Shown here piece by piece: positions 1 through 64,000 of a stretch of 64,000 bases of DNA. Both the position numbers and the translations under genes were made by a program. Under the pieces are notes generated by a model. It saw only the letters and a list, made by a program, of their open reading frames with translations, had not been told where the DNA came from and did no database searches. This DNA comes from Adineta vaga. Lineage: Eukaryota; Animalia; Rotifera. The DNA is taken from NCBI GenBank assembly GCA_021613535.1, contig CP075493.1:6758001-6822000 (forward strand), read 5' to 3'. The stretch's first letter is position 1. Every line of letters begins with the position of its first letter.

Positions 1-181
1 TACTCACGATTTTGATATTCGTATCATTATTCCTGTCTTGTGTCACCTTCGTTATCAATAATGATGAAGCAATCAAATTAAATGAATGCAACGCTTGAAT
101 AGTTTGGTCGTCGTATCATTTCATTTCTCTTTTCATCCTGTGGTTTGTGCTTTAAACAGACAATTACATTTAAATCATACG

Positions 182-664
182 ATGACAAGAACGACGATCA
201 CGTCTGTCAAACATGATAACCATGATGATCTTGTACATACCAAAACTTTATTCCGACGACATTCAAAAGGTCCAATTATGTTCAATGGTTGTTCACCATC
301 GGGTGATGTGATTATTATTGAAAATATTAGTCCGAAAAAACATTATGATTTAGCTGGCTGGTATATTGAACGACAAACAGAAAATTATCCCATGCTTCGA
401 TATATAATTAAAAATCAATTTCTTCTTCCACCATTAACAACTGTTGAACTATGGTCGAGTATCGCAACACCAGTTCCTAATCCACCTGAAACTCAAGAAC
501 AACAACAGCAACAACAACAATCATTTGTTAGTGTAAAAACAAAAATTTTAACATGGAATAAAGCACGACAATGGAGTGTTACGCGATTATATGATCATAC
601 AGGACGTGAACGAGCTATATTCTCACATCGAACATTGTCATTATCAGATAAGGAAAACGAATAG
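182..664 (+). CDS. Lamin-tail-domain (LTD) protein; either the 3' exon of an intermediate-filament-like gene or a small stand-alone LTD protein
   Basis: KGPIMFNGCSPSGDVIIIEN...DLAGWYIER...LLPPLTTVELWS...TWN...TRLYDHTGRERA follows the lamin tail Ig-fold pattern. Acceptor-like TTTAAACAG ends at 159; in-frame ATG at 182. Confidence 0.6.
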   Translation: MTRTTITSVKHDNHDDLVHTKTLFRRHSKGPIMFNGCSPSGDVIIIENISPKKHYDLAGWYIERQTENYPMLRYIIKNQFLLPPLTTVELWSSIATPVPNPPETQEQQQQQQQSFVSVKTKILTWNKARQWSVTRLYDHTGRERAIFSHRTLSLSDKENE

Positions 665-1255
665 TTATAATAAAATGCAAATATTTGTAAAGATAACCTT
701 GAGACAATGTCAAAATAACATCGATTATTTACAGCAAATTTTTAAGCTTTTTGCTACTTGACAAGAGAAAAATATATCACATTAAGTGATGAGAAAATAT
801 TCGGTGAGTAATCGATACATATCTAATAGGAAATTATTTTCAATCTTAGATCATATTAAGTTGAAGAATAGTTCTTCGTTTCTTTTCGTTGTCGCTTCAT
901 TCAAAACTCATAATACATATTTTAACAGATCATAATATAATGAAATAGACTATTCATAGTGTTTATGGTAAACAATAATAATTTTATTTAATTTTATGCC
1001 GATATCGTAAAGGTCGATTACTATGTGTATACATATTTTCTAGTTCGAACTAACCTTGTATATGAGAAAAAAACAATCAACAAATTGGTTGAAAATAGAC
1101 AAACTAAATGGAACGATTGTAGTGAATTTCATATATCAAATAGGATTGCTTAGCTTTTGAATGAATATAAACAAAATATATCATTCAAACTCCAAAGAGC
1201 ATATTGTTTAGTCTTTAATCGTTGAATTAAATACACGTGTAATATATAGTCTTAT

Positions 1256-1855
1256 TTAAACATAATTATTCACATGTCGTCGATGAAATGTTTGTCTTTC
1301 AATGAGATGTTTATTTTTCATTAATAAATTACATATACGTAGAATTGAAGATTTCATTTCAATGAGCATTAATTTCAAATTTCGATGTAATTGATCGTCA
1401 AGATTTGAAACTAAATGATAATTATCATCTAATTTCGGTCGTTTAAATAATTCTTTATTTGCTAGAGCACGTTGTTCACGATATTCAACAATTTGTCCCA
1501 TACGGATAATACAATTTGCTTTCATCGATGCGATATCATCAAGTATTTCATTTTGTACAACAATACGAAAATCATCACTTTCACTATACGATGGAATTTC
1601 TAATTCAAGCCACAAGGTTAAATGTTCAACTATTTCAATAAAATCTCGTAAATACTTTTGAACTGATTGAATAAGTTCGTTCAAATGTTTCGAATCATTC
1701 TGATTGGAAGATTCATCAGTTGAGAAAATTTCACTTTTAAGAAAATTCTCGATTTCATAAGCACGTTCAACAAGATTTGAAAGAGATTTTTCTGCTTGTT
1801 GTTTGATAGATTCATGTAGTTCGATAAATATATGTTTATGTTTCTCAATATCCAT
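1256..1855 (-). CDS. Divergent, intronless proteasome activator PA28/REG (PSME1-3 family)-like protein
   Basis: LTLWLELEIPSYSESDDFRIVVQNEI aligns with PA28 W-x-x-L-x-IP-x-IEDGNNFGVxxQE. All-helical character, 199 aa, single ORF. Confidence 0.7.
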   Translation of the reverse strand: MDIEKHKHIFIELHESIKQQAEKSLSNLVERAYEIENFLKSEIFSTDESSNQNDSKHLNELIQSVQKYLRDFIEIVEHLTLWLELEIPSYSESDDFRIVVQNEILDDIASMKANCIIRMGQIVEYREQRALANKELFKRPKLDDNYHLVSNLDDQLHRNLKLMLIEMKSSILRICNLLMKNKHLIERQTFHRRHVNNYV

Positions 1856-1966
1856 GTAAATTTATTTTTTTTTATTTAATCTTTCTCTTTTTACAATATG
1901 AACAGAAGAACAAACAGAAGAAATGGTTACTATTGTTTATAGAATATCGAAATGTACCGCCAAATT

Positions 1967-4320
1967 TCATTGTATTATTTCAGGTATTTGATTTTCAAAA
2001 GAAATTTCATGACATTCCAATGTATTTAAGTTCAAAGCCACACATGAATTTGATTGTGCAAAAGATGGAATACAGATCATACGAACTTGAATATCATTAG
2101 GTCCTAAAATGAAATCTTCATAAGAATCAACTGTTTGGAGAACAAAGATTTCGATCGTTGAATCTTCATTTCAAAATTGATTAGAATAATTTACCTTTAA
2201 AAAGACGAGTTTCAAATTTTGGTTGATTTCCAGCAAAGAAAATATGTGGTGTATCATGAATAATGAATGGATCATCTTTAACATATGGATAACAACCTAA
2301 GACAAGATAATAGTCTCTAGAGATAAAGTCAACGTGCTTTCACATACTTAAAGTATCAGGACATGTTGGTGCAATGACACCCCATGTAAGACAATTTTCT
2401 AATATCTGAACACGATTATCAATTGTTGATTGAAGATCAATATCATCAAGATTTTGGCCTGATGTTCCAAGTAAACTATTATGATCAATAAATAAAGTTC
2501 ACGTGATGAACAAAAAAGAAAGAAAGAAATTTTTTGCTTACCGAAGATCACCAATTTGAAAATCATATGGATTTGTAAGACAATGCGTTGTTTTGCGTTT
2601 GCTCGACGTTGGAAACATGCAAGGATGTAATGGTTGTTGTGGTAACATATGACAACTAGAATAGTATAAACTAAGACTTCATCGACAACAAGATTATTAA
2701 TCTATTCTTACCTTGGATCATTTACACCGGGCATAATATCAATATCCATGATAGCCTATGAATAAATAAACTTTGATACAATAAAATTCCATCTAATAGA
2801 ACATTACATACAGCAATTTTATCGAATAATTCATCAATACTTTGCATTGCTTCTACGCTACTAGCAGCCATTTTTCGTGTCAAATATTTCGCCTAAATCA
2901 AATTTGTGATGATTTCTTCTTCGAAGAGAACAATTTTTCGATGAAAAAAACGAACTTGATTTGTTGTATCTTTTAATCGATTTGAACTTTCGATCAAATT
3001 TCCAGCAACAACAAATCGAATGGTATTACTAAGAATAGCTTGTAATTGTTTCGATTGAATATTTGTTGTTTGTGTTAATGAATTAATTAACGATTCAAGT
3101 TGATTAAATATAATCGATGTTTCAGATAAAAGAAAGCCAGAAGCAAATAACATATATCTAATATATATAATTTCAATTTTATACTTAGAGATAGTTTTAT
3201 TTCTCTTACTTATCCTCTTTTGTTGGTGTTATTTGTTTTGGTATGGTAAGTTCTTTGAAACAGTACTCTTTGACTATAAATACACCTTTATCATTTTCAT
3301 AACCATATACAGCCACAACAATACCTACAAATAAACGATGCTTATGAAATAAGTTTTATCGATCTGAACATTCTTTGATGCAATATCAAAAGAAACAAAG
3401 AATTCTGACAGAGTCCACCGATTCTTTGTTTACTCACTGCCGAAAAGAACTATATAACATACGAAGATTTTAAATTTCTCAGTTATTTCTATGAATTTCA
3501 TTCTTTCCTTGCTTAAACTGCATTATCATCGTCTCCGTTTACCAGTAACAAATAGATTAACGTCAATATTTCCATCGAGAACAATTCGTTGTGATTCTTC
3601 TTCAAGAATTAATTTATCCGTTGGATCAACATAGCGTTTTCGAGGTGGTTGTAAATTAAAACCATTCTAAAAGATATACATACTCATTTTCTCTCTATCG
3701 ATCATTCAATAAGATATTACTTCATTTGCTATTTGTTTGATAATACTCGGTTTTAAAATCATCTGTTTAAATAAAATACCAATGAGAATACATTCTTCAT
3801 CCAAGACAAGATCATTCATTTTCTTAATCGGTATTTTTGAATCTAAATTTGTAACAAAGATACGATGTGGATTCTATGAATTGATTAAATCAAACTAACT
3901 CCAACGATTTTCTGCTGCTTTGTTTACAGCTTTTCGCATTGATCCAAGACGTTCAGCATAGAGATGAGCATATTGTACATCAAAATGACGATTGGTCAAT
4001 AGAAATCGATCTGATAAATTGATCCATTCTGTTTCATGAGTGGGTTGTCGTTGAATATTTGGAACTACTACGACTGATGGTTTTTTAGGTGAAAGTACTA
4101 GTTTAGTTGATGGTACTGATGCAGGTGCCGGTCCTGGTGCTGGTGAAGATGATGGTAGTTTTGGTATTTCTTCTTCTTCTTCTTCTTTCTTGATTTCTTT
4201 CATTTCAACAATTGATGATGGCTTTGGTTTCGTTACTGAAGAATCATTAGGTGGTGTTGTTTGCGCCGGATTTTTAAAAAATGATGTAATTGATTTCTGA
4301 TTTTTATTACTTTTCGACAT
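1967..4320 (-). CDS. POLD2: DNA polymerase delta subunit 2 (multi-exon)
   Basis: QYAHLYAERL, LILEEESQRIVL, IMPGVNDP, LPQQPLHPCMF, GTSGQNLDDI, IAPTCPDTL, YPYVKDDPFII, PHIFFAGNQP, IPSFAQS. Stop TGA at 1967-1969. Confidence 0.92.
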
Positions 4321-4716
4321 GATGAGCTCAAGAAAATAGATCTTAAAATATATAAAAGAGAATATAAAAGTTAGTGCGCACGCACACTCTCAAGACGCTA
4401 AATTCGTCATGAAATTACATAAAAAATAAAACTAAATTAAAAAAAGAAAATTACAAAACTATAATGAAACGGATTTCTTGAAATCGGGACGTTGCTCAAT
4501 AACACTGATCGATGATGTCAGTACACGTTCATTACTTGCAATGCCGTTATCCACTGTTCACTGCCCTATAATCAGAAAAGAAAATTCATGTATAAATGCA
4601 AAATAATATATACATGGAAAAGCAGCTGTTTTATGTTAATATAGCTCAATTAACATGCATGTTTCATTTATTAAAATGTTCACAGCATAGAGTAAAATGA
4701 GCAAGAGAACATAATG

Positions 4717-7579
4717 TCATGGACATTTCTGACTGGAATCTAATGTACAATCGTTGACTTTCAATTTTAACTGAAAAAAAAAACAAACAACAAGAAATAT
4801 GAATAACTATCTATGAGCAGTATTAATACAAGCGATTAAAAGTATGACGAGAAAGAGATTACTAAATGTTCAGAAAAAATGGTGTAGCAGCGCACAAACA
4901 AAAATCCAAACATCGTGAAGACAATCAATCATGTAAATGCAAATAAATATTCTGAATCAAGTTTCACAAAGTACCTTGGGTGTTGGATATCCTTTTGCAA
5001 TACAATATTCTTTGAAACCACAACGAACAATCGAGCATATATTATGATCGCGATTTTTACAATAAAGTCGAATATCACGTTCACGAAATGTTTGCGGTAA
5101 AAGTCTTGAAACCTAAATAGAAAAGTAAATCTCTTTCGTAAGTAGAAAAAATAGAATTCATATTAACAAACTTGGTCTTTGGAAATTCTTGTGGCTTTAT
5201 TTGGGTAGACTTTAGTATAGAACCACATATTACGTATAGGATCTTCACCTCGATCACCACAGCTAAGTTCCACTGCCTAAAATAATGAAATATAGAGAAT
5301 GTAGTGACAACTATTGAATGAATATTAGATCGACAAATGCGTGGTGTACTGTATTGCGAACTTCAGAGAGTATGCTCAAGATATGTGTCTACCTGTATAA
5401 TTAGATCACTTGGTGTAAGATGATATTCATTTTCATCAAAATGATAATGCTTAATAATATCTTGACAAGCATTTTTACACGCTTTCTAGAAAATAAAAGA
5501 GAGTATTTTTCTTTTCTTTGTTGTTTATGACTCACTTTAGTAAAATCGACGGTGAATGATACGTGTGTATTTCCAATATAACGATAGATTTCTAAGAAGA
5601 AAAATGCTAAATCAAATCCATTGAAAATAATCTGTTATACCTCGATTTTCAATTTTTTCGATAATTTCTTTTGCTTTCATCATATTTGGATGATGTGAAT
5701 GTTTAATTAATGTTGTTATATGATCATCTATCTGATTGAATGTATACATATCGTCAATTGTTTGGGCAAGACGAATATCACATTTTCTAAAGAAAACATT
5801 CTGCATCATTTAAATAACTTGAATTTTTCTTTCCATACTCGTGTGCATTTGTAAAGAATAAATAATCATTTGCGATGATAAAAACTTCTTTATACCTAGA
5901 AATTAGATGTTTTGTAAATAGATTTAACCAAATCATTCTCATATGTTCTTACATTAATTCAATTGCTTTCACAACTGGATGTTGATATGCACGTCGATGA
6001 AGATCATCACGAATGCGATAAATTTCATAGCATGCTTTTACTTCCTTAAGAAAAGAGAAGAAACGAAATCAATGAGATTTATATCTAGTATAAAGAAGAA
6101 CTTACTTTATCGCGTAAACATAGATGAAATTTACCGTCATCAGCTCGTATTACACGATAGAATTTTATAAAACGCATATGTTCAAAAGATATTTTTGTAC
6201 CCAAATAATATGAATCACGTGCAAAATAATCGAATTTATCAACATCAATGCCTGTTAATTTGTTTGAAACAATCTATTGAAGATTTGATACATAAATTTA
6301 ATCTTTACAAAAAGTCAAGAAATGTTCATACTTCGTAAAGAAATGATTTCGATATATCTCGACCTTTGTATGGCCAAATCTTTAAAAAAAGAAATTATTT
6401 ATTAACCGGATGGTTACATGTTTCATTTTTCAGAATGTGCTCGAAAACTGTACAAGACTTAGCCGTATGAATGCACCATCCGATGATTACCGTATTACCA
6501 AATCAGTAGAAGATGACAAAAATAACGGAGACAATGCGAGAGGATAGACTTTCTGATTACTTGCACAAATGTCGCCGCTAACAATCAGGGATCATGTATG
6601 ATACTCCTGTAGCCAATCGGTTAAAATAATCATTCATTTTTTCAATTATCTGTGATTATACATGAATGGAAAGCGTACATAGGATTTGACGTGTAGATAC
6701 TTACTAGATCAGTAGTTTGTTCATCTAATTCACCAAAAATCAATTCTTTTATAAATATAAGATCGATTTCATATAAATTAACTTGTCGAAAAAACGGCAT
6801 TAAATTATTTTTTTCGATCATATAATCAAACATTTTAATCGAAGCTCGTTCATGCTAGATAAACACAAGATTGTTTTTATTTAATACAAATGAGAATCAC
6901 CTACTTTCCATTTGATTTCTGGTCGAAGTTCGGCTATAACTTCTTCGAACATATGAGAATAAGGTCCATGTCCTTAGAGAATTCAATTATTAGTTAGTGT
7001 ATTCATGATTTATATTCTGAACTAACCAAGATCATGGCAGAGTGCTGCTATCTGCACGCATAGAACATCTTCAACTGTTATATTTAATTCCGGTTGTCGT
7101 TGACGAAGTTGTGATATTAATTCACCAGCAAGATGACAAGTTCTAAACAAAGTTATATTCATTTTCGATCATCTCAAAATATGTATTTACCCAAGTGAAT
7201 GTTCAAATCGTTGATGACATGCTCCGGGATATACGTAATAGGATGCGCCAAGTTGTTTTAATCGACGAAGTCTTTGAAATTGTGATGTATCTATGATCTT
7301 TACTAATAGCCAATGTAATTCAATACAGCCATGTATGGGATCATTGAAAATCTATCGGAAAGAAGGTCTCATCGTACCAATGAAAACGAAATTCATTCTT
7401 CTTACTTTGGTGTCTTGAATTGGGTTACTAAAAAATAAACGAAAAATCTTTTGGTTTATGAGATTACAATCAACTAACTTTTCATGATAAGAATCTGTTA
7501 ATACCGGTGATATTTCGAGATCACTTGTGGATTCTAATTTATGACGTTTAGGTAATGGAGAAAAGTCGTCGTTGGACAT
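4717..7579 (-). CDS. SAMHD1: SAMHD1-like HD-domain dNTP triphosphohydrolase, no SAM domain (multi-exon; last exon uncertain)
   Basis: [82 protein letters not shown]. Confidence 0.88.
6406..6620. mobile_element. Small non-autonomous piggyBac-like element (MITE) in a SAMHD1 intron
   Basis: TTAA on both sides (6402-6405, 6621-6624). Imperfect 13-bp terminal inverted repeats CCGGATGGTTACA / TGTAGCCAATCGG (10 of 13). GC-richer than flanks; host intron (6380-6704) is unusually long. Confidence 0.55.
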
Positions 7580-7686
7580 GATTATTTACATCTGAAAGAA
7601 AAAATAATCAAAGTAAATTTTAGCCGTATTACAAATGAAATAGATTAGTTATGCAGAAAAAAGAAAACTTCAAGAAAATAAATTGA

Positions 7687-8662
7687 TTAATGCGATGATT
7701 GCACAAGTTGTAAGTCAAACCTAAATGAATTTAATGATTAGATATGAAAATGAAAATTTAAGTATTATGTACCATTCATTGATTTCTTCACCTTGACTAC
7801 CGAGGTTATTCAATGGAATGGTTACCTTTATCAAAGAAGATGTGAATGAAATCATTGTTAAAACAATTCGATCTTACTTCACGATCACGAATTGCAGCTG
7901 GATCTGTTTGATTTGATGCCTTTATGTATAAATTTCCTTTAGTCACATGTTCAAATGTTGAACAGAATGTACATGGTTCTTTCCAAGAAATCGCTGCATT
8001 TTCAACAACAATTCTGGTATGTTTTTCTATCTCATTGTCATGTGTACCACTCGATTGAATTAGCGAAAATGATAAACATATTTCTGGTGCATAGATCTGT
8101 GCAGGAAGTATTAAGCCTTGTGCATCAAGTAAACGAACAATTAATTTACTTCGTTCATCATCATATCGAATCGATAAATGTAAACGACCAGTTTTGCCAT
8201 CAGGATGAACAACTGAATCATATTCAGATAAGATCTGTTGACGGTCGATAGTGACATAATCATCAGCTATATTATGTTCAGCAGAATCATTTTCAACAAT
8301 ACGCGAACGTAAATCTTCATCTTGTAAACGACAGATATCGGATTTTTCTTTGATTATCTTACCTGTTGATTGTAATTCAGACGAATGAAAATGATTATTA
8401 GCATCAAGGTTAATAATTTCATTTGGTTCACTACGAGATACTGGTCGATCATTTTCTAAACCTTGCATGTTAGATGTACTACGTTTTTTTTCCTAGAAGA
8501 AAATAGTGATTTACATGAGAGATTTTTAAATACAAAACCGAATATTCTATTCTCTCTTACATCTTCCTCTTCATTGTTATACCAAGAAGCAATATATAAA
8601 ACAATCGTAATAATTGAACATATAATAGTTGCTAGACAAACTTCACAAAAATTGATCGTCAT
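7687..8662 (-). CDS. N-terminal transmembrane + single C2-domain (synaptotagmin-like) protein
   Basis: Exon 1 MTINFCEVCLATIICSIITIVLYIASW (TM). GRLHLSIRYDDERSKLIVRLLDAQGL starts a C2 fold; VTIPLNNL...EWFDL ends it. Confidence 0.65.
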
Positions 8663-9062
8663 TTTATTTGTTATTTTGTAGAGAAAAGATCGGACTACCA
8701 ACGATAACAACTAACAAAATCTACTATATATAATATACACAGATACAGCTGTTATTCGAGAGAAATAGTGAACGAATACTCATTGGTCAGTTTTTGATTT
8801 TTAGAATAGATGTCGTCTTAAAATTTAAAAATAGAATTCATTGTTTTCTACAAAAACTTTTGAGAAAAAAATAAAATCTCGAAAAATCTATATTTTCGAA
8901 AAAAATGAGAATTTTTTTTAGAATAAAATACTTTTATTTCTAAGTGAAGGTTCGTGAAATTAATGTGAAGAAATAAACAAGATGACGGCGAATACAAATG
9001 GACCTTATTGTCTAGTTTTTTCTATTCATGAATGCACATCTATCTATTTGTCGTCGATGTAA

Positions 9063-9627
<565 letters not shown>

Positions 9628-9788
9628 ATATCCAATCAAACGTATTATCTATAACATAACATAACAGCAACAGTTTGTTTGTTTGTTTTTTGTTTTTAAA
9701 TAAAACATCAGCAGAAGAAGAAAAATAATCCATCTATCTAAAAGAAAATTCTTATTGAAATACTACTACCTTTCTTTCTTTTATAGAT

Positions 9789-11124
9789 ATGTCTACTACT
9801 ACGACTAGTAATCCTCAAACTAAACGAAAAGAAATTTATAAATATGAAGCACCATGGATGGTTTATGCTATGAATTGGTCGATTCGACCTGATAAACGTT
9901 TTCGTCTTGCTCTTGGATCATTTGTCGAAGAATATAATAATAAAGTAAGAGATAAATTCTTTGAATTACATATTTCATTTCGGTTTTTTTAGGTACAAAT
10001 TGTCTCATTAGATGAAGAAACATCAGAATTCGTAGCAAAATCAACGTTTGATCATCCATATCCAACAACAAAAGTGATGTGGATACCTGATACGGTAATT
10101 ATCAAATGAAATTGATGCATTTTTAATACATTATATCTTTATAGAAAGGTGCTTTTCCGGATTTACTAGCGACAAGTGGTGATTATCTCCGAGTATGGCA
10201 AACAAGCGATAGTGGTACTCGTCTAGAATGTTTACTAAATAATGTAAGCATTTTTAGAATAGATTATGGTTATCATATATGTATATAATTATTTATTTAG
10301 AATAAAAATTCTGATTTTTGTGCTCCATTAACATCATTTGATTGGAATGAAGTTGATCCCAATTTAATTGGTACATCTAGTATTGATACAACATGTACAA
10401 TATGGGGTCTTGAAGTAAGTTGTTCATATGAATTTCGAACAAAGAATCTATTGCTCAACAATGTTTTTTTCTTCTTCGTTTTTAGACTGGACAAGCAATT
10501 GGTCGAACCAATCCAGTTAGCGGTCATGTCCGCACTCAATTAATTGCTCATGATAAAGAAGTTTATGATATTGCTTTCAGTCGCGGAGGTGGTGGTCGTG
10601 ATATGTTTGCATCCGTTGGTGCTGATGGATCTGTTCGAATGTTTGATTTACGTCATTTAGAACACTCAACGATTATTTATGAAGATCCTCAACATCATTC
10701 TCTATTACGTCTTGCATGGAATAAACAAGATCCAAATTATTTAGCTACATTTGCTATTGATTCAATGGAAATTGTTATTCTTGATGTTCGAATTCCATGT
10801 ACACCAGTTGCTCGTCTAAATAATCATCGATCAGGTGTTAATGGAATTGCATGGGCACCTCATTCTGCATGTCATATTTGTACTGCAGGTTCGTAGAAAA
10901 ATAATTTTAATATGAAATTATGAATGAAGACGAGTCTTTTTTGTTTTTCAGGTGATGATCGTCAAGCATTAATCTGGGATATTCAACAGATGCCACGTGC
11001 GATTGAAGATCCTATTCTTGCTTATACGGCCGAAGGAGAAATCAATCAGGTCCAATGGAGTACGACTCAACCAGATTGGATTGCAATTTGTTTTAATAAT
11101 TTTCTCGAAATATTACGTGTATAG
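9789..11124 (+). CDS. DCAF7: DDB1- and CUL4-associated factor 7 (WDR68), multi-exon
   Basis: [42 protein letters not shown]; HPYPTTK; [12 protein letters not shown]; [27 protein letters not shown]; LEILRV*. Confidence 0.97.
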
Positions 11125-11402
11125 TTCATTTTCTTGTAGACTAGTCCATTGTTTTATTACTTTCGATACATAACATATGCGTTCAGATTCTTTTTCTTTA
11201 CTTATTGTACAGTTTTTCATTTTCCTGAATGATGGAAATCTCTCTTCCGATATATAGCAGAGCTTGTTTCGTTGCTTTTTTGTATAAAAAAAAGTTGGAA
11301 TTTAATTCGAATTAAAATTTCAAAGATGTCGTCAGAATATGAATCTTTTTCTTTTATTATTTTCAACATCTTAATGAAGGACAATTTCTTCATTGAGCAA
11401 CA

Positions 11403-11440
11403 ACCAATCAGATGTACCTTTCGGCTGTCTCTATAAATAC
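11403..11440 (+). promoter_or_regulatory. CCAAT box and TATA box upstream of histone H4
   Basis: ACCAATCAG at about 11403-11411 and CTATAAATA at 11431-11439, about 70-105 nt upstream of the ATG. Confidence 0.55.
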
Positions 11441-11509
11441 TATGACAAACATTCTATCGTGTGTCATTTTAGATTTTCTTCTTTGTTATTCATATATTAA
11501 ATTTCGAAC

Positions 11510-11881
<372 letters not shown>

Positions 11882-12194
11882 ACTAAAATGAGAATAAAAA
11901 CAAACAAACAAACAAAGAGAACATTTGATGTTTCATGTTGTGTGTTAATAGTTGAAATATTGTAAATTCTCTCCATGCTTTTATTTTTGCTTCGCATAGC
12001 TTCTTCTTCGTCTTCTTCTTCTGCTTATATATATATCTCATAAATTTCTCTTCATATTCTCTTGTCGTGTTGTTTGCATATCAAATGAAAAAAACAGAAA
12101 ATATTAAATGAAACCACTATTGTGAAAAAGGTGATCGTTTCAGAATGGTAGAACTTGATTTTTATTGAAAATTCAACATAGAAAAAACAATAAA

Positions 12195-14983
12195 TCAACG
12201 TTGAAACAAGATAAACAATTCATAATGAGGTGTATGAGGAAATAAATCAACAGCTGTTGATGTAACTGCTTGAAATGGATCACCTTGATAAGTTTTTGAT
12301 CGTGGACGAGTCAGACTAATAAATCAGATATTTGTTGATGTTATATGATAATATCTATGTAATTGAATACATACTCGACAAAATTATGTATTGCTAATTG
12401 TGGATTGCAAGCAATATAGCCTAATACTTTGATATTCTCAGCTGAACGTAGTGTTTGAATTACTTTTCGATCTGAATATAGAACATGTTTGATTGATTTC
12501 ATGTTTGTAATGGAAAATATTCAAGAATACATACGAACACCAGCACGAGGTGGATCAAGAATAGCAACAACTCGTTGTTGATTATATTTAGTTACTAATT
12601 TATGAATAACATTTTCAATCTTATCAGCAATAAATTCAATGTTTTGAATATCTAGACGAATTTACTGAATACATTCGATCATAACAAATATGTGATCTTA
12701 CTATTTAATTGAGCATTACGTTTTGCATCTTCAACAGCATCTTTAATCATTTCGATTCCAATAACTTGTTTTACATTCTACCATATAGAGAGAAAAAAAA
12801 GATTTTCTTCGAATTTGATTATATTACAACAATCTTACATTAGCTAATGTAATACCAATTGTTCCTGTTCCACAACATATATCAAGAAGTACTGTATCCT
12901 GATCTAATTTCATTGAATCTTTAACTAACGAATAGAGTACTTCAGCACCTTGAGTATTTGCTAGAAGATAGATTATATCCTATTATTTGAATATATATGT
13001 AATTCATAGAATGTATTTACCTTGAAAGAATGCTTTTGCTGATACGTGAAATTTAAAATCAAATAGTTTTTCAACAATATACTAAAGAAGAGGAAAATGA
13101 CATTTATATAATTTCGAATAATGCTAGAGAATCGTTTGTATTTGAATATTTCTAAATCAACTGATTCTGTTTCGCGATTACATTCACGATAAATAGTTCT
13201 ATATCATCCATAAAAATCTCTCTTTACTTTTCGTACATTATTAAATTCTATGTCATCTGTAATCTTACCGAATCGCCCAATAAAATTTCACTTTGAATAG
13301 TTTCATTACCAGCTCTACAAAGAAATACAAATAAAACGTTTTTTTTCACGGATATTCTTACTTATTTTTCTCAACATTGAAAATAATATTTGTCACTTTA
13401 CAAACACTTCCTTCTCCTGTTGTAAAATAGTTAACTAATTCTTTTTTTTCTTGTTCAATTTCTTCCTAAAAAAGATAAATAATATCTCTCATGAATACTT
13501 GTTTTCTTTTACGAACGGGAGATAATTGTCCTTGACAAAATGAAATCATCATCAATATATAATTCAAACGACTTGTTCGTACTGTTAATTGTCTCCAACA
13601 ACCAAGATGAGTTTCAGACGAATACCAAGCTGATGAACGTGATCGAATGAAATCTTGAAAATGCTAAAAAAAACAATATCATTGAAATATTTTTATACAA
13701 TTGAAACGATAGTTTATACTTGAACAACAAGTTTCATTTCGTTTGAAACATTTTTACAAACACTTGGACTTCCAACTCGATCAATTCCAGAACGATATTC
13801 TCCTATTGATATAAAACAAGGCAAAGATTTCTATAGGATGATAAAATCGATTATTTACCATAACGAAAGCCAACCACTTTATCTAAATAGAAGAAAATGA
13901 GCAAGTTTTTTCAGAAAGATTTACGCGTCTACCTTCATTATTATTTCCTTTTCCACATGAAAATTCACATTTAGTTCGATAGCCATCAACAATAGGCTTA
14001 AATAAGCATCATAGATTCAACTTTATTTGAATAAAAGTATGCGGCAATACTTACCGAAGGTTTAATTCCTTCGAATGGAATGGTAATATCTTTTGAACTA
14101 AATAGAATCGTATATAGTTAGTTCATCGTAGGCTACAGATTGCTGTAAAGATAAAGAGTTTACCTTGTTTCTTTAATTTTTTGTTCGAGTCCTTTGAGAT
14201 ATTCTTGGATAATAGTTGTCTTTTTGGCTAATTGTTCTTCATAAGTTAATTTCCATAAGGGTGTAGCTGAATTTTGTATTCTAAATATTGTTCGGTATAT
14301 ATTTTCTAATCAAGAAAAATATTCTACTCACTTAACTTCATCAGGTAAATCCAAATCGTTTTCATTATCAGGTTGTCGATCACGTCTATTATCATCTAAT
14401 TAGCTAATGTACGAGATGACAATCGTTAAAATATATATTTCTTTACTTTTTTTAGGTTTATTCTGACGAAACATAATATCAATCGCTGGTTTAGCATGCT
14501 ATAAAACAGAATAAACAAAGATTATGCATAAAGAAGAGTAATTCGTTTTTCTACTAACTGTAACTTCAATTCGATTTCCTCGAAAAGTCCATCCAGTTAA
14601 TAATTTCAAAGCTTTTTCACGATCTTCTTCATTTCTATGGAATAGAAATTAGATTTCCATCATGATATATCTTTTCTTACCGGAAATTGATATAAGCATG
14701 TGTACATCCTTTTGGTACTTTGATTTTAACAAAATCAACACCGAGAAGTTTAAGTCGTTTTTTCAAATCCTAATTTGATAAATTCAAATAGAAAATATTT
14801 TGATGCGAATCAATTGATGCTTACACCAAAACCGAAATATTTCGGCAGATTATTGATTTCAAGTTTAAATCGTTCAGATGTATATTCATCTCGAGCAAGA
14901 TAACCTTTCTCTTCGGATTTAGATTCTGTCGATGATTCGATAACTTCATCAGCTATGGATGTTTCTACTTCTTCTTCAGCCAT
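12195..14983 (-). CDS. TRMT2A: tRNA (uracil-5)-methyltransferase TRMT2A homolog, many exons
   Basis: N-terminal RRM ([18 protein letters not shown]), [73 protein letters not shown]. Confidence 0.9.
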
Positions 14984-15629
14984 CTAGAAAAAAGAGATAA
15001 AGAGATCTGTCAATTTAAAATATGCGTCGATATTCGGAAAGCTAGTTGTGTACTGTGATGGATGAGAGAAAGGACAGTATTTGACTTTAAGTGTAATAGA
15101 CATTGCTTTTCTTAGCTTTACATGTTCAAGACATTGGAAATATTTTCATTTTATCATCGATTTTTAAAAGACTTTTATATAAATAGTTTACTCAGACATA
15201 TGTAGACAACCATACTGTTATAATTTTTCATAGATTTAGTAAGTTTCAAAAACTTGCAGCAGCAGCAGAAGCAGCAGCATACACCAATCTCGATGATTCA
15301 TGCTTCAGTCAATGACCACCAATCAGAAGAAGGTGGTTGTGATCCACATAGTAAAATCGTTCATAGAATTGTTCAATTGTCTTGTTTCAATGAAAATAAA
15401 ATTATCGAAATGATTTTTGCAATTTTCTAGTTTCAATTATCAAAACTTGTTTCCTATTGGTTGATTCTTCCTCGTGGAAAAATCTGGATTCAGTGAGAAA
15501 AAAAAAGAAAACAATTCCTCCATCTGAGATCCTCTTATTCTTTTAATTCATTGAGAAGCTTTTTTTTGACAATAAATTAGTTTATATGTTTTATTTCTAG
15601 ATCCATCATTTTCGAATTTACTCGACATA

Positions 15630-16612
15630 ATGACTGATACGTATGTTCTATCTATGTCTTACTGATTTGATACTATTAATTCATTTTAGCGTCAAAAAGA
15701 TGGACACAAAATCATCACCAAAAAACGCCATTTCAAAGGTGCCTGAAGTTTTATTGAAAAAACGTAAACTTTATGCTGATCTTAAAGCAAAACGTCTTCG
15801 TTCTCAAGTTCAAGCAACAAAAGTAAAATATCTACTTTTATCAGTATCATTCATCTTATTAATCTGTTCAATTTAGAACAAGAAATTTAAACGTTTAGTC
15901 ATCTTTAAACGTGCAGAAAAATATGTTAGTGAATATCGTAAGAAAGAACGAGATTTAATTCGTCTTAAACGTTCAGCTAAAGTTCGTAATAACTACCATG
16001 TTGAAGCTGAACCAGCACTTGCTTTTGTCATGCGTATTCGTGGGTATGTAGATAATAATTTCTAGAAAAACGAGAAATCTTCAACATTTCATTTTCCTCT
16101 AGTATTCGTGGTGTTCATCCACGTGTTAAACAAGTCTTACGTCTCTTTCGTTTACGTCAAATTAACAATGGTGTTTTTGTTAAACTTAACAAAGCTACCG
16201 TTCAAATGTTACGAATTGCTGAACCTTACATTGCATGGGGTTATCCAAATTTGAAATCCGTTCGAGAACTTGTTTATAAACGTGGTTTCGGAAAAGTTAA
16301 CAAACAACGTATGCCATTATCGGATAACAGTGTCATTGAAAAATCTCTCGGTAAACAAGATATCATTTGTATGGAAGATCTTGTTCATGAAATCTTTACC
16401 GTTGGAGAAAATTTCAAAAAAGCAACAAACTTTCTTTGGCCATTTAAATTAAACAATCCAAAAGGTAATAGAATGAATTATATTTTGTCGAATAATATTT
16501 TCGTGATTTTTCAATAGGTGGCTGGCGTAAGAAAGCCAATCATTTTGCTGATGGAGGTGATTTTGGTAATCGTGAACAATATATCAATCAATTGTTACGT
16601 AAAATGGTTTAG
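15630..16612 (+). CDS. RPL7: 60S ribosomal protein uL30 (multi-exon)
   Basis: [84 protein letters not shown]. Confidence 0.97.
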
Positions 16613-16895
16613 ACGTGTTATAAATGTATTGTTTTTCACGTTCTATTCGATTTTTTAATGCTCATCTTCAACAGCATGAGAATAACGGAATAAAAAAGAA
16701 GAGAACATCATTGATCTTTATTGGAATATATTCATAGTTTAGTCAGTTATTTCTCTACTAAACTATCGAAAATAGAATGTCATCTTTCATTCATTATCGA
16801 AGAGATTTCAAGATCAATATACATCTAACTAGATTTTTATTTCTATTTGAAATACACTGATAAATGAAAAAGCTTTGCTGACAACAAGAGGACAA

Positions 16896-18105
16896 TTAAA
16901 TAATCATTGCTTTACGTAAAAGATTTTGAAAAATAGATGTTTTCGGAAGATTGCGTTGTGATTGTTTTCTAACATAAACATAATCTATCGGTTCATGAAT
17001 TGATGATATATTCATTGCACGTTCTTCTACTCGTCTAAAACGAAAAATTCATCAAATTTTTGTTTTTATCTTAATAATCTTATTGGATTTCCTACTTTTG
17101 TAAATCTTCAATATCGACAAGAATGGAATCTTGCTCCATACTTAATGAATCTCTTTCAATTAGAAGATTCACTAATTGATCATTATTTTCTAAGAATAGA
17201 TGAAGATTGATGATGTAATATTTCCTTCTAGTTCAAAACTACCTTCAATCAAACAATATAAATCATTGATAATCACTTGTAATTGACCGATATTCATCTC
17301 TTCAAGTGTTTCATTCGTCAAAGGTTTAACAATATCAACATTAATTCCCATCTGACATAACGGATAACAACAAATAACAATGTTTTAATTGAAAAGAAAA
17401 TCTACATACGAGATCATAGATTGGTGATCGTTTCTTTTCAAATGTTTCTCGTTCGAGTTCAACTTGCATTCGAGCCATTTTTGCTCCTAATATCAGAGCA
17501 AGTTTTGCGTCTTCCTATACAAAAAGAAATCGAAATTTGATCGCTAATGGATAAAGAAACATTCAAACTTTTAATTTCTGTTGTTGTATGAAAATATCGT
17601 CATTTGTATTTGTTTCAAACGATGAAGTTGCTTGATCATGTTCAATATTCAAATCTATAGTTAACGAGATCTTATTACATCTGTTGTTTGCCATTAGACG
17701 AAGAAGTGTTAAAATAGATCATGAGTTTCCTTCTCTTATCTAATGTCTTCTTTTCTTCTTAATGGATCTATCCTTTAATGTCATCTACTTTTTTCTTCAC
17801 ATCATAAATAATAATTTCTGGCAATATCCTTATTTGAAAGCGTTAAGATAGGTTTTCTCTTTCCGGATCTTTCTCATTACTTTTCCAATCGGTTGTGATC
17901 GATGTATTGTCAAGATAGTCATCATTGTCACATTCCGAATCATTGTCAATAATTTCATTTCGTGCCTGGAGAAAACAAATAAATTAATAGAAAGCAAAAA
18001 ATCCAATGATAAAAATATTCTTTATCTTTAAATTAATATATGAAATCTGATGTAACTTACTTGTAAACATGCATGCCATTTCCAACGTGTTTTTCTATAG
18101 ACCAT
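16896..18105 (-). CDS. SCHIP1: Schwannomin-interacting protein 1-like (multi-exon)
   Basis: DAKLALILGAKMARMQVELE...KRSPIYDL; LEEMNIGQLQVIINDL; QLVNLLIERDSLSMEQDSILVDIEDL match the SCHIP1 coiled-coil C-terminus. Confidence 0.85.
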
Positions 18106-19354
18106 GATCGAAACAATCGTGAAAAGATTCTACTCGGCAAGTGAGCTTATTTCGTATTTTTATCATCGATTGCAAATTCTTTTCCGGCCGAGACAACAAC
18201 GACGATGAAGAAGAAACAAAAGAAAGAAGAAACGGAGAAGATTTTCTTTCTTTTTTTTTGTTGTTTCATTGACATTCTATCATCATCATCATCATCATCA
18301 TTGTTGTTATCCGATGAAAAATTCGATTCGATGATGACAACAAATAGCGCTTTTGTCATCGGATTGTAATTAACTTTATCATGAAGATATAAAACTTCAT
18401 TTTTTCTTCTTTCTCGAACTACTGATCAGCAAAATCACATTCATATACGTACTTTTAATTCCAATCGAAAATTTTCTAAATTCCAATCAAATTGAATTTG
18501 ATTATTATAAAGATAATAAATGTATAGATCCATTCATAACAACAAAAAAAGAAGGAAATATTGAGCTAAACTTTTCTCTCAAACACTTTCATCCAAAGTG
18601 ATGAGAAGAGAAGTTGAGTTCTTAATGGAATAATCAAATAGACATTGTTCATAGAACAAAAAAGAAGAAGAAACATAATAATACATCAATTTCTCTCTCA
18701 TTTTTTTCTCTCTTCTTGAAGTATACCCAATGATTGACAAATAGTATTATTAATGAATAGATATATTCAGGTGTTAGTAATTTCTTCTTTATAAATAGAT
18801 GAGAGAATAGATTTCGGAAGTTGTCTATGACGTAATTACATTTTCACAACTTTATATCTTTATTGATTAATTTAATTCGTCTCATGCCTTTCTATCGAAT
18901 GATTTATTGACGATACGTTGTCAATGAGAATCAAGGTTTTGTTTAGTCGCAAAACACACACACACACAAAGAATATTTTCGAAGATCATTCGAATACAGT
19001 ATATCTGTTATCATAGAATGATTATCCACATGGACCTTTTTCAATTCATATTAATACGTGTAATACATACACAATTCAATGATATTTTAATAATACAATA
19101 ACTTAATATGTCTGACTAATCTTTGATGATTATTTTTTCGTATAAACTAGCGATCTCGTTCGGTCGTCTCATATGAATACAGATGGCGAATGGTTTCTTT
19201 TTTCAACCATTCTCTTCGTCTCTACATCAACGCTACCATCAATGTGCATACCAGCTGTCATACTAAATACTAGTCTATAACTATTGATTTCCTTCCGGAA
19301 TGACTTTATTATAGTAGTTTTTTCTCTCGATTCATTTTTTTTATATTTTTTGTC

Positions 19355-20408
19355 ATGTATACAACGTCAAAGAATAGTCTTCAACAAAAGTCATTAGTTT
19401 CACAAATGTGTGTCATCTGTTTGCATTTAACTCAACGTTTTTTAACTGTTCGTTTTTTTGTCGGACTTTTAACGGGAATTTTTTGTACAATAATTATTTA
19501 TCGTCGTCATGAACCAGTGAATAAACCACATTTTCGTCCTGATCAATCGAAATTTGAATATGAAAAAAATCGATTACCAATCGACGATTTCGATATAAAA
19601 AGTTCATCATCATCATCATGGAATAGTTCCTGGGATGGGTAAGACTTTGATGGCAAATATTCTTCCTTAATTTCACTTCTCTGTAGTTTAAAAAGAGAAA
19701 CAACATTCTCACGGCATTTATATTTAATTCGACATGGTCAATATTTTGATAATGCTCAAACATTAAGTGAAATGAAATTAACTATACTTGGTCGAGAACA
19801 ATTGAAATATACTGGTATACGTTTGAATCAAATGAATATTCAATTTAATCGTCTTATTCATTCTGGTATGGTTCGTGCATATGAAAGTGCTGGGATTATT
19901 AATGAACAATTTGATACAAAACTTCCATTAATTCAAGATACGAATTTAACTGAAGGTCTACCAGTAGCACCCGTGCCTTACGCTGGAATTTCCCAACGAG
20001 ATGTTGATGTAAGAAGAAGAACAGATATAACTTTTGTAGTGTTATTTTTATTAAAAAATATTTTTCGTAGGCGTATGGTGATAAAGCTAGAATTGATGCA
20101 GCATTTGCTACTTACTTCCATCGAGCACGTCAAGATCAAAATCGAGAAACACATGACATTCTTGTATTCCATGCTAATCTCTTACGTTATTTTATATGCA
20201 AGTAAGACTGTTTTTCTTTTTTTTCAAAAAATTCATCTTTAATCTTCGTATTTTTATTAGAATAATGCAATTTCCAACACAAGCTTGGTTACGAATGACA
20301 TTAAATCACGGTTCAATCACTCAAATAATGATTCTAAGTGATGGAAGTATCATAATGAAAAGTGTGGGTGACAGTGGTTTTATTCCAGCGAATAAAGTGA
20401 CATTTTAA
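19355..20408 (+). CDS. PGAM5: Mitochondrial Ser/Thr phosphatase PGAM5
   Basis: N-terminal TM; WNSSWD; YLIRHGQY catalytic motif; LTILGREQ; HSGMVRAYES; HANLLRYFIC; QFPTQAWLRMTLNHGSIT; GDSGFIP. Confidence 0.92.
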
Positions 20409-21138
20409 TATTTGAGTTCTTAATTCCTAATAGTCTGCTTTCAAATACTGTTGTTAAATATTTTTCTTCCTTATTCACAAATTAATATTGATATTCACGA
20501 GTGAATTGTTGACAAATTTAGCAAATGTGTGTTCTTTTTTCAAAATACATCTATCATGTTGATGGGTAGAAGAGGTTTGTTGTCTATTTTTCATTGTATG
20601 AAGTATATTTACACCATTGAATTTTGTAGTTGTTTTATCGTTCGAAATTCAAGTTTCTTCAGCATCTGGAATGTATGCATTTTTTATTTCCTACATAAAT
20701 CTACAAATTACGTTGATGACATCAGATTGAAACTAGAAAATGATAATTGAAGAGATCTGCTCATTATGCATACATGATACATCATATTCATTTGTTAGAT
20801 TTAATTTCTTCCTTTGTTAACAATTGACAAGGATATGAAGCACCATCCACTTTTGCTTCAAAACGTCTATTATTCGCATTAATTATTTCTCCTGCATTGC
20901 TTTGTATCTATGCTTACAACATTTTAAATGAGATCGTGTTACTTAATACTTCTATACACGAAAGTTATCGACAATGTCTTGCTGATTTACAATGAAAAAG
21001 AACGTACGATTTCTTGAAAATTTTTTTTTGTGTGTTCTTTCTTCTGCTGCAATCGACGAAGTCATCGTCAAGGTGTATTACAAACTAATGGTAACGTAAC
21101 AAATAGAAATAAAACATTACTCAATAGATTACATACAC

Positions 21139-24100
21139 ATGGATGTCAAATATATTGGCGGAGATGAACCATGGACACTTCCGTTTGGTGATCATTTTAA
21201 TTCATCAAATGAACCATATAAATCAAGTAGATAAATCATATTTGATTAAGAACATAATCATATAATGAAAATTTTTTGTTCAGATTTAATTTCATCTAGT
21301 GAATTAGAGATTATTGCACGTCGACATGGTTTTGAACCATTATATTCTGCAAGTGAAAAACAATCTCAACCGAAATTTCCTTTTACAAATGATAATCTTC
21401 AATGGATGAATACAGGAATTCTATTTACTGACAAAACTATCGAACCAAATATGAGTGGAACTCATTATACAGGTTTGTGTTTAAGAAATAGTTCTAAAGC
21501 TAAATGAAATCTTGTTTAGATTTCTCGGATAATCATGGACATACATTTTGTTATTTATGTTCCATTAATCAACATCATCATGAACATACGAAACCTCGAG
21601 ATCAATCACGAGTATAAATTCATTCAATTAAATCTTGTATTCTAATTTATTCGTTTGTTTAGAGACGAAAACTTATTCCATATAATAATCCAAAAGCACT
21701 ACGAGTTCAATCAGCATCGAAAGATCGACCTATATCTGCTTCATCAACAACAAATTCTACTTCTTATCGATTTATTGTTCGAACTGGTACAAGAGAAAAT
21801 AGTGGAACTCGAGCACAAGTATTCAAAATACCTCATGTCGTTTTGGTTCTCTCTCTAGTATTGTTGTTTACTTCTTCTAGGTATTTTTGTATATGTACGG
21901 AACAGAAAATGATTGGACTTCTATTAATTTGCGTGCACGTGCAAAACAAACATGTGATGGCTTTCCAAGTGGTTCAATACGAACATTTTGTTTGAAAGGA
22001 CCTGATATTGGTCAATTGCATCATTTGAATGTTAATGTAAATCCATTATGTTCTGAATGTTTTATTTTAATGAATCTTTCCTTAGCTTGTCGGTGCTCGT
22101 TCAGATAAAGAATGGTATCTCAATGAAATTGAAATAACGAATTTAAATACTTCAAAAACATGGTTATGTGAATTCAATTGTTGGTTACCTAAGACAGATA
22201 ATACAGAACCACAGTACCATGTAAAACCAACGAATGAACTAACATCAGATAACTTATGCGGTAAATTTTCATTGTTTTTATTTTCCTTGAATAGTCCTTG
22301 ATTTTGTTTTTTAGTTTATATTCTACAAATTCGTACTGGTGGAAAAGCATTTGCTGGAACAGATTCGACAATTCAAGTGACAGTTAAAGGATCGAAGAGT
22401 CAAACACGACAGTTGACATTGACAAGTAGTCAAGCGAATTTATTTGAACAGAATCAATTGGATACATTTGCTATTGCTGGATGGGATCTAGGAGATTTAT
22501 TAGAAATAACGTATGGAAATTAGATGTCTTTCGAAATATAATAGAAATACTATTATTTGTTTTGTTAGAGTCAAATCGGATCGAACTCAAACGGCTGCTG
22601 ATTGGGATTTAAAAGAAATGGCAATGTGGAAAATCTTACCAGATAATGATCATAAACAATTTCAAGTTTATTTTCCATTTAATACTTGGCTCGGAAAGAA
22701 AGTTAGTACATTAGAAGCAAAACGAGAAAAATATCCCATAACTGATCAACATATAAGAGGTATTTTGTTTCATTTTCATAACAGTTTTTCATATGCTATA
22801 TTACAATGGTGTTTCAGGCCCAACATGTTATCATATCATAGTCAAAACTGGAGATACGAGGGGTGCTGGTACTGATGCTAATGTTTTTATTATCATTTAT
22901 GGTGAAAGTGGACGAACTGTAATTCATCATTTAGATAATATTGGAAAAAATGATTTTGAACGAAAATCTTCATCAGAATTTACGGTAAGTGAAAAAATAG
23001 AGTCTTTGCATTGAGTATCTTTTCTAAACGATAACTTAATTGTCTATTATGTACATTTATTCTGTAGATTATGGATATTGATGTTGGTGATATTAATCGA
23101 ATTAAAATTTGGCATGATAATACTAAACCTGGAGCTGGTTGGTTTCTTGATACAGTTATAATTCGAAAAAAACATTCAACATGTCGCCCTATTTCCAACA
23201 GTTTCATTCAACGTGTGACACAGATCAGTAAAGTTTTATATCGTGAAGCCCGTGAACAAATGAAAAAGAATTATAATGTTCGATCATCTTCATTGAAAGA
23301 AAATGATCCACGTTCATCTGATCGTAAAAGTACTTCACTGAAAAGAGTCACTTTCGATAAAGACAGTATTGGCTCTCAAGATGAACGATTTGATTATGAT
23401 ACACAACGACAGAAAAATAAACAAACAAGTATCGATTCAAAACGTCACAAAGATCAATTGTCGAATGAATCAATATCGGGGCATTTCGATCATCGAGCTA
23501 CATGGATATCTTCGCATACTTTTACTAACAATAGATGGCAAATTAAATCTATTGAAGAACAAAAATCCTTTAATATAGATCAATCAGTACGTTCATCACT
23601 TTTATCGGATCGTTTAGCAATCGACAGCAAAATCAAAACATCGACTCATGATCGAGATGATGATGTCTACGAATTTACAGCAAATCGTTGGTTGGCTAAG
23701 GATGAGCATGATGGTAAACTTGAAGTCTCTCTATCACCAAAAGCAAAACAACTATCTACTGATACGAAAAATGAAAGCAAATCAACTACTGATACAACAA
23801 CCGATTTGAATAAGCACAAATTACGTCCAACATCTAGCTCATCTGTCGATATACCTAATGACGATCAAAATACTAAACGTTCATCACAGCGGTCATCGGG
23901 TGCTTTGAGTCAATTAAAAGAATCATTTCTTGATAAATATCAACGGCCATTATCACCTAGTCAAACTACGAAATCACCTCGTGATAAGACTGAACGTACC
24001 GTACCATCAGCGAGTGAAAAAGATTTACCAGCAAAATCATCAGGTCAATCCACATATGGTTCTCAATCAGCAGTAAAATCTTTGATCGATAGAACTTCAT

Positions 24101-25129
24101 CAGATTTTCGTACTCAACATTCACCATCACCGCGATTCGACCAGAGAGCGAACAGTCCAGTGTCCGGCAATCGAGATTTGCCACCTCGTACGTCGGCTGA
24201 ACCATCATCAGTATTAAAATCAGCGAACGAACGAGATTCAAGAACAAAATTATCAGGTCAATCCACATATGGTTCTCAATCAGCAGTAAAATCTTTGATC
24301 GATAGAACTTCATCAGATTTGCGGAATCAACATTCACCATCACCGCGATTCGACCAGAGAATCAGTAGTCCATTGCCCAGTAATCGAGATTTAGCACCTC
24401 GAACATCGGCTGAATCATCATTTGTACCATCAACAAACGAACGAGATTCAAGAGGAAAACTATCAGGTCAATCTACACATGGTTCCCAATCAGCAATTAA
24501 ATCTTTGATCGATAGAACTTCATCAGATTTTCGTACCCAACATTCACCATCACCCTCAAGATTCGACCAGAGAGCGAGTAGTCCAGTGCCCAGTAATCGA
24601 GATTTAGCACCTCGAACATCGGCTGAACCATCATCAGTATTAAAATCAACAAACGAACGAGATTCAAGAACAAAATTATCAGGTCAATCTACACATGGTT
24701 CTCAATCAGCAATTAAATCATTGATTGATAAAACATCATCCGATTTGCGTAACCAACACTCACCGTCACCGCGATTGGACCAGAGAATCAGTAGTCCAGT
24801 GCCTAGTATTCGAGATTTAGCACCTCGAACATCGGCTGAACCGTTATCTGTATTAAAATCATCAAACGAACGAGATTCAAGAACAAAATTATCAGGTCAA
24901 TCTACACATGGTTCGCAATCATCAGATTTGCGTAACCAGCATTCACCATCACCGCGATTCGACCAGAGAGTGAGTAGTCCAGCGCCCATTAATCGAGATT
25001 TACCACCTCATCGATCCACACGAAGTAAGATCAGTTAATTGTATAACATAACAACGTTATTTATTTTGATCCTCTTTAGATCAAGTATATAGTTCCGCAT
25101 ATGGGACGATACCATCGGATAATTTCTAA
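21139..25129 (+). CDS. Multi-PLAT/LH2-domain protein (LOXHD1-like domains) with a Ser/Arg-rich tandem-repeat tail
   Basis: Three PLAT modules (YRFIVRTG...SGTRAQV; IRTGGKAFAGTDS...FEQNQLDTF; YHIIVKTGDTRGAGTDANVFIIIYGESG...DVGDINRIKIWHDN...GWFLDTV), followed by repeats. Confidence 0.75.
24040..25010 (+). repeat. Coding tandem repeat, five copies of about 213 bp (70-72 aa)
   Basis: TCAGGTCAATC starts at 24040, 24253, 24463, 24679 and 24892. Unit SGQSTxGSQSAxKSLIDRTSSDxRxQHSPSPRFDQRxSSPxPxNRDLxPRTSAEPSSVLKSxNERDSRTKL. Confidence 0.95.
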
Positions 25130-26342
25130 CTGATATATATATATACATGTGCGTACAAGTGATCAGAACAGTTGAATTGCAAAATTTTCTATATCAACAT
25201 TTTTAACACCGAATAAATCTATATTTGGGTGCTTCTTTTTTTCGATATTAAATCTCGCTTTTTTATATTAGAAAAACTGAATAGATGAAACACTTTTCCA
25301 TTGAAGTCGATAAGAAAATGAATCAAAACTGATCTTAGTGTTTTACAATCAGTAACAAAATGAAATACGTGATCTGTACAGTCAGAAAGTAAGTTTACGG
25401 AAATGAACAAGAATAGGTAACCGAACTCGCGGAACATTCAAAGCATTTTGTATATAATAACAAAACCGACTTGCTTCCGATTTGATTGTTATATACAGTG
25501 CTTCAAGGATTTCCGACGTTCGGAAAACTCTTTTGTTACCTTGAAAAGCCTTTTAAAAAGTTGTTTTTCCAATCAATCTATTTATGTACTTTAACCTGTC
25601 TGTCGATATTCTGTATCAATCATCTTCATCAAGACATGAGAGTATTTCATTTGTAGCATGTCTTATTACAAAGATAATATTCTACAGAAAAAAGTAGTCG
25701 TCATAAAGAAGAAAGTGATTTTATTCCTAATCATCTTTCTCATTTTTACTATTACATGAAAAATATAATTAAATTTTGCACGCAAGGAGTTTTTTCGCAC
25801 TAGAATGGTGTAAAGATTCTTTTATAAATCTTTTTCTCTTCGAATGTCACCGATGTTATATAATATCCATTTCTTTTATGAATGATAGATTCGTCAACAT
25901 ATAAAATCCTACTTGAAATGCGTAGGTGAATCAACTATTTTTATTCGAGATTTTCTTTCACTTCCGCCAAGCTCACTGACATCATTAACTATCTTTGATG
26001 ATCATTAAATCGCATAATTATCAATAGATCCTTGTCTTCTTTTTTTGTTATTCATTAAATAGAATAAAAATACATCAGATTTTGAATGATATTAATATTA
26101 ATGAAAATAATGTTTGAATAGATTTCATAGTTATTTCATTTTCTTACCGATAGTTTCCTTCTTTTCTGTCTCGTTCTCTTCTTTTTCTTTCTTCTCTATA
26201 TAGAAATCTATTGCTACACACAGAGGAGAAGAAGAACGAGAGAAAAAGAAAAAACTGAGTTTCATAGAAATAACACATTACCATATTGTTCATATGAATA
26301 TTTTTTTAACCTATAATTGATCTCAATGTGGTTCATTAGTGC

Positions 26343-28257
26343 ATGTCGAGTATCAATATCATCTTAATTCTTTTAATCAATTATTTCTTGCCAATAGATT
26401 CCAATAATCAATGTGATTTATTAAGTGCTATTGATTTACAATCAGCCACCTTTAGTCATTCAGTTATCTTACGTGTTCGACCAGTTCATTCATCGGAAGA
26501 AATTCTTCAAAGTTTTATCATAAGAAAAGTTCTCATGCGTGAAATCATTAAAATTCCAATGGAAAATTCTCATTTAATGAAACCTAATGATTCATACTTC
26601 TTCGAATTGATCATGAATTCGATGAAATGTTCGATGATTCTTGTTGGCATTTACTTCGAATGGAAAATGCGGATATAATTCTATTTCTTAATGATACAAA
26701 TACCAATCCATTTACTTTACAATATCCACCGGTGGAATCAACAATACGTGCTCGAGAAAATATACAAGCAGTTATAAATTATGGTAAATAAATTTATCTT
26801 TTGATGAATAAAAGTACTCGATGGATCTGCTTATTGACCCGGAAAAAGAAGGGCATTGTCCTTTACATATCCGTTTTGTATGAAAACGATTGTATGTTTC
26901 TATTGATAACAGAATTCGAGTTAATGTTCAAATAGGCAATTATATACATTCAATTAGTTTCTATTGATGAATGGAAAAACTGTTCGAATGCATTCTCGTT
27001 TTTAGAGTCTTATTCACCACAAGTAATAATAAAAACTCGACTTGATAAACCAATTTTAAATCATAATTATTCATTACAATGTAATGTTCGTGGAAATCCT
27101 ATTCCACGACTACTATGGAGTAAAAACAATCATTCATCCGAATATTATCCATCTGAAAAACAATGTAAAACACCATGTCGAATTTATTCCATACAAACAA
27201 AGTAATGAATAATCTATTTGAAAGTTCTGAATAATCAAACAGATCGTTTTAGATATCAATCGATTTTATATTTTCATTCATTGATTCATACTGATGATGG
27301 AATTTATATTTGTCGTAAGTATTCTTCGATTTCTTTTCTCATATCCGTAATTTGTTATTAGATGCAGAAAATCTTCTCAATCATACGATTGCTAGTATAT
27401 CTCTCATTATTGATGAGAATAAACTGATCAATCGCTCAACAATGAATATAACATGTAACAATTTCAATTTTTGTCATGGTCGAGGACAATGTCTTCTGAT
27501 TGATAATCAACTGAAATGCTTGTAAGCTTTTTTGATTAATTAAAGATTAGATAGAGATTTACCTTGTTTCTTACTTTTTTCTTCGTCTTCTTCTATTTGA
27601 TTAGATGTGACAGTCGATATTTTGGTGAACAATGTGAAACGGATTATGATGAAATGATGGCAAAACAATATGGTAAAAAAAACTTGATTAAAATATATGT
27701 TATCGAAAAGATTTCGTCTCTATTTAGATATATTTCTGTTATTTAAATCACGTTTTCTTACTGGAACAATTCTAATATTAATTACATTTCTTCTTCTTTT
27801 TATTGCATTTGTTTCATGTTTTCTTGCCAAATATAAACAAATGAAACGAAAAGAAATTTTACGTGCAAAATTAAGCCAGAAAAATATTCAACGTATATCC
27901 GAACAACGAACGAAAATGGATCGACAAAAAACTTTATCACTTCCACAAATGCCAGTAGGACATCATCGAACACAATTTAATAAACATTCATTATCGATGA
28001 TAAATGAAAAGAATATGTCCAATGATTATCATAAAGAATATCTTCCATTGAATATTCATCAAATACAAGATCTAAATTCCAAATCACCAGTGAATCGTTT
28101 AATTCTTTCGGAGAGTTACTTAGATTTTTATCAACCAGATGCTGAATCAGGTCTAATACAACCTTTAACACAACGAAAAGATCTACCAAAACGTCATACA
28201 CAATATACTTCATCACAAAATCGATTTCTTCTACCACGACCTATTCATCATCGATGA
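26343..28257 (+). CDS. Neuregulin/vein-like EGFR-family ligand (signal peptide, N-terminal domain, Ig, EGF, TM) with an apparent 1-nt frameshift near 26591
   Basis: Ig: YSLQCNVRGNPIPRLLWSK...DDGIYIC. EGF: CNNFNFCHGRGQCLLIDNQLKCL|CDSRYFGEQC, with an intron between Cys4 and Cys5. TM: FLTGTILILITFLLLFIAFVSCFL. Confidence 0.7.
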
Positions 28258-29590
28258 TGTTTATATTCGATTTTGTTTTTGTTTTCATCTATAAATTTTG
28301 TTAATATATAAAAAAAGAAATAACAATATCTATTGAATTGAAGTTGAAGAAGGAAATCTTTTAATATAGTTATTGAAAAAGACTATTGAATTTTATGAAT
28401 ATGTTCAGTGATCTTTAGTAAACAATATGTTTCTTTGAGAGAGAGAATAGCTTTAAAATAATCACTTTTCTTTTTGTAATTTGAACCGAAAACATCGATG
28501 GGAACAATATGTTGGTACCTAGAATCGATTCAGATAGGATCACTTGTTTTTTGAGAACGTTCTGATCTTTGAAATTAAATATTAATTCCATTTGTTTTCT
28601 GATTAGATCAAAAAGTAAATGCGTCTTTTATCCTAGTAGATTTACATTATTATAGATAGAAAACTATTCTCATGTCTTCAAGCCTCTTCATTTGATTATG
28701 ATAATTGTTTATTATAAGACTTGTCGAGATAATCAAGAGTACTTTTACTCATATAAGATTGACTAATTCAATCTACTGAAATAGTCATTCTCATTTTTTC
28801 GTATATTACTACCAGTAAATATCTCAATAAGATGATAGGTCGTTTTTTGCCTCTTCTTATTCTATTTCATATCCTTTTTAGTTTGGATTCTTTTCTCTAC
28901 AGTGTTAATTATACTGATGAACAGTCAAAATAATTATGATTGAGAAATGTGATGCGATATTATTCTATTTATTAAGTAGTATTTCTAAAAGAAAAAATGT
29001 TCTAATCATCTTTCTTTGCACTGTCTCTGTCTCTGTCTCTCTCTCTCTATGTCGGTTTTTCTATGTTTCTAAATGTCTGCCAGTCAGTCGAAGTAGCTAC
29101 CAATTGTCGTTGTCATCAATGCCGAATAAATGTCGATGGATTCGATTAGAAAAAAAAAAGAAAGAAAAGAATTCTTTGTTATTGTTAATGTCCTTGATCG
29201 AGATGCTGTGGTTTGTTCTTTAGAATAGTATTGTATGTTCTTTGGCTTACTATTATGAACAGATTCTGTCAATGATTGCATTTTGTTCACTATGGTTTGC
29301 ACGCCCGTCTTCACACGCCCGTAAGATGTTCGGAAAAACAACAAACTAGAAAAATCGTTCATGTCTTTTTCTCTTCTCTTTCTTATTCCGGACGTTAGAA
29401 AAACTTGTTCCCTATTGTCGATAGAAGGAAAGGAAAATAAATGTGAACGTTCCTAATCTTTTATGAGATGTGACGTACGCTTATTCTCATTCTTCTCATT
29501 ACCGATTTCTTTTTTTTTTCTTCATTTTTGTTTTCTCGTGTCGGTAAATGTTCAACCGATGATGATGATGATACTAATGCTGCTTAGCTC

Positions 29591-30293
29591 ATGTACATTT
29601 TCATTACACTGACCTATGTTATATCATCACTACATCTCTTACTTGCCCTTATAAGTATTATTATTGGCATCATTTCACAAAGTCGATCAACTGTTTGGAT
29701 TGCACATAGTGTCTCACCAATATGGGCTGGAATATTTGTAAGTTGAATCAATTCTTTATTCGAAAGAAGCAAAAAGTAAACAAGATTTTTTAATTTAGTT
29801 TGCTTTTTGTGGTGGAATTGGAATAGTATGTGCACGTCAAAAAGGTCTCTATGTGGTAAATAGGTTTTTTTTTCATCGACAAACAAATATCTATTGTTCA
29901 CTTAATCATCTTTCAATTTAGATATTATGCTATATTGCATTAAGCATTGTAACACTCATTGTGGATTTTGTTAATATTCAACTGTTACGTTTAGGACTCG
30001 TTAATATTACGACCGATGGAGAAGCTTATTTAAAAGAACGAAAAGATATACTTGTACTTGTTGCTATACTCATATCATCCATTGAATGTTTAGTATGTTT
30101 ATTGAGTTTATTCTTGGCTATTCGATTATCATATGATGCAGCTAATAAAAAGTTTCGTAAAAAAGAAGGTGCATTTTTTGTACAAGTACTTTCAGAAAAA
30201 GAAATTGTCGTCGTATCAAAAGCACCATCATCACGTCATTCGGGTTCTGGTCCTCAATCTGTTCAATCATTCGAACAACCATCAGCATGCTAA
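29591..30293 (+). CDS. TMEM196: TMEM196-like four-TM protein (3 exons)
   Basis: MYIFITLTYVISSLHLLLALISIIIGII...SPIWAGIF|FAFCGGIGIVCARQKGLYV|ILCYIALSIV...NIQLLR...AIRLSYD resembles TMEM196/MS4A-like topology. Confidence 0.6.
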
Positions 30294-31578
30294 CTTTCTT
30301 TTTTCTTCTCCTTTTTCTTTCTTTCTTTTTTTGTATTTACCTGAAATATGAAAAAAAATCTAGAAAAATTGTTGACTAACAAATACTTCTCATGTTGAAA
30401 TAGAAAGAAGAAAAAAAAGATTGAAACCATTTTTCTAGTTTAAGATATTGACATGCCTCTATTCAAATGAGATCGAAAAGAAAACATTTGATCGAGGTTA
30501 TTTACGAACGTCAGATATTGACAGACATGTATGAATAAAGTTCATAGAGACGAATGTCACGTATTAAAAGGTGCAGTAAATATTTATAATGATTGTTTCG
30601 TGTTACACAATGTCCTTTTAAATAGAGAACATGATCTATGGATGTCAAATAAGTCACTCTATCCTCTATATCAGAACATATTAGATATATAAAAGTATGT
30701 GAAAAGATTTAAGTAAATTTTAATTTTAACGAAAATCATAAAATATAATTTATGTTTTATAATCATGAAAGATAGAGAAAGGCATGACTTTACCTTGTTT
30801 TTCGATGACTTTAAAAAGACATGACTTGATACAATAGTAAATAAAAAATAAGGTGACTTTCTTTTCTCTCCTAATGCAAATAAAAAACATCAAAATAACA
30901 GCTACTCTGATATATAATTTAAATTTGATCATGAAAATGATAGAGAATCATTAATTATTGTTATTTGAAAGAATCAAGTGATGCCAATCAAAGAAAAAGA
31001 GAGATAAAATTTAAAATGTTTAATCGATAAATGATAGAACATGAAAATAGATGACCATAAATGTACATTTAAAAGAAGCAACAACAAACGAAAACAACTA
31101 CACCTCCAGCGTGTACAGATAGAAGTGAAATCTGTGACAAGAAATGTTTGGTTTTCTTAATATACGGCACTGCCGAAAGGTGCTAATACAAAAGAAGAAA
31201 AGAAGTGAAAAGAGGAAATGAAAGGTATTGAGAATGAAAATTATCCATCAGCACGATGAATTTTATGTGGTAAGTAAGCAACTATATCTCAAAGTATAGA
31301 AGAAATTACAGCAGCGCAGCAGCAATCGTCAGAAATGAAAAGAAAGGGAAGGAAAAAAAGGTCACCGGATGTAATATTCGTTGTTGTCAATTGTTTGTAA
31401 AATGGTTTTTTTCGGCCACCGGACAAAGCAATAACGCTGATAACAACAAAAGCTACTTTGACAAAAAAAGAAAGAAAGAAAGAGAAGCTTCTTTTGAATG
31501 TACCAGACACTCTGAGAAAGAGAGATACAGATGAGAAAATATACATCCAACTATTTTGTTTCTAAAAAAATCAATTGA

Positions 31579-34419
31579 TCACTGTTCTGTATCTGTTGAA
31601 TTATTCGAAGATTGTATAACGTTTAAAACATTTTCTTGATGATCAATTGATGATTCATGAACTAGATAAAAACAACAGACATGTTATATATAATATGTAC
31701 GATGAAATTCGTTTTCTTACCATCATCATTGATAGCACTTTCAGTCATTCGACGACAAAATGATTCCATTTCTGTATGACTATGTCGTTGTTCATCACTA
31801 GTTTCTAATTCATTTGATTCACTTGTGTTAGAAATCGATATTGTACTATTAGGGTTTCCTGTAAAAAGAAAACAAAAATATAAATTTATGACCTTGTCTC
31901 ATTTATTTCTATCGTTAAATAAACACGTTGATTGTCACGTGATCATTCACTTACCATAATAATCAGATTGTTCATCATCAGGATAACATTCTTGAAGTGG
32001 TGATGCTGAAGTGTCATTGATTGATGATGGTGGTGATCGAGAAATGAATTGTCGTTGTTGTTGTTGAGAATATGGTGTTGAAATCATTTGAAACAGACCT
32101 GTCGGTGGCGTTTGTTGAGGTCGTATTGATGATGATGATTGTATATGTGATAATTGGGATGGATTATAAAAACGAATACGATTTGGATCACTAAATGTTT
32201 TACATAATTTGGTTCGACTATGCGTATTTGTTTCACCATGTGGATCAATACTTGCTTTGCGAGATAATGCTTGATGTTGATTATTAGCTAAATATGCTCC
32301 ATTATTACGTTGTGGTGTTGATGTTAAACCAGAAAATGATGTTTGAAAATTAGTACTATCATTGGATTCTTCTTCTGTTGGATGCATATATGTTGGTGAT
32401 TTATTTGGACGACGACTAAAATTTAATTCCATTAAACTATTATTCTGTGGTTCAGAATTATATTTCGCCAACGATACTGAAGGCGATGAATAATTTTGAT
32501 GATAGAGTACTGATGTACTTTTCATTGGTCGAATCGGTGGTTTACCTTCTCGACGTTGTTGAGTATAACTGTGTACAGATTGAATTTTTTTAAATTCAAT
32601 TTTACCAGTCGATTGAAGCATCGACGATAAACGTCCACGCCATTGTAAAAGAAGATATCGTTGATTATCAATAAATGCTTCATGTCGATAACATCGATCA
32701 AACAAACCAAGAAGATTATTACTGATATCTGATGATGTACTTGGTGTTATTTGTTGATTAACTAAAACGAAAGATAAAGCTAGTTTACAAAAAAAGAAAG
32801 GTACAAGTGATAAAATTGTTACTTTTTTCTAAAATTTGTATGATTAATTGTGGTATATCTTCTTCACTATTACTTTCTATTTCAAGTTGTCTAGAACGTA
32901 TTGGTGTCGAAAGAATTTCAGATAATTGTCCAATAACATTCGATAAATCAATTGATCCATTATCAATATCAACCATACATTGTCTCAATAGAATCGAACG
33001 TTCTTTCAATTTTTTAATATGTAATAAAATTTTTGCACATGCACCATCTGTAATGCCTAATTCTTTTAATTCTTCTATAGTTAAATTCATCATTTGATCG
33101 TATGTCATTTGAGAAAAGAAAACATTATATTTATGTAATCGAAGAGTTTTCAGCCATTTAGGTACATCTAAATAAACAATTCGATGAGAACATAGATAAC
33201 TTTATCTTTAGTATTTATTTACCTTTCATGCCAGTATTTGGTTGTGAAAATGTATTTCGTGCTGGAGTTGCGAGTGCATCAACACATAAATATTGTGAAA
33301 CATCTTGACTACTTTGATTATTTTTTACATTTCGATGACGAAATGAAAAGAATTGTCCTAATGGTCTTGAACTATCCATAGGATTTGTATTGTTTTCTTT
33401 TGTTGATTCATTAAGTTGTTGTTGAGATTCTTGTTCATCTTCATCACTTTTAGCTAATGTTGATCGATGTTTTAATTGTTGATAATTTGTATTCTTTTGT
33501 CGAGCATCTGAATATAATGTTGTGGATGGTGCACTTAAAACACCTTTCAATGGCATACGAACTGGAATATTAAGTGTTCCATGTTCTGGTATCGGTGAAG
33601 ATGCTGTTTTCCCAACAAATGTATGTTTATTACTTGTGCGATCAAGAATTGAACGAGATGATAAGAAACTGTGAAGTGGCTGTGGTAATGAAGATTCTCT
33701 TAAATCAACTCCACTATCATTTGTATCTAGACGTGTTAGTTGTTGACTTAAATTTGCATGTACATCTTCTAATATATTTACTTTTGATAATTGATGGGAT
33801 GATCGAACAGATGAAAAACGTTGTAATGCAGGTTGAAAAGATTGTTCATCATTTGAAAATTGTTTGGTTTGAACTAATTGTGTTAATTTTGGAAGATGAA
33901 CTGTTAAACGAGCTAAAATAGGATTTGTTTGAATAAAAAATAAAATTTGTTGACATGATAGAATGATTTGTTGTTCGGTATAAGTGAATTTGGTTGAACT
34001 AGCAAGATTAGAATCTAGTACAATGAGAACATCGCGATATGCATCAAGTAATTTCTCATTGATAGTTGTTATTGATATTGATGGTAAATAAAGTTGAAGC
34101 GTAAATAAGATTTTATCTAATGTATTTGATAATAAACAACTAACGATGTCTAGAAAAAGAAAATTAATCGAGTATTTCAATCTTTCATCGACGTACCTGG
34201 AGCATTTGCATCATCGACAATATGTTTAAACATATCATTGTTCTCATTCAAGATTTGAGATCGAAATAATTGTGCAAGAAAATGACGATATGATAATTGA
34301 AACGTACGTGTTAGTTCAACAATTGCACATAATTGATCGAAAACTGGCCATTCTTTGAATTGTTGTTGAACACGAGTAAATTCTTCAGGAAATTTTTCTG
34401 ATGATGTTAACATGCTCAT
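31579..34419 (-). CDS. SAMD4: Smaug/SAMD4 family RNA-binding protein (multi-exon)
   Basis: FKEWPVFDQLCAIVEL...DDANAPG (Smaug N-terminus); SAM DVPKWLKTLRLHKY...MTYDQMMNLT...KIL...KKLKER; MESFCRRMTESAI C-terminal motif. Confidence 0.85.
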
Positions 34420-36842
34420 GTCTACAGTTCTTCCTTCTTTTTAATTCTTTCCTTTGTTGAATTTGATTGAAACCACGTAGAAATGACGAGATTTATGTAT
34501 GGAATAAAATGGTCACAGTGTACCTTAGAATATTAAATTTTCTTTCAACAATATCGTCATCTAAAAATGAGAATAGTAATGAAAAAAAAGAAAAAGTAAT
34601 TGTGTAAGAAGAAAAAAACCTGATAAAGAAAAATGAAGCTGGTAATGACAATAGAAAATTAGAGACGATATATCACGCATTGATAAATAAATGACAATCT
34701 CGTGTCGGATAAAATATTCATCCGGCAATGTTTACGCCCACATTGAGTAATAGAAACTCTGAGAAAATATGATTACATGCCACTTGAATTTCTTTTTACC
34801 TGAAATGTTTTCCTCAAGATCAACTTTCTTTCTCCTACTAACAGTTGCAAATGAAATCGTTCTCTGCTCAATAAATTACATACAATGTCGATAGAAGAGA
34901 AAAAAAATACAAACGAATTGTACATTGCTAAAAGAAATGACTTTTTCTTCTGAATGATAGAATGTCGTGCATATTTTTTCTTCGCTTTTCTTTTACTTAA
35001 TAAACACTGCGTATACAAGTGGTTATATTATATATATCATGGCGAATGACGTTTAACATTCATGATTATTTTGCCAATTTCTGTTCTGTCGTTTTTATAA
35101 ACGGTGTACGCCATTCTATCACCTTCTTCTTCTTCTTTCTTTCGTTCTACGCGACAAAAAAAAGTAGTCAAAATACATAAAACGAATGTTATTTTACTTT
35201 CATACGACAAACGAACATGTAAAAAAATTTCTACATACCTATACTTTCCTAATTGTTTCGTCAATATGATAACATAAAAATTAAAGCTACCAGAATCGAT
35301 CTCTTCCTTTCTATATTGATGAATATGAGTATGAATGAAAAAAAAATATTGATATAGTCAAAAAAAAGGGAAGAGACAGACATGACTTCTGTTGATTTAA
35401 CCCAGGTAAATATATAGAGAGAAAAAACTATAGTACGTAGAAAAAGGACAGAATCATGACGAAAACAATAATTGCACTAAGCTAATAGAGTTCGAGGGAC
35501 GGAGAATATATATTCAAAAATTCACAGATAGTCAACAGAAAAACACATTATCATTATCAATAATAAAGGAAAAAGAATACTTTGATCAAGCTATCTTTTC
35601 ATCAATAATAAATTGACATCTGAACTATGACAAATACAGAATATTCTCTTTTTTTTTAAATTTTTAACAAAACTTTCACTCAATGTCAAGCAGATTTCAA
35701 TCCTCACGTTTATGCATGTGTATAACTGCAATATATATACATACTGGATTTCTAAAAGACTATCGACGATTGGATAAGATTATTACTTTTGTCAAAGATA
35801 TTTTTCATTTATTACAAAAAAAAACTTCAATTCATTTTTGTTTCTTTGCCTACGAGAAAGAAATACTAAATAATTCAAAAGAAAATAACTCTTTCTTCGT
35901 TCACAGATGTCGCTAATTATCTGCAACCTGGTATTCTGTCTAAAATATCATATAGTTAGATGCATTATTTCAACTTGAAAATAATGGAGAGAAGAAAATT
36001 CTCCGACATACCAAATATTCTCATGAATATATAAGCAGATGTTTTTACTTACTAGAAAGTATAGGAAACGCCTCGGTTCAGTTTAGTCTCTATGTATATG
36101 TATATATATAAGGTAGATAAAAGATTATCTTATATTGGGTGAAGGAAGTGAACATTGGCTACCATATGTCATAAATTTTATGTTAGATAAATTGTCTGGA
36201 TGAATAATTTGATCAATATAGTGGGTGAAGATACTCAAAATATAAGACGAGATTGTGCGCAGTTCTTTTTCTCAACATGGATGAACGCAATCGGAAATGA
36301 ATGTTTTGTAGTATCAATTTTGTTTTCTAAAATTGAAAATTGTTAAATCATCATTCCTTAACAAGTACAAAGAAAGGTAATAAACTACTTTAAACGAGAT
36401 TCCACATAAGCGTGTTTTTGACAATTTATCATGCGTTAATATGGGAACATTTCATTTAATCCATTATTAACATGTCATATGTCATGTCTTCTTACTTTGG
36501 TCACATTATATTTATTAATATGTAGGTTGTCTGATATATGAAAAGTAGAAGAAAATAATCATCAACTCATTGCTAACTACCTATTTATTTAATCATTTCC
36601 TTTTTAACGTTCTCTATGCCTGACATTTACCAGTTGCTTATAAATATTGAAATAAATGAAATGTTTTTTTAACCGTAAGAGTAAGCATCGGTGAAAAAAA
36701 AAGAATGAGAACAAGATTAATTTTTACTTTAGCTTTTCAAATTCTATTTTTTCAATACATCAAATGATATAAACGGGAGGAAACAATGAAAAAACACTCT
36801 ATCTGACATTCGACAATCGGATGAAAACAGGAAATTAGACAA

Positions 36843-39800
36843 TCATTGATAATATTTTTCTCTTGAATTCACTTGAAAAGAGTTTTCATTTGCACCAGGC
36901 AGATTTCCGGCCGTGACAATATTAGGAATTGTATTCTGATGATGATGTTCCTGTTTTTTCTCATCAGTTACCACCGACAATGACGAACCTATAAACGACG
37001 GAAAAAAAAGAAAATCCTGTCAACGAATACAAAACAGACAAATTATTAATATAACACGCACCACAGTAACTAAGTAATATCGGAAGAAAAATCAAACCAT
37101 GTACTGCACCAATAATCACCAGAGAGAAGTACATACGAAAGTAGAAGACTTGAAAAAGTTGTGATTTAGCAAAGGCAAGTACTACAACACCACCAACCTT
37201 TGTCAATGTTATTCCACTAAAAACCTATAAATAAATAAAGAAAGAAAAGAGATCAATCAACAATAAATCATGCACTTACTGAACTACCCATTTCTGCTAA
37301 AGCTTTTTGAGCACGTTCTAGTCGATTTTTACCCGGTGTTACGGCAAAATACCGAGCAATATGTGCACAAAACTCAACAGCTATACCAACTGACTAAAAA
37401 ATAAAAATGCTATTATTTGTTGTTAGATATAGAAAAAGAGTTCTACCATGACAATATTGACAACAGAGATAGCATTCAATTCAATGTGCCATAAGTACAT
37501 TACACCAAACATATCAATAATAATCATGAAAACACAGAGAATAATAAGAAATGCTGTGTGAATATCGAAACCAAGTAAGATACATGTGACGAGAAAAACA
37601 GCAGCAAAAGACGATGATAAATTAACGATTAAATTACGCCAAATTGTTAAGTATTGATCATAAAATACGTAGAAGATACTAAAATAGTACAGAACGTATT
37701 TTAATGCAAAAAATTGATGAATGATCGCACAGTTATCGTTCTTATCATTCGAAAGATAAAATCTCCTATTCTCTCAACAATGAACTAAATAATCTAAATC
37801 AACTACGAGATATCTCTCTATGATATTTCTATCTTTCTGAATATTTACCTGTAGGCAAAAACTGGATAGTCTTGAAGTTCATCTGAATCTGTATAAGTTT
37901 TACTTTGATTATTTAGTATTGTTTTAGAAATATTCTTAGCAATTTCATTTGCACTTTTCATTGCACCAATAAAATCCGATGATGTTTTCAATATCGAATG
38001 AAATCCCATGAAATATGAACTTTTAACAATCGAATTATTCATCAATTGTACTGCATCCTTATAGGCAGCATGACCACCTTTCGGACATTTTTCTCCTGGA
38101 TTATCATGTAGGAAAAAGTTAATATAACGAGAAAAATCATCTGGTGATGGACGTTGATTATCTAAAAATGTAATTGGACAATTTATACATGATGTATCAT
38201 TCAATGTTGCTGGACAAAATTGGTTCGTTTGATTATGAATTCGACAACATGGTGGATTATTTGTCGATTGTAACCAGTCAAAATAATCATCAAGCCATGA
38301 GGATGGTGGTTGAGCAAGATGATAACGTTGAGGTTGTCGTAATGCTTGTCCAATTTGTCCAAGTAATGATATTGATGAACAACCTGATGTACCACAAAGT
38401 AAATCTTGATCAGAGATACGTTTATAATCCAAAGCATTTTCGTTAACAACGAAATAAACCGGTGGACCAACGCTTAAATAATTCTCTAAACCATAGAAAT
38501 AATCGAGAACATAAGAATCTTTTGGCATCGATAATTTCTGATCAAGACCAATAGGAATTCGATGAATGACTGCAGCTGATAAACAGGTTACAATGATAAA
38601 TATTGAAAAGATAATTGCACGTACAATTGAATTACCAAGAATGATTGGTGTGAATAATTTAGTAAATATTTTTTGTAACAATCTTTTTGATTCATGTTCA
38701 TTTGATTTATCTGTCACATTCATTTGAACACAACAACATAAATCTGGACGATTTGAATCTTGTCGTTGAGCATCAATTGCTAATACAGATACAAAACACG
38801 TTATTTGTAAGAGAAAATCAATAAATACAGCCATAAATGCATATAATGAAAAGATTTGTACAGCTGGCATCGGTGTTAATGCTCCAAGTAAGAAAGCAAT
38901 GGATTCACTTGTTGCTGTTAATAATATTGATGGTCCAACACGACTAATCGTTGTTGCTAAACGTATTTCTGTTGATGGATATTCTTCTTTATCTTCTTCT
39001 TTGGCTCTTTCAAAATGTTGTACAATAATAAATATATTATCTACACCAACGGCTAATACAAGAAATGGTATCACTTCAAATATAATCAGAGTACCAGCAA
39101 TACCGCAGTAGGAGTAGAATCCAACTGAACTCATAACTGATAATAAAACAAAGAGAACACCAACAAATCCAACAGTAAATTTTAAATCAATTAAACATGT
39201 TCGCCATGAACGAATATGACCAAGAGTTAATGTTACATAGAGAAACATAATTGTATAGGAAATAATAATAGTGAAAATATCGGAACGACTTTGACGATTC
39301 AATTCATCTTGAATAGAACGTTCAGAACTGTAATAAACAGTAAAATTAGCAGCTTCATTGGAACGACCAGATTTGCGTAATGTTGTTTGCGTTTCGGTAA
39401 AATTTTTCATATAATCAAGAAAAACTGCTTCCCATGTTTCAGCTACCAAAAAAAAACGAACAAATCATTTCAAAATCAAAAGAAATTTTTAATAATATAC
39501 CATTTCGAATTTTTTCCGGATCATTCGAATTTTCAATAACAATTGTAATGACCAGTGCGGTCGCATTTGCATAGGTTCCATTGGAGTAATTACCAAGTAC
39601 CATAAATGGATTAATTGTTCCACCAAAATCAGCAAAACATGATAAACCTAGAGGATCATCACGTGTAGTTGTTGGTGCTTGAGAACAAGTTAAAAAATGT
39701 GTTGTATAATCAAAATACGTAAAGAAATCATCACCAATATGTTTGTATAGATTCTCTTTCGAATTTTGATAGTATTGTAAAAGTGAAAAAACTGTACAGT

Positions 39801-41650
39801 TTTCATTATCAGGTGCTAATGGTTGTAAACAAATATCAGACAAACGAATTGTTTGATTTGTCAGACTTGATGTTGCTTGAAGTGAAAGAATTTCCGTTTG
39901 AAGATCGAGTACATCAGATAGAAATTCAATTTCAAACGCCGGACCTAATGTATATTCACTCAACGGTGCTGGTGGTGATAGATACGTATGTGTAACAAAA
40001 GACTGATCAGTTGGAACGATAATCAATTGCGTTGTTCGATAGAATGGTCTATTAATCAAATGACGATTTATCAAAAAAAACAACAATCTCTGAATTAAAT
40101 TAAAAAACATACCTAAAGTGTTGATCAAAATAATCTTTTTGTTGTCTAGCAATACTTGTTTTTGCTGACCATAGCTGTACGGGATCAGTAGTAACTTTAA
40201 ATTTAATTAATCCACATGAAAGACCGATGATGATGATTAAACCAACGAATAAAACAAAGTAAGGACGTCGAGCACAGAATAAACCCAAACTAGAAATGAA
40301 GTTTAATTGGTAAAGAATGAAAATCACCTAGATTATTTACCGGAAGAATATCTGTTCGAGAAATCTTTCCGTACGTTGTCGAATAGTCCAAAATACACCC
40401 GAAGATTTTTCTTGAACTGATGGTAATATCAAAATATTTGTATCTAGAAAACAAATATAAATTAACAGCGAACGAAATTCTCATATTTTTACCTGTTGAT
40501 CGATACAGATCATGACGACGTTTCTTCAATGCTGATACAATCAATGTTGAAGTAAAAAATACTGATAAGAAAAGGGCAATGGTAATCAAAGCAATTACAA
40601 TCCATCCATCCATATTTCCAATTTCAAATTTCTTATCAGGAACATCAGGTGGCAATGGATTACAAGATTTCTCACAATCCTATTAAGTATCTTAGAAATT
40701 TAATTTACTTTCATTAAAGAAATATTCAACATACTAAACAACTACAAGCTGTTTTATTTTCATATCGAGAGATAATCGGTTCACTGCATAAGAATGTCGA
40801 TTGATTATAGTATCGTTCTTGTGCACTTGTATCATTAGAAAAGTCAATGTAAATTGGAAAAGGTACTGCCGGATTATCAACACCCAAATATCTCATCAAT
40901 GATTCTTTCGTACATTGATCATATGGTCGACCACACATTGTATCTAGTGAATGTTGATTACCACCCGGATATAGAACATCACTAAATATACAAAATAAAT
41001 CTTCTTTATCTTTCATTTTCGAAAAAGAAAAAGGAAACTAACGTACCGACACGATGTAAGTATACGTTCAGCAAAATCATCCGCAATCGTATAATGAATT
41101 TCTTCGACAGTTTCACGATCGGGATAAAGTGTACTATTTCCTTTTTTAGTAACATTCAGAAAACGACTTTGATCAGGACTACATATCATTGCACAAAATA
41201 ACGAACGAAAATTGTAATAACATGATGGACAACGTCCAAGCATTAACTTTGCCATACCAAATTGACTTATAGTCGTTGCAATTTGATCGGAACCACAACA
41301 AGTATATGTATTGTTTGTGCCTGAAATATAGATTTCAATGTATAATAGTAGAATATCTTGTCCTTACCATTATATATCATTCCGCAAGCAGATTCTAACT
41401 GTGCTAAGGCTGTTTCATCTGTCAATAATTTTGCAGAACCATTGTAATAACAATTCGTAATTTTACCCAATGGATTAACACCACATTGGTCATACCAAAT
41501 ACAATGTCCTTCCTTTCAACAAGGAAAAAGAATGAAAGAATAACTATTGTAGAAATACAGTTCTATTCATCTACTTACTTCTCCATTTGAAAATTTCAAT
41601 AGAAAACAGACGATTATTATCAAAAACTTCATTACTATGTTTGTTTCCAT
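36843..41650 (-). CDS. NPC1: Niemann-Pick C1 sterol transporter (multi-exon)
   Basis: CIWYDQCG; RCPSCYYNF; TTDPVQLWS; [10 protein letters not shown]; SSD with [20 protein letters not shown]; [13 protein letters not shown]; SWLDDYFDW; CPKGGHAAY; [14 protein letters not shown]. Confidence 0.97.
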
Positions 41651-42174
41651 ACGATGGCAACACCCATCTTTATATTCATTCAATTTCAATTACACCCAAT
41701 AGAAACCATCTCACCATACTCGTCTTATAGAAAGCCGAAGAAAGCATTGAAGATAAATAATAACCTTACTATAAACAGATAGGTATCTCGATCAAAAAAG
41801 CATAAAGAGAACTTTCGTTTCACACTCTCAACAACGTCATTTACCTTTCCATGTCACATGTGTTTTAGTAAAGAATGAAAAAAAATAGTTTATCAAGACC
41901 AATTTTTAGACAATTCTTTACTTTTCACTGCATGACCAATATTTCCAAAATGAAGTCTTTTTCTTTGATTTATATATTTTGTTTCGTTATCTTTCACATG
42001 TTATTTTTTTATAATAAAAATTCGAAGAATGTAAAATAAACTCATACAATGAGATTCGAAATAAAAATTTCTAAATTAGTTTCTTTTTAAATAATATGTG
42101 CAGTACAATTCGAATGAGAGACGAAGAAGAAAAATACAGCGAGAAAAGAAAAGAAAAATACACACATTGTAGAA

Positions 42175-44304
42175 TTAAAAACGTGTTTGACAAGTTTCTG
42201 GTTCACCATAATTACAATTTGTTTCATTAATACCTGTTTCAGAATCTGTACTATCCCAATCAGATACACCATTTGGATAGAGAGGAAATGTCCGTATTTG
42301 ATAAGATAATGGTCGAGGACTACGACGTTTTGGTTCACGAAAATTGGCACTATCATGAGGTACTGTTAAATTATCTTTAGTTTCATTTAAATGATTATTT
42401 TGTTCGGTATCATTTTTATCGATTAATACTTCCGATGGACCAATTATAATTGAAGATTGATCACTGGATTCAATTAATTTTAAGTTTGTAGTAGGTTTAT
42501 TTTCCGTTAATAGAGAAGATTGATCGGATTGTGAAAGAGTAGAAGGAGGAGTGAGATTATAATCGAATAGCACAGATACCTATAAGATTGATTCAATATT
42601 ATGAGTATTAAGTATTCCAAGAATCGAAGATTATAACGAGATTTCTACAGTTATTCTCATTCTTCTTTTCTAGATCCAACGACCGGAAAAATTAATAACG
42701 AGGAATAAGAGCTTTCCTACTATTTATACGCTCTATTTTCCAGAGTAATTGACCTATGTTTGACTTTAACTTACTCATTCGTTACTAGATAAATAAAAGT
42801 CACTCGTCAAATGCATTTTCTTTCTTAAAATAATATTAACATCGAAACTTACTGTAAAGGATGACGGCACCAATCGATGTAATTTATCTTTATGTAATCC
42901 ATCAATATCTTTTTTAATCAAAGTATATAAATGTTTATGTCCATATTCTGGTATTAGACATGCACTCAGTACACCCAAATTACTTTCTGAATGTTCTCCT
43001 GTATAAATACTAAGAATATTTTGCATTTGAAGATCCACAAGAAAAAATGTATTGAACCAAAAATGACATAGCTTTTCCTTGAAATACAATAAAACAAGAA
43101 TGAATGATTCGTTTTTCTTTAACACGAAATAACTTACTGATTTTCCTCGTTTCGTTTTGATTAGAAATATTTCAATTAAAATATCTTCTTCTAATGGAAT
43201 ACGACATTGTTGATGTGCAGGAGGCATAAAATGTTTATGTTCTGCATTTAATACAGAATAAATTTCTAAACACTTTCGAGTAGTAGTTGTTGCATCATAT
43301 TCCAAAGAAATTTCGAAAGATTTATATTGTCGACGATGATTAAAATAACTAACTGTATAATAAAGATCTAAGAGAAATCAACCGAATAAGATATAGATTT
43401 TCGAGAAGTAAAATACATCTATTTACTGCAATTTCGAATTTGATTTTGATTATAAGTTATCAATAAACCGGTAAAAACAATTTGCTTTGGTGAATATAAA
43501 ACTTGACTATTCATTAAATGTCCAAAATATTCGACATAACGACGTTGACTGGGAATAGTTACGCCTTTTTCATTGGACGTTCTTTGTTGAGCATAGAATT
43601 GTAATGTTTGTAATGGATCATTATATTCATCACGATAATAGTATAGTAAAAAACAACAAGACATAACACCCGTTCGTCCCTAAATGAAATAATAAGAAGA
43701 ATAAAATCGATTATTGTTAGAAGAAACTGACTTTTCCAGCTTTACAATGGATAACGAGTGTACGATCAGTCATTGATTTCAATTGTGTTTCAGCATGTTG
43801 ACAAAAAGCTAAAATCATTTTGATTGTCGGAGGATTATGATCTTCAAAACTAAATTCTGTGGAGACATTATTATTGAACCTTGAACTATCATAATGTCGT
43901 TCATTTTCTACACATCTATTTCAAAAAGAAAATCGATCAACTTATTTGATAAAGAAAATAGTCTTACAAATTATATACATAAAATTTATCTCCATGTTTC
44001 GACGATAAAAATCTAATAAACAAAGAAAATGATTCAATATAAAACGAAATATATAATAATATTTCTTACCGACTAACATCACCGATTGTATTTCTATAAA
44101 CACCTTCATAATTATCAGCTGGATATCCCATGGCAATTACATTCGGTCGAATATCTAATAAAAAAATAAGAATTAATAACGAATAGTTTGTTTACTTCTA
44201 CTGAAATATTCAATGTAAATATATTTACATGATAAATCCAAATCAAATCCATCTTGTTGATACCTTCGCTTTTTTTTACTAACAATTTTTCGCATGCGAT
44301 TCAT
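42175..44304 (-). CDS. PTEN: PTEN lipid phosphatase (multi-exon)
   Basis: [19 protein letters not shown]; IAMGYPA; FEDHNPP; IHCKAGK|GRTG catalytic loop; [13 protein letters not shown]; CHFWFNTFF. Confidence 0.95.
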
Positions 44305-44831
44305 CTAAATAAAACATATATTACAGATCTATTCTTTATCTATCGATTAATATTGCCTTTCTACAGGAAAAATAAGCCACACACTGACATGGAGATCTTG
44401 TTCTTGTCAATGTCACGACGTTCTTTCGTTGCTGTTTTTTATCATCATAAAAAAGACAGAAAAGAGAAGAAAAGAAAAGTTGATGTAACAAAAAATCAGC
44501 GAGTAGAATAATGTGACCCACATAGTACCATTCGATATATTTCTTCGAAATGATCAGACTAAAAAGAATGATTTTTTCCTAACAACTAGTTTTTAATTAT
44601 TATATGACTCATTTATTTGACGATAAATTTATATATGTATATATATAGATATACAAGAAATGACCTCTAGGAAATTTTGAAACTCATTTCTGATTGGTCA
44701 AAAAAATCATCAATAGAAAATCAAACACCTGTGTATGTATATAATGCGTAATGTTTATTCTTTCTTGATTTGCAATTTCTAGAAAATTAAAACGAAAAAC
44801 ATCTATTCATATAGAAATCTCTCATTCTCAC

Positions 44832-46614
44832 ATGGCTACTAATAATGATACGATTAAATTAATTATACGTGCAGCAAGCAATCAATATGCTGATATCAAT
44901 CTTGAACTTTCACCATTATTAACTGTTCATGATCTTAAACAGAAAATTATGTTGAATCATCCAACTAAACCCGTATGAATTAAAGAGACATATTCGATTG
45001 ATTTATTCAATAATTAATCTTTACATTTTCAGATACCTAAAGATCAACGATTGATCTTTTCTGGTAAACTTCTTGATGATAACAGTTTACTCAATCAAGT
45101 TCTTGTCAAAGTAAATGATAATTTTATATTATTTATTGAATAGATGTTAAAGATACTTCTACATAAAGTAGGAAAATTTCAATTGTTTTTTCTATTGATA
45201 ATTATTCTTAGATATCTTGAAATTGATAGTTTGATAATTATTTTCAAAGATCTCAAATGTCTTCATGATGCTTTTTTTCAGTTTGAGATATTTTTATCGA
45301 TTCCTTTTACTTTCTCTAGGCAACAACAGGCTCGACATTCATGATTCATCTTGTACTTGATTCAGACAAAACTGCAACAGTAAATTAACTCATAATTATG
45401 TTATCGTCTAACAGATGTTGGCTCCATTTTAGACACCAAAAATTCCTCAATCATCACGTCCTGTTCCTCAACAACCCAAACCATCAGAAAAACCAATTCC
45501 TTCTACACATTCATCTTCATACGAACAGTATTTACAAGAATTAACTAAATATCAGCAACAACTTTATCAGTATGTTTTATTTTTTCAATCTATTCATTAG
45601 ACACAGAATTCTCTTTTTAGATTCGTGGCTAATCCAACTGGAAATACACCAACACCAAATTATGAAACACAAGCTTATTTACAATATTGTTATACACATT
45701 ATCAAATGTAGTAAGTACAAAAAAAACAAATATAGCATCTTCAAATATACATTTCTTTTTTATTAAGTCAAAATTTACTTGCCTATCAAAAAACAGCTGT
45801 ACCACCTTCAGTAACAATTATAGATCAACAATCAACAAATGCTGGAGCTAGTGCTGCTACTACTACTAATGTACCACCACCTCCAGCCGCCGCCGCCGCT
45901 GCTGCTGCTGCAGCACAACCGGCTGCAGGAAATAATAATGAAATGGAACCGGAAAATGATCTCTTAGGTGTATTAAATATGTTAGTGGAATTATTCGTAC
46001 TCTGTTCGATTGTATATTTCTATTCGACATTCAGTCGTTTTATTCTTGTTTTCATTTTTTTCACTCTTCTCTATTTGTAAGTTTTATCTGAAGTAGTATC
46101 TCATTAAAAATAATGTATGTATCTTTTCTTTTCAATAGACATTGTCGTGGATATTTATCCATTCAAAGACGTCGACGTGTTCAAGTACCACCTGCACCTG
46201 CTGCTCCAGAGCAAGCCGCTGAAAATGATGAAGAAGATGAAAATGAAGCTGAACCAGCAGCAAATGATGCGCAAAATCAGAATGACATTCAACGTCAACG
46301 AGTATGTCAAACTATTCTTTGTAGACATTCGATTAAACAAAGCTTGCCAGGAGACACTAAAAATAAACTATTCATATTCTAACAATCAGAGTTTAGAAGT
46401 TTTTCTTCACTGCATACGTTATTCAATGTTTCATCCAATAGAGAAATATATTGTCTGTGTTTCGATAATATTGATATATAATTACTGTTTTTAGCCTCCA
46501 ACACCACCTCGTGCTCCTGTAATTGATAACCAAGTAACAACAACACGTCTACTATTTACGGCAGTATCTAGTTTTTTCTTCTCGTTAATTCCTGAACGAC
46601 CTCAACGTGCTTGA
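44832..46614 (+). CDS. HERPUD: HERP (HERPUD1/2) ER ubiquitin-like membrane protein
   Basis: N-terminal UBL (IKLIIRAASNQYAD...TVHDLKQKI...DQRLIFSGKLLDD), YFYSTFSRF TM motif, C-terminal FFFSLIPERP. Confidence 0.85.
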
Positions 46615-46801
46615 ATATTATTCTTCTGATCTTCTATCAAATTATTTTTTCGTTTATGAGACTATATATATGTATACATTTATTTCTGTTTCGAATTACA
46701 AAATTAAGATATTACAGAAAATCTGTTTTTTTCTTTCATTTGAAATAATTTCTTTCTAGATTATTTTTTTTAATTGAATTTTGTTCTGTTGATCATACTT
46801 C

Positions 46802-48381
46802 ATGCAGTCGATAAACAGCTTTTTTAGCAATGCTCAACAACAGATAAGTATGAAATTTTGCAAGATTTTCTATGATAAATATTGATATGATTTTTTCCTA
46901 GCTTCATTGTATGGTTTTCAAGATGCTCTACTTTTTCAACCAAATGAACCAGATACAGCACGAACAATTGTTCAAACACCTGATGTTTTTCATATGCCCT
47001 ATGAAACAGTCACAATTGATACATCTGACAATGAAAAATTGCATGGATTTTTAATTAAACAAACTAATCGAACAAATGAACGTGAAACATTAGTATTCTT
47101 TCATGGAAATGCTGGCAATATAGGACATCGGTATGATTTTTAAATGAACATCTCGAGGATACATAGAGAAATTTGTGGAATACCGAACTGCTTCTAGACT
47201 AAATATAATCATTTCAATTATCTCGAGTCATGACGACAAGAATTCATAAGACGTGCACAAGAGTTTCTCGGAGTGTTTTCCGGATTATTAAATCTCTCTT
47301 TTTATTTAGTTTACAAAATGCTCATCTTTTATATCGAGCATGTAATATCAATCTTCTTCTCTTTGACTATCGTGGATATGGTAAATCTACTGGTACACCA
47401 TCAGAATCTGGTCTATATATAGATGCATTAGCAGTACATGATTATGTTCGTAAACGAAATGATCTAAATCAAGACAAGATCTTTTTATTTGGACGTTCAC
47501 TCGGTGGTGCTGTTGCATTACATCTCGGTAGAAAAACAAAACAAATGATTTCATTGATATTATTCTATATATTATTATTTTTAGCTTCTCATCTAGCGCA
47601 AATCAATGCAACACCACCATTATATTGTGTAATTGTTGAAAATACTTTTACGTCAATTCCTGATATGGCTAAACGACTTTTTCAAGTAGCTGTACTTGAT
47701 TATGTACCAAATTGGTGCTATAAAAACTTGGTATAGAAATAGATATTTCTTGAAGTATCTTATATTCATATTTGATTGCTTGTTTTTCGATTAGTTTCCA
47801 ACACTTTCAAAAATTCGTCATATCAAAGTACCAGTGCTTTTTCTCTCAGGTGGACAAGATGAGTTAGTCCCACCACAAATGATGGAAAAATTACATGAGG
47901 TTTGTTCTGATAAATATTCTCGAAAGAATTCGAAACCAAAACAAATCTACGGGATCATTGGATATCATTGATACTAAACGTTGACGTAGTTATTAACATT
48001 CTATTCCGTAGATTATCTTCAGGAAGGAAACGCATTATTTAATTCATATTCTACTAAGATAATTGACCTTTATTTCAAATGGTATATTTGATCTAATAAG
48101 AGATAATTTCCGTTCGGATATCGAGCTTGACGGTCTTCAGTAAGATTTCTATTATATAGCTTCTCGATATTCATTTTTAGGAATGTAAAAGTTCTAAAAA
48201 ACATTTGGCTATATTTCCCGATGGTCAACACAACACAACTTGGCTATCACATGATTATACAACTCAAATACGTAATTTTCTTGCTGAAGTAAGTGATGAA
48301 ATCTCATAAAAATGTCGAATGATTTATGTATGTAAATAGTGTGCAACATCACATGAATCCACAGCATCAAATGCTAATTAA
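46802..48381 (+). CDS. ABHD13: Alpha/beta hydrolase ABHD13 (multi-exon)
   Basis: FQDALLFQP; [12 protein letters not shown]; [16 protein letters not shown]; [10 protein letters not shown]; [12 protein letters not shown]; [11 protein letters not shown]; [10 protein letters not shown]. Confidence 0.9.
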
Positions 48382-49324
48382 AAATAACATAATTTTTTTA
48401 CTTTTTCTCTCTCTTCACACACACATATACATATATATACACATAAATAATCGATGTACAGCCCTGTAGGTATCTTTCAGTGTTGTCTGATTCAGTTTTC
48501 ATTATTATCAACTTTTTTTTGTTGTCTTTATGTTTGTACAATTATACTTATATTTATTCCAAAGCAAGTTTTTCTCTTCTGTTCGAAGATGACAATGATA
48601 TCTACAAATAAATATATCAAATGAATGTATATGTATATTTTATGGAAATAATGATCAGAACTCACTATATAAACTTTGTCTAAATAAGCTGTCAAATTTA
48701 TTTGCCTATCAATTCATCACTATACATACGAGAGTTGTCAGTTAACATCTATTGTAACACATGAAAAAGAGAGACAAATGATGGATGAATATAGTTATCA
48801 GTGATGAAAAAAAATACATGTCAATCTACTTTGTTTTTCCATGATCAAAAATAGATTCATATCAGGTGTCAGTATGTTCTAGATAATCTCATCTTATTTG
48901 GATGTTTTGAATATATAAATCAAAACCAATGCTTCTGAAAATCTTATCATGATAAAGAAAACATATCTTTCTTTGCTACATATTCAAGAGAATTTTGTTG
49001 ATTACTTTTTTTTTCTTCATATGACAATAATAAAAGTTTGCAATGAAGTAGAATAACAGACTTGCTTTTTATTCGTCATTGTCGTTGTCGTTTCTCTTTC
49101 TCCGTTCTTTTTTTGCTTCATATACTTCGCTCTAATGGATTTGTCGTCTATGTCATTATGATTATTTCTATTAATGTTGAGTGTTAAGTAGTGTTCATTG
49201 AAATAGCGACGACATATAGTTCAAACAATCAATCCTTTGTACAACATTTTCAAATCTGTATGTTTATATTAACACGATCTGATTCTTATCAAATATCTTT
49301 CATTTATTATTAATTTACATAATC

Positions 49325-52300
49325 ATGTATAACAGACAAAGTTATTTTCTATTATATTTTTTCATACTTCTCATTTTTCCAATTATCTTTACATCTTCTG
49401 TTGTACTCTATCCATCTTTCGAACGTATTGTTGATCAATTAGTATTAAATTCAACATTACCAATATGTACATTATCAACATGTAAAAAAACGTCTCTACA
49501 AGCAAATTTTTCAGCTGTAAATGTTACACACGAAGATTTATTGAAACTATCATTGTATGAAAGAAATTCTCAGAAAAAAAAATCTTCTTCGGAACCATAT
49601 CTTATTGCTTCAACAGGTATCTATCGTGGTAGACGAATAAAATATCGTCAGAATCGTTATATTGATCAATTTCTTGGAGTTTATTATGCTGAATTGCCTC
49701 AATCACTTGAAAAACCTGTTCGAAAACGTTTTAATTATTCATTACAAAATGCGACGAAATTCTCTCCCTATTGTATGCAATCACTACTTATGACGGAAAA
49801 TCTGTCATATGGTTCATTTATAATGCAACATGATTTTCATGAGAATTGTCTTTCATTAAATATCTATCGAGCTGATTTACGTCATGGAGAAAAACAGAAA
49901 GCGATTATGTTATTTTCTCATGGTGGATCGAATCAAATTGGTGGAGGTTCATTATTTGATGGAAGTATTCTAGCTAGTGAAGGTGATATTATTGTGATTA
50001 CAATGAATTTTCGCTTGAATTATCATGGATTTTTATCCAGTGGAGATCAACGAGTTAAAGGTATGAAACTAATAAGCTTATTTGTCAATGAATAATTTGA
50101 TGATGGAGAATGAAAATTATACGAACAGGGTGTTATTTTTTGTCTTTTTGAAAGAAAGTTGAATTAATTTGTACATTCATTCAAGCGTGAAATGTTCTAA
50201 TGTTAGTTCGAAATAGACAGATCATGCCATGTCTTCAAGAAAAAGCTTGAAACTAAGTGTAATCAATAGTTCAAATAATCTCTTCTGAAAAATCTCTCTA
50301 CAAAACTGAGAATACATAGCTAGAATCCAACAGATAATAACCTATACATTTTTCAAAGTCAATAGGAACAATGTTTTGTGTTACGCATGCAATCGCATAG
50401 GGATTACGTCGAGACAATCTTTCAAAAATACTTTTATAGACTGAAACATAATGATCGTCAAATGTATTAATATGATTTGTTTTTCGTCAGGTAATTTTGG
50501 TCTTTGGGATCAATTATTAGCTGTCGAATGGATTTATGCAAATGCTCATCTATTTGGCGGTGATCCTAAACGAATTACTCTAGCTGGACATTCAGCTGGC
50601 GCTGGAAATGCTATGTTAATTCCAGGTAAATTGCATGACCTTTTCGAGTTTGATTCCAATGGAGGTTTTTTTTCACAGCTAGTCACCACTGTCGTGGTAT
50701 GATTAAACGAATTATATCTCAATCTGGTACTGGTTTAGCCCCGTGGAGTGTTAATCGTCGACCAATGAAATTAATTGAACGTTTATCTCGAGAATTTAAT
50801 TGTCAATATCCAGATGAAAATGAAATGTTTGCATGTATAAATAGATTATTACAAGATAAAAATGGTGATTTCTATCGTTTACATTTAAGTCTTAGTATTG
50901 GTAAAGAATATAGTTTTTTTTTTCTTGATACAATTCGTTTTGTTTCTCTTCTCTATAGCTGATGATAATCCGTATCCTGTCATAGATAACGATTTTCTAA
51001 ATAATTCTATTGAAAATATTATTCAAAGTGATATATATCAAAATATTGATTTTCTAACAGGTGTAACTCTGAATGAAGGTCTCTATTTTGCTGAATATCA
51101 CATAGGACATTTCTATGGTGATCTCAATGTTCAATCAGCATCGATTGGTAAACGTCCTACGAGCAAACAAAAACGTTCAATTCAACGACATCCAACAACT
51201 ATCATTCCACCTGATATAATTATTACAAGAGATAAACAAAACGAAAACAAAGATGATCATGATACTGATGAAGAAGAATATCATGATGATGGAACAAGTT
51301 TTGATGATCGAACACATGTTGAACAAATTTTAAATTACGATCCAAACACAGTTCTTGATCAATTCTCTCGTATTGATTATGTTGAACGTTATATAACCGC
51401 AAATTTTCAACAAAGTTCTTGTTTTCTCGAGGAAATTCGAAAACTATATGAACATCCAGGTAACACCGAATAGATCATATTTCTTTCTAAGGAATAAATT
51501 CTCTTCTTTCAGGAAAAGATAATATAACTATACGATTAAATCTTTATATCGATCTGGTTTCGGATCTAATGTTTAACTATCATATGGTTCATTGTTTGAA
51601 TTTACGTTCCCAAATTGTCAATAAAACAACATCAAATTATGCATATATTTACTCTCATCCACCAACATTTAAATCACGAAGTTTATTTCGAGATCATTTA
51701 AAATTATTACCACAAATGATTGGACATTTTGCTGAATTAGGTTAACAATTTGCTTTATAAAAATAAACGAAATAACTTCTTGTTTAGATTATGTTTTCGG
51801 TATACCATTAGCACGTGGTTATCGTCGAATTCATCGAAATGTGAATATGACTTATTATAATTATTCAAATGATGAAGAAAATTTTAGTCGACAACTAATA
51901 CGTTATTGGTCAAATTTTATTAAAACTGGGTTAGTTCAATTTGATGAAAATGTTTGTTTTTTCGTCTAATAGTTTTGTTTCTCTTCAATTAGAAATCCAA
52001 ATAAAGATTCATCATTGATCATACTCGATTCTCAATCGGAATGGAAACCTTATACAGCTTATGAACATAATTATATGTTCTTTCAATTGAATAATATTCG
52101 TAATGAACGTAATTATTATGATTCAATGTATTCATTTTGGTCTCAATGTTTTCAAATGGAATTTCATGGTCAATGTAATCAAAAATATCTTCTCACTAAA
52201 ATGAAGAAACATGTTGTACCATTTATTATTTTACTCTCTGGTTTCTTATTGATTATAATTGTTTATTTTATATGTAGACATTATCAAAAGAAAGAGAGAT

Positions 52301-52350
52301 ATCGAACATCGACGGATATGCAACAATATCCAAATTTTCTTCCTACTTAG
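49325..52350 (+). CDS. Type-B carboxylesterase/cholinesterase-fold, single-pass membrane protein (neuroligin-like architecture)
   Basis: Signal peptide; ENCLSLNIY; HGGS; NFRLNYHGFLS; GNFGLWDQ; GHSAG; SQSG; NEG; GHFAEL|DYVFG; YWSNFIKTG; C-terminal TM. Confidence 0.85.
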
Positions 52351-52495
52351 ATATATCGAAATTTTATGTTCTTTTATTATCATAAAATATTATTTCTAGA
52401 AATAAATTAATTGCTCATTCTGTAAAATGAATGTTTAATGATTTGTAATCTTGAATAGAATGTATGATTTACTCAGATTGTTACTTGTTTTGTAT

Positions 52496-53395
52496 TTATT
52501 CATAAACAATATTGGGTGATGAATGGTAAACAACAGTTTTTTGATCATTTCGTCGACGATAGATTGGTTTATCATCATACATGTATTGAATTTCATTACC
52601 ATGATCATCGACATAAATGATTTCTTCTTCATAATTCAATGGTCGATTATTGTGAATATAAGTACGTTTCGAACGATGATAACCTGGAATATTAGTTGAT
52701 GGCATTTCATCAACATAAATATATTCCGTTGTTGGTGATGTCTTTTGAATCATAGTTGATCGACGTGTTGGATGTTCATAAACAATATGTTTCGGTTTTG
52801 ATTCAATGTAATAGGAATGATCAGTTTCTCGAGATGATGAATCACGAATAACTTCAACAATTCGTTTTTCCTTAATAGAAAGGAAAAGTTTAAATAAATG
52901 ATAGGATGATTTGTTGTTATTGTTGTTGAATAAAATGATATCACTTACCTTACGATGATCATTGTATGCATATGAAGGTGATTGTTTTTGTCGATGTATG
53001 AGATGTTCATCACCTTCCGAAGTATTATGTTGTTTAGCAAAACGTACGAGATTTCGTTGTTGATTAGTAGAATGAGGCTGTTTTAATGCAGATCGAATAT
53101 CACTATTTTTTTGTTTTATTTCAATCGATGATGAAGTATTTTTAACAATCGGTTGTTTTCTTGTTTGTCGTTGAGAATTGTTCTGCTCAGGATCGATGTA
53201 AGGAGCTTTTGGATTGATTTGATAATGTTTAGTCGGTAATGTAAATGTATCAGAACGCGACGGTTTTTTACTTACAGCTGTCGGCCGTTGCGGGAAAACT
53301 TTATCAGTTGGTACAAAATTCGACGTTGAAGATGAACCATTTTGATATTTGTTTCGTTGATTGGTTCGAAACTGTTGATGATAACTTTGTGACAT
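52496..53395 (-). CDS. Unknown low-complexity protein with [YI]-I-Y-V-D-[ED] motifs (5' end uncertain; one probable intron about 52872-52948)
   Basis: Long open frame with codon-like composition; motifs EYIYVDE and EIIYVDDHGNEIQYMYDD; no family recognised. Confidence 0.5.
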   Translation of the reverse strand: MSQSYHQQFRTNQRNKYQNGSSSTSNFVPTDKVFPQRPTAVSKKPSRSDTFTLPTKHYQINPKAPYIDPEQNNSQRQTRKQPIVKNTSSSIEIKQKNSDIRSALKQPHSTNQQRNLVRFAKQHNTSEGDEHLIHRQKQSPSYAYNDHRKVSDIILFNNNNNKSSYHLFKLFLSIKEKRIVEVIRDSSSRETDHSYYIESKPKHIVYEHPTRRSTMIQKTSPTTEYIYVDEMPSTNIPGYHRSKRTYIHNNRPLNYEEEIIYVDDHGNEIQYMYDDKPIYRRRNDQKTVVYHSSPNIVYE

Positions 53396-54165
53396 TGAAA
53401 CGAACCTTTTTTTTTCTTTCAAAATTCTATCTAACTGACGAACTATTGATTAAAATCACTCAATAGTATTTTCTAAGACGGTTGCTATTAGTTGTCTGAT
53501 GTAAACATACATTTATTTTCTACCTCAATGTTATTCTCGTTCATTCTTTCTTTCCTTTTTCAATTATTAAGTTTTTTTTGCTGCTTTGTCAATTCCATAG
53601 AAATCATACTCACAAATATTCATTCAAACAAAATGACATTTACCTTTTCTGAACGAACAATAATTTGAGGATGTACAAGAGGTCGAACGATCGGACTGTT
53701 TGTTCTATGATAACTAAATCCACTTGATATTGGCATCGATATTCGACGATGATCTACAGATGTGTTGGGGACAATTATACAAGATATAGATCACAATAAA
53801 TCCTTCGTATTACTTACAAAGATTTGAAATGAATGTCTGGATGAATGAGAAATTCTATTAAAGATCAGCAAAATATCAAATTGCTAACTCCTTATAACTG
53901 CCGTTTGAAGAATTTTGTTGGCACAATCATGTTGATTTAAAGGTATCATTTACAAAGAAACTGCTGTTATAGTAATCGAATATTTGAAATTAAAAATCGT
54001 GCTCTTTCACATGCTTCTTTCTCATCATCATCATCAAAATTGAATTTTTTGGATTTTACATTTATTTTTTATTAATATAGATGTTTAAACAGGTTTATAT
54101 AAGATTAGGGTAAAATAAAAAGCGAAGAAAAAAAACCGTTTGAAATCAAAGTTTTGAAAAGATTT

Positions 54166-55143
54166 TTATTCATCTTCTTTGCCACGTTTAATCTGTCGCG
54201 TGAATGCAGCATAATCAAGATTACCTTTTGGATCTAATGGAGCACCTTCAAGCATTTGACTAAACTGTAAAAAAGAAACTATGGATGGAAAAGAAAGAAA
54301 TCAAAGCCTTACTTCCATATCGCTCAATCCTTTGAAAAGAAAAGAAAAACATTAATTAATGAATTGTTGAAAAAAAAACACTTACGATCTTCTGGACGTC
54401 CTTCACTTGTGAGAATTTCTCGTAAACTAAAATAATAAATTGAAAATTTAGTTGATTTGTGTTTTCTATTCGAAGAAGTTTTAACATACGCTTTTTGATT
54501 GATCTGTCCCGTTCCATCTCGATCGAAATTTTTCCATGCATTTAATATAACATTTTCTTCATCAGTACCATTCAATCGATCACCAAATAAAGTTAATAAT
54601 AATGTAAAATTAACTGGACCTTGAGCTTCTTCGAGCATACTTTTTAATTCCGATTCTTTGGGTGATTTACCAAGTGATGCATAGACTTCTTTTAAATCAT
54701 CTAAACTAACCGTACCATCACGATCTTGATCCATAAGATTAAATGCCTATGAAGAAAAACATGTGTACTTTGAATGAAGTCTATATCTATGGCATTACTT
54801 CTTTAAATTCTTGAACTTGTTTTTGATCGAACATAGAAAAAACATTACTTGTAGCACGTTGAGCCTTTTTCTTCATTTTTTTCTATGAAAAAAAACAAAC
54901 AAATTAAAATCACAATAACCTTTTCTTCTTTTTCAAAACTTATTATATGTCAGTAAGGTTTTAAGGAAATATCTGACATGCGAGATGAGAATTAATAAAT
55001 TAATAATGAAAGGAAATAGGTGAACTTACGTTTTCTTTCTACATAGATCCTTTCCTTTTGGATTCAAATGATTAGGAGTAAAACAAAAAAGTTAGGCATT
55101 TGTTTGTTTTTCTCTATTAGCTAGTATTACTTACGTCTGCCAT
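54166..55143 (-). CDS. Myosin regulatory light chain (EF-hand), with micro-exons
   Basis: KKKAQRATSNVFSMFDQKQVQEFKE|AFNLMDQDRDG...GPVNFTLLLTLFGDRLNGTD...GNLDYAAFTRQIKRG. Confidence 0.93.
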
Positions 55144-56735
55144 TGTTGAGCGTGAATCGATGTATGTTAATGATGATAGTTATTTATTCTAGTATACACA
55201 ACGAACTGACCGTACTGCTTGAGACTACAAGTAATAGTACACTCGATGTTATCTTCTTTTGCTTTCTTTCGACTCGATGATTTCTTTATTGTTGTTAGAA
55301 AGAGAATTATCTATTTTTGTTCTGTCTTATTTGTGTGTGTAGGTAGAGAATAAAAGAAAATGGATAGCTTCCGTTGATATTCACGTAATTTCTCTTTTGC
55401 GGACATGACGATTATATATGTATGTGTTCTGTGTGTATTAAGTTTGGTGCATATACATTTTCTTGACAAATAGCGAAGGCGCAATGTAACCTAAAACGAG
55501 CTCATCTTTCTTCGCTCCTGTACGCGTAAGGAAACATAAAAGATAGTCTTAATATACTTCTCATAGCTAAGGAAACACTTTCTTCGTGTTTTTTCTCATG
55601 TGGTTATCATTGAAGAGAAGAAATATCACTTGCAATGATCTTGAGGAGAGTTTTTGTTGCTTGATGATAATAGTAAATTAGAAGGCGGATAGATAAACAA
55701 ATAGCAAGTTAATTTTGGATTTACTATCGATGAAACTTTCTATCATATTAGATATTTATCTTACTGAAATAAAAACCAGGCAAATCATTAGATCTGTCTT
55801 CCTGTTGTTGTTGTTTTTGGGGAAAATTTTATAAGCATAGAAATGAAATTTAACTGTCAATTAGATCGTTGTATTGTATGAATCTGTATAGAGTTAATAT
55901 GATCGATGTCAGACGTTACTAATTACGTAGAAATATGAGACTATCAATGTTAATCAACTACTAGTTGATTCCATAAAACATTAGGAAAAAATAATAAACT
56001 AATCATTGACTATTTCCGTAGTTCTGCTTTCAACTAAAGTCAAGGCAAATAAATGCATGAAAATGGTTAGTTTTTAGTTTTACAGTGACAAAGCTGGAGA
56101 TAATAGGAAAACTCATTGCTATAGAGATGTGATTATAAGGATTCGATCTAAAAACAAGACGTATATGATTTTATAAAGAAAGCAATTATCAAATTCTATT
56201 GTACATCATTAGGATTAGATGACATATTTACATGCTTTTATATAAACGAATTCATCTTTTGGCAAACGCTCATCGATTAGTCCATGAATATGACGATTCA
56301 ACATCTTTTCAGTTATACATACTCTTCGTTACTTTTGGGAAAATGCTTTTTTTAAGTCATAGAGAGTGCTGCAAACTTCATTTTGTCGTCTTACGCAAAA
56401 GTGAATGTGTTTACTTTGAGTTTAACTTTGTAATCAATTTTAGTCCGCTGACTTGAAAAACGTCGATTTTGATATTTCATTACTAAAAGTATTTTGGAAT
56501 TTTTTCCATGAAAAGAAAGCTATACAAACAATGGAAGTTTAATATAAATCTAAGAAAATATATTTTCTACACATAATTGAGATTCTGTACAGACACTCTC
56601 CAATGAACCAAGTGAAAATGAAGTATTTTGTCTTAAATTGCGCGTGTGTGTGAAGAGAAAAGGAAAATTGACACAACGAGAACGTTTATTTCAAATTTAA
56701 AAAAAGTTGATTTTTATTACATAAATTTTGTTTTT

Positions 56736-57325
56736 TCAATGTAGTTTCTGATATTCGATTAGTACATCATTGAATCCATTGGGGAAAAGAAGTAGAGCTC
56801 GCTTTTGACGTAATTTTTCTTCGTCTTCATACAAATTTTGAATCTGCTGAATTTGATCATCGGACACATTCAATTGCTTACCAAATGTATGTATCAATTT
56901 AAGTTCTTTAGGACTAATCTTACATTCACCACCAAATATTCGAAATAAATTATAAATAATACCCATGCGAGTCTTTCGTATATGTGGAACATCAAGATTT
57001 GCAATATCTTTGAACGAAACTGGTTGATATGTTTGAAGTTCATTTAACATTTCTTCAGGCACTCCTAATAAAAATGAATAAGCAATGAAAAAATCAAGAA
57101 TTATCGATCGAATAGATATAAATAAATACCTAATATTGCAGCTCGACCAATAAGATAATTTCGTTCGGAATCATTGACTGTTCTGTTCATTGAAACTACA
57201 TCGATAACTATCTGCATAAAGATTACAACATCTTCAGGACTTGGTAAATGACTAGTATCACCAATCCACTCTTGAAGAAACCATTCCGTTATGATTTTGT
57301 CTCGAGCAATATGATTCGAATTCAT
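56736..57325 (-). CDS. TerB-like (tellurite-resistance/DjlA N-terminal-fold) protein, bacterial-like, with one spliceosomal intron (57065-57129)
   Basis: Two TerB-like helical motifs (VVSMNRTVNDSERNYL; FGGECKISPKELKLIHTFGKQLNVS) and C-terminal LYEDEEKLRQKRALLLFP, recalled from microbial proteins; no search run. Confidence 0.55.
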
Positions 57326-58307
57326 CACGTTTGATAACAGTGAAAGAAGAGAAAATAGACAAGTTAGAATGTTTACACGCTGTTTTTGTTTGGAGATATA
57401 CCGAAAGAATAATGAAACTTTCGTCTTATTTTAACCTGCATTTAAGTAAGAGATAGTTGCGGTCAAGGGCGACGTGTCCATCTATTTCTATGTCCTTACA
57501 AAAGAAAAGAAAGGAAAAAGTATAGATACATAAGCGCACACGACATCAATTTGTTAATCATCGATCGACGTTAGATACTATACTATTTACTGACTATAAG
57601 GTACTATAACGGCTGCACATACTTATGAATCACTCAAGCAATTATTCAGCCAAAAAAGGATTAGTCAATGTAATAATAACCAAACTCTATCTTCTCGTTA
57701 ACCTCGATTGTGAACCTAAATAGGATCGATAAGTATATAAAATAAAACTATTTCATTTGAGAAAATAAACATGATCAAATATGTACTAGTCGTACATTTA
57801 AAAACGAATGCGAAATGGATTATTTACAATCATTTTTAACGAAGTATGCACAAATATCGTACATGTCAACATGGATATAGTATTTGATTAATAGGGTGTG
57901 GGTGTGAAAAGAAGAGACTATCGATACCTATCCTCAACGATTTCCTTTTATGATTGAACTTTTGTTGAATATCATGTGCAAAAGTATCCTTTCTTAAAAT
58001 GAACTCTTTTGTGAAACGAAAAAATTACTAATGAAGAATACGTATCTTGAGAGTATACTGACACTCACAATCATACACAGCAGACGAAACTCCATCTCAA
58101 CACATACATTAACGCCATCTTTCTGCATAAACTAACTATTCGCTTCTGTTGAAATCTTCAGACTTCATTATCTTTTATCTTTTTTCATTTTTTCATTAAC
58201 AAAAATACAATACAATACTTTCACTAAAGCGAATTTCTTCTCGTAACAAACAAAATATATTCAATACCTTGTATTCTCAACAAACTTCAGTGGAATCTAA
58301 GGCGAAT

Positions 58308-61300
58308 ATGTACACATTTACAACATTACCTATAGAACTTGTCTATCGAATTTTGGATCATCTGACTGATTTTACACTATTTAGTTCAATGCAAAATGTC
58401 TGCAAACGTTTTAATCAAATTCTGAACATTTATCATACATATCAAGTAAGTTTCCCACGTGCTTTACCTATTTTCTCGTCTGTTCAAGCACACACGAGTT
58501 TACTCAAAGAAAAAACAAATTTAACAATTTCGAAAAATTTTCCACAAGAGAATCAACCACCACCTTTCCTCACTCACACCTGCTCTTTTCTATCCATGCC
58601 CATAGAATATACCCAGGTCGATCAATCGGATTCCTGGTGGCGAAATCATTTTGGATTCTATCGGTTCTGAATCCAACATTGGATCCTATAGTTTCCAACA
58701 AACCAATACCGACGGATCCGACAGGTGGCCCTATGACCACAATGAAATAAAGCTAAAAAGACCGCTGATATAATTTGCAGCTTCCGGCGGAAATTTTACT
58801 CACGTAATCCGCCACAGATCCATCACCAGGAATCTGACAGGAATTTGTACGAACATTGGATCGCATAGGGTCCTATCCGATCCGTCGATCTGGGTACATC
58901 TTGTTCAACCTGCACTCATGTGTCGAACAAGAATAAAACCGCACAATTATGAATCACCTTTCCCACTTCAAACAAACGTCTCTATTGCAACTGCTAAACA
59001 ATGCAACACCTATCTGTAAAAACCACTGAATAAAATAAACTGAACTCTTTTACATTGCGTCACGACTCAATACTATCCCTAGCAAACCAACTATAAGAAT
59101 CACTATGCAAAACTATTCGAAATCAAAAATTATCATAACATAGAGTACAGTAGTCACCTTTCTCATTTGCCGCTTCGAAGATTAACTCAGTAATAACTAG
59201 AGAAGAAATGACATTTCATTTCGCCCAATGAATCCAAACGAAATACTTTCTGCACTCTTTCACACATCACCGCCACACCTTTTGTATAATGATATATCTA
59301 GTTCAAAAACGTCAATCTAAAGTTTCGATTCTCTTACGTACATTTTCGAAAAAAATACTCTATTCATAGACACTCACCGCACTAAATCTGTGGCACAATC
59401 GAATCGGTGATCAAGGAGCCCAACATATTGGTGATGCCTTGCAAACAAACACAGTAATATTCATTCGAGCCTCACCTAATTGACAGGTTCGTCCTCTGTC
59501 TTGTTTATAGACACTTACCACACTAAATCTCGGGTGGAATCAAATCAGTGAGAAGGGAGCACAACATATTGGTGATGCCTTGCGAACAAACACGGTAATC
59601 TTCATCCGCCCTTCACCTAATTGACATATCCATGCTCTCTCTTTTTCTCGTTTATAGACACTCACCACACTAGATCTCCGAGACAATCAATTCGGCCATC
59701 AAGGAGCACAACATATTGGTGATGCCTTGCGAACAAACACGGTAATCTTCATCCGCTTTTCACCTAATTGACAGGTTCGTCCTCTGTCTTGTTTATAGAC
59801 ACTCACCACACTAAATCTCGAGTGGAATCAAATCAGTGAGAAAGGAGCCCAACATATTGGTGATGCCTTGCGAACAAACACAGTAATATTCATTCGAGCC
59901 TCACCTAATTGACAGGTTCGTCCTCTGTCTTGTTTATAGACACTTACCACACTAAATCTCGGGTGGAATCAAATCGGCCATCAAGGAGCACAACATATTG
60001 GTGATGCCTTGCGAACAAACACGGTAATCTTCATCCGCCCTTCACCTAATTGACATATCCATGCTCTCTTTTTCTCTCGTTTATAGACACTCACCACACT
60101 AGATCTCCGAGACAATCAAATCGGCCATCAAGGAGCACAACATATTGGTGATGCCTTGCGAACAAACACGGTAATCGTCATCCGAGTCTCACCTAATTGA
60201 CACATCCGTGCTCTCTCTTTCTCTCGTTTATAGACACTCACCACACTAAATCTCGGGTGGAATCAAATCAGTGAGAAGGGAGCACAACATATTGGTGATG
60301 CCTTGCGAACAAATACGGTAATCTTCATCCGCCCTTCACCTAATTGACATATCCATGCTCTCTTTTTCTCTCGTTTATAGACACTCACCACACTAGATCT
60401 CCGAGACAATCAAATCGCCCATCAAGGAGCACAACATATTGGTGATGCCTTGCGAACAAACACAGTAATATTCATCCGAGCCTCACCTAATTGACAGGTT
60501 CGTCCTCTGTCTTGTTTATAGACACTTACCACACTAAATCTCGAGTGGAATCAAATCAGTGAGAAAGGAGCCCAACATATTGGTGATGCCTTACGAACAA
60601 ACACCGTAATATTCATTCGCCATTTACCTAATTGACATATCCATGCTCTCTCTTTTTCTCGTTTATAGACACTCACCACACTAAATCTCGGGTGGAATCA
60701 AATCGGCCATCAAGCAGCACAACATATTGGTGATGCCTTGCGAACAAATACGGTAATCTTCATCCGAGCCTCACCTAATTGACACATCCGTGCTCTCTCT
60801 TTCTCTCGTTTATAGACACTCACCACACTAGATCTCCGACGCAGTCAAATCAGTGAGAAAGGAGCCCAACATATTGGTGATGCCTTGCGAACAAACACAG
60901 TAATATTCATTCGAGCCTCACCTAATTGACAGGTTCGTCCTCTGTCTTGTTTATAGACACTTACCACACTAAATCTCGGGTGGAATCAAATCGGCCATCA
61001 AGGAGCACAACATATTGGTGATGCCTTGCGAACAAACACGGTAATCTTCATCCGCCCTTCACCTAATTGGCACATCCATGCTCTCTCTTTTTCTCTCGTT
61101 TATAGACACTCACCACACTAGATCTCCGAGACAATCAAATCGGCCATCAAGGAGCACAACATATTGGTGATGCCTTGCGAACAAACACGGTAATCTTCAT
61201 CCGAGTCTCACCTAATTGACACATCCATGCTCTCCCTTTCTCTCGTTTATAGACACTCACCACACTAAATCTCGGGTGGAATCAAATCAGTGAGAAGGGA

Positions 61301-61492
61301 GCACAACATATTGGTGATGCCTTGCGAACAAACACGGTAATCTTCATCCGCCCTTCTCTTAATTGACATATCCATGCTCTCTTTTTCTCTCGTTTATAGA
61401 CACTCACCACACTAGATCTCGGGCGAAATGAAATCGGCCATCAAGGAGCAGAAGACCTTGAAAATACTTTAGGAAACAGGTTGAGATTGTAG
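58308..61492 (+). CDS. F-box + 15 ribonuclease-inhibitor/NLR-type LRR protein, about 468 aa, 16 exons
   Basis: Exon 1 58308-58445 is an F-box (TLPIELVYRILDHL...MQNVCKRFNQIL), phase 0. 84-nt LRR exons start at 59370, 59511, 59658, 59799, 59940, 60087, 60234, 60381, 60522, 60669, 60816, 60957, 61106 and 61253; terminal exon 61400-61492 ends in TAG. All junctions are GT-AG and no exon has an in-frame stop. Confidence 0.9.
58612..58894. mobile_element. MITE (283 bp) in intron 1 of the F-box/LRR gene
   Basis: TA on both flanks. TIR CCCAGGTCGATCAATCGGAT / ATCCGATCCGTCGATCTGGG (16 of 20). Internal inverted GATTCCTGGTG / CACCAGGAATC and duplicated AACATTGGATC. GC-rich. Confidence 0.65.
59370..61450 (+). 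repeat. Tandem array of 15 exon+intron units, 141-149 bp period
   Basis: CAACATATTGGTGATGCCTT recurs in 14 units; most introns share CACCTAATTGACA and all end in TTTATAG. Confidence 0.97.
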
Positions 61493-63764
61493 TTTGGTTT
61501 CGAGGAACACTATTTTGTAGTCTTTTTTCTGGAGAATATTTTTAGAGGAAAGTGATGGGTAGAAAGATGAATGCTCATTCTGCTTGGAAGTCGTATTAAT
61601 CGGTTGATAGCGTGTTTTGTTTTGAACTCATGATGTCCGTCTGTGAAAGGTGGTTTTTCATCTGAGTTGTTGATTTGTGTATGTCCCAGAAAGCGGTATC
61701 ACGTTATATCTTTCGAAACTATCTGGTTTTAAGAGAATGTCTTCTGAAAAATTTTCAATAATTGAAAAGTTGTGAAGAAGAAGGATGGCCATCGGTGTGT
61801 CTTAGAAGTCTTTTAATGGGTCAGCTGCATTCATTCTCATCACTGATCTATTGCGAACGACTAGGAAACTATATCTTAAATATTTTGTTGTGATGAAAAA
61901 CGGAGTACAATATACGTTCGGACCTTATTTTGAATATTTCTCGTAATAGAGTTGAGTTTAATGTATGAGTGCATCGCAAAACTTTGCTGTATTCGGAACG
62001 CTAGAGATTTGTGGTTGACGTCATTATATAATGGATGACGAGTTTTACAGCTTGATTTAGTAGCTGCTTGGATTTGACGTTTAATGTCTAATGGTAGAAA
62101 TATGTTTTGTGTTCGTACATGTTCAAACATAAAAAAGAAAATTTTCAAGAAAAGAGTACATCTCAGTCTCAATTAACAAATGTGTTGAGACACAAAGTAG
62201 GATATAAATCGCATCTGAATGCATTTCCCGATGTATTCGAGTTTCAATGAAATGCGGCGAGATGCATTTGTTAATACAAAGAGTGCTTCATGTTTATATG
62301 GTAACTGGTACTTATATTCCATTCCTATTCTCTCATTGACATTCAGAGAATTACAAGAGTAGCAATGATTCGCGAGTGGTGAAGTAGTTCTATCTCGAGT
62401 TCACACATATTTCTTTTCGAATACATTCATCATCGGTGTCGACGAACCCGACTGTACTAGATCTATTGAAATTTTTCTTGGTGTATACGTTCAATTAAAT
62501 ACACATGATAATGAACATTTAGTTGTTGAATATACATCCATAATAATTTATTTGTCTATAATATGGTGATTTTGTTTACTTGAGAAATTGACGTTAACTG
62601 CCTTTCTAAATCCATCAATTGTCATGTAGATTCTTTGAAAATATACCAGCAACGCATATATTATGACGTATTTTTCAATGAACCAGTGGCATATTGATCA
62701 GTGACTTTTTGACTAGGAATATATTGATGGAGTATATAATTTTCGTATTTACATTTAATGGATATTTCCTTTCATATAATATTAGTATTTTAACAAATCA
62801 TATTTAACATTAGTCGAAAAGAGATGGCATAATTAAGGATAAACTTCGTTTGAATTGATTTGATCAATTTTGATTGAAATGTTCTAAATATATTTGTAAA
62901 AAATATCGAACTCATATAATATAGTCATCTATAACCTTTGAACAATTTCACAGCATCCATACAATGAGAATTCAAATGAGTTTTGGATCATAAACAAGAT
63001 AAAAATGAAGACATTTTCAAGAGTCATTAGAAAGATGATCTTATAAATTTTAAAATAATCGACTGTAAACGAATATAATCGATTGTCATACTTAGATAAA
63101 TAACTATTGAATCCATACAAAAAATTTAATACACCCTTTTTTTTAATTTTTTAATACTTGATGTTTCCAGATAAAAACTTTCTCTTCTATCAGAAAAATA
63201 TATATTTTGACCAAAATCATAGAGTATATGATTGTTCGTTCTTTTTTCAATGTTTTAAATTCTAATGAAAACAAATAACAATCTTGATGTCTTGTGTAGA
63301 AGAAGTTTTTCTTTTCTACTTTCACGGCAAAAGAGATAAAACTTCCATATTTAGACTTACGAAATGAGAACAAAATTAAAAATTAACGTTTCGTAATAAT
63401 CTCATCTACATTTCCACTCATTTTTTGTTATTTATAGACAAGCAGTAATTTATTAGAGCAACTCTATCTTCATTTAATTATCGTAAATGAAGTAGCTGTC
63501 TAATTCAACTTCGAGTATAAATAACGATGTTCAAAAAGCGCTCTTAGTCATTATTTTTTTATAGATATAATGATTTAGACTTTATTACTCATAAATAAAA
63601 TTTGTAAGAAGAGTCATATATGTGCAGAATTTTGAAGTATAATCGCATATAGATAAAAGAAAATCTATTTCTATTCCATGGAAAAAATCTAGCTCAAGTT
63701 CCGTGATTTATTTTCTAACTGATATCAAATAGCTGAATGTGCATTTATATTCGAATTTGAATCC

Positions 63765-64000
63765 GGCAGCTGATGATAATATTGTTTCAACTGTTTTCGA
63801 GGAACACTGTAAGGTGCTCTCTGTTGGTCGGTCAGATCAACGCCTTTCATAGTGATATTGTAGTCGTGCACGCATACGAGTATTTCAGTTTGTTTATTTC
63901 TTTTATGAATAATCGTCACGTCATCATCGTGGTAGGTTGACAATATTTTAACATATTTCTTATCCGTTCATTTCAATGCCATTGATCTCTTTTAACAACG
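63765..64000 (-). mobile_element. Degenerate piggyBac transposase fragment (continues beyond the window end)
   Basis: MALK*TDKKYVKILSTYH...CVHDYNITMKGVDLTDQ...YSVPRK matches piggyBac W-x-D-x-x-x-V-x-x-LST-x-H ... DYN-x-x-M-x-GVD-x-x-DQ. The conserved Trp codon is TGA, and similarity is lost after YY. Confidence 0.85.

What the first reader, a model, noticed from the sequence alone, without database searches (positions are those of the whole stretch)
58308..61492. Hidden F-box-LRR gene built from one-repeat-per-exon, phase-0 cassettes: candidate modular variable receptor
Seen: the 2.1-kb array that looks like a minisatellite is 14 exons of exactly 84 nt plus a terminal exon. Each encodes one LRR (consensus TLTTL[N/D]LxxNQI[SEK/GHQ]GAQHIGDALRTNT) and is separated by 57-65 nt GT-AG introns. 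All are phase 0 and join in frame to a phase-0 F-box exon, and length changes occur only in introns. Established: F-box domains recruit substrates to SKP1-CUL1 ubiquitin ligases, and 28-aa RI/NLR-type LRRs bind ligands on the concave face. Inference: any cassette can be gained, lost, swapped or skipped without breaking frame (14 optional exons allow 2^14 in-frame combinations in principle). This would suit a rapidly re-programmable intracellular recognise-and-degrade system, conceptually like lamprey VLRs or the one-exon-per-LRR genes of Tetrahymena. I am not aware of this being described in this kind of animal, but could not check.
Basis: partly seen in the sequence, partly recalled or inferred. 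Interest (0 to 1): 0.92.

Follow-up and report, generated by a model that had tools for sequence, protein, structure and literature searches.

The report
Rotifer F-box gene with one-LRR exons
A real, intact and weakly transcribed gene of the bdelloid rotifer Adineta vaga joins an F-box to 15 leucine-rich repeats, each in its own exon; it is one diverged copy of a family of dozens whose ligand-facing residues vary fastest, so it is probably a fast-evolving target-recognition arm of the ubiquitin system, not a lone hidden gene or a shown "variable receptor".

Summary
There is an F-box exon (58308-58445), a 924-nt intron, 14 exons of exactly 84 nt, and a 93-nt terminal exon ending at 61492. All exons are phase 0 and all introns are GT-AG.

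It is not a lone hidden gene. The genome is Adineta vaga. It holds at least 40 copies of this F-box exon at 86-93% identity, and 150-261 F-box exons of the wider type. All 19 intact paralogs parsed have the same build, with 1-23 LRR exons. Public gene models in five bdelloid species splice F-box to LRR at the same point.

Across 196 cassettes, codons 6, 8, 9, 11 and 14 (the concave face) vary about 2.4 times more than the introns. Framework codons and the F-box are under purifying selection. Arrays grow by local block duplication and are reordered between close paralogs.

So germline diversification of an F-box/RI-type-LRR adaptor family is supported. Combinatorial exon skipping, somatic assembly and an immune role are not shown.

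The window's copy is an outlier fragment. The other copies lie in a dispersed 8.4-kb-plus-array unit with sharp ends, and how that unit spreads is unknown.

The scan's first stage flagged this family 18 times elsewhere in this genome.

The parts
57898..58307 (+). Upstream region shared with the paralogs, including the 5' UTR. RNA-like contigs begin near 58208.
   Evidence: Homology to all paralogs starts sharply at 57898, at 85-88% identity. Contigs of three RNA-like runs match 58208/58219-58398 with 0-1 mismatch.
58308..58445 (+). Exon 1: F-box, 46 codons, phase 0, GTAAGT donor.
   Evidence: Pfam F-box-like E 1.4e-5 and F-box E 2.4e-4, both above the curated cut-offs. pN/pS is 0.32 against 16 paralogs.
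58446..59369 (+). Intron 1 (924 nt). It is homologous to the ~668-nt intron 1 of the paralogs, with stops in all frames.
   Evidence: Alignment with 16 paralog introns. No RNA-like coverage at 58584-59309. The exon 1 to exon 2 junction itself was not seen in reads.
58610..58884 (.). Dispersed ~260-bp repeat inserted in intron 1 (MITE-like, with short inverted arms).
   Evidence: At least 43 matches genome-wide at 74-86% identity. Absent from the paralogs' intron 1. Inverted arms found.
59370..61336 (+). Fourteen 84-nt phase-0 exons, one 28-residue RI-type LRR each, separated by 57/63/65-nt GT-AG introns.
   Evidence: Units 4-7 are about 96-98% identical to units 11-14, a 7-unit block duplication. 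Loose ends at exon ends 59594, 60464, 60899 and 61336 continue with ACACTCACC, the start of an exon.
61400..61492 (+). Terminal exon: last LRR plus C-terminal cap, 30 codons and TAG.
   Evidence: It is homologous to the conserved terminal exon (..RKYLRNTFGNRLTL*) of the paralogs.
61695..63486 (.). Non-coding downstream region shared with the paralogs. Homology ends sharply at 63486.
   Evidence: 81-90% identity to every paralog tested. No ORF of 100 aa or more and no RNA-like coverage.

Best explanation
Window 58308-61492 is a functional, germline-encoded gene of Adineta vaga. Counting exon by exon, its product has 468 residues: an N-terminal F-box followed by 15 ribonuclease-inhibitor-type leucine-rich repeats.

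It belongs to a bdelloid-wide, strongly expanded family of F-box/LRR adaptors. The F-box most likely docks the protein onto SKP1-CUL1 (inferred). The concave face of the LRR solenoid most likely binds the target to be ubiquitinated (inferred).

Because every repeat is one 84-nt phase-0 exon with a short, equally repeated intron, unequal recombination between exon+intron units adds, removes and reorders repeats without breaking the frame (shown at the germline level). Selection keeps the scaffold and the F-box constant while favouring change at five ligand-facing positions (shown as a pattern of diversity).

The window's copy is an old, diverged fragment of the family's repeat unit. It expanded its own array in place and is transcribed at a low level.
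For: Gene anatomy and open frames.

Family size: at least 40 F-box exons at 86-93% identity, at least 362 cassette matches, and 150 scored of 261 candidate F-box exons of the type.

Same build in 19 of 20 parsed paralogs, with 1-23 cassettes, 55-59-nt introns and a conserved terminal exon. 15 of 20 paralogs are fully intact.

Public spliced models join ..RYQ to TLT.. in A. vaga (I4U23_017691), A. ricciae, A. steineri, Rotaria magnacalcarata and R. socialis. The A. ricciae and A. steineri loci have the same long first intron (734-756 nt) and 57-58-nt introns.

Selection pattern:
- Hypervariable codons: pN 0.35, pS 0.21, intron distance 0.14.
- Framework codons: pN/pS 0.31.
- F-box: pN/pS 0.25-0.32.

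Local growth and reordering: 177 of 264 cassettes have their nearest relative in the same array. All 14 of the window's do. L019 and L023 share near-identical cassettes in a different order.

The LRRs are of RI/NLRP type.

In bdelloids the same LRR module is also fused to RING/B-box, U-box-kinase and ADP-ribosyltransferase domains in public annotations. This fits a recognition module coupled to protein-modifying effectors.

Transcription: exact-match contigs over the 5' UTR and F-box exon in three RNA-like runs from three studies, none in most of intron 1, and splice-type loose ends at four predicted exon ends.
Against: - No read or contig shows the exon 1 to exon 2 junction of this locus.
- One low-depth contig of run X1 runs through the donor into intron 1 (58417-58567).
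- The short contigs on the LRR exons cannot be assigned to this copy rather than to paralogs.
- The runs are only guessed to be RNA.
- SKP1 binding is untested.
- A profile of the F-box exon found no solved F-box chain by sequence.
- The hypervariable codons were chosen from the same data on which pN/pS was computed, and repeats that recombine violate the assumptions of pN/pS. The excess over intron diversity is therefore a pattern, not a formal test.
- The window's own array has only 9 distinct peptides in 14 cassettes, and its pN/pS at the variable codons is about 1.
- No target, phenotype or induction is known.
Confidence: 0.65

Rival explanations
1. The cassette array is used combinatorially within an individual, by regulated exon skipping or somatic rearrangement. 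One gene would then yield many receptor variants, in the manner of VLRs.
For: All 15 internal exon boundaries are phase 0 and of equal length, so any skip stays in frame. In NLRP3 the same design does yield functional splice isoforms (PMC11352923).
Against: No skipped junction was seen. The two long 'joints' in RNA-like runs carry foreign or unknown letters between the sides and look like paralog contigs (tables 5 and 5c). The germline gene is complete, unlike an unassembled VLR locus. The family reaches diversity through many germline copies. Short-read contigs could not have shown isoforms anyway.
Confidence: 0.07
2. The window's copy is a relic. It would be a truncated, decaying fragment of a dispersed repeat unit, whose open frames reflect only recent in-place duplication of a few cassettes, and which has no function of its own.
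For: It keeps only the inner part of the unit, 57898-63486, while the other copies share about 1.5 kb more upstream and 3.4 kb more downstream. It is the most diverged copy, at 81-93% identity. A dispersed repeat sits in intron 1. Its array is low in diversity and partly 96-98% self-identical. Depth in RNA-like runs is low, and one contig reads through the donor.
Against: The F-box exon and terminal exon are intact after 7-13% divergence, with pN/pS 0.32. Framework codons within the array show pN/pS 0.21. All 15 donor and acceptor pairs are canonical. Exact-match transcribed contigs cover the 5' UTR and exon 1 in three studies.
Confidence: 0.15
3. The N-terminal 46 residues are not a working F-box. 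The proteins would act as stoichiometric RI-like binders or inhibitors, or as scaffolds, without ubiquitination.
For: Pfam scores are only just above the cut-offs, and some relatives fall below them. A family profile found no solved F-box protein by sequence. The LRRs resemble ribonuclease inhibitor, which works by binding alone.
Against: Two independent Pfam F-box models hit 17 and 14 of 20 diverse members, and no other family hits. The LPxE..YRIL and VCxRxN motifs are invariant or nearly so across the family. The domain is under purifying selection. The genome keeps several SKP1 genes.
Confidence: 0.1

Closest known systems
FBXL-type SCF substrate receptors (SKP2/FBXL family)
   Same: An N-terminal F-box followed directly by a C-terminal LRR solenoid. 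The expected role is as the exchangeable substrate-binding subunit of SKP1-CUL1 ligases.
   Different: Canonical FBXL repeats are the shorter cysteine-containing type (my own knowledge). Here they are 28-residue RI/NLRP-type repeats. There are dozens of near-identical copies per genome, one exon per repeat, and hypervariable concave residues.
Ectocarpus ROCO and other 'type I LRR exon' genes (Zambounis et al. 2012, PMC3341825; also PMC11378527)
   Same: Each LRR is a single exon of fixed length in phase 0. Repeat number and order differ between recent duplicates. There are signs of diversifying selection on exposed residues. They too were proposed as candidate pathogen receptors.
   Different: The exons are 72 nt (24 residues), against 84 nt (28 residues) here. 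They are fused to ROC-COR GTPase or kinase domains, not to an F-box. Ectocarpus shows intact LRR exons on the non-coding strand inside introns; I saw none here. It is a brown alga, not an animal.
NLRP3 / ribonuclease inhibitor LRR exon modules (PMC11352923; Hoss et al. 2019, cited there)
   Same: RI-type 28/29-residue repeats. Exon borders always fall at the same repeat position and in frame, which allows functional isoforms by exon skipping.
   Different: 171-bp exons hold two repeats each. They are single-copy genes with fixed repeat number, and have a NACHT effector domain rather than an F-box.
Expanded, positively selected F-box families of Caenorhabditis (PMC8120010, PMC8665587; Thomas 2006 from my own knowledge)
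   Same: Lineage-specific expansion to hundreds of F-box genes. There is strong diversity in the substrate-binding part and constraint on the F-box. The proposed role is in recognising foreign or variable proteins.
   Different: The nematode families use FTH/FBA2 domains, not LRR arrays, and have no cassette-exon architecture.
Lamprey variable lymphocyte receptors
   Same: An LRR solenoid whose diversity comes from cassette-level exchange.
   Different: VLR genes are incomplete in the germline and are assembled somatically from flanking cassettes. Here the germline gene is complete, and no somatic change is shown.
Penelope-mediated dispersal of intron-containing host genes in A. vaga (Arkhipova et al. 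2013, PMC3846280)
   Same: Multigene families, LRR included, are amplified above TE copy numbers. Intron-containing genes are copied to new sites as units with defined ends.
   Different: The 8.4-kb unit here has no pLTR-like direct repeats, no consistent target-site duplication and no hammerhead ribozyme match.

Membership tests
F-box proteins (SCF substrate receptors) | A ~45-residue F-box motif recognised by the curated profiles | tested here: met
   PF12937 scores 25.2 bits (cut-off 24.3) and PF00646 scores 21.3 bits (cut-off 20.5) for the window's exon. 17 and 14 of 20 family members hit these models and nothing else.
F-box proteins (SCF substrate receptors) | Binding of SKP1 through the F-box | not testable with these tools
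   Needs co-IP, yeast two-hybrid or a solved complex. SKP1 genes are present in the genome.
F-box proteins (SCF substrate receptors) | A separate C-terminal protein-interaction domain | tested here: met
   15 LRR_6 repeats, tested exon by exon. Public relatives score LRR_6 at E 1e-23 to 1e-35.
Canonical FBXL subfamily | Cysteine-containing (CC-type, ~26-residue) LRRs as in SKP2 | tested here: not met
   The repeat is exactly 28 residues. The 60 best solved matches of a relative's LRR region are ribonuclease inhibitor, NLRP, NOD2-like, LRRC34 and GALA chains. No SKP2/FBXL chain is among them.
RI-like (RNI) LRR superfamily | 28/29-residue repeats xLxxLxLxxNxI..G...L...L with an asparagine ladder | tested here: met
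   L2, L5, L7, N10, I12, A17, I20 and L24 are at least 88% conserved over 196 cassettes. PDB matches to RI reach E 1e-30.
Cassette-exon, shuffling LRR receptors (Ectocarpus ROCO type) | One LRR per equal-length phase-0 exon, with number and order differing between recent duplicates | tested here: met
   All 264 exons are 84 nt. Paralogs carry 1-23 exons. L019 and L023 are non-colinear with near-identical cassettes.
Cassette-exon, shuffling LRR receptors (Ectocarpus ROCO type) | A ROC-COR or NB-ARC signalling domain | tested here: not met
   Only the F-box exon, LRR exons and a 30-codon cap lie between start and stop. This is an analogue, not a member.
VLR-like somatically assembled receptors | An incomplete germline gene completed by copying flanking cassettes in somatic cells | tested here: not met
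   The germline gene is complete and open from ATG to TAG. No rearranged joints were seen in the DNA run. Somatic DNA was not specifically examined.
Known transposable-element classes (for the paralogs' 8.4-kb unit) | Terminal inverted or direct repeats, target-site duplication, and a transposase or reverse-transcriptase ORF | tested here: not met
   Self-comparison finds no terminal repeats. Six copies with both flanks show no consistent duplication. There are no Pfam hits in the unit's ORFs and no ribozyme match. Sharp common ends with unique flanks are present.

The most novel reading that the evidence does not exclude
The family would be a germline cassette-shuffling recognition repertoire that spreads through the genome as a self-contained 8-11-kb mobile unit of a so far undescribed kind. 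In other words, it would be a receptor gene that travels with its own dispersal sequences. It would supply an ancient asexual animal with a fast-renewing set of 'recognise and ubiquitinate' specificities against pathogens, foreign DNA products or transposons, possibly widened further by cassette skipping at the RNA level.
Probability: 0.15. Interest if true: 0.85.

Novelty: new variant of a known kind. Interest (0 to 1): 0.55.

Why it matters
Bdelloid rotifers have no known adaptive immunity, have been asexual for a very long time, and face specialised fungal pathogens and much foreign DNA.

A family of dozens to hundreds of F-box adaptors could be a major part of their intracellular defence or surveillance. 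Its binding face is rebuilt by in-frame cassette duplication and shows its greatest diversity exactly where ligands are contacted. It would be a third independent case of cassette-exon LRR diversification, after brown algae and, somatically, lampreys.

The finding also gives a clean system for studying how exon-intron repeat units drive protein evolution by unequal recombination. The sharp-ended 8-11-kb unit bears on how bdelloid gene families reach copy numbers above those of their transposons.

If the family turns out to be ordinary SCF adaptors with endogenous targets, the architecture remains a neat but minor curiosity.

Tried and rejected
1. Complex prediction of an A. vaga SKP1 exon (L046, residues 1-92 of the open frame) with the F-box exon gave no verdict: score 0.32 against a mark of 0.34. 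It counts neither for nor against binding.

2. AlphaFold2 of the F-box exon with a 20-row alignment gave mean pLDDT 68.6. That is too weak for a fold search, so none was run.

3. A profile of the F-box exon against PDB sequences gave no F-box chain at E up to 1.

4. Rfam on a whole paralog unit and on its 5' end gave no hammerhead ribozyme or other family. The Penelope-pLTR idea therefore has no support.

5. A search for LTRs, TIRs and target-site duplications at the unit's ends found nothing consistent. There is one possible 11-bp duplication in one copy, and a 16-nt subterminal inverted match.

6. ORFs inside the unit gave no Pfam hit.

7. I looked for hidden exons in intron 1. There are stops in all frames, and conservation is no higher than neutral.

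8. I looked for spliced transcripts among database proteins. Logan and ENA hits were unrelated RI-like proteins. P0002 and P0029 had no contig on record.

9. The empty-site test for the unit could not be finished.

10. As the operators require, the spliced 468-residue model was never joined for any search, fold or family tool. Exons were searched one by one by reference, and public relatives stood in for the whole protein.

Full report
**What is in the sequence**

Tandem Repeats Finder reports a single array at 59366-61450, with period 147 and 14.4 copies.

Reading it as exons gives 14 exons of exactly 84 nt. Each is preceded by (T/C)ATAG and followed by GTAAT, and they are separated by introns of 57, 63 or 65 nt. 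Each exon is open and encodes one 28-residue repeat, TLTTL(N/D)LxxNQIxxxGAQHIGDALRTNT. A fifteenth repeat plus a short cap forms the terminal exon, 61400-61492, ending in TAG.

Upstream, 58308-58445 is a 46-codon exon with a GTAAGT donor. It passes the curated thresholds of both Pfam F-box models. Every LRR exon on its own hits LRR_6. All junctions are phase 0.

Exons were searched singly by reference, and public relatives were used in place of the whole protein.

**Which genome**

The assembly has 100.8 Mb in six contigs. Two of its contig lengths, 15,224,634 and 20,354,754, are exactly those of the contigs carrying the GenBank proteins I4U23_017691 and I4U23_013293 of Adineta vaga. The window is therefore chromosome 1 of the bdelloid rotifer A. 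vaga, at 6.76-6.82 Mb.

**It is a family, not a lone gene**

- The F-box exon has at least 40 further copies at 86-93% nucleotide identity, on all six chromosomes.
- The exon+intron cassette has at least 362 matches, lying next to those copies.
- A profile of the F-box exon finds 150 scored of 261 candidate exons, nearly all open.
- 27 of the 40 close copies lie within 3 Mb of a chromosome end, against 36% expected (p = 4e-5).

I fetched 20 paralogous loci.

- 19 have the same build: a 138-nt F-box exon with a GTAAGT donor, a first intron of about 668 nt, 1 to 23 exons of exactly 84 nt with introns of 55-59 nt, and a conserved 30-codon terminal exon.
- One copy has a stop in the F-box exon and no detected LRR exon.
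- Four have an early stop in the terminal exon.
- The other 15 are intact.

The scan's first stage had flagged the same family 18 times elsewhere in this genome. One of those notes, a '22-cassette' gene 5.39 Mb upstream, is my locus L023. There I count 21 exons plus the terminal one.

**The family is older than the species and is already annotated**

Public gene models join the F-box exon directly to the first LRR (..RYQ|TLT..) in A. vaga itself (I4U23_017691) and in A. ricciae, A. steineri, Rotaria magnacalcarata and R. socialis. Many are named 'F-box domain-containing protein' by UniProt.

The A. ricciae and A. steineri loci show the same anatomy, including a long first intron of 734-756 nt and 57-58-nt introns between 84-nt exons. 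The A. steineri assembly accession is identified in PMC7943196.

In the held literature I found no description of this architecture in rotifers. Arkhipova et al. 2013 note only that LRR families are among those strongly expanded in A. vaga (PMC3846280).

**Evidence of function**

Across 196 cassettes that align without gaps, I compared pairwise differences among classes of site.

| Site class | pN | pS | pN/pS |
|---|---|---|---|
| Framework codons | 0.045 | 0.146 | 0.31 |
| Codons 6, 8, 9, 11, 14 | 0.348 | 0.206 | 1.69 |
| Intron interior (distance) | 0.142 | | |

- Mean nucleotide diversity of the exons equals that of the introns (0.13), but it is distributed very unevenly.
- The five variable codons show non-synonymous differences 2.4 times the intron value.
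- In the RI-type repeat LxxLxLxxNxI, these positions lie on and just after the beta strand that lines the concave, ligand-binding face (established knowledge of ribonuclease inhibitor and NLR structures).
- The F-box exon shows pN/pS 0.25 among paralogs and 0.32 between the window's copy and the paralogs.

Two caveats apply. The variable codons were picked from the same data, and recombining repeats violate the model. This is a strong pattern rather than a formal test.

A relative's LRR region matches ribonuclease inhibitor, NLRP5/14/3 and NOD2-like chains at E 1e-38 to 1e-15. It does not match SKP2-type FBXL chains.

In bdelloid annotations the same LRR module is also fused to RING/B-box, kinase-U-box and ADP-ribosyltransferase domains. 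That fits a recognition module coupled to protein-modifying effectors.

**How the arrays change**

- In the window's array, units 4-7 are 96-98% identical to units 11-14, introns included. This is a recent 7-unit block duplication.
- Some introns are mosaics of the 57-nt and 63-nt types, switching at the conserved CACCTAATTGACA core.
- Over all loci, 177 of 264 cassettes have their nearest relative in the same array, 65 in another locus, and 22 tie.
- All 14 of the window's cassettes are nearest to each other, and 9-16% from any other locus.
- Close paralogs such as L019 and L023 hold cassettes 0-3% apart but in a different order.

Gain, loss and reordering of in-frame cassettes in the germline is thus supported.

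**Transcription**

Only assembled contigs of public runs could be laid.

- Three runs guessed to be RNA, from three studies, carry contigs that match 58208/58219-58398 exactly or with one mismatch. This stretch is locus-specific, since paralogs are at most 93% identical.
- They have no coverage of 58584-59309 or beyond 61609, whereas the DNA run covers everything.
- Short contigs ending at the predicted exon ends 59594, 60464, 60899 and 61336 continue with ACACTCACC.., the start of an exon. This is the signature of splicing at the predicted sites, though it cannot be assigned to this copy.
- The junction from 58445 to 59370 was not seen.
- One low-depth contig runs through the donor to 58567.
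- No clean exon-skipping joint was seen. The two long joints carry foreign or unknown letters between their sides.

**The window's copy is an outlier, and the others ride in a larger unit**

The window shares with the paralogs only 57898-63486, at 81-93% identity. Its first intron carries a ~260-bp dispersed repeat with at least 43 copies elsewhere.

The other copies are 92-96% identical to each other over a much longer stretch. The unit is 8,417 bp in a one-cassette copy (C4:692684-701100), which corresponds to about 11 kb with 20 cassettes. Its 5' end begins TTTATTCCCTTTTCTGAAAGAAAGGG.., about 1.9 kb upstream of the ATG. Its 3' end finishes ..GGATGAGCGTTACTTGT, about 5.5 kb downstream of the stop. 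Beyond these ends every copy has different flanking DNA.

I found no terminal repeats, no consistent target-site duplication, no protein domain in its other ORFs and no ribozyme. The mechanism of spread is therefore unknown.

Penelope-mediated copying of intron-containing genes, described for A. vaga, is a precedent for the phenomenon (PMC3846280). Its hallmarks, however, were not found here.

**Comparison with what is known**

- The domain pair is that of FBXL adaptors, but with RI-type rather than SKP2-type repeats.
- One LRR per equal-length phase-0 exon, with shuffling and diversifying selection, was described for Ectocarpus ROCO genes. There it prompted the same 'adaptive-like immunity' proposal (PMC3341825).
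- In-frame LRR exons that permit functional skipping are known in NLRP3 (PMC11352923).
- Expanded, positively selected F-box families are known in Caenorhabditis (PMC8120010).

What is new here is the combination:

- an F-box with a pure cassette array of RI-type repeats;
- occurrence in an animal;
- dozens of near-identical, mostly intact copies;
- dispersal as a sharp-ended unit.

I rate it a new variant of a known kind.

**Verdict**

- Observation: confirmed.
- Interpretation: partly supported. Germline modular diversification of a probable SCF adaptor family is supported. Combinatorial splicing, somatic assembly and an immune role are not shown.
- Interest is moderate to good for rotifer genomics and the evolution of recognition systems.

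Noticed in passing
L031:1085 to L027:8001 (G000 C4:692684-701100) and at least 13 other copies (L011-L030): The paralogous F-box-LRR genes lie in a dispersed repeat unit of 8.4 kb plus the array, 92-96% identical between copies. It has sharp common 5' and 3' ends and unique flanks. I found no LTR, TIR, target-site duplication, transposase or ribozyme. Copies are enriched within 3 Mb of chromosome ends (27 of 40, p = 4e-5).
   Followed up: partly
window 58610-58884: A ~260-bp dispersed, MITE-like repeat with short inverted arms is inserted in intron 1 of the window's copy only. It has at least 43 matches genome-wide at 74-86% identity, some of them inside or beside other F-box-LRR units.
   Followed up: partly
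L031:685-1060 (G000 C4:692284-692660): The DNA just upstream of one unit's 5' end is itself another repeat family. It has at least 41 copies at 77-91% identity (214 first-look candidates), many near chromosome ends.
   Followed up: no
window 63728-63943 (- strand): A 72-residue ORF fragment weakly matches the piggyBac-type transposase model DDE_Tnp_1_7 (E 4.7e-4, below the cut-off). It lies just beyond the end of the family homology.
   Followed up: partly
window 23071-25038 (+ strand; repeat at 24032-24925): A 655-residue open frame holds a coding tandem repeat of 213 nt (71 residues, 4.2 copies, 87% matches), rich in Ser, Pro and Arg. Its nature was not examined.
   Followed up: no
Public bdelloid proteins P0221, P0224, P0233, P0255, P0256, P0266: The same RI-type LRR module is annotated in bdelloids in fusion with RING/B-box (TRIM-like, including A. 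vaga I4U23_013293), kinase plus U-box, and NAD(P)-arginine ADP-ribosyltransferase domains. This suggests a wider LRR-plus-effector repertoire than the F-box family alone.
   Followed up: no
L046:1336-1713 (G000 C3:4378993-4379370): The best SKP1 gene of the genome has a 60-nt intron that stays in frame without a stop, so the exon pair reads as one 126-codon open frame. Eight Skp1-domain matches exist in the genome.
   Followed up: no
P0011 (Adineta ricciae, partial): An open frame in A. ricciae runs from a Tc1/mariner-type transposase fragment (Pfam PF01498 on record) straight into an F-box exon of this family. A transposon remnant therefore sits directly upstream of one family member.
   Followed up: no
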